DNA of 64,000 nucleotides from contig JANNYC010000189.1 in assembly GCA_031409895.1 (NCBI GenBank), positions 1,975 to 65,974 on the forward strand. The letters are read 5' to 3'. A model generated the notes under the pieces. It had not been told where the DNA came from and ran no database searches. It was given only the letters and a program-made list of their open reading frames with translations. The position numbers and the translations under genes were made by a program. Every line of letters begins with the position of its first letter. The first letter of the stretch is position 1. This DNA is from Planctomycetota bacterium (GTDB lineage Bacteria > Planctomycetota > Planctomycetia > Pirellulales > Pirellulaceae). Shown in pieces: positions 1 to 64,000 of this stretch.

Positions 1-1
1 G

Positions 2-1078
2 GGTGATCGGATTCGCGTTGGGTTCATCTCGCGACATTTCCGCAATCACACGATTGGCCGACTGAACCTTGGTGTGGTCGAAAAGTTGCCTCGCGACCGA
101 TTTGAAGTCGTCGTGATTTCCGTTGGCCACTACGACGATATGCTGGCCCAGCGATTCAAGGCGGCCGCCAGCCGTTACATCGAATTGCCGACGAATTTGC
201 CGACGATTCGCCAGCAAGTCACCGAACTCAACCTAGATATTTTAATGTTTTCCGATATCGGAATGGACACGCTGACTTATACCCTTGCCATGTCGCGCAT
301 GGCCCCGATTCAATGTGCGACGTGGGGGCATCCGATCACTTCGGGCAGCCCGGCGATGGATTACTTTATTTCCAGCAAGACACTGGAAGTCGCCGGAGCC
401 GACGATCACTATACGGAACGGCTTGAGCGATTCGGCGTGTTGAACGCATATTACTACCGGCCCGAAAAGCCAGCGATCAAAAAGCGTACGGACTTTGGAT
501 TGAGCCCGGACCGAAATTTGTATTTGTGTTTCCAAAACTTGTTCAAGTTCCATCCAGAATTCGATGTGATTTTGCGCGGAATTTTGGAGCGAGATCCCAA
601 AGCCGAAATGGTGTTCATGGAAGGCAAGCACCCGAAGTGGACGGACTTGCTCAAGGAACGCTGGAATCGGACGCTAGGGCGGCACATGGACCAAGTTCGC
701 TTTTTGCCCGGCCAATCACATCCCGATTTCATGAGTCTATATGCACTGTCCGACGTGTCCCTCGACCCGATTCATTTCGGCGGTGGAAACACGACGTACG
801 AAGCGCTCGCGGTCGGCTTGCCGGTCGTCACGCTTCCATCGCAATTTCTTCGTTGCCGAATTTCCGCCGCCCAATACGAGCAAATCGGCGTGCGCGACTT
901 TACCGTCGAGTCGCCGGACCAGTATGTCGACTTGGCGGTCAAGCTGGGAACGGATCGCGAATATCGTCGGCATGCCAGCGAACGAATACTCAGCGCTTGC
1001 GATGTGCTGTTCGAAGACCAGCGTGCCGTCGACGAATATTCTCGTTTCTTTGAGTCAGCTTATTCAGCACGGCACTAG
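2..1078 (+). CDS. O-GlcNAc-transferase-like glycosyltransferase (GT41/SPINDLY-type catalytic region), 5' end cut by window edge
   Basis: ORF 74..1078 stays open in the same frame back to base 2 (GDRIRVGFISRHFRNHTIGRL...). The blocks GHPxTSG, DxxLDPxxFGGGNTTxEAL and GxPVVTL resemble the C-terminal half of TPR-GT41 enzymes. Confidence 0.65.
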   Translation, partial: GDRIRVGFISRHFRNHTIGRLNLGVVEKLPRDRFEVVVISVGHYDDMLAQRFKAAASRYIELPTNLPTIRQQVTELNLDILMFSDIGMDTLTYTLAMSRMAPIQCATWGHPITSGSPAMDYFISSKTLEVAGADDHYTERLERFGVLNAYYYRPEKPAIKKRTDFGLSPDRNLYLCFQNLFKFHPEFDVILRGILERDPKAEMVFMEGKHPKWTDLLKERWNRTLGRHMDQVRFLPGQSHPDFMSLYALSDVSLDPIHFGGGNTTYEALAVGLPVVTLPSQFLRCRISAAQYEQIGVRDFTVESPDQYVDLAVKLGTDREYRRHASERILSACDVLFEDQRAVDEYSRFFESAYSARH

Positions 1079-1411
1079 TGCGCTTCCTTGCTAAAAATAG
1101 GCAAGCTAATTGGCCATGGCGAATTTGAGTACAAGCAAAGGAAATTTAGCGCTTTCTGGCATGCGTCGTTCGCCAGATTGCGTTGCAAAGCGTAGTACGG
1201 ACGACTATCCTATAGCCTACTGATCGGTTTCAAGCCGATACTCGCAATCCTCGATCAGGGATGTTTTCGGTACCTGGTTTGGTGTGCGGATGCTGCGTTT
1301 CGGCCACCACGAACCAGCGATTTTATTGATGCGTTGATCGCGCGGAATGAATTGAGTCGAACCAGTCTGTTTCCAGTTTATCTGCAATTCGTCGCGGAAT
1401 CGAAAAAAAAG

Positions 1412-2050
1412 ATGCAATCGGATAAGGCATTCTTGGTCGTCATCAACGTCACCGCTGCGGAGTGGCGCATCCAGATTTCGAACGAGCCACAGATCATCGG
1501 TCGTGGCAAAGAGGCGAACATCGTAGTGCGTAAATCCGACTTCAGCGTTTCGCGAAAGCACGCCAAAATTTGGATCGACAAACGAGTTTGGATCGAAGAT
1601 TTAGAATCGACGTATGGGACGCGTGTCAACGGCGTCAAACTTGCGCCTCGACGCGCGACCGAAATAAATCTTAATGACCGCATTGCGATGGGTTTGTTGG
1701 AATTTCTGTTGGTTGATGAACAAGGTATGGAGGCTCGCGCCGCCGAAATCCGTGTCGATGAAAGCAGCTCCGATGAATCGGTTCTACAAGAATCGCGCGT
1801 TAGATTGGTCGAGGGCCAATTGCCGGTCGCGACACTCGAGCAGTTGAGCAATGCCGAACGTGATGTCGTCCTGTGGATCATGCGCGGCGTCACAGAAGCT
1901 GAGGACATTGGCAAACACCTTAGCCGCAGCGCGAACACGATTCGCACACATCTGAACAATATTTTCCGAAAGCTCAATGTTCATTCGCGACACGAGCTAA
2001 TGTCGAAGCTACTCAAGCACGACAACGGTGCTGGCCAAACTCCGGTTTGA
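1412..2050 (+). CDS. FHA-domain / LuxR(GerE)-type HTH transcriptional regulator
   Basis: In-frame ATG at 1412 within ORF 1334..2050. N-terminal FHA signature (IIGRGKEANIVVRKSDFSVSRKHAKI...DLESTYGTRVNG). C-terminal LuxR HTH (LSNAERDVVLWIMRGVTEAEDIGKHLSRSANTIRTHLNNIFRKLNV). Confidence 0.8.
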   Translation: MQSDKAFLVVINVTAAEWRIQISNEPQIIGRGKEANIVVRKSDFSVSRKHAKIWIDKRVWIEDLESTYGTRVNGVKLAPRRATEINLNDRIAMGLLEFLLVDEQGMEARAAEIRVDESSSDESVLQESRVRLVEGQLPVATLEQLSNAERDVVLWIMRGVTEAEDIGKHLSRSANTIRTHLNNIFRKLNVHSRHELMSKLLKHDNGAGQTPV

Positions 2051-2091
2051 CGGATGGGTTCGAACAGTACGTCCGCTAGTTTTGAGGTGCG

Positions 2092-3369
2092 CTAATTGAA
2101 CCAGATCGCAAAGCCAAAAAACTGACCTCGAAACACGCGGCGCATTTCTTCCCAAGCCTGGGGTGTCGACAGCGGCCCTTCCTCTAGATACGGTTCGACG
2201 TTGGAGCCTTGAATCGTGAGCACCAAGTCAAAATCGCGAGGTTCGAGAAAGACTCGCTTGAGATTGATTCCGGTTCCCTTTTCGGGAAACTCAGGCTCTC
2301 TAAATATGCCGGTGGCGTATTTGCGCCAATAAGGAATGAGTTTTTTCCCTTGCAAAATAGCCTCGAGCTCGTCTAACACTTTCGTCCAGCCGGTAACGAT
2401 TTCGCGCGACACGCGAATTTGAAGCACGCCGGTTTGATCAGGATTTGGAATCCATTCGTGATCGTCGTCCATTTCGGCGTTGGCTTTCGCCCAACACAAA
2501 CGGCTTTGTTCAATCATCACTAGCAGATGCGCGTGGGCAGAAGCCATTTTGCCCTTGTCCACCAGTGGAAATTTGGCCAGATGAATTGCGGCGACCGCAT
2601 CAAGGATCATTTTTGCGTCATATAAATTTTCCGGTTTCACAACCTCTTTCGCCACAAGGTACGGCGATTCGATCTTGGGAAATAGAATCTGGCCGCAATG
2701 CTCAAACAATTCCTTTTCGTCATATGCCAGTGCAACGTCACAAATCGCCATGAGGAAATTGCAATAGCCGCGTAGCCAATGAACATCGGCACCGTCGACG
2801 GAAATATAAAAGCCTTCTCCCTGCTCTCGTTTCACGCCTGGATTAATGTCAGCAAAGATTTTCCACAATGTCTCGTCTTCGGCCAGTTTGCCGTTGCCGT
2901 CCAAGTCGATCCGTACCCTGCCGATGTAAAGCGGAATCTGAACGCTTCCCGATTTGACGTCGGCCAAAGTACTTTCGGAAGTCGCAAGCCGTTTTTGGAA
3001 ATCGGCGAGAATTTCACGCAACCGTGCATAGGAAATTTGCTGGGGTTCGGCGTTCGTTGGAATCGGCAGTCGCGCGATTGGCAAATTACCTGCATGTTGG
3101 CTTATCAAGCCGTGCCGATAGTTCGCTTGTCCCAACTGCTCAATCGCGATCAGAAACTCCGTCAAGCCCTGCGCGGTGCGCGCTTCGTCATCGCCGGAAT
3201 TCATGGCGACGATGTCGCGAAAGTACTCCTGCGCGTCGGACAACTTGCCTTGGCTCAAAAATTCGTCTAGTTTTTTTCCGTGGTCCGCAGCGGCGGCCGA
3301 CCGCCCAAAAACCATCGACGACAGCCCGAGCAAAAGGAACAGACGTTGCAATTTTTTAGCATGCGACAT
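2092..3369 (-). CDS. secreted hypothetical protein with an EF-hand-like loop
   Basis: ORF 2092..3393. The internal Met at 3369 gives a signal-peptide-like start (MSHAKKLQRLFLLLGLSSMVFGRSAAAA). It contains a DLDGNGKLAEDE loop. No family recognised. Confidence 0.55.
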   Translation of the reverse strand: MSHAKKLQRLFLLLGLSSMVFGRSAAAADHGKKLDEFLSQGKLSDAQEYFRDIVAMNSGDDEARTAQGLTEFLIAIEQLGQANYRHGLISQHAGNLPIARLPIPTNAEPQQISYARLREILADFQKRLATSESTLADVKSGSVQIPLYIGRVRIDLDGNGKLAEDETLWKIFADINPGVKREQGEGFYISVDGADVHWLRGYCNFLMAICDVALAYDEKELFEHCGQILFPKIESPYLVAKEVVKPENLYDAKMILDAVAAIHLAKFPLVDKGKMASAHAHLLVMIEQSRLCWAKANAEMDDDHEWIPNPDQTGVLQIRVSREIVTGWTKVLDELEAILQGKKLIPYWRKYATGIFREPEFPEKGTGINLKRVFLEPRDFDLVLTIQGSNVEPYLEEGPLSTPQAWEEMRRVFRGQFFGFAIWFN

Positions 3370-3392
3370 GCGAAGCTCCGTACAGATAATCA

Positions 3393-3635
3393 TTACGACT
3401 TCTTGTGACTACCTTGCAAGCTCCGAATGAGTTTCACGACTTCGCCATCTTCCGGGAAACGGTCGACTTTATGCTTGGAAAAGACAAGCTTGCCGTCGAC
3501 TTGCACGTCGAAAATTCCACCTTTGCTCTTTTCCATCTCGGCTTCAACGCCAAAATCCTTCTTCAAGTCCGCAGCCAAACTGGCTGCTTTAGGAAAGTAG
3601 TTTCACTGGCCGCAATATTCGATTTTTATTTTCAT
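3393..3635 (-). CDS. SelW-like (Rdx family) selenoprotein with in-frame UGA (Sec) at 3603..3605
   Basis: The ORF track stops at 3578, but the same frame reads ATG(3635) MKIKIEYCGQ-TGA-NYFPKAASLAADLKKDF... This gives a CxxU motif followed by GGIFDVQVDGKLVFSK...RFPEDGE, typical of SelW-like proteins. Total length is 243 nt = 81 codons in frame. Confidence 0.75.
3571..3587 (-). promoter_or_regulatory. candidate bacterial SECIS hairpin
   Basis: On the minus strand, a perfect 6-bp stem GCAGCC-AGUUU-GGCUGC begins 15 nt after the in-frame UGA. The apical loop contains GU. Confidence 0.5.
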
Positions 3636-3772
3636 TCGTTGCTTGCTTGGTAAAATTCTGCGGAATAAACACCTGCGATCCTCTCGGATGGCGACTTTAT
3701 TATTGTTGCATTTAGGCGTATTCTGGACAACGCGGCTTCCAGACAAATCAATTGCAAACATGAGGCACGATT

Positions 3773-5224
3773 ATGAATGCGACAATTGTGAAATTGCAAC
3801 CGACTCAAGTTTGGAACAACTTTGAACGATTAAACGCTGTTCCCCGGGCTTCGAAAAAAGAACAACAGGTCATCGCCTTCATGCGCGATTTCGGCACCAA
3901 GCTCGGTTTGGAAACGCTTGTCGACGAAGTTGGCAACGTCTTGATTCGAAAACCGGCGACGCCAGGCCGCGAAAAACGGAAGACCGTTATCTTGCAAGGC
4001 CATTTGGACATGGTCCATCAAAAAAACAACGACACACAATTTGACTTCGCCACGCAAGGCATTCAATCGTATGTCGATGAAGGATGGGTCAAAGCACGCG
4101 GGACAACGCTCGGTGCGGACAACGGGATCGGCGTAGCGTCGATGATGGCGGTGCTTGAGTCGGGAGATATCGAGCACGGCCCAATCGAAGCCTTGTTCAC
4201 GATCGACGAAGAGACAGGTCTTACTGGTGCGGCCCGCTTGAAACCAAATTGGCTGCGCGGCGATATCTTGCTGAACACGGACACTGAGGATCATGGTGAA
4301 TTGTGTATCGGCTGCGCTGGCGGCGTCGATACCATCGTGACGATGACTTATCCAACGACCAAGCCAACCGGCGACGTGGCGTTGGAAATCAAAATCAAAG
4401 GCTTGAAGGGGGGGCATTCAGGATGCGAAATTCATTTGGGCCGGGGAAATGCCAACAAGATTCTCAATCGATTGCTTTACATCGCGACCAAACAATTTCG
4501 CATTGGCATCGATCGCATCGACGGGGGCAATCTGCGCAACGCGATTCCGCGCGAGGCCAGCGCCGTCATCATTGTTGAAAAATCCCGACTTGCGGATTTG
4601 AAACAAAAACTACAAAAATTGGGCGAATCGATTAGCGGCGAACTGAAACGAGTCGAACCAGATTTGCTCATCAGTATCTCAGACGCGAAAATGCCTGCCG
4701 ACGTGATGGATTTTGCGGCGCAACAGAGGCTTATTGGCGCGATTTACGCAGCGCCAAACGGCGTTTTCCGCATGAGCGATGACGTACCGGGACTGGTCGA
4801 AACTTCGACTAGCATGGCCCGCGTCGCGGTAGGCGGCGGTAAAGCCCAAATTGAATTTCTGTCTCGCAGTTCCGTCGATTCCGGCAAAGATAACATCGCC
4901 GAAGCCATCGAAGCCGCTTTCGAATTGGCCGGTTGCGAAGTCAAGCACGTCGGCGGTTATCCCGGCTGGACCCCCAACAGCGATTCGATGATCGTGAAGT
5001 TAATGACCAAGGTGTACGAGAAACTTTTTGGCGAAACGCCGAAAGTCATGGCGGTCCACGCAGGCCTGGAATGCGGCATCATCGGCAGCCACTATCCTAA
5101 ACTCGATATGATTTCGTTTGGGCCGACTATTCGCAGCCCGCATTCGCCCGACGAGCGCTGTGAAATCGAAAGCGTTCAAAAGTATTGGCGTTACCTCGTC
5201 GAAGTCTTGGCGAATATTCCTTAA
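3773..5224 (+). CDS. pepD: aminoacyl-histidine dipeptidase (Xaa-His dipeptidase, M20 family)
   Basis: 483 aa. Start LQPTQVWNNFERLNAVPRASKKE and the blocks GHLDMVHQKN and DNGIG match PepD. Confidence 0.9.
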   Translation: MNATIVKLQPTQVWNNFERLNAVPRASKKEQQVIAFMRDFGTKLGLETLVDEVGNVLIRKPATPGREKRKTVILQGHLDMVHQKNNDTQFDFATQGIQSYVDEGWVKARGTTLGADNGIGVASMMAVLESGDIEHGPIEALFTIDEETGLTGAARLKPNWLRGDILLNTDTEDHGELCIGCAGGVDTIVTMTYPTTKPTGDVALEIKIKGLKGGHSGCEIHLGRGNANKILNRLLYIATKQFRIGIDRIDGGNLRNAIPREASAVIIVEKSRLADLKQKLQKLGESISGELKRVEPDLLISISDAKMPADVMDFAAQQRLIGAIYAAPNGVFRMSDDVPGLVETSTSMARVAVGGGKAQIEFLSRSSVDSGKDNIAEAIEAAFELAGCEVKHVGGYPGWTPNSDSMIVKLMTKVYEKLFGETPKVMAVHAGLECGIIGSHYPKLDMISFGPTIRSPHSPDERCEIESVQKYWRYLVEVLANIP

Positions 5225-5226
5225 CG

Positions 5227-6660
5227 ATGTCGGACACGCCGTACGAGTATGACGCGATCGTCGTTGGTTCGGGCCCCAATGGATTGGCGGCCGCGATCAC
5301 GTTGGCCGAGTCAGGCTGGAAAGTGCTTGTGCGCGAGGCTCAAGATACGATCGGCGGCGGGCTGCGTACGGCCGAATTGACTTTGCCGGGATTCAAGCAC
5401 GATGTCTGTTCCGCCATTCATCCGCTGGGTGTGGAGTCTTCATTCTTTCGGTCGCTGCCGCTTAAGAAATTGGGCGTCGATTGGATTCGCCCGCCGGTCG
5501 CTGCAGCCCATCCAATGCCTGACGGTTCCGCAGTCGCCATGAAGTTGAGTTTGGACGAAACAGCCGATGGACTTGGTGCTGATGGAAAATCGTATCGCAA
5601 ACTGCTCTCACCTTTTTCCGGACGTGAATCAGAGCTGTTTGCCGAAATACTCCGGCCGCAACGTATTCCCAAACGGCCGATTCTGATGACACGGTTTGGC
5701 TGGCGCGGCATCGCGTCAGCTCAGCAATGCGCCTCAAATTGGTTTCGTGACGAACCGATGCGCGGGATGTTTGCCGGAATGGCCGCCCATTCAATCGTGC
5801 CGCTCGATTTTCGAATGACTGCGGCCGTCGGTCTAATGTTCTGCCTCAGCGTTCACGCCAACGGCTGGCCTTATCCGCGCGGCGGATCTCAGAAATTAGC
5901 CGATGCACTGGCGACGCATCTGCGATCGCTCGGTGGCGAAATCGAAACGGGCCAACCAGTGAAGTCGCTTAAGGACTTGCCAAAAAGTCGCGCCGTTCTA
6001 TTCGACTTAAGTCCGCGCCAAGTCCTTGCGATTGCGGGAAGCGAACTGCCGGTCGCTTATCGCGGCGCTCTCGAACGCTTTCGCTACGGCCCCGGCGTTT
6101 TCAAGATTGACTATGCCCTTTCCGAACGAGTCCCGTGGACTGCCGAAGCTTGTCGGCGTGCTGGGACGGTTCACGTCGGCGGCAGCCTATCGGAAATCTC
6201 AGCGTCCGAGCACGATGCTTGGAACGGAAAAATCTCGGACAAGCCATTTGTGTTGGTCGCGCAGCAAAGCTTGTTTGACTCAAGCCGCGCTCCCGACGGC
6301 AAACACACTTTGTGGACCTATTGCCACGTCCCGCATGGGTCGACCGTCGATATGACCGAACGCCTCGAGCAGCAGATCGAACGATTTGCGCCAGGTTTTC
6401 GAGATGTAATTTTGGCCAAGCACATCCTTAACCCGGCACGCCTTGAGCAATACAACAACAATTACGTCGGGGGCGATATTGCGGGCGGTGCGATGGACTT
6501 TCGCCAAGCGATCGCGCGTCCCCTGTTGCGATGGGATCCGTATTCGACTCCCAATCCAAGACTGTATTTTTGCTCCGGATCGACACCACCCGGCCCCGGC
6601 GTTCACGGAATGTGCGGTTACTTTGCCGCGAAATCAGTGCTAAAACGGATCAAGCTCTAG
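5227..6660 (+). CDS. NAD(P)/FAD-dependent oxidoreductase, phytoene-desaturase (CrtI-like) family
   Basis: Internal Met at 5227 is followed by the dinucleotide fold YDAIVVGSGPNGLAAA. Length and C-terminal YVGGDIAGG block fit the CrtI-related family. Confidence 0.8.
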   Translation: MSDTPYEYDAIVVGSGPNGLAAAITLAESGWKVLVREAQDTIGGGLRTAELTLPGFKHDVCSAIHPLGVESSFFRSLPLKKLGVDWIRPPVAAAHPMPDGSAVAMKLSLDETADGLGADGKSYRKLLSPFSGRESELFAEILRPQRIPKRPILMTRFGWRGIASAQQCASNWFRDEPMRGMFAGMAAHSIVPLDFRMTAAVGLMFCLSVHANGWPYPRGGSQKLADALATHLRSLGGEIETGQPVKSLKDLPKSRAVLFDLSPRQVLAIAGSELPVAYRGALERFRYGPGVFKIDYALSERVPWTAEACRRAGTVHVGGSLSEISASEHDAWNGKISDKPFVLVAQQSLFDSSRAPDGKHTLWTYCHVPHGSTVDMTERLEQQIERFAPGFRDVILAKHILNPARLEQYNNNYVGGDIAGGAMDFRQAIARPLLRWDPYSTPNPRLYFCSGSTPPGPGVHGMCGYFAAKSVLKRIKL

Positions 6661-6689
6661 CGACCATTTAATTTTTTGAGAACCAACCT

Positions 6690-8819
6690 ATGCCGCGTCC
6701 AAATTTGTTTGCCGTGATTTTGGGATTTGCGTTTCTGAATTCAATTGTCCTCGGCCAAGTCGATCGACCCCCGATCGCCCCGATCAAGCCAACCAAGTTA
6801 GAAAAACATGGCGTAGTTCGCACCGACGATTATTACTGGCTGCGCGAGCGTGAAAACCCCGAAGTGCTCAAGTACATCGAAGCCGAAAACGAATACGTCA
6901 AACGACAGCTTGCCGATACGGAAGCTTTGCAAAAGACGCTTTTCGATGAAATCGTCGCGCGGATTCCAGACCACGATGTTTCCGCGCCGGTTCCCGATCG
7001 CGGCTACGTTTACTTCAGTCGTATCGACGCCGGACAACAATATCGCGTCTATTGCCGCCGCAAGGACCAGGAAGGTGCGGCCGAAGAAATAATGTTGGAC
7101 GTCAACGAACTGGCCAAAGGCAAACCCTTTTGCAGCGTCGCGGCGTTGGAGGTAAGTTCGTCCAACAACGTATTGGCCTACGCGGTGGACTTCGTCGGAC
7201 GCAGAAAATATTCGGTGTATTTCAAAGACTTGGCGACCGGAAAAGTTGGCGACACGGTGATCGAAGATGTCACCGGCAACATGCAATGGGCTGAAGACAA
7301 CCGCACTTTGTTCTACACGCGACAGGACCCCGAAACGCTTCGCTGGCATCAAGTCTTTCGCCATACTCTGGGCGAAGAACCGAAAAACGATCCGCTGATT
7401 TACCAAGAAGCCGACGAAGAATTCAGTTGCAGCGTCGGAAAATCCCGCTCGCGCCGATTTATCTTTATTGCAAGCGAACAGACTCTCAGCAGCGAATGTC
7501 GCTTCGTAAGTTCGACCGATCCAACGGCTGAGTTTCAAGTCTTCCAGCCTCGCGAACCGGAACACGAGTATCGAATCGACCATTTGGGCAGCGATTTTTT
7601 TGTGCGCACGAATTGGAACGCGAAGAATTTTCGATTGATGAAGTCGGCGGAGAACAAAACCGCAAAAGAATTTTGGACTGAAGTCGTTCCCACAAGCAAT
7701 GCGGGGTTATTGGACGATTTCGAGTTGTTCGACGGATTCTTGTCGGTCGCGACTCGCAGCGAGGGGCTCGTCAAAATTGACATTCGGTCTTGGCACGACT
7801 CCCGCGTACAACACATTGCATTTTCCGAGCCGGTCTACGTCGCCGCCATCGATGCAACTCCCGATTCAAAAACGGATTGGCTGCGATACCAGTTTGCGTC
7901 TATGAATACGCCTGACAGCGTTCGCGAATTCAATGTTCAGACGGGCGAATCGCGAGTCATCAAGCAAGAGGACATCCTTGGCGGATTCCATTCGTTGGAT
8001 TACGAGACTCGGCGAATGTGGGCAACAGCGACCGACAGAACCAAAATTCCGATTTCCTTGGTCCGTAAAAAAACGACTCCAATGGACGGAACGGCACCTT
8101 GTCTGTTGTACGGATACGGTTCGTACGGGATCAGCATGGACGCCGAATTCCAGCTATCGGTTTTGAATTTGTTAAACCGAGGCTTTGTCTACGCGGTCGC
8201 CCATATTCGCGGCGGACAAGAAATGGGGCGGGCTTGGTACGAAAACGGAAAACTCTTGCAGAAGAAAAACACGTTTTCGGACTTTATCAACGCGGGAGAG
8301 TTTTTGATTGCGGAAAAAGTCGCCGATCCGCGACGGCTTTATGCCGAAGGCGGCAGCGCTGGCGGGTTGCTGATCGGAGCGGTAATAAACATGCGGCCCG
8401 ATTTGTTCTCGGGCGTGATTGCCGAAGTCCCATTTGTCGACGTGATTACGACGATGCTCGACGACACGATTCCGCTGACGACATCGGAATACGACGAATG
8501 GGGCAATCCAAACGACCCCAAGTATTTCGAGTACATGCTGTCGTATTCACCGTACGACAATGTTCGTCCGATGGCTTATCCGAATCTGCTGGTGATGACT
8601 GGCCTTCACGATTCTCAAGTCCAATATTGGGAGCCAGCGAAATGGGTTGCCAGATTGCGGCAAGTTAAGACGGACGACAACTTGTTACTTTTCAAAACGA
8701 ACACGGATGCGGGCCACGGCGGCGCATCCGGTCGATTCGATCGATATCACGAAGTCGTTTTGCGACAAGCGTTTTTATTAAAGCTGGCCAGCCAAAGTCG
8801 GTCGCCCGCCCCGAAATAA
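6690..8819 (+). CDS. ptrB: oligopeptidase B / protease II (S9A prolyl-oligopeptidase family), secreted
   Basis: 709 aa with an N-terminal signal-like segment. It has DDYYWLRERENPEV, the catalytic GGSAGGLL, and a C-terminal D..GHGG block. Confidence 0.9.
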   Translation: MPRPNLFAVILGFAFLNSIVLGQVDRPPIAPIKPTKLEKHGVVRTDDYYWLRERENPEVLKYIEAENEYVKRQLADTEALQKTLFDEIVARIPDHDVSAPVPDRGYVYFSRIDAGQQYRVYCRRKDQEGAAEEIMLDVNELAKGKPFCSVAALEVSSSNNVLAYAVDFVGRRKYSVYFKDLATGKVGDTVIEDVTGNMQWAEDNRTLFYTRQDPETLRWHQVFRHTLGEEPKNDPLIYQEADEEFSCSVGKSRSRRFIFIASEQTLSSECRFVSSTDPTAEFQVFQPREPEHEYRIDHLGSDFFVRTNWNAKNFRLMKSAENKTAKEFWTEVVPTSNAGLLDDFELFDGFLSVATRSEGLVKIDIRSWHDSRVQHIAFSEPVYVAAIDATPDSKTDWLRYQFASMNTPDSVREFNVQTGESRVIKQEDILGGFHSLDYETRRMWATATDRTKIPISLVRKKTTPMDGTAPCLLYGYGSYGISMDAEFQLSVLNLLNRGFVYAVAHIRGGQEMGRAWYENGKLLQKKNTFSDFINAGEFLIAEKVADPRRLYAEGGSAGGLLIGAVINMRPDLFSGVIAEVPFVDVITTMLDDTIPLTTSEYDEWGNPNDPKYFEYMLSYSPYDNVRPMAYPNLLVMTGLHDSQVQYWEPAKWVARLRQVKTDDNLLLFKTNTDAGHGGASGRFDRYHEVVLRQAFLLKLASQSRSPAPK

Positions 8820-8850
8820 CCCTCGCACGGTGAATCGCGAATTGTTTAAC

Positions 8851-8919
8851 CCGGAGCCAGCGGCGACGGCGCTTTCGGCGGCTTTGGTGCGGCAATTGCG
8901 CCGTCGCCGCTGGCTCCGG
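8851..8919. terminator. long perfect hairpin between convergent genes (possible bidirectional terminator or REP-like element)
   Basis: CCGGAGCCAGCGGCGACGGCGC (8851..8872) and its exact reverse complement (8898..8919) form a 22-bp stem with a 25-nt loop. TTTT follows on the + strand. Confidence 0.5.
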
Positions 8920-8962
8920 TTTTGAAGCGTCGGATTGATGACCGTGCGACGATTCGATTCAA

Positions 8963-9484
8963 CTATTCCTTTGTATAAGTGATTTCCATCACTTTTGCGA
9001 AATCTTTCGCACCTTCCATTTTTGCGTACATGGCGAACACTCTCGTCGTGGCGTTTTTTATTACGGTCGTGTGTTTACCTTCGCCCATTTGATCCTTGCC
9101 TGTCATCGTGAGAGTCTTGGTGGCTGCGTCGTAGGTTCCCTCGAAATGGCTCATGCTTGTACTCGTGGAATCAACCCAATGGTTGACGTATTTCTTTTTT
9201 TCCGCGTCGTAACCGATGATGCCAACGCCTGAGAACGGACCCATGCCAGCCATTTCTGCTGCGAACTTCGAAACCAACCAATTTTCGCCAAGCATTTCGC
9301 TCGACTCGGTTCCGGTCGAAGTCATTACCTCGTCTGAGCCTGGTGTCCACATTTTGATTTCGGCTTTCCATTTTCCGACGGAGTCCTTGAGAACACCCAT
9401 TCCATCGCCTTGTCCATAAGCGACCGTCGCTGAAAGCAAACCGCACAGAATAAATACACACGCCAGAATCTTACGGCAGTTCAT
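8963..9484 (-). CDS. DUF1579-like secreted protein
   Basis: ATG at 9484 gives the signal peptide MNCRKILACVFILCGLLSATVAYG. The body (WKAEIKMW...MLGENWLVSKF...GYDAEKKKYV) resembles DUF1579. Confidence 0.65.
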   Translation of the reverse strand: MNCRKILACVFILCGLLSATVAYGQGDGMGVLKDSVGKWKAEIKMWTPGSDEVMTSTGTESSEMLGENWLVSKFAAEMAGMGPFSGVGIIGYDAEKKKYVNHWVDSTSTSMSHFEGTYDAATKTLTMTGKDQMGEGKHTTVIKNATTRVFAMYAKMEGAKDFAKVMEITYTKE

Positions 9485-9705
9485 TTGAAACTTCTCCAAA
9501 AAAGCAAATCGATTTTCAATCAAAGTGATTGGAGTCGAGATTAGAATTTTTCTTCGATCCGCTGTCAATCGAATCCACTCGCCAAGCGGTAAATTAAGGC
9601 TTTCTCACGAAAAGTAGTGGCAATGCTAGGCACGCGGGTTTGCGCCGAATTCAAGTTAGAGCATAATCTGTGATCGAAAAAACTAATTTACAAAACGGAC
9701 TCAAC

Positions 9706-11901
9706 ATGGCAACGATCAACGCAAAAAAGTATCGCTACGTCAATTATCTTTGGGATAATGCCAAAGCCAGCCGGCACAGTCCGGTCGAGATGCTTGTCTA
9801 TCGCTCCAACATTCTGGGCTCGGACGGGCGAATCACGAATACGGGCGGCGGGAATACGTCATCCAAACTTGATGAGATAGACCCGCTCACCGGCGAAACC
9901 GTCGAAGTCATGTGGGTCAAAGGCTCCGGCGGCGATTTGCGGACGTCGACGCGTGAGAATTTTTCGTCCTTGTATCTGCAAAAGCTTTTCGACCTGCAAG
10001 CGATCTATGCGCGTGCGCCGCAGCGCGGAGTCAAAACCGCGATCGAAGATCAAATGGTTGGCTTGTACTCGCATTGCACGTTCAATCTCAACCCGCGAGC
10101 TACGTCGATTGATACGCCGCTGCATGCGTTTATTCCTTTCAAGCACGTTGACCATACGCATCCGAATTCGGTGATTGCGGTTGCCGCAACCCGCCGCTCG
10201 CGCGAACTGACTCAAGAAATTTTTGGCGACGAGATTATTTGGACTCCTTGGATGCGGCCTGGTTTCGAATTGGGATTGGCCTTGGAAAAAGTCTGGCAAC
10301 AAAACGAACGATGCCGCGGCGTTGTGATGGGGCAGCACGGTTTGATCAATGGCGACGACGACCCCAAGGTGTGTTACGAATTAAGCTTGGACTTAATCGA
10401 AAAAGCGGCTCAGTTTATTGATTCGAAGGATAAAGGGACGCTGACTTTTGGCGGGCAAAAGTATGCTCCTATTGGCGACGTCCAACGCGATGACGTTCTG
10501 AAACAACTGTTGCCGTGGTTGCGCGGGCAGCTTTCGGGAAAGCAACGAGTCATTGGAACGGTTCAATGCGACGCCAACATGCTGCGGTTCGTCAACAGCC
10601 TCGACGCGCCACGGCTTGCGGAGCTGGGGACAAGTTGCCCCGACCACTTTTTGCGGACAAAGATCAAACCGCTTTACGTAGATTGGAATCCGGCCGCGCA
10701 GAATTTCGACGACTTGCGGCAGAAACTTGAGACAGGCATCGAGCAATATCGGCGCGACTATGCGGCTTATTATGAACGGTGCAAGCGGTCCGATTCGCCC
10801 ACGATGCGGGACGCGAACCCGTCGGTAATTTTGGTACCCGGCATCGGAATGATCGCTTGGGGCAAGACCAAGAGCGAATCTCGGGTCACAGCCGAATTTT
10901 ATAACTGTGCTGTTGAGGTGATGCGCGGCGCCGAAGCGATCGACGAATACATCGCACTGCCCGAACAAGAAGCATTTGACATCGAGTATTGGTTGCTCGA
11001 AGAGGCAAAGTTAAAACGAATGCCAGCCGAGAAGCAATACGCGCGTCGAGTCGTGCTGGTGGTCGGAGCGGGCAGCGGCATTGGCAGAATCACCGCGCAT
11101 CGGTTGGCGGGCGAAGGTGCGCACGTCGTATGCGCCGATTTGGACTTGGCCACGGCGGAAAAAACCGCGCAAGAACTAACTGCCAAATGGGGTGCGGGAA
11201 TCGGCGTTGCTGGAACTGGCATTTCTGGCTGCGGCTCGGCGATCGCGGTCGCACTGGACGTCACGAAACGAGAGAGCGTTCAAACGGCTTTGCTGAAAAC
11301 GCTATGGGCCTACGGCGGTTTGGACCATGTCGTAGTGACTTCGGGGCTATACGTTTCGCCGGACGCTCAAGGATCGATCCCCGACGCGCGCTGGGTCGAT
11401 ACTTTTAACGTGAACGTCACCGGCATCTTTCTCGTAGCAGACGAAGCAAAAAGAACTTGGGACGCCCAAGCACTTCGCGGCAGTATGGTCGTGACGACTA
11501 GCGTGAACGGTGTTGTGTCCAAACGAGGAAGTTTGGCCTACGATGCGAGCAAAGCAGCCGCCAATCATTTGATTCGCGAATTGGCGGTCGAATTGGCACC
11601 TCGTATTCGAGTCAACGCGGTCGCTCCCGCGACGGTGGTTGCCGGCTCGGCGATGTTTCCGCGTGATCGAGTGATCGCTTCGTTGGCGAAATACAAAATC
11701 ACTTTCGCAGAGTCGGAATCGACCGAGGCTTTGCGCGATAAGCTCGCAATGTTCTACGCCGAACGGACTTTGACCAAGACGCCGATCTTGCCCGAGGATC
11801 AGGCCGAAGCGATTCTGTTTTTGCTTGGCGATCAATCGCAGCGAACCACCGGGCAGATATTGTCAGTCGATGGCGGGTTGCAAGAAGCTTTCATGCGATG
11901 A
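9706..11901 (+). CDS. bifunctional rhamnulose-1-phosphate aldolase / short-chain dehydrogenase
   Basis: About 730 aa. The N-terminal class II aldolase-like region (NTGGGNTSSK, HxDHTHP) is fused to a C-terminal SDR (VVGAGSGIGR ... YDASKAA). The first ATG at 9706 is preferred over GTG at 9670. Confidence 0.85.
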   Translation: MATINAKKYRYVNYLWDNAKASRHSPVEMLVYRSNILGSDGRITNTGGGNTSSKLDEIDPLTGETVEVMWVKGSGGDLRTSTRENFSSLYLQKLFDLQAIYARAPQRGVKTAIEDQMVGLYSHCTFNLNPRATSIDTPLHAFIPFKHVDHTHPNSVIAVAATRRSRELTQEIFGDEIIWTPWMRPGFELGLALEKVWQQNERCRGVVMGQHGLINGDDDPKVCYELSLDLIEKAAQFIDSKDKGTLTFGGQKYAPIGDVQRDDVLKQLLPWLRGQLSGKQRVIGTVQCDANMLRFVNSLDAPRLAELGTSCPDHFLRTKIKPLYVDWNPAAQNFDDLRQKLETGIEQYRRDYAAYYERCKRSDSPTMRDANPSVILVPGIGMIAWGKTKSESRVTAEFYNCAVEVMRGAEAIDEYIALPEQEAFDIEYWLLEEAKLKRMPAEKQYARRVVLVVGAGSGIGRITAHRLAGEGAHVVCADLDLATAEKTAQELTAKWGAGIGVAGTGISGCGSAIAVALDVTKRESVQTALLKTLWAYGGLDHVVVTSGLYVSPDAQGSIPDARWVDTFNVNVTGIFLVADEAKRTWDAQALRGSMVVTTSVNGVVSKRGSLAYDASKAAANHLIRELAVELAPRIRVNAVAPATVVAGSAMFPRDRVIASLAKYKITFAESESTEALRDKLAMFYAERTLTKTPILPEDQAEAILFLLGDQSQRTTGQILSVDGGLQEAFMR

Positions 11902-11904
11902 GCG

Positions 11905-13389
11905 ATGAACGACGCATATATTGCAATCGATCTGGGAGCCGAATCGGGGCGCGTGATCGCCGTTCAGTTGCTTGACGAACGCATCTCGCTGCACGAATTG
12001 CATCGTTTTTCAAATCAGCCGGTTGCGTTGCCGAGTGGACTTCACTGGGACATCGCAAGTCTGTGGCGCGAGATCGTCGCGGGCCTGACGAAAACGGCTG
12101 CGTGGGCCAAGACGGCAAACGTCCGTTTGGTTTCGGTTGGCGTAGATGCTTGGGGAGTCGACTGGGCGCTGCTCTCGGCAACCGGCGAATTGGTCGGATT
12201 GCCACACGCTTATCGCGACGATCGCTATCCGAAAGCTTGTGAACATGCGATCAAGCTCGTTTCGGCTGGGGAAATCTACGACATAACCGGCATCCAACTC
12301 ATGCCGATCAACACAATCTTTTCGCTTTTTGCTCAGCGGCAATCGGGTCCGGAATTGTTTGCGGCTGCGACCAGTCTCGTGTTCATTCCAGACTTGATTC
12401 ACTTTTGGCTCAGCGGCCAAGTCGCGATCGAATCCACGATCGCGTCGACCAGTCAGTTGATCGACGTTCGCACGCGAAACTGGTCAAATCATTTGCTTGA
12501 GCGATTGAATTTGCCTTTGAACATTTTTTCGCCAACGCGCGATCCCGGTAGCGTCTTGGGTCCGATTCGTTCCGCGCTCGCCCTTGCAACCGGTTTGCCC
12601 TCAGATTTACAAGTCGTTTTGCCACCATCGCACGACACCGCCAGCGCCGTCGCTGCGATTCCGGCAACGGGTACGAAATCGTGGTGCTATTTGTCGAGTG
12701 GCACTTGGTCGTTGCTCGGAGCTGAAATCGCAGCGCCGTGCGTGACTCCGGCGGCTCGCGAAGCGATGTTTACCAATGAACTAGGCATCGGCGGAAAAAT
12801 TCGCTTTTTGAAAAACATTGCGGGGCTTTGGCTGATCCAAGAGCTACGTCGTGATTTGGCTAGCGCCGATCAGCAATTCGATTACGCTCAGCTAACTCAA
12901 ATGGCCGAACAAGCTCCGGCGTTCCGTTCGATCATCGACGCCAACCATCCTGCATTTCAACTGCCTGGCGGAATTCGAGATAAGATTGCTGCGCTCTGTC
13001 AGCAAGCGAGTCAGCCTATTCCCGATTCGCCAGGCGCTTTCGCCCGCTGTTGTTTGGAAAGTCTCGCGGTTGCTTATCGCAAGACATTTCGCACGATGTG
13101 CCAAGTCTTGTCGCAGGATTTTCAAGTCGTTCACATCGTTGGCGGCGGCGGACAGAATCGATTGCTGTGTCAGATGACGGCGGACGCTCTGAATCGCACT
13201 ATCGTTGTCGGCCCGCTCGAAGCGACAGCGATCGGCAACGGGCTTGTCCAAGCCCTGGCGCTGGGCCGAATTTCGAATCTACAACAATTACGGCAACTTG
13301 TGGCGGCATCATTCGAGTTGCAGACCTATCAGCCGTGCAATTCTGAGCGCTGGGATACTGGATTTCGGAACGACGGACCTTTATTGTAA
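11905..13389 (+). CDS. rhaB: rhamnulokinase (FGGY carbohydrate kinase)
   Basis: Start YIAIDLGAESGRV and the GxDxWGVD and HIVGGG blocks. It begins 3 nt after the aldolase/SDR gene. Confidence 0.85.
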   Translation: MNDAYIAIDLGAESGRVIAVQLLDERISLHELHRFSNQPVALPSGLHWDIASLWREIVAGLTKTAAWAKTANVRLVSVGVDAWGVDWALLSATGELVGLPHAYRDDRYPKACEHAIKLVSAGEIYDITGIQLMPINTIFSLFAQRQSGPELFAAATSLVFIPDLIHFWLSGQVAIESTIASTSQLIDVRTRNWSNHLLERLNLPLNIFSPTRDPGSVLGPIRSALALATGLPSDLQVVLPPSHDTASAVAAIPATGTKSWCYLSSGTWSLLGAEIAAPCVTPAAREAMFTNELGIGGKIRFLKNIAGLWLIQELRRDLASADQQFDYAQLTQMAEQAPAFRSIIDANHPAFQLPGGIRDKIAALCQQASQPIPDSPGAFARCCLESLAVAYRKTFRTMCQVLSQDFQVVHIVGGGGQNRLLCQMTADALNRTIVVGPLEATAIGNGLVQALALGRISNLQQLRQLVAASFELQTYQPCNSERWDTGFRNDGPLL

Positions 13390-13436
13390 GTAACCTTCGC
13401 CGTACTTGAATTGAACTCGAACCCAATCGTGAACCG

Positions 13437-15233
13437 ATGTCAAACCTTTTTCGCAAGAAGACAATTGATCGCCTTCAGGCGGACGCCAAAGCCGGCTTTA
13501 GCGAAGTAGAACAGGTGGGCGGCCTCCGCCGGAGCTTGGGGCTTTTTGACTTAACTGGATTGGGAATTGCGGCAATCATCGGGGCGGGAATTTTTTCGAT
13601 GGTCGGTAACGCCGCAGCCAGCGGTGGGCCTGCCGTCATTTTTCTGTTCATTTTCACGGCCATCGCGTGCATGTTGTCGGCTTTGTGCTACGCCGATTTT
13701 GCGGCGCGGATTCCGATTGCCGGATCGGCCTACACGTATGCTTACGCAAGTTTTGGCGAATTGATTGCGTGGATTATTGGCTGGGACTTGCTCGTGGAAT
13801 ACGCGATCGGCAACATCGCGGTTGCAATTTCGTGGAGCGATTATTTTACCGGGTTGATGTCGCGAATAGGTTGGAACATCCCGGCGTACTTTACGACTGA
13901 TTACCTGAGTTCCGCTCGCGGATTTACCTCGAAAGACGAAGTCATTTCAACGCTACTGGCGAGCGGGAACACGTTGGATGGGTTGCGAGGAATGGCTTCC
14001 GAACAGTTGTCCAGCTTGTCGGAAGGCTTAAACGGTGCCGCACTCGAAGCCTATCAAGCTTGGACGACAGCTCCTCAAGTTGGTGGCTTACGAATCATCT
14101 GCGATTTGCCTTCGCTGGCCATCGTTTTTTTGATAACGATGCTGGTCTACATTGGGATTCGCGAATCCAAGATCGCGTCGAATCTGCTGGTGGCCTTGAA
14201 GCTGGCCATCATCGGGCTTGTCATCGTCGTCGGAGCTTTCTATGTCCAGCCCGGCAACTGGAGTCCGTTTGCTCCGAACGGGTTTGGTGGAGTTATGAGC
14301 GGCGTCTCGGCAGTGTTTTTTGCCTACATCGGCTTCGATGCGCTTTCGACCACTGCGGAGGAATGCAAGAATCCGCGACGCGACTTGCCCCGCGCGATGA
14401 TTTATTCGTTGGTGATTTGCACCGTGCTGTACTGCATCTTGGCGTTGGTGCTGACCGGCATGAAGGATTCGAAGGAATTGGCCGTTGGGAATCCGTTGGC
14501 CTATGTGTTTGGACCCCAAGGCGTGAATTTGCCTTGGATATCGGGGATCGTTGCAGTTGGGGCCGTAATCGCGATCGCCACGGTGTTGCTCGTGTTTCAA
14601 CTTGGCCAACCGAGGTTGTGGATGGCGATGAGCCGAGATGGTTTGCTGCCTCCAATTTTCGCAAGCATTCATCCCCGTTTTCGAACGCCTTGGTTTTCAA
14701 CAATCATTACCGGACTGCTGGTGGCGATCCCTTCGTTATTTATGAATTTGTCCGAAGTGACTGATTTGAGCGTGATCGGAACGCTGTTCGCGTTCGCGTT
14801 GGTCTGTGGCGGCGTGCTGGTGAAAGACAAAGACTTCGGGCGAAAGAATCGCTATGCGCGGTACATCAATGGCGAGTACATCCTCCCATTATTGTACGTG
14901 GCGGCAGTCGTCTCGATCGCTTGGAAATGGCCTGAGCAAATTACGAACTTGTTTAGTACGGTAGATGAAAAAATAGGAATGCAAGGCTGGGAAGTTTATC
15001 AACATCGATTACCGTATTTGGTATTTGCAATTTTCGCAACGGCGATGACCGCGCTCACATTCCTTAAAAAGTTATCGTTGATTCCGGTGCTGGGCGTACT
15101 CTCGTGCACGTACCTGATGACCGAATTGGGCGTAACCAATTGGATCCGTTTTGGAATCTGGTTGTTGATTGGCTTTGTGGTCTATTTCTTTTACGGTTAC
15201 AGCCACAGCAAACTCAGGATGTCCGACCGATAA
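13437..15233 (+). CDS. APC-superfamily amino acid permease
   Basis: 598 aa and highly hydrophobic. N-terminal GxGIAAIIGAGIF and FAYIGFDALSTTAEE blocks are typical of cationic amino acid transporters. Confidence 0.85.
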   Translation: MSNLFRKKTIDRLQADAKAGFSEVEQVGGLRRSLGLFDLTGLGIAAIIGAGIFSMVGNAAASGGPAVIFLFIFTAIACMLSALCYADFAARIPIAGSAYTYAYASFGELIAWIIGWDLLVEYAIGNIAVAISWSDYFTGLMSRIGWNIPAYFTTDYLSSARGFTSKDEVISTLLASGNTLDGLRGMASEQLSSLSEGLNGAALEAYQAWTTAPQVGGLRIICDLPSLAIVFLITMLVYIGIRESKIASNLLVALKLAIIGLVIVVGAFYVQPGNWSPFAPNGFGGVMSGVSAVFFAYIGFDALSTTAEECKNPRRDLPRAMIYSLVICTVLYCILALVLTGMKDSKELAVGNPLAYVFGPQGVNLPWISGIVAVGAVIAIATVLLVFQLGQPRLWMAMSRDGLLPPIFASIHPRFRTPWFSTIITGLLVAIPSLFMNLSEVTDLSVIGTLFAFALVCGGVLVKDKDFGRKNRYARYINGEYILPLLYVAAVVSIAWKWPEQITNLFSTVDEKIGMQGWEVYQHRLPYLVFAIFATAMTALTFLKKLSLIPVLGVLSCTYLMTELGVTNWIRFGIWLLIGFVVYFFYGYSHSKLRMSDR

Positions 15234-15602
15234 ACCGCATTCGCTGAGCGCAACGCTGCTCGGCTGATGCGAAACGCGCTATAGCTTGCATAATCCTTGC
15301 AACGCGAAAAGTTTTCGCAAGCGGACAACTTTTCCCAAGCGATTCCGGCGGCCAACGTGTTCTTGAAAACTCTAAATTTCAAGGGTTTCTCCCCGATCAG
15401 ACGTCAGTCGCGGTGAAAAATTAGGCAAACCGAAATGGAAGTTGCAACGAAACAGAGTGTTGACTCACACGTTGCGGCTAGTCGATCGACCGTCAAGCGA
15501 CGGTAGGGAGTTCGATTGACGATTCCAATCAGCGTTTGGCGATCGGCAAGGAGGGTGATCAGACGCGTTTGAATCAGGTTCTAGGAAACCAAGGGGCAAA
15601 CG

Positions 15603-16193
15603 ATGACATCCACGGGAAAGATTGTAGTTAGCATTGTGATTATGGCTGCGGCTTTTTTGACCGCGAAATATTTGCATCAATCCCCCACTTCAATTCGCGT
15701 TGAAACGGAACCGCAGCCGCAAACCGCCAAACTCAATTGGCAAGCCGCCGCTGCACCGACATCGACCGAAACGAATATTGCGGCCTCGGAAACGGCCTCG
15801 CTCGCCACGGTCCAGCTCACGCGACTGACGTCGGCGACCGAATTTGTCGACCCGCCTGCGCCAATTGCGGCAAACTCACTGATGGCCAACGTGACGCAAA
15901 TCGCCCATTCGCCGGTGATCGCGCGACGTGCCGCATTGCCGTTTATGAATTCCGTTCCGCCGATTCCCAAAAGCCAACTTATGGCAGTCGATGACGAGGA
16001 AGTCGATTCCGAGTCTGCGTCATCCGAATTCGTTCAACACACCGTCCAGTTCGGCGAAACGCTTCCGCAGATCGCTTTGCAATACACAGGCCGCCGCGAG
16101 ACTTACATGGCCATCTACCAAGCCAATCTCGACGTGCTTACAAGTCCCGCAGAAATTTCGCCGGGGATCGTGCTGAAGGTTCCGCTGCGATAA
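15603..16193 (+). CDS. membrane-anchored LysM-domain protein
   Basis: N-terminal TM segment, a low-complexity linker, and a C-terminal LysM (HTVQFGETLPQIALQYTG...IYQAN...ISPGIVLKVP). Confidence 0.7.
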   Translation: MTSTGKIVVSIVIMAAAFLTAKYLHQSPTSIRVETEPQPQTAKLNWQAAAAPTSTETNIAASETASLATVQLTRLTSATEFVDPPAPIAANSLMANVTQIAHSPVIARRAALPFMNSVPPIPKSQLMAVDDEEVDSESASSEFVQHTVQFGETLPQIALQYTGRRETYMAIYQANLDVLTSPAEISPGIVLKVPLR

Positions 16194-16237
16194 TGCTAAA
16201 AATAGCAGAGGCCAAATAAAAAAGTCGACGGAGTTTT

Positions 16238-17227
16238 CTATTTCTTGGTCCGAGCTTCCCAAGGGAATTCGCTTTGCTTTTTGAAAAGCTCCAAGTAAAC
16301 AAATTTGCCGATTAGTATTTGCAGATCGCCGGCCTCGGCTTTGGTCAGGTCGGCTCCGTTAGCCGAATAGTCCGTCACAACGAACAGCCCGTCAGGAACT
16401 TCTTTCGCATCTTTCGAACGATGTCGTTTAACGGCTGATTCCACTTGTTTAACGGCATCCGCATCGTCAGTGCCAGCCGCCAACAATATTCGCAATGGTT
16501 TCTCGACATCCTTGCCTGTAAACAGTCCGGTCTTAATCGCGTTGGTCATGCGGATGCCTTTGAACGCTTGTTCAGGCGATACGAGCACGAGGGCCTTTAC
16601 GTCCTGTCCTTGACGGAGCCCGGCCAAAACCGGATAGCTCCAATCGGCCATCGCCCAATTGACGGCGGTGACACAAGACTTTCCGACGGCGACCACGGTC
16701 AACATGTCAATGTTGAGTTCGCCGTCGTCGTTGCGCGCGATCAGAAATTTTTTGCAAGCTTCGATATCCAAAGCCATCGCTGTAAACTCTTCGCGACCAA
16801 TTTTCGCAGAGTCAATCTCAATGCTACCGGTCTTCTTGCTATTGCCGTGGCCACGCAGATCGGGGACGAGAACCGCATATCCGAAAGTCCTTTGCAGAAA
16901 GTTCGCCAGCTCGGTTAAGTCCTCGCCCGCGCCAAAAACGTCATGAAGCAAAATAATAGGAGGCGTATTCTTTCCGTGGACGCCTGCGAAATAAATTGCC
17001 GCAAGTTCAAATTTGTCCTTCGCGGTCAGTTTGACATTTTGCGGTTCGGCGAACGTCAAACTTTTGAGGCTGGCGTCGTCAAGACCTTTGACGGAGAGTT
17101 TAATTTCGACGAGAGGTTTTTCTTGGCCGCGTGCTTGGTCGCATTGCGTCGCGGCCATCAAGCCGAAAAACGAAGCCACCGAAATCAGGATCTTGAATCG
17201 AAGTGCTGAGTGGAATTGTGTCATCAT
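16238..17227 (-). CDS. secreted alpha/beta-hydrolase-fold protein
   Basis: Start taken at MMTQFH..., with signal ILISVASFFGLMAATQ. HDVFGAG and RGHGNS blocks fit the alpha/beta hydrolase fold. Substrate unknown. Confidence 0.6.
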   Translation of the reverse strand: MMTQFHSALRFKILISVASFFGLMAATQCDQARGQEKPLVEIKLSVKGLDDASLKSLTFAEPQNVKLTAKDKFELAAIYFAGVHGKNTPPIILLHDVFGAGEDLTELANFLQRTFGYAVLVPDLRGHGNSKKTGSIEIDSAKIGREEFTAMALDIEACKKFLIARNDDGELNIDMLTVVAVGKSCVTAVNWAMADWSYPVLAGLRQGQDVKALVLVSPEQAFKGIRMTNAIKTGLFTGKDVEKPLRILLAAGTDDADAVKQVESAVKRHRSKDAKEVPDGLFVVTDYSANGADLTKAEAGDLQILIGKFVYLELFKKQSEFPWEARTKK

Positions 17228-17629
17228 GGTTTTTGATTGAGTGAACAAACTTTGGTTGCCAACGGATTCCGGCAACTTGGGAATAAGCCTGCCCGTCTGA
17301 TACTATGTTAAAAGTGCGGTTGGCATGGGTCAACGAACTCGCCAATGTTTTTGGGCAACCAAGGTTGCGATCGAGAGACATTTGGCCTCGAAAGCGACAC
17401 GCTTGGAGCGAATCGACCGGCAACCCGCCGCATTGAAACATCGGCGAAATCTTCGCGGATCAAAAGATTTTGTAATTTCGCTCGTTTCGAGCCAAAACTG
17501 AACGACAATCGCCGATGGGCTTCGGCTATAATTTGGGGGACTGTCAATCGGTTGGGCTGTCTACGCCGGTGACCGAAACAAGCGAAATCGAATACTGTAA
17601 GATTCTTCTATTCTTTTGGAGACACTGCC

Positions 17630-19645
17630 TTGAAACTGTGGCCGCAGTTGCGGACGTGGTGGCAAGTCCGTTCGGGACACGACGATACTCCGCTCGACGG
17701 TGACACGCCCGTCTGGCTGTTGAGTTTCGTTTTTCATTTGGCGGTACTCATTGTTTTTTCGCTGCTGCTCATCCCCAACAAGATCGACAGCGTCGTCGAA
17801 GTCTTGGTCGACCCGATTCAAGCTCCCGTGACGCTTGAGGAAATGCCCGCCGCATTCCGATCGTCGGCCGAAGAGTCGGATCAAGTCGGCGCGGGCGGTG
17901 CAATGGGCGACGAGTTGGCGTCGAATCTGACCCTTGAAGTTGCCGCAATGGAAAAAGTTGAAATCGATTCGCCGAATGAATTGAACGATTTGGGCGCGTT
18001 TGTCTTTGACGATACGGTCGTGAGGGCGATGTCCGAAAAATTGGAATCCGTTGCTGTAAAAGGGACGGTTGGTGTCGCGGCCACCGGGGCTACGGGTGCG
18101 GTTGACCGAATCGTCGAAGAGATCGTTCGGTCGATGGAAGAACGCAAGACGCTCGTCGTTTGGATGTTCGACCAATCCGCGAGTTTGTTGCGTCAACGAG
18201 AAGAAATCATGGAACGAATCGATCGCGTGTACGAGGAATTGAGCGCGATCCAGGCTTCAGGCGCGGCTGCATTTACGAAACACGGTGAGCAGGCGTTGCT
18301 GACCCAAGTTTGTGCTTTCGGACAGAACTTTGATTTTGCTTTTCGCAGCCCGACCGACAGCGTTACCAAAATTAAAGATTCGATTCGGTCCATAACGACC
18401 GATGAAACCGGCATCGAAAACGTGTTCTCAGCCATCACGACGGTCGTCAATGAATACCGGGACTTGCGGCGGATCGATTCTCAAACGGGGGACCGCAAAC
18501 GAAACGTCATGATCATTTTGATTTCAGACGAAGCCGGCGATGACTTGAACAATTTAGATGCGGCCGTGGTCGCGTGCCAGAAATACGAAGTCCCCGTGTT
18601 CGTCGTCGGAATTCCGGCTCCCTTTGGTCGCGTCGAGTCGGAAGTCAAATGGGTCGATCCCGATCCGAATTTTGATCAGTCCCCGCAGTGGACGACCGTG
18701 CATCAAGGCCCCGAGACGCTTTATCCAGAGCGGCTGCGGCTCAAATTTTCGAGCGATCGAGATGATTCGTTAGAGTTCATCGATTCGGGATACGGTCCGT
18801 TTGGCCTGACTCGGATTTGTTACGAAAGCGGCGGCATTTATTTCACGGTGCATCCGAATCGAGAAACGAATGGTCTGCGGCGTTGGGAAACGTCGGAGTT
18901 TTCCGCATACTTGGCGTACTTTTTCAATCCCGATGTGATGCGCAAATACCGGCCCGATTACGTTTCGAATGTCATGTATCAAAAGCAGCTGCAAGAAAAC
19001 CAAGCTCGGTTTGCTTTGGTTCAAGCCGCACAGCAATCATGGGTCACGCCGCTGGCGGAACCTGATTTGGTATTCACCAAGTTCGACGAAGCCGCGTTTG
19101 TCACTGCCATTTCACAAGCCCAGCGGGCGGCGGCCACAGTCGAACCAAAAATCAATCAGTTGTATGAAATTATCAAAACGGGCGAAGCGCATCGCGAATT
19201 GGAAATTTCGCCGCGTTGGAAAGCAGGCTTCGACTTGGCGTACGGCAGCGTATTGGCGGCGAAAGTTCGCGCTGAGTCATACAACGAAATGCTGGCGATG
19301 GCCAAAACGAATCTCAAGTTTAACGATCCGAAAAATAATACTTGGCGATTGGAGCCTGCAGATTCCATTTCCACCGGCAGCCAATCCGAAAAACTTGGCG
19401 CAAAAGCCAAAACCTATTTGCAACGTGTGATCGACGAGCACCCTGAAACACCCTGGTCGCTGCTTGCTCAAAAGGAACTTTCAACTCCCATCGGCTGGCG
19501 ATGGTCCGAGATTTTCATCCAACCCCCTGCCCCGCCCCGCGAAATGCAAGCCTCCAACAACAACAACGTCGTCCGCCAACCTCAAGCCGAACGCGCGCAA
19601 ATGCTCGCACCCCCGAAAATCAAACGCCCGGTGCCGAAATTGTAG
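17630..19645 (+). CDS. membrane-anchored von Willebrand factor A (vWA) domain protein
   Basis: TTG start, one TM segment (VWLLSFVFHLAVLIVFSLLLI) and a vWA-like core (LVVWMFDQSASL ... MIILISDEAGDD ... VPVFVVG). Confidence 0.6.
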   Translation: MKLWPQLRTWWQVRSGHDDTPLDGDTPVWLLSFVFHLAVLIVFSLLLIPNKIDSVVEVLVDPIQAPVTLEEMPAAFRSSAEESDQVGAGGAMGDELASNLTLEVAAMEKVEIDSPNELNDLGAFVFDDTVVRAMSEKLESVAVKGTVGVAATGATGAVDRIVEEIVRSMEERKTLVVWMFDQSASLLRQREEIMERIDRVYEELSAIQASGAAAFTKHGEQALLTQVCAFGQNFDFAFRSPTDSVTKIKDSIRSITTDETGIENVFSAITTVVNEYRDLRRIDSQTGDRKRNVMIILISDEAGDDLNNLDAAVVACQKYEVPVFVVGIPAPFGRVESEVKWVDPDPNFDQSPQWTTVHQGPETLYPERLRLKFSSDRDDSLEFIDSGYGPFGLTRICYESGGIYFTVHPNRETNGLRRWETSEFSAYLAYFFNPDVMRKYRPDYVSNVMYQKQLQENQARFALVQAAQQSWVTPLAEPDLVFTKFDEAAFVTAISQAQRAAATVEPKINQLYEIIKTGEAHRELEISPRWKAGFDLAYGSVLAAKVRAESYNEMLAMAKTNLKFNDPKNNTWRLEPADSISTGSQSEKLGAKAKTYLQRVIDEHPETPWSLLAQKELSTPIGWRWSEIFIQPPAPPREMQASNNNNVVRQPQAERAQMLAPPKIKRPVPKL

Positions 19646-19771
19646 AATTATTCCCCAAGAGCAACCGACGAGAGTCGGTGGCACTGACACAACGGAATAA
19701 TCGCCATATCGTTAGCCCTTTGGATGAAGCTCTACCGACCTTCGTCGGTAGTTTCTTCAAGAGAGAGCAAA

Positions 19772-20143
19772 TCAAATTGGCCGCAATTGTTCGGAAATCG
19801 CGCGAGTTTTTTCGGTCATAACATCGCCGGTATGTAAAGTTGATTTGCGTTCGAAAAGCATGACATGGCATTCCTCTTCGGCGACAGGATTGTGCCGAAC
19901 GCCTTTGGGCACGACGAACATCTCGCCTTCGCCAAGCTCGACCGAACCGGCTTCCATTTCGATTCGCAGCCGACCTTTGAGGACCAAGAAGAGTTCGTCT
20001 TCGGTCTCATGGCTATGCCACGCCAAAGTGCCTTGGACCTTGGCGACCTTGACGTAGCAATCATCGACCTCCGCGATCACGCGCGGCGACCAAAACTCGG
20101 TGAGCGATGCCGCAATTCGCGCAGGAGATGTGACACTTGGCAT
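19772..20143 (-). CDS. cupin-domain protein
   Basis: 123 aa. WHSHETEDELFLVLKG ... FVVPKGVRHNP is a classic two-motif cupin. Confidence 0.75.
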   Translation of the reverse strand: MPSVTSPARIAASLTEFWSPRVIAEVDDCYVKVAKVQGTLAWHSHETEDELFLVLKGRLRIEMEAGSVELGEGEMFVVPKGVRHNPVAEEECHVMLFERKSTLHTGDVMTEKTRAISEQLRPI

Positions 20144-20192
20144 GGTTTAAACCTAAGAAACATGGCCGGCAAGTTGTTGAAACGATTCGACG

Positions 20193-20390
20193 TCAAAAAC
20201 CCGGTTCGTCGTTTACGGTTCCAGGACACCCAAATCTCTGCAGATCTTTCGCACAAGGAAAATGTTGATCTCGCGGGATCGCAGTGGTCTGGTTATTTGC
20301 GGGATTGAAATAAACGCTGTGCTTGCTACCTTCACGAAGCAACCGGCATCCAAGCGATTCTACAAGCCGTATCAGTTCCTGACGCTTCAT
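20193..20390 (-). CDS. hicA: HicA-family toxin; conserved C-terminus is in another frame (possible pseudogene or sequence error)
   Basis: MKRQELIRLVESLGCRLLREGSKHSVYFNP...AIPR matches HicA (COG1724 type). The expected C-terminal helix EINIFLVRKICRDLGVLEP* is encoded in the +1 frame from about 20270 and stops at 20213..20215. Confidence 0.65.
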   Translation of the reverse strand: MKRQELIRLVESLGCRLLREGSKHSVYFNPANNQTTAIPRDQHFPCAKDLQRFGCPGTVNDEPGF

Positions 20391-20605
20391 GGAGTCGACA
20401 GGTCAAATGGTTCACGTGAGACTTGTTGACCGATCAACGACTTTTCAGCCAACTCTCGATTTGCTTCAAGTACAAGTTGAACCGCTTCCTTCAAATTTTC
20501 CCGAGCCTCGTCCAATGTTTCCCCTTGAGTGTTCGCACCGGGCAATTCTTCGACAAAGCCAATGAAGCCTTCGGGAACGGCAATGTAGACGGCAGTGAAA
20601 TGCAT
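20387..20605 (-). CDS. hicB: HicB-family antitoxin (N-terminal HicB fold only)
   Basis: MHFTAVYIAVPEGFIGFVEELPGANTQGETLDEARENLKEAV is the HicB/UPF0150 pattern. ATG at 20605 is preferred over TTG at 20623. Its stop overlaps the hicA ATG (ATGA). Confidence 0.75.
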   Translation of the reverse strand: MHFTAVYIAVPEGFIGFVEELPGANTQGETLDEARENLKEAVQLVLEANRELAEKSLIGQQVSREPFDLSTP

Positions 20606-29613: not shown

Positions 29614-30366
29614 TTATCCCGCAAAGCCCGTTAGTTGGTGAAATTGGCGTTCCATCTGATTTCTTTCGCCCATCGTTTCCAGTGGTCCGTCGAACACGAC
29701 GCGCCCTTCGTTGATCAAGACAACGCGACTGCACAATAGCTCGACCTCTTGAAGCACATGCGTCGACAGCAACACAGTCTTCGATTGACCCAATTCGCGA
29801 ATCAAGCGACGGATTCCGACAAGTTGATTCGGGTCCAATCCGCTGGTTGGCTCGTCCAAAATCAGGATTTCCGGATCGTGCAAAAGTGCTTGGGCCATTC
29901 CGACTCGCTGACGAAAGCCGCGCGACAATTTGGAAATCGGCTTGTTCCAGACTTCGCCCAAATCGCATTCCTTGGCAACGAATTCGAGGCGGTCGCGCGT
30001 AACGCTGGACGACAGACCGCGCGCTCGAGCCAAATACTTCAATGCGCCTAGGGGAGTCATCTCGTCGTACAGCGGTCCATTTTCAGGCAGGTATCCGATG
30101 TGCTCACTTGCTTTGATGCGGTTTCGTTCCAAGTTGAAACCAGCGATCGTGACTGCGCCGCTGGTAGGTGCCAGATAGCCAGTTAGCAATTTCATCGTCG
30201 TTGATTTTCCGGCACCGTTGGGGCCGAGAAGGGCGCAGACTTGGCGGCGCGGAATCGAAAAATTAACGTCTCGCACGGCGGCGAATTGGCCGTAGTACTT
30301 GCAAAGATTCTCAGCATGAATCATTGGCTCGGAATCGATCGAATGCGATTTATTTTTGGCTCCCAC
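29614..30366 (-). CDS. ABC transporter ATP-binding protein (GldA-like)
   Basis: Walker A GPNGAGKST, signature LSRGFRQR, Walker B ILILDEP. Confidence 0.9.
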   Translation of the reverse strand: MGAKNKSHSIDSEPMIHAENLCKYYGQFAAVRDVNFSIPRRQVCALLGPNGAGKSTTMKLLTGYLAPTSGAVTIAGFNLERNRIKASEHIGYLPENGPLYDEMTPLGALKYLARARGLSSSVTRDRLEFVAKECDLGEVWNKPISKLSRGFRQRVGMAQALLHDPEILILDEPTSGLDPNQLVGIRRLIRELGQSKTVLLSTHVLQEVELLCSRVVLINEGRVVFDGPLETMGERNQMERQFHQLTGFAG

Positions 30367-30548
30367 GTCGACACATCCTGGCTAAAAAATCTGGGTCAAG
30401 GATAAACGGCACTCGGCAGAAAAATAGGCACGCAGCACGCGCTTGGCCGATCGCGAGGCTCCATTATCCCGAAATTCGCCGATTTCTCAACGGGATTCGG
30501 AACACGGGGAAACCGCTGCCACGAGAACACGCTTGATGAGAAGTCGGG

Positions 30549-31160
30549 CTATTGGTATCGCTTTTCCTCGCCCGGCGTGTCGATGCGGGCTTGTCGCGTT
30601 TCGCCGTCGATCATGCCCTTGATCTTGAGGACGTCTTGCGGGTTTTCGAAACAGAATAAATCTTGGGATTCGCCGTCGGCTTGCAAAAGGATGCCGGTTA
30701 TTTTCCAGCCGTAGATTCCTTTTTTCAGCATCAACGAAAACGATGGCGAAGTCGCTCCCGGCGTGCCTGACTCGGTCACCGCCACAGGAACGAAAGCAAT
30801 CTTTTGTTGGTTCGTTGCATACATCGGTTCACCTACGACATGATTCGCGTTTGGCCCCACCGGTGTTGCGAGGTCGAGCTGGTGCTTTCGCGTTTGGGCA
30901 ATCGACTCTTGCGACAAGTACTTTTCAGCGTTCGAGTTTTCGCCCTTTCGCAAGAATTCGACAAAGGTGCGACAGATTATTTCAGGCGGAGTGTCGACGG
31001 TGAAGTTTTCTACATCCGCAGTCGAAGGCGCATTCGCCGATTCGGCTTGCGCAACCTTGTCCGGCGTAATGGACGACGCAGCCTTGGGTTCTTCAGATTT
31101 TGTGCAGCCGACAATGGCGGCGAGCAAGACAACGAATATGAGCTTGGGTCTCATGAACAC
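30549..31160 (-). CDS. hypothetical lipoprotein
   Basis: Signal and lipobox MRPKLIFVVLLAAIVGC. No family recognised. Confidence 0.5.
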   Translation of the reverse strand: MFMRPKLIFVVLLAAIVGCTKSEEPKAASSITPDKVAQAESANAPSTADVENFTVDTPPEIICRTFVEFLRKGENSNAEKYLSQESIAQTRKHQLDLATPVGPNANHVVGEPMYATNQQKIAFVPVAVTESGTPGATSPSFSLMLKKGIYGWKITGILLQADGESQDLFCFENPQDVLKIKGMIDGETRQARIDTPGEEKRYQ

Positions 31161-31407
31161 TCCCTCCTAGATCGGCACGGGCGAAAACAGCTTGATCAAC
31201 GCAAAGCCGAACATCCCTGGCTTTGTCGAATGAGTCGTTCGCAACGATTGCAACATCGCGAATCGTGATTTTCCCTGAAGTCCGCAAACGGTCAAGGTCG
31301 ATTTGCCAACCCGCACGCCGCAACGTCCGATACCTAACAGAAGCGACTTTGAATCGGACGTGCTGGGCCGCTAGCAGGCGGATGGTTTTTCGCGACGCTG
31401 TCTTGGA

Positions 31408-31550
31408 TTAACCGCAACACCGTTCATGATTTTATCAGCCGGAACGCGCTAGCGTCCGGTTTCTGCGGGATACACGTCCGCCGCAACGGGGAAACTGGGG
31501 GCTAGCGCCCAAGCGGCTGATGGACTAAAGATGAACGGTATTGCGGTTAA
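31408..31550. repeat. 143-nt rod-like imperfect palindrome (structured RNA or REP-like element)
   Basis: Five nested complementary segments: 31408-27/31531-50 (19 of 20), 31434-41/31514-21, 31446-53/31501-08, 31456-63/31491-98 and 31464-68/31481-85. Confidence 0.45.
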
Positions 31551-31692
31551 ACGGGGAACGGAAGATGGACGGGCGAAAACTAATCGAAACTCAGTTTCGC
31601 TCTAGTCGCCACCGGCGTTGATTCGTAAAAGAAACCGTGTGGACGCCGCTAATTCGTTCGACACGGGCGTTGAACGGGAGGAACTCACGCAG

Positions 31693-32568
31693 ATGAAATT
31701 TTCGCAATCGTCAGTTTTGTGGATCGCGATCTTGACGTTGGCCATGCTCGGATTTTTTTCCGTGCAATCGAGCGCAGCCACATTCGCTCCACAAAATCTT
31801 CAAATCGACGCCGGTTCCCCACAGCCGCTTTCGACCGGAACTCTTGCCAATCAAGGCGTCGCCAAATCGAAATCGTTACTCAAAGTCCTCCGCGACGGAG
31901 GGCCGCTGATGATTCCGATCGGAGTTTGTTCGTTTATCTTGCTGGTGGTCGTCTTCGAACGCGCTATAAGTTTGCGAAAAGGGCGAATTATTCCCGGGCC
32001 ATTTGTAGGGAGATTCTTGGAACAACTTCGCGAGGGCGAGCTGACGCGAGAGTCTGCCCTAAAGTTATGCGACGAAAACGAAAGCTCTGTTGCCAAAATG
32101 TTCGCAGCTGGAGTTCGCAAATGGGGTCGGCCGAGCGTTGAAATCGAGCAAGCGATCTTGGATGCTGGCGAACGAATTAGCAACGACTTGCGAAAGCACA
32201 TCCGCATGATGAACGGAATTTCAACCGTGACTCCCCTGCTGGGCTTGTTGGGTACAGTCTTCGGCATGATGCACTCGTTCGATTCCATTGCTGGTGCCAA
32301 TCCTGCGATGGGCGACTCGAAACCGCTTGTTGCGGCCGGAATCAGCGTCGCGCTCATTACGACAGCAGGCGGTTTGACGGTCGCGATCTCGGCGTTGATT
32401 GCGTATTTTTATTTCGTTAGTCGAGTTGACCAACGAATTGTGGAACTGGACGAGCTTGGGATGGAGGTCGTCAATTGCGTTTCCGCCGAAGCGATCGCGG
32501 GATCGGCCATCGAACGACGAGCCGAAAGCAATCGACCACGCGGCGGGCCTAACCGGCAAGCGGCCTAA
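31693..32568 (+). CDS. exbB: MotA/TolQ/ExbB proton-channel protein
   Basis: ATG at 31693 with a signal-like start. Conserved TVTPLLGLLGTVFGM and ALITTAGGL blocks. Confidence 0.85.
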   Translation: MKFSQSSVLWIAILTLAMLGFFSVQSSAATFAPQNLQIDAGSPQPLSTGTLANQGVAKSKSLLKVLRDGGPLMIPIGVCSFILLVVVFERAISLRKGRIIPGPFVGRFLEQLREGELTRESALKLCDENESSVAKMFAAGVRKWGRPSVEIEQAILDAGERISNDLRKHIRMMNGISTVTPLLGLLGTVFGMMHSFDSIAGANPAMGDSKPLVAAGISVALITTAGGLTVAISALIAYFYFVSRVDQRIVELDELGMEVVNCVSAEAIAGSAIERRAESNRPRGGPNRQAA

Positions 32569-32621
32569 TTCGCCGACAATCGTTCATCAAACCGTGAACT
32601 GCGGAAATCGAGTACTAATCC

Positions 32622-33050
32622 ATGCCCCTCAAGACGATGCGCGACGATGCCCCGTCGATCAACTTGACGCCGATGATCGACATTTTGTTGTTCCTAGTCA
32701 TTTTTTTTATGATCGGCAGTCAGCTTACCAATTCGAATGACGACGAGCGGGACTTAGCGGTCCGCGTTCCCCAAGTTTCACCGATGCCAACGGCGGCTTC
32801 CGGGTCAAGCAAGCGGGTGATCAACGTGTTCGGTGACGGGCGAATTCATTTGGATGGCCGACAACTGTCGCTGGCTGATCTGGAACGGCAACTTTGCGAG
32901 GCCAAAGCTCAAAACACAAAGACTTCGGTCGTTGTTCGCGGCGATTCCAACAGCGTTTATCAATCGGTCGCCGACGTCATCGCCGTTTGTCGACGCGCCG
33001 ATATTCAAGACGTTAATTTGGCCGTTCGCGTCGCCCAAGTGGAGCGGTAG
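32622..33050 (+). CDS. exbD: ExbD/TolR biopolymer transport protein
   Basis: INLTPMIDILLFLVIFFM motif; 142 aa. Confidence 0.85.
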   Translation: MPLKTMRDDAPSINLTPMIDILLFLVIFFMIGSQLTNSNDDERDLAVRVPQVSPMPTAASGSSKRVINVFGDGRIHLDGRQLSLADLERQLCEAKAQNTKTSVVVRGDSNSVYQSVADVIAVCRRADIQDVNLAVRVAQVER

Positions 33051-33052
33051 CC

Positions 33053-34912
33053 ATGTGGCCAATTTTCGCAGTCGCCGACGGTTGCCTCGCGATCGTGAAT
33101 TGGACGCGCACCGTCGAGATCACAATCTGGAGTGGGCTTGCGCTGCTGAGCCTGGCGCTGTTGGCGCTGACACTGACGCGCTTAGGCAACGTGAAGACAA
33201 CGCACAAATGCGTAGGGCTCTCGGTTTTCGCTCACTTGTTGTTGGTTCTTTACGCATATGAAACGCGGCTCTTTGTTCCGTCGGCTGGGTCCAATGGAGA
33301 CGAAGCCATCGTTCCGATCCATTTTCTCAGCGAGTCCGATGAGTCCTCGGATATTTCGACGGACGAAATAGCAGATATTGCCCGCCAAGACTTACCGGTC
33401 CCCGACCTCGCCGCTCCCGAGTTGATGGAAGCACAACTCGAAAGTGAATCGCCGACATCGGACGAGATCGCCGTTTTGATTCCGCCTTCAATTTCCGCAC
33501 CCGCCTTGTTGGAAGCGCCAAAACCACCCGCGAATGATGCCATCGCCGACGATGCTGTTCAAGCCGAAGCCAACACGCCAGACCAACCCGCCGAACCGGA
33601 AGCAATTGTCGAAAGTCAGCGGTCCATTGAACCCGATTCGCGGCACGATTCCTCGAAAATCGACGTCGATACAGATCAAGTCAAATTGAGCCCTCCTGAA
33701 GACTCCTCGCTGATCCCAATCGTGACGTCGACAGAAATTGCAGACGCGACGAACAGCAGAAATTTTCCATCGAATCGCGAAGTCACTTCGAGAGCCGTCC
33801 AGCCTACGCCGTTGATTTATGCTTTGCGAAGTCCCAATCAACGGCGAGAGCATGCACTTAAACGTGGCGGCACCGAAGGAACAGAAGAGGCTGTCGAAAA
33901 TGCACTTCGCTGGCTGGCAAATAATCAGCAGACTGATGGCCGCTGGAATCCTCGCTTGACCGAAGCCGGCCGCGAATTCCGAGTGCTTGGTCACGATCGG
34001 CGCGGAGCTGGTGGCGATGCGGATACGGCGCTCACGGGGCTTGCGCTGCTGGCGTTCATGGGCGCCGGATACGACCATCTGCACGGTGATTATCGCGACA
34101 ACATACGCAGCGGATTGGAGTTTATTCTCAAATCGCAAGCCGGCAGCGGGCACTTCGCGGGCGAGGCCAGTTTGTTCGCGCACATGTACAGCCACAGCAT
34201 CGCGACGCTCGCGGTCAGTGAAGCGTACGCGCTCACCGGCGATCAGCGGCTCAAGCCGTATGTCGAGCGAGCGGTGGCGTATTCGATTGCTTCTCAAGAT
34301 CCAGTTGGCGGCGGTTGGCGATATCAACCGGGCGAAGCTGGCGACATGAGCCAATTCGGTTGGCAAGTCATGGCGCTCAAAAGCGCGCAGCTCGGAGGAG
34401 CTTTCATTCCGCCACCGACTATTCAGCGCATGAAAACATTCTTGGACTCGTGTACGTCGGGACAGAACGGTGGACTTGCTTCGTATCGGCCGCGTCAACA
34501 GCCTTCTGCGACAATGACCGCCGAAGCACTCGCGTGTCGATATTTCCTAGGTCAAGCGATCGCCTCGCGAACATCTTCGGAAGCCGCTGACTTCATCCTC
34601 AACGAAACACCGGGCAGCGGTGAAGTCGATTACTATCTTTGGTATTACGCCACACTTTCGCTCTACCAACGTGGGGGCGAGTCGTGGGAAACATGGAATC
34701 GTCAACTTCAAAAACAATTGACCAGTACCCAAGTTCAAAGCGATCACCACGCGGGAAGTTGGGAGCCGAATGGCAAATGGTGCGGATACGGCGGTCGCGT
34801 TTTTAGCACCTCGATGGCGACATTGAGCCTCGAGGTCTATTATCGCTATTTGCCGATGATGCGTGAGCAAGTCGCGCAAAGCCGTGAGCCGTGGGAACGA
34901 CAACTCAAATAG
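33053..34912 (+). CDS. membrane-anchored protein with acidic/Pro-rich linker and prenyltransferase/squalene-cyclase-like (alpha/alpha toroid) repeats, in the TonB position
   Basis: Starts 3 nt after the exbD stop. N-terminal TM helices, a low-complexity linker (PVPDLAAPELMEAQLESESP...EAPKPPAND), and repeats NNQQTDGRWNP, SQDPVGGGWRYQ and HHAGSWEPNG. Confidence 0.7.
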   Translation: MWPIFAVADGCLAIVNWTRTVEITIWSGLALLSLALLALTLTRLGNVKTTHKCVGLSVFAHLLLVLYAYETRLFVPSAGSNGDEAIVPIHFLSESDESSDISTDEIADIARQDLPVPDLAAPELMEAQLESESPTSDEIAVLIPPSISAPALLEAPKPPANDAIADDAVQAEANTPDQPAEPEAIVESQRSIEPDSRHDSSKIDVDTDQVKLSPPEDSSLIPIVTSTEIADATNSRNFPSNREVTSRAVQPTPLIYALRSPNQRREHALKRGGTEGTEEAVENALRWLANNQQTDGRWNPRLTEAGREFRVLGHDRRGAGGDADTALTGLALLAFMGAGYDHLHGDYRDNIRSGLEFILKSQAGSGHFAGEASLFAHMYSHSIATLAVSEAYALTGDQRLKPYVERAVAYSIASQDPVGGGWRYQPGEAGDMSQFGWQVMALKSAQLGGAFIPPPTIQRMKTFLDSCTSGQNGGLASYRPRQQPSATMTAEALACRYFLGQAIASRTSSEAADFILNETPGSGEVDYYLWYYATLSLYQRGGESWETWNRQLQKQLTSTQVQSDHHAGSWEPNGKWCGYGGRVFSTSMATLSLEVYYRYLPMMREQVAQSREPWERQLK

Positions 34913-35016
34913 CACGGTGAAGTCGTCGTCGGTTTGACACGAAATACTGCGGGGCTACAATATAGTGCAAGTCCGCAATTCGGCTTTGGAAAAGTTTTTG
35001 TAGTTAGGATGTAGCC

Positions 35017-35211
35017 GTGTTAGCTTTCTTTGGAACCCTTGGAATACAAGAAATCTTGATTGTCGCCGGGGTATTTTTGCTTTTGTTCGGCAGTGCGCGA
35101 TTGCCAAGTTTGATGCGTAACATGGGCCGCAGCATCAACGAATTCAAAGCGGGTATGGGCGACAAGCCAGGCGAGCGAATCGAAGAGACTCGCGAAACCG
35201 ATCGCCAATAA
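35017..35211 (+). CDS. tatA: twin-arginine translocase TatA/E-family protein
   Basis: GTG start. GIQEILIVAGVFLLLFGSARLPSLMRNMGRSINEFK is the canonical TatA TM plus amphipathic helix. Confidence 0.8.
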   Translation: MLAFFGTLGIQEILIVAGVFLLLFGSARLPSLMRNMGRSINEFKAGMGDKPGERIEETRETDRQ

Positions 35212-35247
35212 AGCAGCGACTTCTTTCTTTCAGAGGCCGCGTTTTCT

Positions 35248-35520
35248 ATGTTCGGCAGCATCGGCTATCAAGAACTGTTGCTTCTCGGCGTTGTAGCGAT
35301 TTTGCTATTTGGCAAACGTCTTCCCGATGTCGCACGGTCTTGGGGACAAAGCTACCGCGAGCTTCGCCGCAGCTTTAACGACATCAAAAGTTCATTTAAC
35401 GCCGATGGCTACGAGCCGACCAAATCCAAGCGGCCCGCAATCGAATACGACGACCGGGTCAACGAATCCGCGCCCCGTTTCGTCCCACCCACCGAGAGCG
35501 ACTCGACATCTGGGGTCTGA
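35248..35520 (+). CDS. second TatA/TatB-family protein
   Basis: MFGSIGYQELLLLGVVAILLFGKRLPDVARSWGQSYRELRRSF. Confidence 0.75.
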   Translation: MFGSIGYQELLLLGVVAILLFGKRLPDVARSWGQSYRELRRSFNDIKSSFNADGYEPTKSKRPAIEYDDRVNESAPRFVPPTESDSTSGV

Positions 35521-35542
35521 CCCCTCGAACGCTGCCGGTCGC

Positions 35543-36370
35543 TCAGTCATTGAAAACTATTCGGTAATTGCTCGCGCCTCCCTCGACCGCAATCACTTCG
35601 ATCGTGTTGCCTCGTCGCCGAGCGGAGCAAGCAAAATTTTGGTTCGGCAAATCTGGCGTCGCCGAAAATTCGCTGGGCAATTGCGACCCTTTTTTTGCCG
35701 GCAATTTAAATCGAAAGACGCGAATGCCGCCGGACGTGCTAGTCAAAAGGCAATCGACCGGTCCGTTTTCCGTATGAAGTTGTTTCCATTGTCCTTTTGG
35801 GGCAATCATCGGCTCCTCGCTATTTTCATCGAGACTCGACCCACCGCTGTTGTCCGCAATTTGAATCCATTGCAATGAAGCTTCGCACAGCTCGCGAGCA
35901 GTAAAGGTTTGATTCACAGGAGTCGCTGGTCCGTTCCCGTTTATAATCGCAAGCACGGCTGCCGCTACTCCCGCGATCGCGATTCCCCAAGCCCATGTTG
36001 CAGATCGTTTGGGCTTCGCCCCAGCCGGGATGCCTTGTTTGACGCCTTCGTTCGATCGCTTTGCCAAGCTTACAACAGTCGGAGCCTTAAAATCCACCGT
36101 TTTATCGAAACCACGTGAACTGAGAGTTGCATTCGCCGAATCAAGCGAACGCACAATCAATTCGTCCAAGCCCACCGGAACTGCCACGTCGATCAGCGCG
36201 TTCTTGATTTGCTGATCCTCCGCTTGCGCAGCGTTCAGTGTTTCGCGATGTCGCGGTGATTCGGCCAACCAATTCCGCAACGACGACATTTCAGGTTGAG
36301 CCAAATCCGGCTCGGCGCGGTAAGCGTCCAGCAATGGCCGAATGTCGTCAGGAACTTCAATTGGCTTCAT
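35543..36370 (-). CDS. putative anti-sigma factor (single-pass membrane protein)
   Basis: Lies immediately downstream of the ECF sigma gene (13-nt gap) and has a central TM segment, WAWGIAIAGVAAAVLAII. No zf-HC2 motif is visible. Confidence 0.5.
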   Translation of the reverse strand: MKPIEVPDDIRPLLDAYRAEPDLAQPEMSSLRNWLAESPRHRETLNAAQAEDQQIKNALIDVAVPVGLDELIVRSLDSANATLSSRGFDKTVDFKAPTVVSLAKRSNEGVKQGIPAGAKPKRSATWAWGIAIAGVAAAVLAIINGNGPATPVNQTFTARELCEASLQWIQIADNSGGSSLDENSEEPMIAPKGQWKQLHTENGPVDCLLTSTSGGIRVFRFKLPAKKGSQLPSEFSATPDLPNQNFACSARRRGNTIEVIAVEGGASNYRIVFND

Positions 36371-36383
36371 CGTTGCGTCCCCC

Positions 36384-36926
36384 TTACGGAATTTGCGATG
36401 AGAATATTTCGCGCAAGCTAGATTTCGCTCGTGAGAGCCTGCTCATCACGGTGCCGATCTTGATGCAGAGTCGATCGGCGATCTGCTGATACGAAAGGTC
36501 CTCAAAAAAGTACATAAGTACGACCTGCTTGTGATGTGTGTCCAATTTGTTGATGGCGTTTTGCACGGCATCGATTTCCGATGCGTCAATCGTCGACCGA
36601 TCCGGAAACCAATCAAGGTTCACGTTTAGAGTCGATGCGTTTAGCGGGCGCTGTCGACGATGGAGCTTGAAAAAAGTATTTCGCACAATCCGAAGCAGCC
36701 ACGGTCGCAAACGAGATTGATCTCGGACTTGATTCAGGTGACGTTGTGCCTGCAGGAAGACTTGTTGCGACACATCTTCAGCATCGCTGCGATTGCCCGT
36801 CAATCGAAAAGCGTACCGGTAGACGTCGTTCAAATAAGTCTCAACCAGCCATTCAATTGGAAAGGCTGACTGCGGGTCCGGACCGTTGTTGTCTGGTGTC
36901 ACGAGTCGGTTAGGGCTGGCGTACAT
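36384..36926 (-). CDS. ECF (sigma-70 family, group 4) RNA polymerase sigma factor
   Basis: Region 2 (VYRYAFRLTGNRSDAEDVSQQVFLQ) and region 4 (LSYQQIADRLCIKIGTVMSRLSRAK). Confidence 0.9.
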   Translation of the reverse strand: MYASPNRLVTPDNNGPDPQSAFPIEWLVETYLNDVYRYAFRLTGNRSDAEDVSQQVFLQAQRHLNQVRDQSRLRPWLLRIVRNTFFKLHRRQRPLNASTLNVNLDWFPDRSTIDASEIDAVQNAINKLDTHHKQVVLMYFFEDLSYQQIADRLCIKIGTVMSRLSRAKSSLREIFSSQIP

Positions 36927-37224
36927 AAAAAAGGCGTCTGACCGAACGACGGACCATCAAGAACGCACCCACCGTTCATAAGAGGCGCCGTAAACGGCGA
37001 ATATTCCCAACATGAGCGAAATAACGCGGTAAAGCAATGACATTGGCCGTCCGGCAAGCTCTGCCTAATCGTTACGGAAAAGCCGGCCAATTCCAACCGA
37101 CTATGCATGCAGCGGCTTGATTCGCGGTCGCTTAGCGTAGAAAATACAAACGACGAGCAGAGTGTCTTGCTCGCGGGGCAGTAATTACTGACTGCATTTG
37201 AGAGCTTTGATTTTGGAAGGAAAC

Positions 37225-37356
37225 ATGAACAGATTACTTGGATTTGCATTGTTGTTGGTTGTTTCGTCGGCGATGTTCGTTGGTTGCAACAAGGGAACCG
37301 AGACCAAAACGACCCCCCCACCAAAGGCTGAAACTAAAACAGAGGCGCCTAAATAA
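37225..37356 (+). CDS. 43-aa putative lipoprotein (below the ORF-track cutoff)
   Basis: AAGGA lies 5 nt before the ATG. MNRLLGFALLLVVSSAMFVGC-NKGTETKTTPPPKAETKTEAPK*. A strong terminator follows. Confidence 0.4.
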   Translation: MNRLLGFALLLVVSSAMFVGCNKGTETKTTPPPKAETKTEAPK

Positions 37357-37387
37357 ATTAAGCGCTTTTTATTTTCGATCTACCTGA

Positions 37388-37420
37388 GGAGCAAACGGTC
37401 TAGAGTTTGCTCCTTTTTTT
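37388..37420 (+). terminator. rho-independent terminator
   Basis: GGAGCAAAC-GGTCTAGA-GTTTGCTCC (9-bp perfect stem) followed by TTTTTTT. Confidence 0.7.
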
Positions 37421-37479
37421 GTTTACATTGGCCGCTTGCTCGAGTCCGCCTCATTTGCTTTGCGGTCAAAGGATTTGTC

Positions 37480-37644
37480 ATGTTTGCATTTCGCTGGATT
37501 GCGTTAACTCTGTTCGTGGTCGCTTGTGGGCTCGGTTGCCAAGGTGAACCTCGCCCCGACACCGATCCCTCGGATTCAGAACTGCAAGTCCCCAATGTGG
37601 ACAGTGGTGATTCCGCGAATAAAAAGAGCGACGCATCCAAGTAG
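37480..37644 (+). CDS. 54-aa putative lipoprotein (below the ORF-track cutoff)
   Basis: AAGGA lies 8 nt upstream. MFAFRWIALTLFVVAC-GLGCQGEPRPDTDPSDSELQVPNVDSGDSANKKSDASK*. Confidence 0.4.
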   Translation: MFAFRWIALTLFVVACGLGCQGEPRPDTDPSDSELQVPNVDSGDSANKKSDASK

Positions 37645-37680
37645 CGCCTTGTTGCGGTTGACACCCAGTAGTCGACACGT

Positions 37681-38148
37681 ATGAAATGCCCTTTTTGCCG
37701 ACGCGATAACGACAAAGTCATCGACTCACGATCGTGTGAAGGCGGCTTTGTGATCCGTCGTCGGCGGACCTGCTTGAATTGCGACCGGCGATATACGACC
37801 TACGAGCGCATCGTCGAAGTCGATATAAAAGTCGTTAAGAAAAACGGTTCTCGCGAACCGTTTCAGACCGACAAGATTCGCAATGGCCTTCGGCGCGCTT
37901 GCTGGAAACGGCCCGTGACCAGCGAACAGTTGGAGTCACTTATTGCCAAAGTCGAACAGGAAGTCGTCACCAAGTTCGAACAAGTCGACGAAATCGCAAG
38001 CTTCGAATTGGGCCGCATCGTGATGGACGAGTTGTTCGAGCTGGATCAAGTCGCTTACGTTCGCTTCGCCAGCGTCTATCGCCAGTTTTCCGGCGCACAA
38101 GACTTTGTCTCCGAGGTCCAACAAGTCCTTCGCAAACACTCAGACTAA
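37681..38148 (+). CDS. nrdR: transcriptional repressor NrdR
   Basis: MKCPFCRRDNDKVIDSR...CLNCDRRYTTYE zinc ribbon plus an ATP-cone. Confidence 0.95.
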   Translation: MKCPFCRRDNDKVIDSRSCEGGFVIRRRRTCLNCDRRYTTYERIVEVDIKVVKKNGSREPFQTDKIRNGLRRACWKRPVTSEQLESLIAKVEQEVVTKFEQVDEIASFELGRIVMDELFELDQVAYVRFASVYRQFSGAQDFVSEVQQVLRKHSD

Positions 38149-38165
38149 TGCTTTCCATTCACGGA

Positions 38166-39092
38166 CTAGGCTGCCGCCCGCATCGTATTCGATTTTCTTT
38201 GTCGCACCGGTTTTTCCTTCCAGCGACGATGAACCCACCAGTATTGTCCCGGGTCCGCGCGAATTACCAATGCCAAACAGTCGTTATACCATTGGGTCAA
38301 CGCGCGCACGTCACATAACTCCGGTGACATCGTTTGAGGATCGGCGACTCCGGCGACTCCGGTTTCGAACCGCAGAATGCCAGTCGTTCGGCGACAATAC
38401 GAGACCAGCATCGGTGCCCCCGAACTCAGTGTGAACAAGGCAAGTGCTTTATGGCATGCGGCGGGTCGTCCCAAAAAGTCAATCCAAACTCCTTTCGTTC
38501 CCGCGTGCTGATCGCCGAGTAATAAAAGCGTTTTGCCTGCGTCCAGAATGTTTTGAATCTGGGTCGCACTGCCGTCCTTGGGCACAACAAACTGCCCTTT
38601 CGATTCGCGAACCGAGCGAAGCAATTTGTCTAAGTACGGGTTGTCCAAGCTTCGCGCGACTACGTAACTGGGGTAACCAAACAACCCCATCGTCAGCGCG
38701 CCGATTTCAAAATTGCCAAAATGTCCGGAGACGAAAACAGCCGAACGGGAATCCAGCAAGTATTTCGACATTAGCTCGTTGTCGTTCTGCTGAATGTACT
38801 TGCGCCAATTCGTTTCGTGAATCTTGCGCGGAGCCAATACGATCTCGCACAGCAGCAAGCCGAAATGTTCCCACATTTGGCTTGTGACGGCACGCCGTTC
38901 TACGGCCGTCAAATTCGGGCAAGAATTCGTCAAGTTTTCGTCGATCAACTTGGCACGAATTCGAAATACTTCGGTCGCCAAATAACCTAGACCGCGCGAG
39001 AAACTCTCGCACATGCGCAGCGGCATGATCTGGATGGCCGCCATGATCAAGCGGACAACAAGGTAAACGCAATAATCGCTGATACGTTTCAT
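38166..39092 (-). CDS. lysophospholipid / lipid A late acyltransferase (LpxL/HtrB family)
   Basis: 308 aa with an N-terminal TM, an HFGNFE (HX4D/E-like) block, and typical LpxL length and layout. Confidence 0.75.
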   Translation of the reverse strand: MKRISDYCVYLVVRLIMAAIQIMPLRMCESFSRGLGYLATEVFRIRAKLIDENLTNSCPNLTAVERRAVTSQMWEHFGLLLCEIVLAPRKIHETNWRKYIQQNDNELMSKYLLDSRSAVFVSGHFGNFEIGALTMGLFGYPSYVVARSLDNPYLDKLLRSVRESKGQFVVPKDGSATQIQNILDAGKTLLLLGDQHAGTKGVWIDFLGRPAACHKALALFTLSSGAPMLVSYCRRTTGILRFETGVAGVADPQTMSPELCDVRALTQWYNDCLALVIRADPGQYWWVHRRWKEKPVRQRKSNTMRAAA

Positions 39093-39297
39093 AATGGGCT
39101 CACGAATTCGGTGGCGAATTGTCGCAAGCCTTCGCTAATTTGAAAAGCCGAATTATGCCGGAAATCTGGCATGAGGCATGAGAATTGAGAGTTGGCGAGC
39201 GGGGGGTGTTAGCCCCCTGATTCTTTGCGTCGCGGTTGAGAATTGAGATCTGCAAGCTACCGACGGGAGTCGGTAGTTCTCACACGATTGGCTAAAA

Positions 39298-40500
39298 TCA
39301 TGACGCAAACCGCGAGGCCAATCGGTCGACGATTGACTGTCCGATGTTCAGTGACGCCGTGGCAGCGGGCGAAGGAGCGTTGATGATGTTTACCGTTCGC
39401 TCCGTCTCCGTGATGTGAAAGTCATCGACGAAACCTCCGTTTGGAAGAACGGCTTGGGCGCGAACTCCTGCCGGCGCGACGACCAAATCGGCAGCTTGGA
39501 TTTCGGGAATCAATCGCTGAAGTGCTTTGACAAACGCCCGCTTGTTTACCGATCGCCACATTTCGGCCATCCCCATCCGCCAGTGCTTCAGGGCCAATCG
39601 CCGAAAGCCACGATAGGTCAAACTTTCCCAAAGATCCGCCAAATTGATTGTCGCCATCGTGTAACCTTCGCGCGCAAATGCCAGCACCGCATTCGGCCCG
39701 CACTCCAATCCGCCGCCGATCATCCGCGTGAAGTGAACTCCCAAAAACACAAATCGCGGGTCGGGAACCGGATAGATCAGATTGCGGCACAAGTAATGCT
39801 TTTCCGGAAGCACTTCATAATACTCGCCGCGGAACGGGATGATCTTCGCCTCGGGATTGCTCCCGCCCAATTTCGCCACGCGATCGCTATGCAAGCCTGC
39901 ACAGTTGACAACGACGCCGGTAGCAAAAGTACCTTGAGTCGTGTCAATAACAGTTTCGCCAGTCGAATGCCGAATGGCTTGAACGCGGCACGCCAATTTT
40001 ATTTCGCTGCCGGAACTCACAATCAATTCGCCAAGCTTTTCGCACACTTGTCGATAGTTGACGATGCCGGCTTCTGGAACATGGATCGCACTAATCCCGG
40101 CGGCATGAGGTTCAAGTTCCTTGAGACGCTCGACGCCGATCATCTCGCACTTGACTCCGTTGGCGACGCCTCGCTCGTAGATGTTTTGCAGCCACGGAAG
40201 TTCAAATTCCTCCGTCGCCACGATGACTTTGCCACAAATCTCGAATTCAATTCCGTGCTGCTCGCAGAATTGCTGCATAGCAATTTTTCCGTCGCGGCAG
40301 TTTTTCGCTTTGGCTGAACCTGGCTTGTAATAAATGCCCGAATGCAGCACGCCGGAATTGTGGCCCGTTTGATGCTCTGCCAGACGATTTTCTTTTTCCA
40401 GAATCACAACAATGCGATTGGGGAAACGCCGAGTGAATTGGTAAGCCGTCGCCAGTCCGACAATGCCTCCGCCAATGATGGTCGCATCGTACTTTTGCAT
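39298..40500 (-). CDS. lhgO: L-2-hydroxyglutarate oxidase (FAD-dependent)
   Basis: [49 protein letters not shown] and [10 protein letters not shown] match LhgO/YgaF along the full length. Confidence 0.85.
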
Positions 40501-40540
40501 AATGCGTCAAAAAGTCGAAACAAGAAAGACGAGTTAGCGC

Positions 40541-40587
40541 AATAAAAAAGGTCATGAGTTGTCGCTCCCTCGTCAACCCATGACCTT
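40541..40587 (-). terminator. rho-independent terminator downstream of mgtE
   Basis: On the minus strand: AAGGTCATG ... CATGACCTT (9-bp stem, with an inner GTTG/CAAC extension) followed by TTTTTATT. Confidence 0.55.
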
Positions 40588-40821
40588 GTCCTGAAACGGA
40601 ACTTCCGATGTCCCGCCCTTATCGGCGTCGGTCATTAGATTTATCGAACCGATGAATAACGATTCCTCAGTCGCTGGATCAAAAGCAAATTTATTGTCCG
40701 ATTTCAGTTTCATTTTAGCGGCAAATAACAATTGTGACGTGCAATTACCGGAGTTTTTCCGACGACTCACGACTTGCCGAAAAGTATTGCCGAATCGGCT
40801 ACGGGAACTTTGCGGGCCGAA

Positions 40822-42174
40822 TCACAGTAACAGCAGCGCCACGTTCATGTAGATCACAATCCCCAATACGTCGACGATCCCCGCGACAAACGGAGTGCTC
40901 ATCAAAGCCGGGTCAAAACCCAGCCGATGAAACAATATCGGCAGCAACGACCCGATTAAGGTCCCGACGGTTACCACTAGCATTAAGGTAATGGGCACTA
41001 CCATTGCGTGGACGATACTCGGTGGATTGGGAAAAATTTGCGTGACAATCAAACTCATCGCGCCCAATCCCAGCCCCAACAAAGCCCCCACGAAAAACTC
41101 GCGATACGCAACCCGCAGCCAATCTTTGCGTGTTAGTTGCCCACGGGTAAGTGCTGCGATGACCAGCGTCGCGGATTGGCTCCCTGAATTGCCGCCACTA
41201 CTAATTACCAGCGGGATGAATGGAATCAGCCAAGCCCAATGGTTCAATTGGGCGCCGTAGTTTTGCAATGCGATGGCGGTCAGCACGCCACCAAAAAACA
41301 AAAAGCACAACCAAATGCCGCGCTTCCAGCTCATCGTCAGCCAATGCGTGCGCAGATAAGTATCTTGCAGCGGCGTCACTGCACCCATTCGCTGGACGTC
41401 TTCAGCCGCTGCGCTTTGAACGACGTCGATAACGTCATCGTGCGTGATAATTCCCAGCATGTGATGCTCGTGATCGACGACCGGAATAGCCAGTAAGTCA
41501 AGTTTAGCCACTCGATTCGCAACTGCCTCCTGATCTTCAAGCGCTTCCACGGTGACCAGCTTGGTCTCCATAAGGTCGCGCATCGGTGTGCTGGGACGAC
41601 GCATGGCCGCCACAAGCTGTCGCGCCGAAACAACACCGCGCAAATGTTGCTCCGCGTCGACGATGTACAAATAATATATTGTCTCGAACAACTCGGCTTG
41701 GCGGATGAGTTCATCGAGGGCTTCGCGAACTGTCAGCGATTCGCTCAACCGCAAGATGTCGGTGCTCATCATGGCACCGGCGGTTCCTTCCGGGTATTGG
41801 CTTAGCCGTTGAATATCGCGACGGTCGGTTGCCGGAAGCCGATTGAGCAAGTCTTCCTGCGTCTCGGTGCTGACGCGGCGCAACAAACTGACGCGGTCGT
41901 CTGACGCCAATTTTTCGATCAGCAGCGCGATCGATTCGCGGTCTTGGCTTTCGCAAATTTCGGCTTGTCGCTGTGGATCAAGGTAAATGAAAATTTCGAC
42001 TCGAGATGCTTCGTCGGCGTGCCCTAAGACTTGCCAAGCCTCGTCTGCAGTCAACCCTTCCATGAATTCCGCAGTTCGCGCCGGATGCAATGCCGTGCAA
42101 AATTCGCGCAGCTCGTCGGCGTTGCTGGACGCCAACATTTCGCGAAGTTCGGGTAAATACAGCGTGTTGATCAT
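40822..42174 (-). CDS. mgtE: magnesium transporter MgtE
   Basis: N-domain, tandem CBS pairs and a C-terminal TM domain with GNSGSQS and PFVAGIVDV blocks. Confidence 0.95.
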   Translation of the reverse strand: MINTLYLPELREMLASSNADELREFCTALHPARTAEFMEGLTADEAWQVLGHADEASRVEIFIYLDPQRQAEICESQDRESIALLIEKLASDDRVSLLRRVSTETQEDLLNRLPATDRRDIQRLSQYPEGTAGAMMSTDILRLSESLTVREALDELIRQAELFETIYYLYIVDAEQHLRGVVSARQLVAAMRRPSTPMRDLMETKLVTVEALEDQEAVANRVAKLDLLAIPVVDHEHHMLGIITHDDVIDVVQSAAAEDVQRMGAVTPLQDTYLRTHWLTMSWKRGIWLCFLFFGGVLTAIALQNYGAQLNHWAWLIPFIPLVISSGGNSGSQSATLVIAALTRGQLTRKDWLRVAYREFFVGALLGLGLGAMSLIVTQIFPNPPSIVHAMVVPITLMLVVTVGTLIGSLLPILFHRLGFDPALMSTPFVAGIVDVLGIVIYMNVALLLL

Positions 42175-42374
42175 GCACTAAAACTAAATCGAATAGCGGT
42201 TGCCGTCGGTACGCGGCGCGACAATTATCGCGTGACAGGAATGTGTCCCGATGAATGGTGGGCGACCATTAGCGAACTGTCAACGGGTTTCGCCAATAGA
42301 CTTGCCAACGGCTACGTGTGAGCCGTCAAATCCGGCATCGGCGGCCTTCTCGATCTAGCCGACTCCCCAACGTT

Positions 42375-43571
42375 TTACGAGCGGACCTTTTCCCGAATCA
42401 AAAGTTCGAGTTCACTGCGAAGCCGCAATAAGACTTCGTCATAGGGATACGCACCCAAACTCTCGGTTCGCCGCTTGAGATTGACGTAATTCGGGCCGCA
42501 CCACAATCCAAGATCCGCGTCGTCCGTCTCGCCTGGCCCGTTCACACGACAACCCATCACGGCGATTGTGATCGCGTGATCCTCCGCGAACCGCGACATC
42601 TCGCGAACTTTTTGGGCCAACTCCACGAAGGCTTCGTTCTCGACGCGCGAGCAACTTGGGCAAGAAATAATATTCAGCCGATCCGTTCGATAGTCGACGA
42701 CCGACCGAACCCGCCCGTGATAAATATCGTCGATGATCTGCCGAGCCGCCCGGATTTCTTCACCCTTTTGATCGTTAGGGACCGTCAAGCTAACGCGAAC
42801 CGTGTCGCCGATCCCTTGCGAAATCAACTGTTCAAAAGCAACGCGGGTCTTGATGATCCCATCCGGCGGCAGTCCCGCTTCGGTGACGCCCAAATGCAGC
42901 GGCACGTCCGGGCGAAGCTCAGCAAAACGGCGATTTAATTCCACGACTTTTTTCGGATCGGAGTCCTTGAGCGAAACGCAATAACGGTGAAAGCCAATTT
43001 CATCCAAGAACTGACAATGGTCGCTCGCACTGTCGATCATCGGACTAATCGAATCGCCATCGGCATAGCGGTCTTTCGTCGCTGGGTCGAGGCTTCCGCA
43101 GTTTACGCCAACTCGAATCGCACAATCGTTGTCTCGGGCGACTTTTGCAATAAACTCAACTTTCTCCTGCCAAGTCTTCTGCGGCTCATGATGGTACAAG
43201 TGTCCTGGGTTGTAGCGAATCTTGTCGACATACGGCGCGACGGCTTCTGCCAATCGGTAGTTTTCCTGCAAGTCGACGGCGAGATTAGCTTTCGTTTGGC
43301 TACGAATTTCCGCAAGTGCCGTCGCGTCTTTTTTGCTGTCAACGGCAATCCGAACAACGTCTGCACCCGCGTCTTGCAAGAGTTGCACGAGCCAAACCGT
43401 TGCGTCAATGTTGTGCGTTGACGTAGCCGTCATCGATTGAACCGCAATCGGAAAACCGTTTCCAATCGTTGCGGTTCCGATTTTCACTGCTCGGGTTAGA
43501 TTCCGTTTGATCTCGACCAAGATACACCTGAATTCATGGGACAGATTTTCCGGTCTGCGTGACCAAAACAA
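42375..43571 (-). CDS. ispG: 4-hydroxy-3-methylbut-2-enyl diphosphate synthase (flavodoxin)
   Basis: [19 protein letters not shown]-like YNPGH, and a C-terminal CPSC...GC Fe-S cluster motif. The TTG start at 43571 is uncertain. Confidence 0.9.
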
Positions 43572-43659
43572 TATGCGGCGGTCAACTCTTCTACGTTTAA
43601 CAGCCCGGCTTCCGGGCGCTGCGACGTCAGCGCGCGGCCCGAAGCGGTCCGGCTAAACA

Positions 43660-44235
43660 ATGTCTTTTTCAATGCTCCTCTACGCCATTGTCAGTTCAAC
43701 TCGCTCGCCTGACAATGGCGACTTTCGGTTTTCCAGTTCATCGTCGTTTGCCGTGAGTTATCAGCCTCGATTTCACGTCGTCCTGCACCAGCCTGAGATT
43801 CCGCCAAACACCGGCGCGGTCGGTCGCACGTGCGTTGCCTTGGCGGCCAAGTTGTGGTTGGTCCGGCCGCTGGGGTTCCGCGTCGACGAAGCTACTCTGC
43901 GAAGGGCCGGGTTGGACTATTGGGAAAAGCTGCAATGGCAAGCCGTCGACAATTGGGAACACTTGCTACGATCACTCCCCGACTCCCGATTTTGGTACTT
44001 TTCGAAAACCGCAAAGCGACGCTTCACCGACGTCCAGTTCCAGTTCAATGACGCACTCGTTTTCGGTAGCGAAACAAGCGGATTGCCTCCATCGTTTTTG
44101 TCCAAATCACCCGACCAAACTCTATGTATTCCAACCACCGGCCTCGTGCGCAGTCTAAATCTTTCGTGTAGCGTTGCAGTCGCCGGTTACGAACTTGATC
44201 GCCAATTCCATGTCCAATCCCCAGCCACTCAATAA
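43660..44235 (+). CDS. trmL: tRNA (cytidine/uridine-2'-O)-methyltransferase TrmL (SpoU family)
   Basis: FHVVLHQPEIPPNTGAVGRTC ... LVFGSETSGLP ... IP....RSLNLS. The true start may be the in-frame GTG at 43753. Confidence 0.85.
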   Translation: MSFSMLLYAIVSSTRSPDNGDFRFSSSSSFAVSYQPRFHVVLHQPEIPPNTGAVGRTCVALAAKLWLVRPLGFRVDEATLRRAGLDYWEKLQWQAVDNWEHLLRSLPDSRFWYFSKTAKRRFTDVQFQFNDALVFGSETSGLPPSFLSKSPDQTLCIPTTGLVRSLNLSCSVAVAGYELDRQFHVQSPATQ

Positions 44236-46279
44236 GCCGCAACAAGACGCGGTCAACGTATTATCCGGCCCTTTGCTCGTGCTCGCCGGTGCGGGAACCG
44301 GTAAGACTCGCGTCGTTACGTATCGAATCGCCAATTTGATCCGCCATCGAACCAAGCCCGAGCAAATCTTGGCCGTGACGTTTACAAAAAAAGCTGCCAA
44401 GGAAATGCAGCAACGCGTCACCAAGTTAATCGGCAGCCGTGCGCCCAAGTCTCCTCTCGTCTGCACATTTCACTCGCTGTGCGTTCGCATTTTGCGGCGA
44501 CACATCGAAGCGCTGGGCTTTCCGCGAAAGTTCCTAATCCTCGATCGTGGCGACCAAGAAAGTCACGCCCGCACGGCCTTGCGTGAAATTCGCGTCGCCG
44601 ATAACTTCCTCTCACCGAGCGACGTCCAGTGGATGATCAGCCGCTGGAAATCACACGGAGTCTCGCCACGACAAGCCGAACTTCAATCTCAGTCCGACAA
44701 AGATCAGCTAGCCGCCGTTGCTTACAGGCGCTACACGGAGCTGCTCAAGCAAGCAGGTGCGCTGGACTTTGATGATCTGCTGCTCTTTACCGAACGGCTG
44801 TTCCAAGAGCATCCGGCCAAACTTACTGCCGAAGCTCGCCTCTGGCAGCACTTGTTGATCGACGAATATCAAGACACCAACGGCGTACAGTACAAAATCG
44901 TCCGGCATCTGGCGCAAGAGCACCGCAACTTGTGCGTTGTCGGCGACGACGATCAATCGATTTACGGGTGGCGCGGCGCACAAGTCCAGTACATATTGAA
45001 TTTCCGCAACGACTGGCCGGACGCGAAAATCGTTCGCTTGGAAGAAAACTATCGATCGACCGCCGAAATTTTGACGGTGGCCAATCGTTTGATCGCGCAT
45101 AATCGCCAGCGACACATAAAACAACTTCGGGCCGTTCGATCCGGCGGCGCGCCTCCTCGAATTATGCAAATGGCCGACGAAGCCAAAGAAGCAGGCGACG
45201 TCGTTCGCCAAATTCGCGCCATTCTCCAACGCCCCGAAGTGCAGCCATCCGATATCGCGATCTTGTTCCGAACCAACGAACAGCCTCGTCCGTTCGAGAC
45301 CGAATTGCGCAAAGCCAGTTTGCCGTATGTCTTGGTCGGCGGCATGTCCTTCTTTGATCGCAAAGAAGTCAAAGACTTGCTCGCATATTTTCGCATGATC
45401 GACAATCCACTCGATGAGTTGGCCGCGCGGCGGATCATCAACATACCACCACGCGGCATCGGCAAGTCCACCGTGACTCGCGTCGCGGATGCTGCTTTGC
45501 AACAACAGTCGTCGTTTTGGGATGTTCTCAAACAAACTCATCTTGAATCGACCCCCGCCGCCAAAAAAGGAATCCAGCAGTTCGTTTCGCTGATCGAAAA
45601 ATCCCGCGCAGAATTGGCCCAGCGACCCAACCTCGTCCAATGGGCGACGCAGTTCGTCGCACAACTCGGCTACCGCGCTGAAATTGATCGAACCTATTCC
45701 GAGCCTGAAGATCGCGAAGCACGTTGGGCTTCCGTCGAACAAGTCGTCAGCGCCCTTGGGCAATACGCTTTCGAACATGGCGACAAGGCCAACGTCGCGG
45801 ACTTTTTGGATGAAATATCGGTTGGCGATCAGGACTTTGAAAACGAAAAAGAAAAACAGCTTGCCCGAAACGCGATCATTCTCATGACCCTGCACAGCGC
45901 CAAAGGTCTAGAGTTTCCTTACGTTTTCATGGTCGGCATGGAGGACGGCATTTTGCCCCACCATCGCAGCATCGAAAGTGGCTCCGATTCAATCGACGAA
46001 GAGCGACGGCTCTGCTACGTTGGCGTGACGCGAGCCCAAGAGCAATTGTCGTTGTCGATGGCTCTCACGCGGATGAAATGGGGCAAGCCGCGCGATTCGC
46101 GTCCGAGTCGTTTTCTGTACGAGCTGACCGATCAAACCAGCAACCCGAATTACGTTGGCATGCAGCCGTCGGAATCCCCGCAACCCCAAATACCTGCGTC
46201 GGACAATACAAAAACGCAAAAGCAACATCCCAAGTCCAAAATGGCGCGCGGCACTCGAGGCACAGCCAAAAAACAATAA
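44210..46279 (+). CDS. pcrA: ATP-dependent DNA helicase, UvrD/PcrA/Rep family
   Basis: LNKPQQDAV, GAGTGKT, DEYQDTN, VGDDDQSIYGWRGA, LEENYRS and TLHSAKGLEF motifs. Confidence 0.9.
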   Translation: MSNPQPLNKPQQDAVNVLSGPLLVLAGAGTGKTRVVTYRIANLIRHRTKPEQILAVTFTKKAAKEMQQRVTKLIGSRAPKSPLVCTFHSLCVRILRRHIEALGFPRKFLILDRGDQESHARTALREIRVADNFLSPSDVQWMISRWKSHGVSPRQAELQSQSDKDQLAAVAYRRYTELLKQAGALDFDDLLLFTERLFQEHPAKLTAEARLWQHLLIDEYQDTNGVQYKIVRHLAQEHRNLCVVGDDDQSIYGWRGAQVQYILNFRNDWPDAKIVRLEENYRSTAEILTVANRLIAHNRQRHIKQLRAVRSGGAPPRIMQMADEAKEAGDVVRQIRAILQRPEVQPSDIAILFRTNEQPRPFETELRKASLPYVLVGGMSFFDRKEVKDLLAYFRMIDNPLDELAARRIINIPPRGIGKSTVTRVADAALQQQSSFWDVLKQTHLESTPAAKKGIQQFVSLIEKSRAELAQRPNLVQWATQFVAQLGYRAEIDRTYSEPEDREARWASVEQVVSALGQYAFEHGDKANVADFLDEISVGDQDFENEKEKQLARNAIILMTLHSAKGLEFPYVFMVGMEDGILPHHRSIESGSDSIDEERRLCYVGVTRAQEQLSLSMALTRMKWGKPRDSRPSRFLYELTDQTSNPNYVGMQPSESPQPQIPASDNTKTQKQHPKSKMARGTRGTAKKQ

Positions 46280-46330
46280 GGTTTCTGTCATGGACTTTTG
46301 ATACGGATTCTTGATTTCTTGAAAAATGCC

Positions 46331-46918
46331 ATGAAAACCAATCGACTCGAAGCGTTTAGCGATGGAGTGATCGCGATCATCATCACGATTATGGTCCTGG
46401 AAATGAAAGTTCCGTATGAGCCTAGCTTCGCGGCACTCCGCCAAATGGTTCCGGTGTTTTTGAGCTACCTTCTGAGCTTTGTTTTGGTTGCAATTTATTG
46501 GGTCAACCACCATCACATGATTCATCTCGTTCGCAAGGTCGATGGTCCGATCCTTTGGGCCAATATGCTGTTGTTGTTCTGCATGTCATTGATGCCATTT
46601 GTGACCGGCCATTTGGGCCAAAGTCGCGCAGCTCCCTATGCCGTAGCGTTATATGCGATCCTTGCTTTGGCAGGCGCAATGTCGTTCTATTTGCTGAGGT
46701 ATGTCATTGCTCGCCACCATCGCGACAATGAACACTTCATGAATCTTAACCGAAGAATGCATCGAAAGAATTTGTTGGCGATCGGCATTTACTGTGCGGC
46801 CGTTGCGATGGCGTTTGTCTGGGTTCCAGCGTCGCTCGCGCTCGTTTCGCTACCCGCCGCAATGTACTTTTTGCCGGAAGTCCATGGCCTAGAAGTCGAA
46901 CAGGCGCTACATTCCTAA
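46331..46918 (+). CDS. TMEM175-family (DUF1211) potassium channel
   Basis: MKTNRLEAFSDGVIAIIITIMVLE signature (RxxxFSD) and 6 TM segments. Confidence 0.8.
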   Translation: MKTNRLEAFSDGVIAIIITIMVLEMKVPYEPSFAALRQMVPVFLSYLLSFVLVAIYWVNHHHMIHLVRKVDGPILWANMLLLFCMSLMPFVTGHLGQSRAAPYAVALYAILALAGAMSFYLLRYVIARHHRDNEHFMNLNRRMHRKNLLAIGIYCAAVAMAFVWVPASLALVSLPAAMYFLPEVHGLEVEQALHS

Positions 46919-46985
46919 TGGGCGTTCAACATTTGGCGGGGATTTGGATTCCGGTTTTTGAGTTTCATCGATGAAAGGAACAATA

Positions 46986-47573
46986 ATGGGCCAGTCAAAA
47001 ATCTTGGCGTTCGCAGGAAGCGCGCGACGCGAGTCGTATAACAAAAAATTATTGAAAATCGGAGTTTCAGGTGCCCAAGCCGCCGGTGCGGAGGTTACAG
47101 TCATCGACTTGGCAGACTATCCTCTCCCGATATTCAATGAAGACTTGGAGCGCGAGGATGGTGTACCTGAAAACGCTAAAAAGCTCAAACAGCTTTTCGT
47201 CGAGCATCACGGACTGTTGGTCGCTTGTCCCGAGTACAACAGTTCGATCACACCGCTGCTCAAAAACACGATCGACTGGGTCTCGCGTCCAGCGGCCGGT
47301 GAACCGTCACTGATAGCGTATCGAGGAAAAGCTGCCGCGTTGTTGAGTGCATCTCCCGGCGCGCTCGGTGGATTGCGCGGGCTAGTCCACGTCCGTTCCA
47401 TTCTCGGCAACATCGGCGTCATCGTATTGCCCGATCAAATCGCCATCGCGAAAGCTTTTGAAGCCTTCAACCCCGACGGCTCGCTCAAAGACGCAAAGCA
47501 ACATTCTGTAGTCACCGATTTGGGCGCTGGCCTCGCGAAATTCTTGACGCGATTGGACAGCGATCGCAATTAG
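46986..47573 (+). CDS. NADPH-dependent FMN reductase
   Basis: ILAFAGSARRESYNKKL and PEYNSSITPLLKNTIDW blocks. Confidence 0.8.
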   Translation: MGQSKILAFAGSARRESYNKKLLKIGVSGAQAAGAEVTVIDLADYPLPIFNEDLEREDGVPENAKKLKQLFVEHHGLLVACPEYNSSITPLLKNTIDWVSRPAAGEPSLIAYRGKAAALLSASPGALGGLRGLVHVRSILGNIGVIVLPDQIAIAKAFEAFNPDGSLKDAKQHSVVTDLGAGLAKFLTRLDSDRN

Positions 47574-47665
47574 TCTCGCAGTGGCTTGACGGAGTAACAC
47601 GTACGATGCGTTAGGAGGGGTTGCGCTGCGTCCTAAGCCGGTGAAAACTAAAATTTAACTGTCGC

Positions 47666-47737
47666 CAAGCGAATGAATCGAATTTGAGATTTGAAATTTG
47701 AGATTTGAAATCTGAAATTATCTGAAATCTGAAATTA
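47666..47737 (+). repeat. left direct repeat flanking the four-helix-bundle gene (GAGATTTGA-type low-complexity motif)
   Basis: CAAGCGAATGAA-tc-GAATTTGAGATTTGAAATTTGAGATTTGAAATCTGAAATTATCTGAAATCTGAAAT. The first 12 nt are identical to 48367..48378. Confidence 0.65.
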
Positions 47738-47792
47738 AGTTGCTAATTTCGCCTAAACACGACCGGTTCACTTTATTGTAAGGCCCTGCGAC

Positions 47793-48377
47793 ATGCCAAC
47801 GTACCAAAGATTCGAGGAACTCCCGGTTTGGCGGGCGGCGGCGGATCTGTTCGAGTGTTGTGACGATTTCTTGGAGCATGCTTCTCGCTTACGCCCATCG
47901 TTCCGAGATCAATTGGAACGTGCGGTTCTTTCGGTGTCCAACAATATTGCGGAAGGATTCGAACGTGGTACGACCAACGAATTGTTGTATTTTCTGTACA
48001 TTGCCCGCGGCTCAGCCGGTGAAGTGCGATCGATGCTTTCGCTACTCGAGCGCAGCTCATTAATGTCGCGCGAAGAATCGGTGAAATCGAATTTGAAATC
48101 CAAAGTCTCTACTCTCAAGGACTTAGCCGAGTCATGCTCTCGGCAACTTAGGGCTTGGGCGGAATCATTGCAGAATTCAGATATTACCGGTCAACGGCAT
48201 CTGAACGAAAAGAGTCGAAAAGATTGGGACAAGCTACGTGGTAAGAAGGAAAGCCAAACGCGGGCAGATCAAATGCAAAAGGAGCTTGTGGCCAAACTTC
48301 CAGTTGGCCATCCGTTACGCCGGCAATGGGAGCAAAAGAATGGCCCCCTCGATTCCACCGCTTCGTCAAGCGAATGA
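47793..48377 (+). CDS. four-helix-bundle protein (23S rRNA intervening-sequence / bAvd-like family) with C-terminal extension
   Basis: FEELPVW....L......F........RDQLERAVLSVSNNIAEGFERGT.NE.LYFLYIARGSAGEVRSML is the family signature. At 194 aa it exceeds the roughly 120 aa I recall as typical. Confidence 0.8.
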   Translation: MPTYQRFEELPVWRAAADLFECCDDFLEHASRLRPSFRDQLERAVLSVSNNIAEGFERGTTNELLYFLYIARGSAGEVRSMLSLLERSSLMSREESVKSNLKSKVSTLKDLAESCSRQLRAWAESLQNSDITGQRHLNEKSRKDWDKLRGKKESQTRADQMQKELVAKLPVGHPLRRQWEQKNGPLDSTASSSE

Positions 48378-48426
48378 AATAGAATTTGAAATGCAAAATT
48401 TGAGATTTGAGATTTGAGATTTGAAA
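48367..48426 (+). repeat. right direct repeat flanking the four-helix-bundle gene
   Basis: CAAGCGAATGAA-ata-GAATTTGAAATGCAAAATTTGAGATTTGAGATTTGAGATTTGAAA. It overlaps the last codons and the stop of the gene. Confidence 0.65.
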
Positions 48427-48524
48427 CGCACCATTTTGCAGCTATCCTAAGGCATTGGCCGTAGTTAGAATTTAACTTGCCAGATTACGGTTCCGTTACC
48501 AAACTCGATCTTGGATAAACGAAC

Positions 48525-49028
48525 ATGTTGGCGCAGACTCTCGAATATACGCTGTCACCGGTTGATTTTTACCGACAAGTTTTTTCCAGTTTCGGTTGGC
48601 GTCGTCTTTGGATTCGTCGAATCGTTGCGGTCCTAATAACGTGCTACGCCTTGAAATTACTATTATCGGAAGGCTTTGCGTGGCCGCCGATAGTACTGCT
48701 CGCAATCGCAGCAGAGTTGGGTAGCTCAATAGTCAGTTTTTTCATGCCATTTTTAATATTGATATTGATTTTTCGACCGCGATTTAGGATTTCCATTGAC
48801 GACACTGGAATGACAGTCCAATGCGGACGAGGTCCAGAAAGCTATCCTTGGCAGTCTTTTGACTATTATGGCGAAGCGTACGAGTCAAAGCACGGTTTTG
48901 CTTTCAAATGCGGCAGGGGGCGGATTGACATCCCCAAACGCGCTTTTGCGAACGAACAAGAACTATCGACCTTTCGCACACGCGTCGCAGAAAAGCTTGG
49001 CGATCGCTTCCGACCAATGGTCGATTAG
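48525..49028 (+). CDS. YcxB-like membrane protein
   Basis: Two TM helices followed by a small soluble domain (ISIDDTGMTVQ....ESYPWQSF). The layout is that of the YcxB family. Confidence 0.5.
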   Translation: MLAQTLEYTLSPVDFYRQVFSSFGWRRLWIRRIVAVLITCYALKLLLSEGFAWPPIVLLAIAAELGSSIVSFFMPFLILILIFRPRFRISIDDTGMTVQCGRGPESYPWQSFDYYGEAYESKHGFAFKCGRGRIDIPKRAFANEQELSTFRTRVAEKLGDRFRPMVD

Positions 49029-49089
49029 ATACTCAATTCAAAACGGCCAACTATTTAGCGATTTGTCTGCATTCCGTGGTGACCGAGAA

Positions 49090-50715
49090 TTACAGCTTCG
49101 CGGTCGGCAAAAACTGTGGTGGTTTGCGACAACTGGTGGCTTGCTCAAAGGCATAGGCGAACTTGATCAGCGTCGGCTCGGACCAGGCGCGGCCGAAAAA
49201 GGATAGACCGAGGGGCAAGCCGAAAATGAATCCGGCAGGGACAGTGATGCTGGGATAGCCGGACACGGCTGCGGCGCTGGTGCTCCCGCCGAGCCAACGA
49301 TCGCCGTTGACCAAATCGGTCATGCAAGCCGGGCCCATCGTCGGCGCGATGATTGCGTCGAGCTGATGTTTGTCCATCACCGCGTCGATTCCTTCCGTTC
49401 GCGAAAGGCGGCGGCACTTGGCTAGGGCTTCGACATAAGCGAAATCCGTCAGTGGTCCTTTATCGACAGCCTTCTCAAAAAAGTCTTGGCCAAAGTACGG
49501 CATCTCCCGATCCCGGTTGGCTTTGTTGAACTCAATTAAATCTTTCAAAGACTTCATCGGTGCATCAGGGCCAACCCAAGCTAGATAAGCTGCCATGTCG
49601 GCTTTGAGTTCGTATTCGAACACGGTCGTTTCTGCGCCGCCGACTTCATCGATGATTTTTAAGTCTTCGGTATCGATCAACGTCGCGCCCAATTGCTTGA
49701 GGGCGTCGAGGGCCACCGTCATGACGGCTACGACTCCGTCGTGGAAGTCGAAATAGTTTCTGGCAACGCCGATCTTGGCTCCCTTAAGCCCATTTGGATC
49801 AAGAAATTTCGTGTAATCGGGGTGCAAATGTTCGACAGCCGATTCTGTAATCTTGTCGTAGGCATCTGTTCCAGCCAAAACACCCAGCAGAATCGCAGCG
49901 TCACGAACGCTTCGCGCCATTGGTCCAGCCGTATCTTGCGAATGCGAAATGGGAATGATCCCCGTTCGACTGACCAAGCCAACCGTCGGTTTGATTCCGA
50001 CGATCCCACAGACGGACGAAGGACAAACGATCGAGCCGTCGGTCTCGGTTCCTACGGCGACGGCGCACAAATTCGCGGCAACGGCGACGCCGGAACCAGA
50101 ACTGGAACCGCACGGATTCCGATCGAGGGCATACGGATTGCGAGTCAACCCACCGCGCCCGCTCCACCCGCTAGTCGAATACTTGCAACGGATATTGGCC
50201 CATTCGCTGAGATTGGTTTTGCCCAAGATCAGCGCGCCGGCTTTGCGAAGTTGTTTCGCAACGAACGAATCGTCAACTGGCTTTGCGTTTACCAGCGCGA
50301 GCGAGCCGGCGGTCGTCTGCATCTTGTCGGCTGTGGCAATGTTGTCCTTGATCAAGACAGGAATGCCATGCAGCAAACTTCGCGGGCCTTTGGACTTTCG
50401 TTCTCGATCCAACTCATCGGCAATCGCGAGTACATCCGGGTTGAGTTCGATGACGCTTTTGAGCAGATGGCCGTTTTGGTCGATGGCTTCGATCCGCGCC
50501 AAATACTTTTCGGCCAACGAGCGAGACGACTCACTCCCCGCAACCATCGCTTTATTCAAATCGTCAATCGAAAGTTCATCGAGTTCGAACGACTCTGATC
50601 GTAGGTCACGTTGGGCAATTGCATTTCGCGTCGCCACCGCCACGCTCCCAGCGACTCCCGCTGCAAGAAATGAACGCCGACTTGGCAGGTTCGGATTGGT
50701 TGAAAAATATCCCAT
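49090..50715 (-). CDS. amidase (amidase-signature family) with Tat-type signal
   Basis: SRRSFLAAG twin-arginine signal. The GGSSGGS-like CGSSSGSGVAVAA and the KD..AT block are the AS signature. Confidence 0.9.
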   Translation of the reverse strand: MGYFSTNPNLPSRRSFLAAGVAGSVAVATRNAIAQRDLRSESFELDELSIDDLNKAMVAGSESSRSLAEKYLARIEAIDQNGHLLKSVIELNPDVLAIADELDRERKSKGPRSLLHGIPVLIKDNIATADKMQTTAGSLALVNAKPVDDSFVAKQLRKAGALILGKTNLSEWANIRCKYSTSGWSGRGGLTRNPYALDRNPCGSSSGSGVAVAANLCAVAVGTETDGSIVCPSSVCGIVGIKPTVGLVSRTGIIPISHSQDTAGPMARSVRDAAILLGVLAGTDAYDKITESAVEHLHPDYTKFLDPNGLKGAKIGVARNYFDFHDGVVAVMTVALDALKQLGATLIDTEDLKIIDEVGGAETTVFEYELKADMAAYLAWVGPDAPMKSLKDLIEFNKANRDREMPYFGQDFFEKAVDKGPLTDFAYVEALAKCRRLSRTEGIDAVMDKHQLDAIIAPTMGPACMTDLVNGDRWLGGSTSAAAVSGYPSITVPAGFIFGLPLGLSFFGRAWSEPTLIKFAYAFEQATSCRKPPQFLPTAKL

Positions 50716-50724
50716 AAAAATTCA

Positions 50725-50864
50725 AACCGCAGATTTCACGGATGACACGGATAAGGAAGAAATCAATTTCAAGTTGGTTGATTAGGTTGTCTTGACTCGA
50801 ACGGCCCAAAATTGTTTTTTGTTTATTATTTTTATTTTCCGTGACATCCGTGTAATCTGCGGTT
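50725..50864. repeat. 27-bp inverted repeat pair with an 86-nt AT-rich spacer
   Basis: AACCGCAGATTTCACGGATGACACGGA (50725..50751) versus TCCGTGACATCCGTGTAATCTGCGGTT (50838..50864), 25 of 27 complementary. It lies between the A2M stop and the amidase start. Confidence 0.5.
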
Positions 50865-50878
50865 GCTTTCTCTTTCCG

Positions 50879-53800
50879 TTATTTCACGGAGAGGTCGATA
50901 CTGTTGCTGTGGCTGTTGAATTCGGGGGCGTACATGCATTGGATTTGGGCGAAGCCAGTTTGGTATTGGCCGCGAAGTTGCACGCGAACGGAGTACTCGA
51001 AGACGTAGGTTCCACGCGGCAAGTAATCGATGAAGAAATGGCTCGCTGTATCACGCGTTGATTGAAAGTAGGCGAGGCCGTCTTGGAAATGGTATTGCGA
51101 CAGTACGTCGACGGGCTCCGTTCCGCTGCCGCGATAGTCTTTCATGTGGACGAATTCCATGTCGCGATCGACGCGAAGTTCAATCCGCGTCACCAGTTCA
51201 TCGCCGACACCGACCGAATCCGTCACTGGATTCAGAGTCGGACCCTTGTCGGTATTTTTCTTGACGTACAAGGATTTCGTTAGCTTGAGCGGCGTATCGG
51301 TGAATGACGTTACTTTGCTCATATCCTCAAAATACTGCCAATGAACGCTTCCCCAGGCGATATTCGGATTGGGATTCGTGACGCTGATTTGGGCAAGTTC
51401 GGGTTTCACATCGCCGGCGGCAAATCGATGTTCGTAGTAGCCTGTGCCGGCTTCGACATCTTCGGGTTTCAAAGTCTTTCCGGCGAGCGTGATTTCGACG
51501 AGTTTGTCGCTGGCCAGCCAATTCGTGCCGCGCCGCAACAGCGAGTAAACCGCGTCGGCGGTTGCTTTGGTTGTCTTCCAAGCCTGCGTTTGCTTTTGCT
51601 TGAGCAGCCAGATTTGCAATTCTTCGACGGCTTTGGCGTCGCTCGCGACTTCGTCGAAGACTTCGATCATCATCGCTTGAGTTTCGATTGGCGCGCGGTA
51701 CCACCACCAGGACTCTTCACCTTCGCGCCAAAACATTCCCATTTCATCTTCGGACAAGCTCCGTTCGCGAAGTGATTTCACAATGTCATTAGGTGTTGCC
51801 AAATCGCCGAACCGTTTGAGGGCCACGGCGAGGTGACCCTGCGGCAAGCGGTCGCCGAGTTTCGGCCAGTACGTTTTCGCTTGGCCGAGGAAATAATCGA
51901 CGGCAGTTTTGTGCTCAGCGGCTATCGGCTGATCCTTGAGGAAAAAGCTGCGACCGTAGAGGTACAGGCAAATCATCGGCGAGAGATGGTTGTCCTCTGG
52001 ATGACCGTGTCGCAAGATTTCGCGATACGTTTCGTCGATCCAGCGATCCAGTTCAGCCAGCGATTTCAGCGCGGTTGTCACGTCGACTTCGACGCCGAGA
52101 TGCCTCAAGCGGCCGAAACCGGTCGTGATGTAGAGAGTAATAAATTCGTTAGCCCGCCCGCCAGGAAACCACGGCCAAGTACCGTCGTCGTATTGCATTT
52201 GGGCCAGCTTGTTGGCGGCAGACTTCAATTCGCTGTCGAGGCGATTAGAGTCGAACAGAATGCCGACGTTGCGGCGAGCTTTGCTTTCGTCGTTCGATTC
52301 CAGCAGCCAGGGAGTCTCTTGAATCAGCAGTGCTTTGAGGTCTTGGTTTTTCGTAAGCGGGCTATCGAGCGCGTCGGTTCCGCGCCATTGATCGAACACG
52401 CGGCGAATTTTGGGATCGGAATTGGCGATATGCCGCGCAAGTGCATTCGCGTACAGCCGGTTGAAGACTTGTTCGCTGCATTCGTGCGGGAACTCAAGCA
52501 AATACGGTAACGCCATCACCGCATACCAAGCCGGGTTGCTGGTGACTTGGACGGTGAAGCTCTGATTGGCGAGCGAATCGGATTTCGACGCCTCGCGCAT
52601 TCGCGCAAAATCGAAATCGCGTTTTTGATTTCCGCGAATCGGCAGCGGCATGGACTCGGTGACCAAGACTCGGCGGCTGATGACCGGCAAATAGCCTTCT
52701 TCGCCGTCGGACAATCTTTCGGAGGCTCCGACCGCTTTGTAGACGAGTGTTCGCGCGCCGTCCGGGACTTTCAATAGCCAAGAAACCGATTGTGATTGCC
52801 CGGCGGGGATATCAAACGCCAAGTCGGTTTTTTCGTTGGCGAAGTCCGCGTCGACGGCGGTGAGCGAAACAGCGTCGGCCAGCGTCAATCGAACGGAGCC
52901 GGCTTGGCGGGTCGCGGATTGGTTGCTGACTTTGACCGTGAATTCGATGACGTCTTTTTCGCGCAAGAATCGCGGAGCGTTGGGTTGTACCATCAGCTCT
53001 TTGGCGGTAACAACTTTGTCCGTCAAGAATCCGCTGCGCAAATTTTTGTCGTGTGCAAAGCCCATGAATTTCCATTCGGTGAGGGCTTCGGGCATGGTGA
53101 ATTCCATGCGGACCGTGCCGTTTTCGCTAACCAAATGCGGGAAGAAAAAAGCGGTCTCGTTGAGGTTGGTTCGCGCGGAGATTTTGCTGAGGTCTGGCGG
53201 CGGCTGCGACACGGGCGCCTTGTTCTTCTCGTCAAGCGACTTTCCGCCACCGAAACCGCCACCAGAAGGGTCTTCTCCCTTTGCCGAATCGGACTTTTGC
53301 ATTTCGTTTCTTCCCTGGGCATCACTTTCTTCCATCGCCATTGCCATCGGCGCACCATTTGCCAGCGCCCGAGAACCTAGACCTCGCCGATAACCCTGCA
53401 TGAGGTTGGCGATTTCGTGTGGGAAGTGACGGTAGGTCAACTGGTCGTCGACGTAGGGCACGCTCCAGCCGTAATAGAAATGTTGAAGCGATTTGAGTTG
53501 GTTCTCAAAGCGTGAGTTGAAACGAATCTGCTCGGTCCGAAATACGCTGAAGCGTTGCAGCCAATTGTGCGGGAGAAACGCATCGAGCGAAGCATCGTAG
53601 AGCCCGGCCACCATTTCGGCAGTGACCTTTTCGGCGTCCGGTCCTGCTATGATCGCCGTCCAAGTCTCCTTGGCTCCCGGCTGAAGCTTGGAAACGAAAT
53701 GTTCCCATTTCACCTTGAGATCTTTATTGCTCCACGGAACGTCGACGCGCATTTGCGACAGGTACGCCCGATTCTCTCGAACGTAGCTCACGCGCAAGAT

Positions 53801-56800
53801 GAAGCCGCCGCGCATGGATTCGGAAACCGGGACGCGAATGACGTGCTGGGTCTGTTTGGGATCGGTCCAATACGATTTCAGAATCTTGCCGCGATGTTCG
53901 AGTTCGACGAACGCGGTTCCCGTTTCGTAACCCGTTCCCCAAAGAGCGACGAATTCTTGGCCCGGTTCCACGGTCCAATTCGGCGAAGTCAGCACGTTGG
54001 CAAGCTTCGTTGGGAACTGCGTCGCGGCAAGATCGTAGACTTGAAAAACGATTTCGTTGGTCACAAGTTTTCCAAACCGATCGTGCGATTCGATCACGGC
54101 GCGATAGGCACCAGCAGGTAGCGTTGCTTGGACGGTCGATTTGCCTTCGCCATTGGTTTTCCAAGCTTGCTCGTTGACTTGATCGCCGCTGGGCCAAGTG
54201 TTGATGTCAGACCAATCGGGAGGCGAGTCGGGAAACTTTTCAGCGGTAAAATCGAAGACCCCGCTGAAATAATACCAGCGACCGGATAACGCAGCCCGAT
54301 GGACTTTGTCGGGTGACTGAAGCTTGAACACGCGCAACGACCCGTCGACCGATTGCGCAATGCCGTCAAGCGTCGTTGTGCCGATGGTGAACTCAACCGG
54401 CTTGACGATGACTTGCCAAACATTTGCCGAAACGCTTGTGTCAAGTGCAACATAGCCGACGGTAACTGCGGTCGATGAGGATCGAGTCTCCCCCGTGGTG
54501 TCGGTGACGTCGGCGTAGACGGTGAATTGGAATTTCGGCTGCCCAGCTTTGGGAACGGTCCGATCGGGAGTCGCTGTGAATTGGATTTGGAAAGTGCCAT
54601 CGACTGCAGTCGTGGTCGTGCCGTGCGCGATTTCCTGACTTGTGGAAGTAATAGGCCACCACCAGCAGCGCCAATACCACCACCGCGGAAAACGGACTTC
54701 GCGCACGACGCGATATTGCACGGTAGCACCGTCGATTGGCGCGGATGTGTAAGCGGTTGCTTTGCCAGTCACGTCGACTTTGTCTTCGAGGCGGGGTGCT
54801 GCTTTGGGAGGATCAACCGTCACAAAGAATTTCGGACGTTTGTATTCCTCGACGTTGAATTGGGTTTGGCCGCTGGGGCCATCGACGACGTGCAGCGACA
54901 TCGTGCCCGTGCCGCGATCGCGCGGCGCCGTAAAGCTGCCGCTGATCGACCCGTAGGCGTTGGACGTAAATGTTTGCTTTTCGATTTCTTGGCCGTTGGC
55001 GTCATTCAACGCCACGGTCATGCGTCGATCGGCGAGCGTTTCATATTTATCGTTGACTTGGTCGAACTTTAATACGACGCCCTTGAATTGAACCGTTTGG
55101 CCAGGTCGATAGATTGAGCGGTCGGTAAAGAACACGGTCGAGTTATTTGAGGTATCCGATTGCCCATGGTCGTACATCCAAAGGCCGTCGAAGGTGGCCA
55201 AAGAATGGTTACCGGATCGGGCCACCAGATAATATCGACGTTGCTCTTCGCCTTTCCAGTGAAAGAACCCGTCTTCGCCGCTGCGAACCGTCGACACGAG
55301 TTCAAGCACTTCGCGGCGACCTGTGTTCTTCTGTTGCCAAATTTGGACTTCGGCCCCGCTGATGGGTTTTCCCGATTCGGCATTGAGAACGATTCCCTCG
55401 CCATCTTTGCTGGGTGTATCGCGAACGACGATTGCAAGGTCGCTGACCCAAAGCTCGCAGAAGGAGACGACGTTTGCAGCTTCGGAAAATTGTTCGTTAT
55501 GGCTGGCGATCAGATAGTACGAGCCGGGCGTCAGATCGTCGGGTGCTGGCAGCGATTCTTTTCGTTCTCGATAGTCGCTAGTTTCCGGCAGATCGCTGGA
55601 CCACTCGCGAACGGCTGGTTTGCCAAGCAGTTTCTGCCGTTGCTCGTATTCGATATTTTCTGGGCTCCAAGAGCCAGATTTGGCCCATTCGGCGAAGTCG
55701 AATGGTACCAATCGGAAGTAAACCTTGCGAACATTTCGATACATGACGCCGATCGTTGGCAGCGGCTTGGTCCAAACTCGCTCTGTGGTGATGGACGCTG
55801 ATGGAGCTTCGATGGCGGCGACGAGATTTTTGCATCGACTGGAAAAGCGGCTATTGGGAAAACGCTTGATGGCGGCAAGTGCGACTTCGCGTGCTTCCAC
55901 GAACTTGTTTTGCGAATGCAACAGGGCGCTTAAGTTCGCAGCGGCCGACGATGAAATTTCTTGAGCGATATTTGTGTCGATGAATTTCTTGAGAGCTGCG
56001 GCGTAACGAGCGGCTTTTTCCTCGCCGTAAGCTTCGGCATCGCCATACGCGAGCCGATGCAAGTCAGCATCTAGTCGCGCATGCGGCGAATCGTCCTCGC
56101 CGTGAAGGGTCAACAATTCCTGATGGAGACGAAGTGCCTTTACGATCGGCGATGTTGAGTTAGCCGGTAACTGCCAAGCGAGAAAGTCATCCGTGGAACC
56201 GAAGATCGCGGTATCGGCAGACAGGTCAAAAGCATTTTGTGGTCGAGTCCGCTGCTCTGCAATGCTGTAAAACTGAATTGCTTCCCGAGCCAAAAAATCG
56301 AACATCGTTGGACGGTATTCATCGGGTATCGTTCCGGCTTCCAGGAGTTCGTCGTAGTCCTTCACTGGAATTTTTTGCAGAGTCGCGCGATCGGCAAGTG
56401 CGTCCGTGAATAGCTTGTCGGCCTCGTCAAGAATTCGGCTCAGGTCCCAAGTGACGAAGTCCTCGCCCGGAGGAACCGACGTTTGCGTTCGCTGCATGAA
56501 CTGCCAACGATTCTGCTGATAATAATTCCAGTACCAATTCGCCAGAATGGCTTTGAGAACCGGCTGAGTCGGCGGTGGGTATTGGCCGATTTCCTTTTGT
56601 AGCAATTTGATCGAAACGGCTTGATCGCCACCTTCGATCTGGCCTTGAATTTGATATTTGCGACAGACGGCCCGAATGGCTTCGTCGTAGTCCTGATCGG
56701 AACTTGCGGATTTGATGATTGCTTCGAGTTCTTCGATCGCAGTTTTGGGGAGCGCTTTTTCCAGCGCGGCGTCAACTTTTTTCCACATCGCTTTTCGGTC

Positions 56801-56998
56801 GTCTCCATTCTTTTCATCGGCCAAGTCTGTCGAAACACTCGTCGAGCTATCGGGATTATTATCGGGCAAAACAGTGTTTGGTTTTGAGGATGCTCCGGTG
56901 TTACCAGGGCCTTTTGAGCTTGGATTTAGCACCGGTTGGCCCGCACAACCAATCGCGATGCACATGAGCAAATATCCAATCAGAACTTGTCGCATCAT
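50879..56998 (-). CDS. alpha-2-macroglobulin family lipoprotein (2039 aa) with a CxEQ thioester-type motif
   Basis: Lipobox LLMCIAIGC. Repeated MG-like beta-sandwich regions. FPHECSEQ (Cys1507, nt 52469..52480) sits in the alpha-helical TED-like region (YDDGTWPWF). Confidence 0.9.
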   Translation of the reverse strand: MMRQVLIGYLLMCIAIGCAGQPVLNPSSKGPGNTGASSKPNTVLPDNNPDSSTSVSTDLADEKNGDDRKAMWKKVDAALEKALPKTAIEELEAIIKSASSDQDYDEAIRAVCRKYQIQGQIEGGDQAVSIKLLQKEIGQYPPPTQPVLKAILANWYWNYYQQNRWQFMQRTQTSVPPGEDFVTWDLSRILDEADKLFTDALADRATLQKIPVKDYDELLEAGTIPDEYRPTMFDFLAREAIQFYSIAEQRTRPQNAFDLSADTAIFGSTDDFLAWQLPANSTSPIVKALRLHQELLTLHGEDDSPHARLDADLHRLAYGDAEAYGEEKAARYAAALKKFIDTNIAQEISSSAAANLSALLHSQNKFVEAREVALAAIKRFPNSRFSSRCKNLVAAIEAPSASITTERVWTKPLPTIGVMYRNVRKVYFRLVPFDFAEWAKSGSWSPENIEYEQRQKLLGKPAVREWSSDLPETSDYRERKESLPAPDDLTPGSYYLIASHNEQFSEAANVVSFCELWVSDLAIVVRDTPSKDGEGIVLNAESGKPISGAEVQIWQQKNTGRREVLELVSTVRSGEDGFFHWKGEEQRRYYLVARSGNHSLATFDGLWMYDHGQSDTSNNSTVFFTDRSIYRPGQTVQFKGVVLKFDQVNDKYETLADRRMTVALNDANGQEIEKQTFTSNAYGSISGSFTAPRDRGTGTMSLHVVDGPSGQTQFNVEEYKRPKFFVTVDPPKAAPRLEDKVDVTGKATAYTSAPIDGATVQYRVVREVRFPRWWYWRCWWWPITSTSQEIAHGTTTTAVDGTFQIQFTATPDRTVPKAGQPKFQFTVYADVTDTTGETRSSSTAVTVGYVALDTSVSANVWQVIVKPVEFTIGTTTLDGIAQSVDGSLRVFKLQSPDKVHRAALSGRWYYFSGVFDFTAEKFPDSPPDWSDINTWPSGDQVNEQAWKTNGEGKSTVQATLPAGAYRAVIESHDRFGKLVTNEIVFQVYDLAATQFPTKLANVLTSPNWTVEPGQEFVALWGTGYETGTAFVELEHRGKILKSYWTDPKQTQHVIRVPVSESMRGGFILRVSYVRENRAYLSQMRVDVPWSNKDLKVKWEHFVSKLQPGAKETWTAIIAGPDAEKVTAEMVAGLYDASLDAFLPHNWLQRFSVFRTEQIRFNSRFENQLKSLQHFYYGWSVPYVDDQLTYRHFPHEIANLMQGYRRGLGSRALANGAPMAMAMEESDAQGRNEMQKSDSAKGEDPSGGGFGGGKSLDEKNKAPVSQPPPDLSKISARTNLNETAFFFPHLVSENGTVRMEFTMPEALTEWKFMGFAHDKNLRSGFLTDKVVTAKELMVQPNAPRFLREKDVIEFTVKVSNQSATRQAGSVRLTLADAVSLTAVDADFANEKTDLAFDIPAGQSQSVSWLLKVPDGARTLVYKAVGASERLSDGEEGYLPVISRRVLVTESMPLPIRGNQKRDFDFARMREASKSDSLANQSFTVQVTSNPAWYAVMALPYLLEFPHECSEQVFNRLYANALARHIANSDPKIRRVFDQWRGTDALDSPLTKNQDLKALLIQETPWLLESNDESKARRNVGILFDSNRLDSELKSAANKLAQMQYDDGTWPWFPGGRANEFITLYITTGFGRLRHLGVEVDVTTALKSLAELDRWIDETYREILRHGHPEDNHLSPMICLYLYGRSFFLKDQPIAAEHKTAVDYFLGQAKTYWPKLGDRLPQGHLAVALKRFGDLATPNDIVKSLRERSLSEDEMGMFWREGEESWWWYRAPIETQAMMIEVFDEVASDAKAVEELQIWLLKQKQTQAWKTTKATADAVYSLLRRGTNWLASDKLVEITLAGKTLKPEDVEAGTGYYEHRFAAGDVKPELAQISVTNPNPNIAWGSVHWQYFEDMSKVTSFTDTPLKLTKSLYVKKNTDKGPTLNPVTDSVGVGDELVTRIELRVDRDMEFVHMKDYRGSGTEPVDVLSQYHFQDGLAYFQSTRDTASHFFIDYLPRGTYVFEYSVRVQLRGQYQTGFAQIQCMYAPEFNSHSNSIDLSVK

Positions 56999-57052
56999 GG
57001 CGCGGCATCTCCTTACAACGAAACAGGAACGGATTTCAATTATGCGATTTAG

Positions 57053-57149
57053 TGCCTATCCGAGAACCGCCGGGGTCTGTCGCCTATTTACGTAGTCTTC
57101 GGAGGAAATCGGGGACTGACCCCCTCTCCTTGCGGTTCTCGGATAGGCA
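57053..57149. repeat. 18-bp perfect inverted repeat enclosing a 61-nt structured spacer
   Basis: TGCCTATCCGAGAACCGC (57053..57070) and GCGGTTCTCGGATAGGCA (57132..57149). The spacer holds a GGGG-ACTGA-CCCC hairpin. Confidence 0.5.
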
Positions 57150-57291
57150 TTTAGACATCTTACCCGGTTGATTTGTTACACAAAACAACCCCTCCAGGAT
57201 TGTAAGCGGTTTGTAACCCCGTTCGCAGAATCGCGAGTTGTAGGCAAATCGACGGTGTTTCCGTCGCAATGACTTTTAGCAAAAGGAAAAC

Positions 57292-58032
57292 TCAATCGGT
57301 GTTGCGTCGCGTGAGCTGGTCGCGAATTTCGGCAGCAAGCTCATATTGTTCAGAAGCGATCGCGTCGTTGAGGCGTTCTTGCAAAGTCCGCCCGACAGAA
57401 TACTCTGATCGAATGGTCTCGCGGAACTCGGTGAGGCGTTGCACAAGTTCGTCTTCATCGAATTGTTCCTCGACTTCGAATTCGGCAAAGACCTGCCGCA
57501 ATTGATCGAGCCCTTGATTGATTATTTCGATCGCCGGTTCGGCACCAGCGTTCGTTTCAAAGCAACGGAGCGCGGCCGCTTTGATGCGATGATATAAAAC
57601 GAATGGTCGATATTGTTCATGCGAGATGGTCCATTCGTCGTTCGGCGAATGCTCTTTGCAAAAGTCCATCATCTCCAGAGTGTGATCCGCGTCGCTGATG
57701 GCCGCATCGAATCGCTTGAGCTGCAACCAGCAGACGCGGCGATGGTAAAACTGAACGAACTCCCGGTCGATTTCGGAGCATTCGTCTTCCGAAAGTGAGA
57801 ATTCGTCGCCCTGCTGCTTGGCTCGTTGCCTCAAAAACTGCAAATACGTTGGTTCGCCGCCTGGTCGCCAGCCATCCGGTCGATCGGTGACTTCTAATTG
57901 CAACAAGCCCAGGTCGATTCGAAGTTGGATGACTTCGCGCTGCGGCAGCGTAAGCAATCGAACGCTGACACTATTCGGGTCAAACGTCCAATTCTTTAAA
58001 ATGGAGTCGATCGTTTTTGGGTCGTGGTCCAT
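57292..58032 (-). CDS. UVR-motif-containing hypothetical protein
   Basis: 246 aa with a C-terminal UvrB/UvrC-type motif (IASEQYELAAEIRDQL). The rest is not recognised. Confidence 0.55.
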   Translation of the reverse strand: MDHDPKTIDSILKNWTFDPNSVSVRLLTLPQREVIQLRIDLGLLQLEVTDRPDGWRPGGEPTYLQFLRQRAKQQGDEFSLSEDECSEIDREFVQFYHRRVCWLQLKRFDAAISDADHTLEMMDFCKEHSPNDEWTISHEQYRPFVLYHRIKAAALRCFETNAGAEPAIEIINQGLDQLRQVFAEFEVEEQFDEDELVQRLTEFRETIRSEYSVGRTLQERLNDAIASEQYELAAEIRDQLTRRNTD

Positions 58033-58115
58033 GCAGAGCCGATTCGGGCGGATGGGAAGTGTGAATTATAACGACGAGCCGCAATCTCGCTAGTTCGAGG
58101 CTTTCGATGCCCGAA

Positions 58116-58550
58116 TCAATCACCGCCGCCTGGCTCGCGCCGCATTCGCTTTTGGGTGGATTGTCGTTTTTTGTTATCGAGACGCCGTAGTTTGGAGGAT
58201 TTGGTTTTTCGCGTTGGGATGCGGCGTTTCGGAGGATGCTCAACCGACGCCAACATCGCACTCAGTTTTTCCAGACAATCGGCGACGTTGCGGCCTTGAT
58301 CGCGATACCGCTGGCTTGTGAGGATGAACTCGCCAAGTTTGTTGATCCGGCTGGCGAACTTGTGGCGAAAACGTTGCTTGACGCTGTCGGGAACGCTCGG
58401 CGATTCGATCACGGACCACGTCAGCACTCCCTTGGAGTTTACTTTGTTGACATTTTGTCCGCCGGGGCCCGATGAGCGAGCAAACGAAAAGCGAAATTCG
58501 TGCTTGGGGATACTGATCTGAGGAGAGACTCGCAACATCGAAAAGGCCAC
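58116..58550 (-). CDS. arfB: alternative ribosome-rescue factor ArfB (peptidyl-tRNA hydrolase, RF-1 domain)
   Basis: SSGPGGQNVNKVNSK (GGQ motif) plus a basic C-terminal tail. About 140 aa. Confidence 0.9.
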   Translation of the reverse strand: MAFSMLRVSPQISIPKHEFRFSFARSSGPGGQNVNKVNSKGVLTWSVIESPSVPDSVKQRFRHKFASRINKLGEFILTSQRYRDQGRNVADCLEKLSAMLASVEHPPKRRIPTRKTKSSKLRRLDNKKRQSTQKRMRREPGGGD

Positions 58551-58598
58551 TTGCGCTTTGAAGCCGATAATCGTCGAGGCAACCTTTGGATAAACTCT

Positions 58599-59474
58599 TT
58601 AGACGTGATCGAGCGACGACAAGTTCGCTGGTGCAGCCGCAGACGAACTCGAAATTGACTCCACGAGCGTTGAATCAATCAAATCCGGAACACATTTTGC
58701 CAGAGAGTCGAGCAATTGAAAGGCGTCCATAGAGGCAATGTCTTCGCCAAACAACTCGAACTCGTAGAAACTACGGTACCCAGCTTGCTCCAAAGCCTGA
58801 ATCCATTCACGCAGCGAGATGGTCCCGTGTCCAGGCAAGCAGCGATTTTGTTCGCTTTGCGGGACGCACCTGCGATCTGCGAGTTGCACTAGTGCCAAAC
58901 GATCCATATTCGCAGTCAACTCGGCTAGCGACCCAAAGTCACAGCCAAAATAGTATAAGTCCAGGACGATCCCCAAATTCTTGGCTTGAAATCCGGCGAC
59001 AAGATCTAAGCTTGAGCGGATTTGATCCAAAAACGTGAATTTGCCGCCACTAGCAGAGTGCATCGGCTCTAGAGCCAATCGAATGCCAAAATCTTGGGCG
59101 ACCGGAATGAGCTCGGAAAGCGCTGTCTTGAGCAGTCGATTGGCGTGGCGGTGCGTGTGGCCGTTGGTCGAACCGGGGTGAACTATCAAGCACTCGGCTT
59201 GCATGATTGACGCCGAGCGAATGGCAGTCGTCGCGTCCTCGATGGCTTCGGCAAAGCTCAGGCCATCGCTCCCCGTGAATCCGCCGACCCATTGCAGACT
59301 GGATACTTTGAGATGAGCAGCTCGAATGGCGTCGCCAACCGTGTGGTCGCAGAAATCGGAAATCTTGTGCCGCCAAACTCCTATGCCGCCAAACCCAAGT
59401 GTCGAATAACGGGCAACATCTTCCAAAAAATTCCAGCGAAACGTGGAGACTTCGTTGATCGATATTCGGTCCAT
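58599..59474 (-). CDS. sugar phosphate isomerase/epimerase (xylose-isomerase-like TIM barrel)
   Basis: 291 aa. The pattern LALEPMH...D.YY and the overall layout fit AP endonuclease 2 / XI-like TIM barrels. Confidence 0.75.
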   Translation of the reverse strand: MDRISINEVSTFRWNFLEDVARYSTLGFGGIGVWRHKISDFCDHTVGDAIRAAHLKVSSLQWVGGFTGSDGLSFAEAIEDATTAIRSASIMQAECLIVHPGSTNGHTHRHANRLLKTALSELIPVAQDFGIRLALEPMHSASGGKFTFLDQIRSSLDLVAGFQAKNLGIVLDLYYFGCDFGSLAELTANMDRLALVQLADRRCVPQSEQNRCLPGHGTISLREWIQALEQAGYRSFYEFELFGEDIASMDAFQLLDSLAKCVPDLIDSTLVESISSSSAAAPANLSSLDHV

Positions 59475-59738
59475 GTTTCAATCCAAGCCAAGTCTGCTGG
59501 GTCCATTCACGATTCAAAGGCTGGGGTCTGACGCATTTTTCGGCCAATGTTCGACACGTTTGGAAATAACGCAAATCGGAAAAATGGCTCTGACCCCGTG
59601 GACCTCTGAGGGCAACAGTATGCAACGGTCCATTCAATAAGTAAACGTGACTTTGACCTCGGAGGCGAAACGAAAAGTGCTGGCATTGAAATTTCAAGAA
59701 ACGTAGAAAGTGAACGGCACGTTCGACTTGTCAATTAA

Positions 59739-60098
59739 ATGCTGTGGGTTAAGATGGAGCCGCCGACGGAAATTGCACCCAGTTTGTTCTCGCAATGGAA
59801 AGGAGTCGCCATGGGTTCTTTGTTGGCCCCGAACACGAATCTCGCGGGACGGATAGATTTTCCAGATCACGATGTCGAGCAGCGTGTGCGAACATTTCTA
59901 AACAGCCGCCATTTCCCCGCGTTTCGCAAGTTAAACGTCGATGTCGCCAATGGCTCAGTTCGCTTGTCGGGAAATCTGCCGACGTTTTATGAAAAGCAAG
60001 TGGCACTCCATTCGTGCCAACGCGTCGCTGGCGTCTTGCACCTAATCGACGAAATCGACGTCGACAGCAAGAATCCCAAAGCTTCTGTTGCACTCTGA
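59739..60098 (+). CDS. BON-domain protein
   Basis: DVANGSVRLSGNLPTFYEKQVALHSCQRVAGVLHLIDEIDV is a BON domain. The start codon is uncertain (59739, 59754 or 59811). Confidence 0.6.
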   Translation: MLWVKMEPPTEIAPSLFSQWKGVAMGSLLAPNTNLAGRIDFPDHDVEQRVRTFLNSRHFPAFRKLNVDVANGSVRLSGNLPTFYEKQVALHSCQRVAGVLHLIDEIDVDSKNPKASVAL

Positions 60099-60139
60099 GC
60101 GTTCGTCGCCGTGTTATCCCGCAACCTCTGCCCGACGAA

Positions 60140-60679
60140 TCAGTTTTGAGCGGCAATCGCTGCGATTTTTTCCACAGTCCGATAATTGCGAGCGGTCGCC
60201 GCGACTCCAAGGTGTTTCTCTGCCGTGGCACAAAGCTTTGAACGACCGATGCCATCTGGAGCGTGGAGGAAAAACAGACTCCCTTTAAGCAGATAAGCCT
60301 CCGTTGGCGTCTTGGCTAGGTCGAGCGCTTTGACATTAGGCGTGGCCGGTGGTTTTTCGAGAAAGAAAAAATGGAGCGATTTCGGATCCGAAACGGCATT
60401 AGGAAACGGATTCGCGTTGATCGCATTTTGCAAGTCGTCGCTGCTGATGATTAGGACTTTAGGACCGAAGCCGTGTCTTCTTTCGATCCGTTCTGTGATC
60501 GTTTTCGCAAGAGCCTTAATATTCCTTTGCTCGGAGTCGAAGACTATGTTCCCGCTTTGGATGTATGTGCGGATATTTTCAAGCTTCAATGTTTTGAGAT
60601 CGCTTACAAGCTCTTTCATCGGAAGGACATTGTTTCCACCAACATTGATCCCACGGAACAGAGCGATCCACCTTCGCAT
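60140..60679 (-). CDS. DUF1697-family protein
   Basis: Start at MRRWIALFRGINVGGNNVLPMKEL...IRTYIQSGNIVF is the DUF1697 signature. Confidence 0.8.
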   Translation of the reverse strand: MRRWIALFRGINVGGNNVLPMKELVSDLKTLKLENIRTYIQSGNIVFDSEQRNIKALAKTITERIERRHGFGPKVLIISSDDLQNAINANPFPNAVSDPKSLHFFFLEKPPATPNVKALDLAKTPTEAYLLKGSLFFLHAPDGIGRSKLCATAEKHLGVAATARNYRTVEKIAAIAAQN

Positions 60680-60764
60680 TTGATTTCCTCGTGGGTGTGT
60701 CAGGCGGAATAACGTCAAGGTTAGGTGGCCATCCGACGCTCGGCCTCACGATTCAATCGCGCCT

Positions 60765-62355
60765 TGTAGCATCCGCAAAAAGCCGTCCCGCGTGAACCTT
60801 GCGAACGCGACACATATGACGGCGTAAAACGCCGCCAAGGCATTGGCGACTATTATTGGGTTTACATCGTTCCGGTCTTGGCGAAATTGTACGAATAAGT
60901 TTACACCCAAACCAAGCATAGCCAACGGGCTCCCAATTGTTCGATCAATCGATTGATTCATGCGTTCCACGCAGCGCAAACCTTCAAACGTAAGCAAGGC
61001 ATCGCGGTCTCGCGCAAGTCCATCGTGGACAACTCGGCGACAAGTTCTCGTTATGATAGCAGCTTTCCACCTTGGGGAAGCACAATGAAGCTTGCGATCA
61101 GGCCGTGGCATTTGTTGTTGATGGCGGTCGCGGGTTGGGCGAATCGCGAGCAACAAAGGCAGATCGAGTTCTTGCTCGCGACGATTGAAGTTCTGAAGGA
61201 GCATAACGGGAAGAAGCGAATTCTTCTTAGCGACGATCAGCGGCGGCGTTTGGCGGTCAAGGCCAAAATCCTCGGCCGCAAACTCTTGGCGGAAGTCAGC
61301 ACGCTGTTCTCGCCGGAAACGATCTTGCGCTGGCATCGCGAGTTGGTCGCTCGAAAATGGGATCATTCCCATAAACGCCAGAAAAAAGGTAGGCCTCCGA
61401 TCAGCGACGAGGTCCAGCAATTGGTGCTCCGCATGGCGCGGGAGAATCCGAATTGGGGTTACGATCGCATCGTCGGCGCGCTGGAAAATCTCGGCCATAT
61501 CATTTCCGACGAATCGGTTGGAAATATTCTTCGCGAACACGGCATCGAGCCCGCACCGAAACGCTGCCGACAATCGACTTGGCGAACATTTCTCAAGGCG
61601 CATTGGGACGTTCTGGCCGCGATTGACTTTACGACCATCGAGGTTTGGACTCGACACGGGTTGATCACGTTTTATCTCCTGTTCGCGATCCACCTTAAAT
61701 CTCGACGCGTGGAATTCGCCGGTTGCACCGTGTCGCCTGACGGAGCATGGATGAAACAGATCGCGAGGAACTTGACGTATGCTGGTGACGGATTTCTGAT
61801 CAATAAAAAATACGTCTTGATGGACCGCGACACAAAATTCACCGAATCGTTTCGGGCCACGCTGAAAGAGTCTGGTGCCAAACCGTTGCTCTTGCCCCCT
61901 CGTTCTCCGAACCTCTACGCGCACATCGAAAGGTTTATGGGAAGTATTAAATCCGAGTGCTTGAACCGAATGATCTTTTTCAATGAGACGCAATTGCGAA
62001 ACGCAATTCGCGAATATCTTGCCCACTATCACGCGGAACGAAACCATCAAGGTTTGGATAACCAACTCATTGAACCGCTCGACGAATCGTCCAATCCCGA
62101 AGGCGCTATCGTTTGCCGCACGCGATTGGGTGGCCTGCTCCGTTATTACCATCGCCGCGCCGCGTGATTGGTTCGTGTTCGAAACATTTCCCGAACCCTC
62201 GATGAGTTCGCTGCTGCGCCAACTCCGAATAAAGGATCGATTTCTCCGAGACATTTCCATATTTGCGAACGCACCCAACGCAATTATCGATCCTCTACAC
62301 CCCTTTACCATCGGAAAATTCCGCTCCGAATCCACGACGGACTTTTTTGACTACA
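60765..62355 (+). mobile_element. insertion sequence (IS481-like, single-ORF DDE/rve transposase); ends tentative
   Basis: The transposase ORF is inside. Tentative termini are TGTAGCATCCGCAAAAAGCCGTC (from 60765) and, read inward from 62355, TGTAGTCAAAAAAGTCCGTC. These match only imperfectly and need indels. Confidence 0.45.
61085..62167 (+). CDS. DDE (integrase-core, rve) transposase
   Basis: N-terminal HTH region (GRPPISDEVQQLVLRMARENPNWGYDRIVGAL). DD35E-like triad in AIDFTT / LMDRDTKF / AHIERFMGSIKSE. Confidence 0.9.
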   Translation: MKLAIRPWHLLLMAVAGWANREQQRQIEFLLATIEVLKEHNGKKRILLSDDQRRRLAVKAKILGRKLLAEVSTLFSPETILRWHRELVARKWDHSHKRQKKGRPPISDEVQQLVLRMARENPNWGYDRIVGALENLGHIISDESVGNILREHGIEPAPKRCRQSTWRTFLKAHWDVLAAIDFTTIEVWTRHGLITFYLLFAIHLKSRRVEFAGCTVSPDGAWMKQIARNLTYAGDGFLINKKYVLMDRDTKFTESFRATLKESGAKPLLLPPRSPNLYAHIERFMGSIKSECLNRMIFFNETQLRNAIREYLAHYHAERNHQGLDNQLIEPLDESSNPEGAIVCRTRLGGLLRYYHRRAA

Positions 62356-62402
62356 CGCCATGCGCGCGCAGTTTTTCGACCGCACGAAAAACATTGTTGT
62401 AA

Positions 62403-62876
62403 TTAACCTTTGTTGCCGTCCCTTCTCCATCGCTGCAATGACGTGTCAATCAAGAAACGACTGAATGATGAGAAGATTTGGCTAAAATGCGACGCGCCCT
62501 CTAAGTACTGAAAAACAGGAGGATCATCGCCTGAAGTAAGCGAGAAAAAAAGAAACTGGTACCCTTGATGCATTGAAAATACAAAATCGCTATTTCTTAA
62601 TTGAAGTTTCGTTCCGCAACATTGAAGGAGTTCGCGCCCCCAACTATTGAGCTTAAGAACTTGGGGATAGAAAAAGTCTGTACCGCGGTAAAATCCTCCA
62701 GCATGTTTGCCCATTCGTCGAAGGAAGCAAACATATGCGGCGGGAAGTGGACCATTTCCAGTACGCGCAACCTCACTTATTTCCTTTTCGGAACATCCAA
62801 CAAGTGCACCATTTTGACAACTGTCAAAGCGAGTCAAGTTGGCGACTACTACATCCATGTCGGTTTCGTGGTTCAT
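62403..62876 (-). CDS. SMI1/KNR4 (SUKH-1) family immunity protein
   Basis: 157 aa. The SUKH-like pattern (EKEISEVARTGNGPLPAAYVCFLRRMG) and a start ATG overlapping the stop of the upstream toxin (ATGA). Confidence 0.75.
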   Translation of the reverse strand: MNHETDMDVVVANLTRFDSCQNGALVGCSEKEISEVARTGNGPLPAAYVCFLRRMGKHAGGFYRGTDFFYPQVLKLNSWGRELLQCCGTKLQLRNSDFVFSMHQGYQFLFFSLTSGDDPPVFQYLEGASHFSQIFSSFSRFLIDTSLQRWRRDGNKG

Positions 62877-64000
62877 AGTGGATAAATGTTACCATGACTC
62901 AAAACGAGATTTATCTTGGGATTTCGTTGCCGAAATTGCTCGATGATGCTACCGCACGAATCGCAGGGTTCTCGCTCGGTAAAAAGCCTAATTGTACCAA
63001 ATGAGTCTGGGCTCAAGTTATTATCTAAGTTCGCAAGAATAATTGCCTCGGCATCAACATCCCGGAAATGCGTGCCAACCCAATCATAGCGAAAATTAGA
63101 AAACTGGGGCTTTGGCAAAAAACCCGGCCATTGCGTACTTGTGCTTACCGCACGCATTTCCATTTGGATGCCACTTCCCAAGTCGACTTCTGCGTAAGCA
63201 ATATTTTTGAAGTCAGGAACATTAAACATCTTCCGCAGTTGAATTACCCGACGAAGGCCGTCACCTCGTCGAATAGGATTCAGAAACTGTGCCGCCACTG
63301 TTTCGGCAATTTCTTGAGTAATTTCCGTGCTCGCATTACGCGCCGGTCTAAGAGAAATTCCGTTTTCCCAAAGTGAACCAAATGCCTTTAATAGCTTTCC
63401 AACCAAAAAGCCTATTCCCAGCCCAATTAGTTGATTTTTTAGAAACGAGAGGAGTATTTCAGTTGTCGAGCTATTATTCGCGAGTCCTTGGATTGCAGTT
63501 GTCGTTGCGTCAAAGGCCGCTCCATATGCTGCAAGCGAGTAATTGCGGAGCCCTGTCGCAATACTAAACCCTGCAAAAAATCCAACAAGGAATTTCCCGC
63601 TTGGATCGACGCCTTGGATCGGGTCACCGTGCACGTAAAGATACTTATGTAGCGATTGCGGATCGGAGTTGTTGCCTCGGATTGGATCGCGGCTGAGTAA
63701 CCTGCCGGTGCGGGGGTCGTAGAATCGGGCACGGAGGTAAAGGAGTTGAGTGTTTGCGTCGAACGATTCGCCGGTGTAGAGATAGGACGTGAGCGCGGCG
63801 GAGGCGGGGAGATTGAGGAGGTTGCCGTAGGCGTCGAAGTGGAAGAGTTGCAAAATGTTGGCGGCGGATTGGACCACGGCGGCGAGGGCGTTGTACAAGA
63901 CGCGGACGGAGCCGTGGCCGTCGCTGCCGAAGTAATGAGTCACGCCCGAGTTCCAGCCGTCTTCGGGACCGATTGAGCCGTTCCCGCTGGTGTCGATTTT
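62873..64000 (-). CDS. Rhs-family polymorphic toxin, 3' part only: Rhs core end plus C-terminal deaminase-like toxin domain
   Basis: The frame is open to the window edge. The Rhs core end is YLYTGESFD...LYLRARFYDPRTGRLLSRDP...LYVHGDPIQGVDPSG (to about 63596). The 240-aa CT has DAE (63047..63055) and PCDSC (62954..62968) 28 residues apart. Confidence 0.85.
   Translation of the reverse strand, partial: KIDTSGNGSIGPEDGWNSGVTHYFGSDGHGSVRVLYNALAAVVQSAANILQLFHFDAYGNLLNLPASAALTSYLYTGESFDANTQLLYLRARFYDPRTGRLLSRDPIRGNNSDPQSLHKYLYVHGDPIQGVDPSGKFLVGFFAGFSIATGLRNYSLAAYGAAFDATTTAIQGLANNSSTTEILLSFLKNQLIGLGIGFLVGKLLKAFGSLWENGISLRPARNASTEITQEIAETVAAQFLNPIRRGDGLRRVIQLRKMFNVPDFKNIAYAEVDLGSGIQMEMRAVSTSTQWPGFLPKPQFSNFRYDWVGTHFRDVDAEAIILANLDNNLSPDSFGTIRLFTEREPCDSCGSIIEQFRQRNPKINLVLSHGNIYPL

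Follow-up and report, generated by a model that had tools for sequence, protein, structure and literature searches.

The minus-strand locus at one end of the window, by which we mean the whole stretch of 64,000 nucleotides of a Planctomycetota bacterium that was analysed, very probably represents the 3' end of a polymorphic-toxin gene of the Rhs type with a deaminase tip of the BURPS668_1122 family (Pfam PF14424), followed by a SUKH-1 immunity gene. Judged by its sequence, the toxin is an ordinary additional member of this family from a rare subclade and not a new kind of deaminase. It appears mildly unusual with regard to the rare subclade, an Ile at the helix-2 position of the family Lys and a private, hydrophobic and glycine-rich linker of 81 aa. 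The 240-aa tip can be read as this linker plus a minimal, four-stranded deaminase of approximately 160 aa.

The reading frame of the toxin is open on the minus strand from position 64000, i.e. the window edge, to a TGA at 62875..62873, which leaves 375 aa visible. Residue numbers refer to this 375-aa frame; the original prediction used an internal GTG ORF of 356 aa, in which D316, E318, C346 and C349 were named D297, E299, C327 and C330, respectively. The first 135 aa (63596..64000, minus strand) represent the C-terminal end of the Rhs/YD-repeat shell of a gene that runs past the window edge. The TIGR03696 model (Rhs_assc_core) matches aa 56-135 (63835..63596) with 66.3 bits compared to a cut-off of 32.5, in an alignment that extends up to profile position 75 of 76 (aa 135). 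The Rhs core end reads ...LRARFYDPRTGRLLSRDPIRG...YVHGDPIQGVDPSG and the shell terminates in the core motif ...YDPRTGRLLSRDPIRG...GDPIQGVDPSG; a RDPIRG...VDPSG motif of the DPxG...DPxG type is situated immediately ahead of the variable tip. The DPSG corresponds to aa 132-135 (63607..63596), and the 240-aa C-terminal part (CT) begins at K136 (63595). The open frame, the core boundary and the length of the CT were all found as originally described, and the profile match together with the core motif ahead of a variable tip supports the prediction that the protein carries the tip of an Rhs polymorphic toxin.

Furthermore, Logan contig L001, which was independently assembled from a sequencing run, agrees with the window over 1703 nt without a single mismatch and lengthens the Rhs ORF by 290 aa to 665 aa, i.e. 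the frame is open over at least 665 aa. YD-type motifs are visible by eye in L001, where the YD-repeat model TIGR01643 scored 15.8, which is exactly its cut-off, and Pfam RHS_repeat scored 13.7 compared to a cut-off of 22. An exact-DNA scan of metagenome contigs returned no longer contig that would extend the Rhs gene upstream. In characterised Rhs and Tc proteins, the DPxG...DPSG core motif acts as an aspartyl autoprotease, by which the C-terminal tip is cut loose within the shell. Here too, cleavage at the core motif would release the tip within the YD-repeat shell.

The linker of 81 aa (K136-S216; 63353..63595, minus strand) connects the Rhs cleavage motif to the toxin domain, and no domain was detected when it was scanned with Pfam. 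Two of its segments are hydrophobic and rich in glycine, namely FLVGFFAGFSIATGL and LIGLGIGFLVGKLL, the latter with a GxxxGxxxG pattern. Two hydrophobic segments behind the core had indeed been predicted, but their hydrophobicity is no more than moderate (Kyte-Doolittle means over 15 aa of 1.4-1.7) and they are short, which makes them borderline candidates for membrane spans. When the whole 240-aa tip was modelled with AlphaFold, four linker helices were obtained with low confidence (block-mean pLDDT of 38-72). The linker is kept, at 44-45% identity, only in P0011 and P0012, two further proteins of the Rhs-deaminase type, which were also the only matches of a linker HMM among 154 retrieved proteins; the linker alignment found no match in a collection of 5.8 billion proteins. 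The linker may represent a membrane-interaction or translocation module, and as such it may aid the membrane passage of the tip. The tip and the immunity gene form a low-GC cassette that was joined by recombination to an Rhs core of higher GC, as shown by the GC content, which drops in a sharp step at the core/tip boundary from 0.56-0.60 in the Rhs core (0.598 for the shell part, aa 1-135) to 0.44 in the linker, 0.459 in the toxin and 0.447 in the immunity gene.

The toxin domain itself comprises L217-L375 (62876..63352, minus strand). PF14424 (Toxin-deaminase) matched well beyond chance, i.e. the 375-aa fragment with 55.0 bits (E = 1.3e-14) and the last 159 aa with 58.7 bits (E = 9.5e-16), compared to a cut-off of 29.6, in an alignment that spans only profile positions 79-141 of 146. 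The AlphaFold model of the domain (pLDDT 85.5, pTM 0.78) shows the order Hel-1, Str-1, Str-2, an insert of 31 aa, Hel-2, Str-3, Hel-3, Str-4 and then the protein end. In this model, strand 2 runs up to model residue 69, helix 2 begins at residue 101 and the chain stops 6 residues past strand 4, i.e. the insert that separates Str-2 from Hel-2 and the C-terminal truncation that are expected of the BURPS668_1122 clade are both present. When the model was compared to the PDB using Foldseek, the best 50 matches were all cytosine deaminases of the AID/APOBEC family, at E values of about 2e-4 and TM scores of 0.4-0.5. Searches of PDB sequences found no family member: phmmer gave weak APOBEC3 matches at E of about 0.1 and the profile search nothing relevant. 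Because the Pfam match, the AlphaFold model and the Foldseek matches agree, the assignment of the CT to the deaminase fold is well supported, as the original prediction had claimed and in line with the profile and structure searches proposed there. Relatives are numerous at the family level, since a profile search returned 1346 representatives at E<=1e-3 and PF14424 was found in all 122 scanned relatives from the single-sequence and profile searches. The nearest relatives are 40-51% identical, and the subclade profile gave 9 hits in 5.8 billion proteins. A motif scan of genome contigs, whose pattern does not fit the window's own sequence, returned a single locus, from Seinonella peptonophila.

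The catalytic residues can be predicted from two motifs. The helix-2 motif R313-D-V-D316-A-E318-A-I320 (RDVDAEAI, aa 313-320; 63041..63064, minus strand; family consensus RxxDxExK) contains D316 (63055..63053, minus strand) as predicted metal ligand and E318 (63049..63047, minus strand) as predicted proton shuttle, and the helix-3 motif P345-C346-D-S-C349 (PCDSC, aa 345-349; 62954..62968, minus strand), which together with the following G-S gives CxxCxS, contributes two predicted Cys metal ligands. The model helices begin right behind D316 and C346. Both motifs of the proposed deaminase pattern are present, but the spacing from E318 to P345 is 26 residues and not 28. Conservation was tallied over 158 domains from the best relatives. 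In helix 2, the Arg occurs in 146 of them, the Asp in 150 (His in 4), the Glu in 157 and the Lys in 117 (Ile in 8), while in helix 3 the first Cys is found in 157, the second in 156 and the Ser before the second Cys in 145 domains. The close relative P0012 has a His at the position of the Asp, which fits a role of this residue as metal ligand.

The Asp at the first ligand position had been taken as a sign of a new subfamily or of a changed chemistry. This view did not survive the comparison with the literature: the Asp is not novel, because DxE in place of H/CxE is known from the literature as diagnostic of the BURPS668_1122 clade, which Iyer et al. (2011) defined by "RxxDxExK ... CxxCxS" (PMC3239186). 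Moreover, the cut-off of PF14424 is passed and the Asp is shared by most of the tallied domains. One could still argue that the Asp makes the protein a zinc-less or catalytically altered pseudo-deaminase, which acts by binding or by changed chemistry, given that the classical H/C-x-E ... PCxxC deaminases do not use Asp as ligand and that the PDB searches gave no DxE deaminase structure. We regard this as very improbable. The high frequency of the Asp together with the near-invariant Glu and both Cys represents the pattern of a maintained, not a decayed, active site, the Asp is exchanged for His in some few members, one of them a close relative, PF14424 members are reported to be active (preprint 10.1101/2023.05.21.541555) and the Asp feature has been on record since 2011 (PMC3239186). 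In such a maintained active site, Asp316, Cys346 and Cys349 would act as metal ligands, with Glu318 as the proton shuttle, as suggested by family conservation and the model.

The second deviation in helix 2 concerns the family Lys. Its position is occupied by Ile320 in our toxin, whereas the nearest relatives carry His, Leu or Ile. The Lys varies within the PF14424 family itself; hence, Ile320 is a subclade difference and no reason to exclude the protein from the family. A conserved polar residue two positions past the catalytic Glu, close to the substrate pocket, has been described as characteristic of the clade (PMC3239186), and with the replacement of the Lys by Ile the substrate preference could differ from that of the tested members.

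Delivered into a neighbouring cell, the domain would most likely deaminate cytosine in ssDNA, with toxic and mutagenic consequences, if it behaves like other PF14424 members, for which ssDNA C deamination was reported in a base-editor reporter (preprint 10.1101/2023.05.21.541555). It is conceivable, though unlikely, that this rare subclade of the same fold and family acts on another substrate, i.e. that it deaminates RNA/tRNA, dsDNA, adenine or free nucleotides and not ssDNA cytosine. The loss of the clade-typical polar residue near the substrate pocket (PMC3239186) would be consistent with such a shift, a BURPS668_1122 domain has been loosely annotated as a potential adenosine deaminase (PMC10469887), and the preference for ssDNA or dsDNA varies between related families of bacterial toxin deaminases. 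However, the deamination of C in ssDNA is the sole activity reported for PF14424 (10.1101/2023.05.21.541555), ssDNA cytosine deaminases are the best structural matches, and nothing in the sequence or the model specifically indicates another substrate. It would surprise us even more if the subclade displayed a substrate or sequence-context specificity unseen in bacterial toxin deaminases (e.g. for dsDNA, for RNA or for context-independent editing with a four-stranded core of approximately 140 aa) and if, in addition, the linker were an undescribed self-translocation module. The features behind this idea are the predicted Asp-Cys-Cys ligands, the hydrophobic residue in place of the helix-2 Lys and the glycine-zipper-like private linker.

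The preferred reading of the locus as a toxin of the known family also includes its partner gene. The SMI1/KNR4 (SUKH-1) gene, which encodes the putative cognate immunity protein of 157 aa (62403..62876, minus strand), matched PF09346 (SMI1_KNR4) with 39.5 bits compared to a cut-off of 25.4 over profile positions 1-124 of 125. Its ATG (62876..62874) overlaps the TGA of the toxin gene (62875..62873) in an ATGA at 62876..62873 with the junction ccactATGAacc, as had been noted before, and this overlap makes a translational coupling of the two genes probable. SUKH homologues (34-45% identity) are encoded directly downstream of deaminase homologues in seven of the eight related loci (L003-L009), and the N-terminal delivery modules differ among the loci that share the deaminase-SUKH linkage. 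Since the linkage is kept in these seven loci, the proposed role of the SUKH-1 protein as cognate immunity to a deaminase is supported. In line with this conserved linkage, the SUKH-1 protein would bind and block the toxin in the producer cell.

With regard to the surroundings, the immunity gene is followed, 235 nt further downstream, by the gene of an IS-type transposase (HTH_32 + rve_3), and a search for terminal inverted repeats of this IS gave none. Pfam scans of 23 other ORFs in the window revealed housekeeping domains only and no taxon-diagnostic family. A reading of the locus as a defence system was rejected, as PADLOC reported nothing relevant.

Nevertheless, the cassette might be a decaying or orphan remnant that is no longer deployed, with an Rhs gene that is truncated, disrupted upstream or silenced. 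Such a scenario could draw on the transposase at a distance of 235 nt, on the Rhs N-terminus, which lies outside both the window and L001, and on the closest cassette elsewhere (L003/L008), which has a premature stop ahead of the last strand. We consider it quite improbable for the present locus, in which the frame is open over at least 665 aa, the domain is complete with every catalytic residue intact, the ATGA overlap of toxin and immunity gene is preserved and an independent assembly of a sequencing run gave the identical sequence.

Generally, our analysis adds one Rhs-deaminase-SUKH cassette to a family that was described in 2011 and as it stands this matters little, apart from correcting the notion that an Asp ligand is unusual. 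PF14424 is still a family without solved structure, and the reporter screen provides the sole published functional data that we found. The domain is very compact, with about 140-160 aa and four strands, and it belongs to a rare subclade that differs at a pocket-lining residue. The compactness, the rare subclade and the structure gap make it a reasonable, though not a special, candidate in the search for small base-editing deaminases or for the first Asp-Cys-Cys structure, which would be the first such metal site in the cytidine-deaminase fold.

Among the known systems, the AID/APOBEC proteins share the region of helix 2, strand 3 and helix 3, which aligns with our model, as well as a weak sequence similarity across LSPxx...PCxxC. 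However, they own an HxE motif and an extra helix 4 and strand 5, both of which are absent here, and the TM scores reach only 0.4-0.5. The APOBEC-type Pfam models remained below their thresholds (APOBEC_N 21.8-24.3 compared to 25, SNAD4 21.8-24.0 compared to 27 and NAD1 20.1-22.3 compared to 27), and together with the DxE motif these scores led us to reject a membership in AID/APOBEC; the resemblance exists at the fold level only.

More similar in their biology are DddA (BaDTF1, SCP1.201), SsdA (BaDTF2, DYW-like) and DddB (BaDTF3, Pput_2613), which like the predicted toxin-immunity pair described here are interbacterial toxins of the deaminase fold with cognate immunity. They perform mutagenic cytosine deamination of DNA and are used as base editors. 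Their domains are larger and five-stranded with solved structures, in contrast to the four strands found here and to PF14424, which has none. DddA itself is the His form of SCP1.201. According to Iyer et al. (2011), the DYW clade has HxE, Pput_2613 HTE and SCP1.201 [HD]xE (PMC3239186), whereas the present toxin has DxE. Membership in SCP1.201, DYW-like or Pput_2613 was rejected, as none of them gave a Pfam match at E<=10, and neither phmmer nor the profile search matched the PDB sequences of DddA, SsdA or DddB.

The Tox-deaminase of the Salmonella SPI-6 T6SS, a BURPS668_1122-family protein accompanied by SUKH_5 (PMC10469887), resembles our locus in having a putative immunity protein of the SUKH superfamily and an Rhs-rich polymorphic-toxin region. 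It differs, because the proteins found in Salmonella are small fragments of 86-106 aa, either stand-alone or orphan, that are unfused to an Rhs core (PMC10469887). The features published for the BURPS668_1122 clade, i.e. DxE, the Str-2/Hel-2 insert, C-terminal truncation, Rhs carriers and SUKH immunity, the latter two thus already on record for it, are spread over three studies (PMC3239186, PMC3482391, PMC10469887), and the phyletic list of the clade in PMC3239186 is without planctomycetes. The toxin resembles the BURPS668_1122 clade of Iyer, Zhang, Rogozin & Aravind (2011) in passing the Pfam model, in being Rhs-borne and in being paired with SUKH, and it differs from the clade in general by the Ile for Lys two positions past the catalytic Glu and by the private hydrophobic linker before the domain.

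The minus-strand Rhs toxin frame runs open from the window edge at 64000 to a TGA at 62875..62873, giving 375 visible residues, of which 56-135 represent the Rhs-associated core (TIGR03696, 66.3 bits; cut-off 32.5 bits). The core terminates with ...YDPRTGRLLSRDPIRG...YVHGDPIQGVDPSG, its DPSG core-end motif lies at 63607..63596 (minus strand), and the variable tip starts with the next residue, K136, at 63595. The Rhs N-terminus is located outside the window, and an exact-DNA scan of metagenome contigs did not recover it; in L001, a 2573-nt contig from the public sequencing run SRR20217191 (Logan) that is identical to the window over a 1703-nt overlap, the ORF reaches 665 aa and includes probable YD-type repeats. 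The open frame, the core end and both hydrophobic stretches of the original prediction could be located as proposed, and its residues D297, E299, C327 and C330 are present as D316, E318, C346 and C349 in the 375-aa frame.

The last 159 aa of the toxin score 58.7 bits on PF14424 ('Toxin-deaminase, the BURPS668_1122 family'; cut-off 29.6 bits), AID/APOBEC-type Pfam models stay slightly under their own thresholds, and the Pfam scan of the tip gave no match to SCP1.201, DYW or Pput_2613. Among 5.8 billion proteins, the single sequence found 2 matches and the subclade profile 9, eight of them with a precomputed PF14424 annotation and the remaining one a truncated fragment; the subclade of the window toxin is rare. 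Searched exhaustively with a profile, 1.84 billion cluster representatives yielded 1346 matches at E<=1e-3, 388 of which reach E<=1e-10, and all 122 scanned proteins among the best matches hit PF14424. The AlphaFold model of the toxin domain, calculated from a 10-sequence alignment (pLDDT 85.5, pTM 0.78), shows the order helix 1, strands 1-2, a 31-residue insert, helix 2, strand 3, helix 3, strand 4 and protein end, with helix 2 beginning immediately past D316 and helix 3 immediately past C346. In Foldseek against the PDB, the top 50 matches were exclusively AID/APOBEC-family cytosine deaminases (E about 2e-4, TM 0.4-0.5), which together with the Pfam score and the model supports the deaminase fold initially proposed. 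Our sequence and profile searches found no solved structure for the BURPS668_1122 family, which is still without structure and detailed biochemistry.

The active site is predicted from RDVDAEAI in helix 2 (aa 313-320) and PCDSC in helix 3 (aa 345-349); the spacing from Glu to Pro-Cys, previously counted as 28 residues, is 26. Among 158 domains taken from the best relatives, the Asp is found in 150 (His in 4), preceded at -3 by Arg in 146, whereas Glu and the first Cys each occur in 157, the second Cys in 156 and the Ser before it in 145. Lys at +2 after the Glu is more variable (117/158; Ile in 8). The window toxin keeps the family R, D, E and C-D-S-C-G-S, the insert and the truncation; its sole departure is Ile at the Lys position, where the closest relatives have His, Leu or Ile. 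With all tested defining features except this variable Lys, the tip very probably belongs to the BURPS668_1122 family. The Asp had been taken as a possible sign of a new subfamily or altered chemistry, but an Asp at the metal-ligand position is already known for this clade (Iyer et al., PMC3239186), and its prevalence among the relatives likewise speaks against that proposal. Hence, the Asp ligand, which motivated the original interest, is not new. P0012, a 716-aa Rhs-deaminase representative closely related to the window toxin, has His-Ser-Glu in place of Asp-x-Glu (motif WQYHSEAILLENL), and since His replaces Asp here, the position would fit a metal ligand. This protein has the same linker as the window toxin and represents a natural D-to-H swap inside the subclade.

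The putative SMI1_KNR4/SUKH-1 immunity gene (62403..62876, minus strand; Pfam, 39.5 bits, cut-off 25.4 bits) shares ATGA at its start with the toxin stop, so that the predicted overlap can be read directly in the sequence. SUKH immunity for BURPS668_1122 deaminases was already given by Zhang et al. 2012 (PMC3482391), and in Salmonella SPI-6 a Tox-deaminase of this family stands beside a SUKH_5 gene (PMC10469887). SUKH homologues (34-45% identical to the window protein) lie directly 3' of deaminase homologues (33-44%) in seven of eight independent related loci, L003-L009. The eighth, the Seinonella HINT-toxin locus L002, contains other small genes instead. There (Seinonella peptonophila NZ_FQVL01000024.1, L002 6616..11208), a HINT-domain polymorphic toxin precedes orphan fragments of deaminase C-termini (DSE...CVSC) and two pairs of small non-SUKH genes duplicated in tandem, which is an orphan-cassette array with another immunity type.

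Carriers of the deaminase-SUKH pair include Rhs cores (window, L008, P0011, P0012), other N-termini in L009, and in L004 (35..7287) a PF14424 deaminase-SUKH pair (P0008) adjoining Pvc16_N and AAA ATPase genes, which suggests that an extracellular contractile injection system, not an Rhs protein, carries it as cargo. A polymorphic-toxin cassette is expected to vary its carriers in this way. GC content is 0.60 in the window part of the Rhs core (63596..64000) and 0.56 in its L001 extension (1..1275), and falls to 0.44-0.46 over linker, toxin and immunity gene (62403..63595; window mean 0.528). This sharp step lies exactly at the core/tip boundary and fits a cassette in which tip and immunity were gained together by recombination. 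The closest cassette elsewhere, P0002 (L003 153..917, L008 31..1194), is interrupted in two independent metagenome contigs by an in-frame stop immediately ahead of its final beta-strand (...KRHP*IKVVVSSGP*). The SUKH gene after it is intact, and the toxin may have been inactivated or attenuated; the L008 copy is carried by an Rhs core whose linker differs and is not hydrophobic.

The 81-aa linker between DPSG and the deaminase has no Pfam match, is only moderately hydrophobic, contains a GxxxGxxxG pattern (GLGIGFLVG) and is modelled by AlphaFold as four helices with low confidence. It is kept at 44-45% identity in P0011 and P0012, the two other Rhs-deaminase proteins, and was found nowhere else by a linker HMM on 154 retrieved proteins or by a linker alignment against 5.8 billion proteins; judged by these comparisons, it is private to these three proteins. 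Other contact-dependent toxins have entry domains, and we infer from this analogy alone that the linker may plausibly help to cross the inner membrane of the target.

An IS-type transposase ORF (60953..62167, plus strand; 404 aa, HTH_32 and rve_3 integrase core) lies next to the cassette, its end 235 nt away from the immunity gene on the downstream side. A search for terminal inverted repeats at this ORF was negative; the independent short-read contig L001 breaks at window position 62298, which is what a repeat boundary would be expected to cause. A 529-aa ORF antisense to the transposase (60746..62335) is probably spurious. Unrelated to the toxin are a 2039-aa bacterial alpha-2-macroglobulin (50879..56998, minus strand; MG2, A2M bait region, A2M, bMG10) and a 144-aa RF-1-domain protein with a GGQ motif (58116..58550, minus strand), which looks like an ArfB-type peptidyl-tRNA hydrolase.

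In the mechanism we propose, the tip would be enclosed in the Rhs shell and freed by the core aspartyl-protease motif, and the delivered minimal deaminase would deaminate a nucleic-acid base by means of Glu318 and a metal held by Asp-Cys-Cys, while the SUKH protein would shield the producer cell. The most likely substrate, held less firmly than the family assignment, would be cytosine in ssDNA, because a structure-clustering study that used a base-editor reporter (preprint 10.1101/2023.05.21.541555) states that members of PF14424 'possessed ssDNA cytidine deamination activity', and because the best structural matches are ssDNA deaminases. The characterised toxin deaminases DddA (SCP1.201/BaDTF1), SsdA (DYW-like/BaDTF2) and DddB (Pput_2613/BaDTF3) all belong to other clades; the window toxin would work in a similar manner but represents a separate family, and its shared features, the variable Lys apart, make it a further probable member of an established one.
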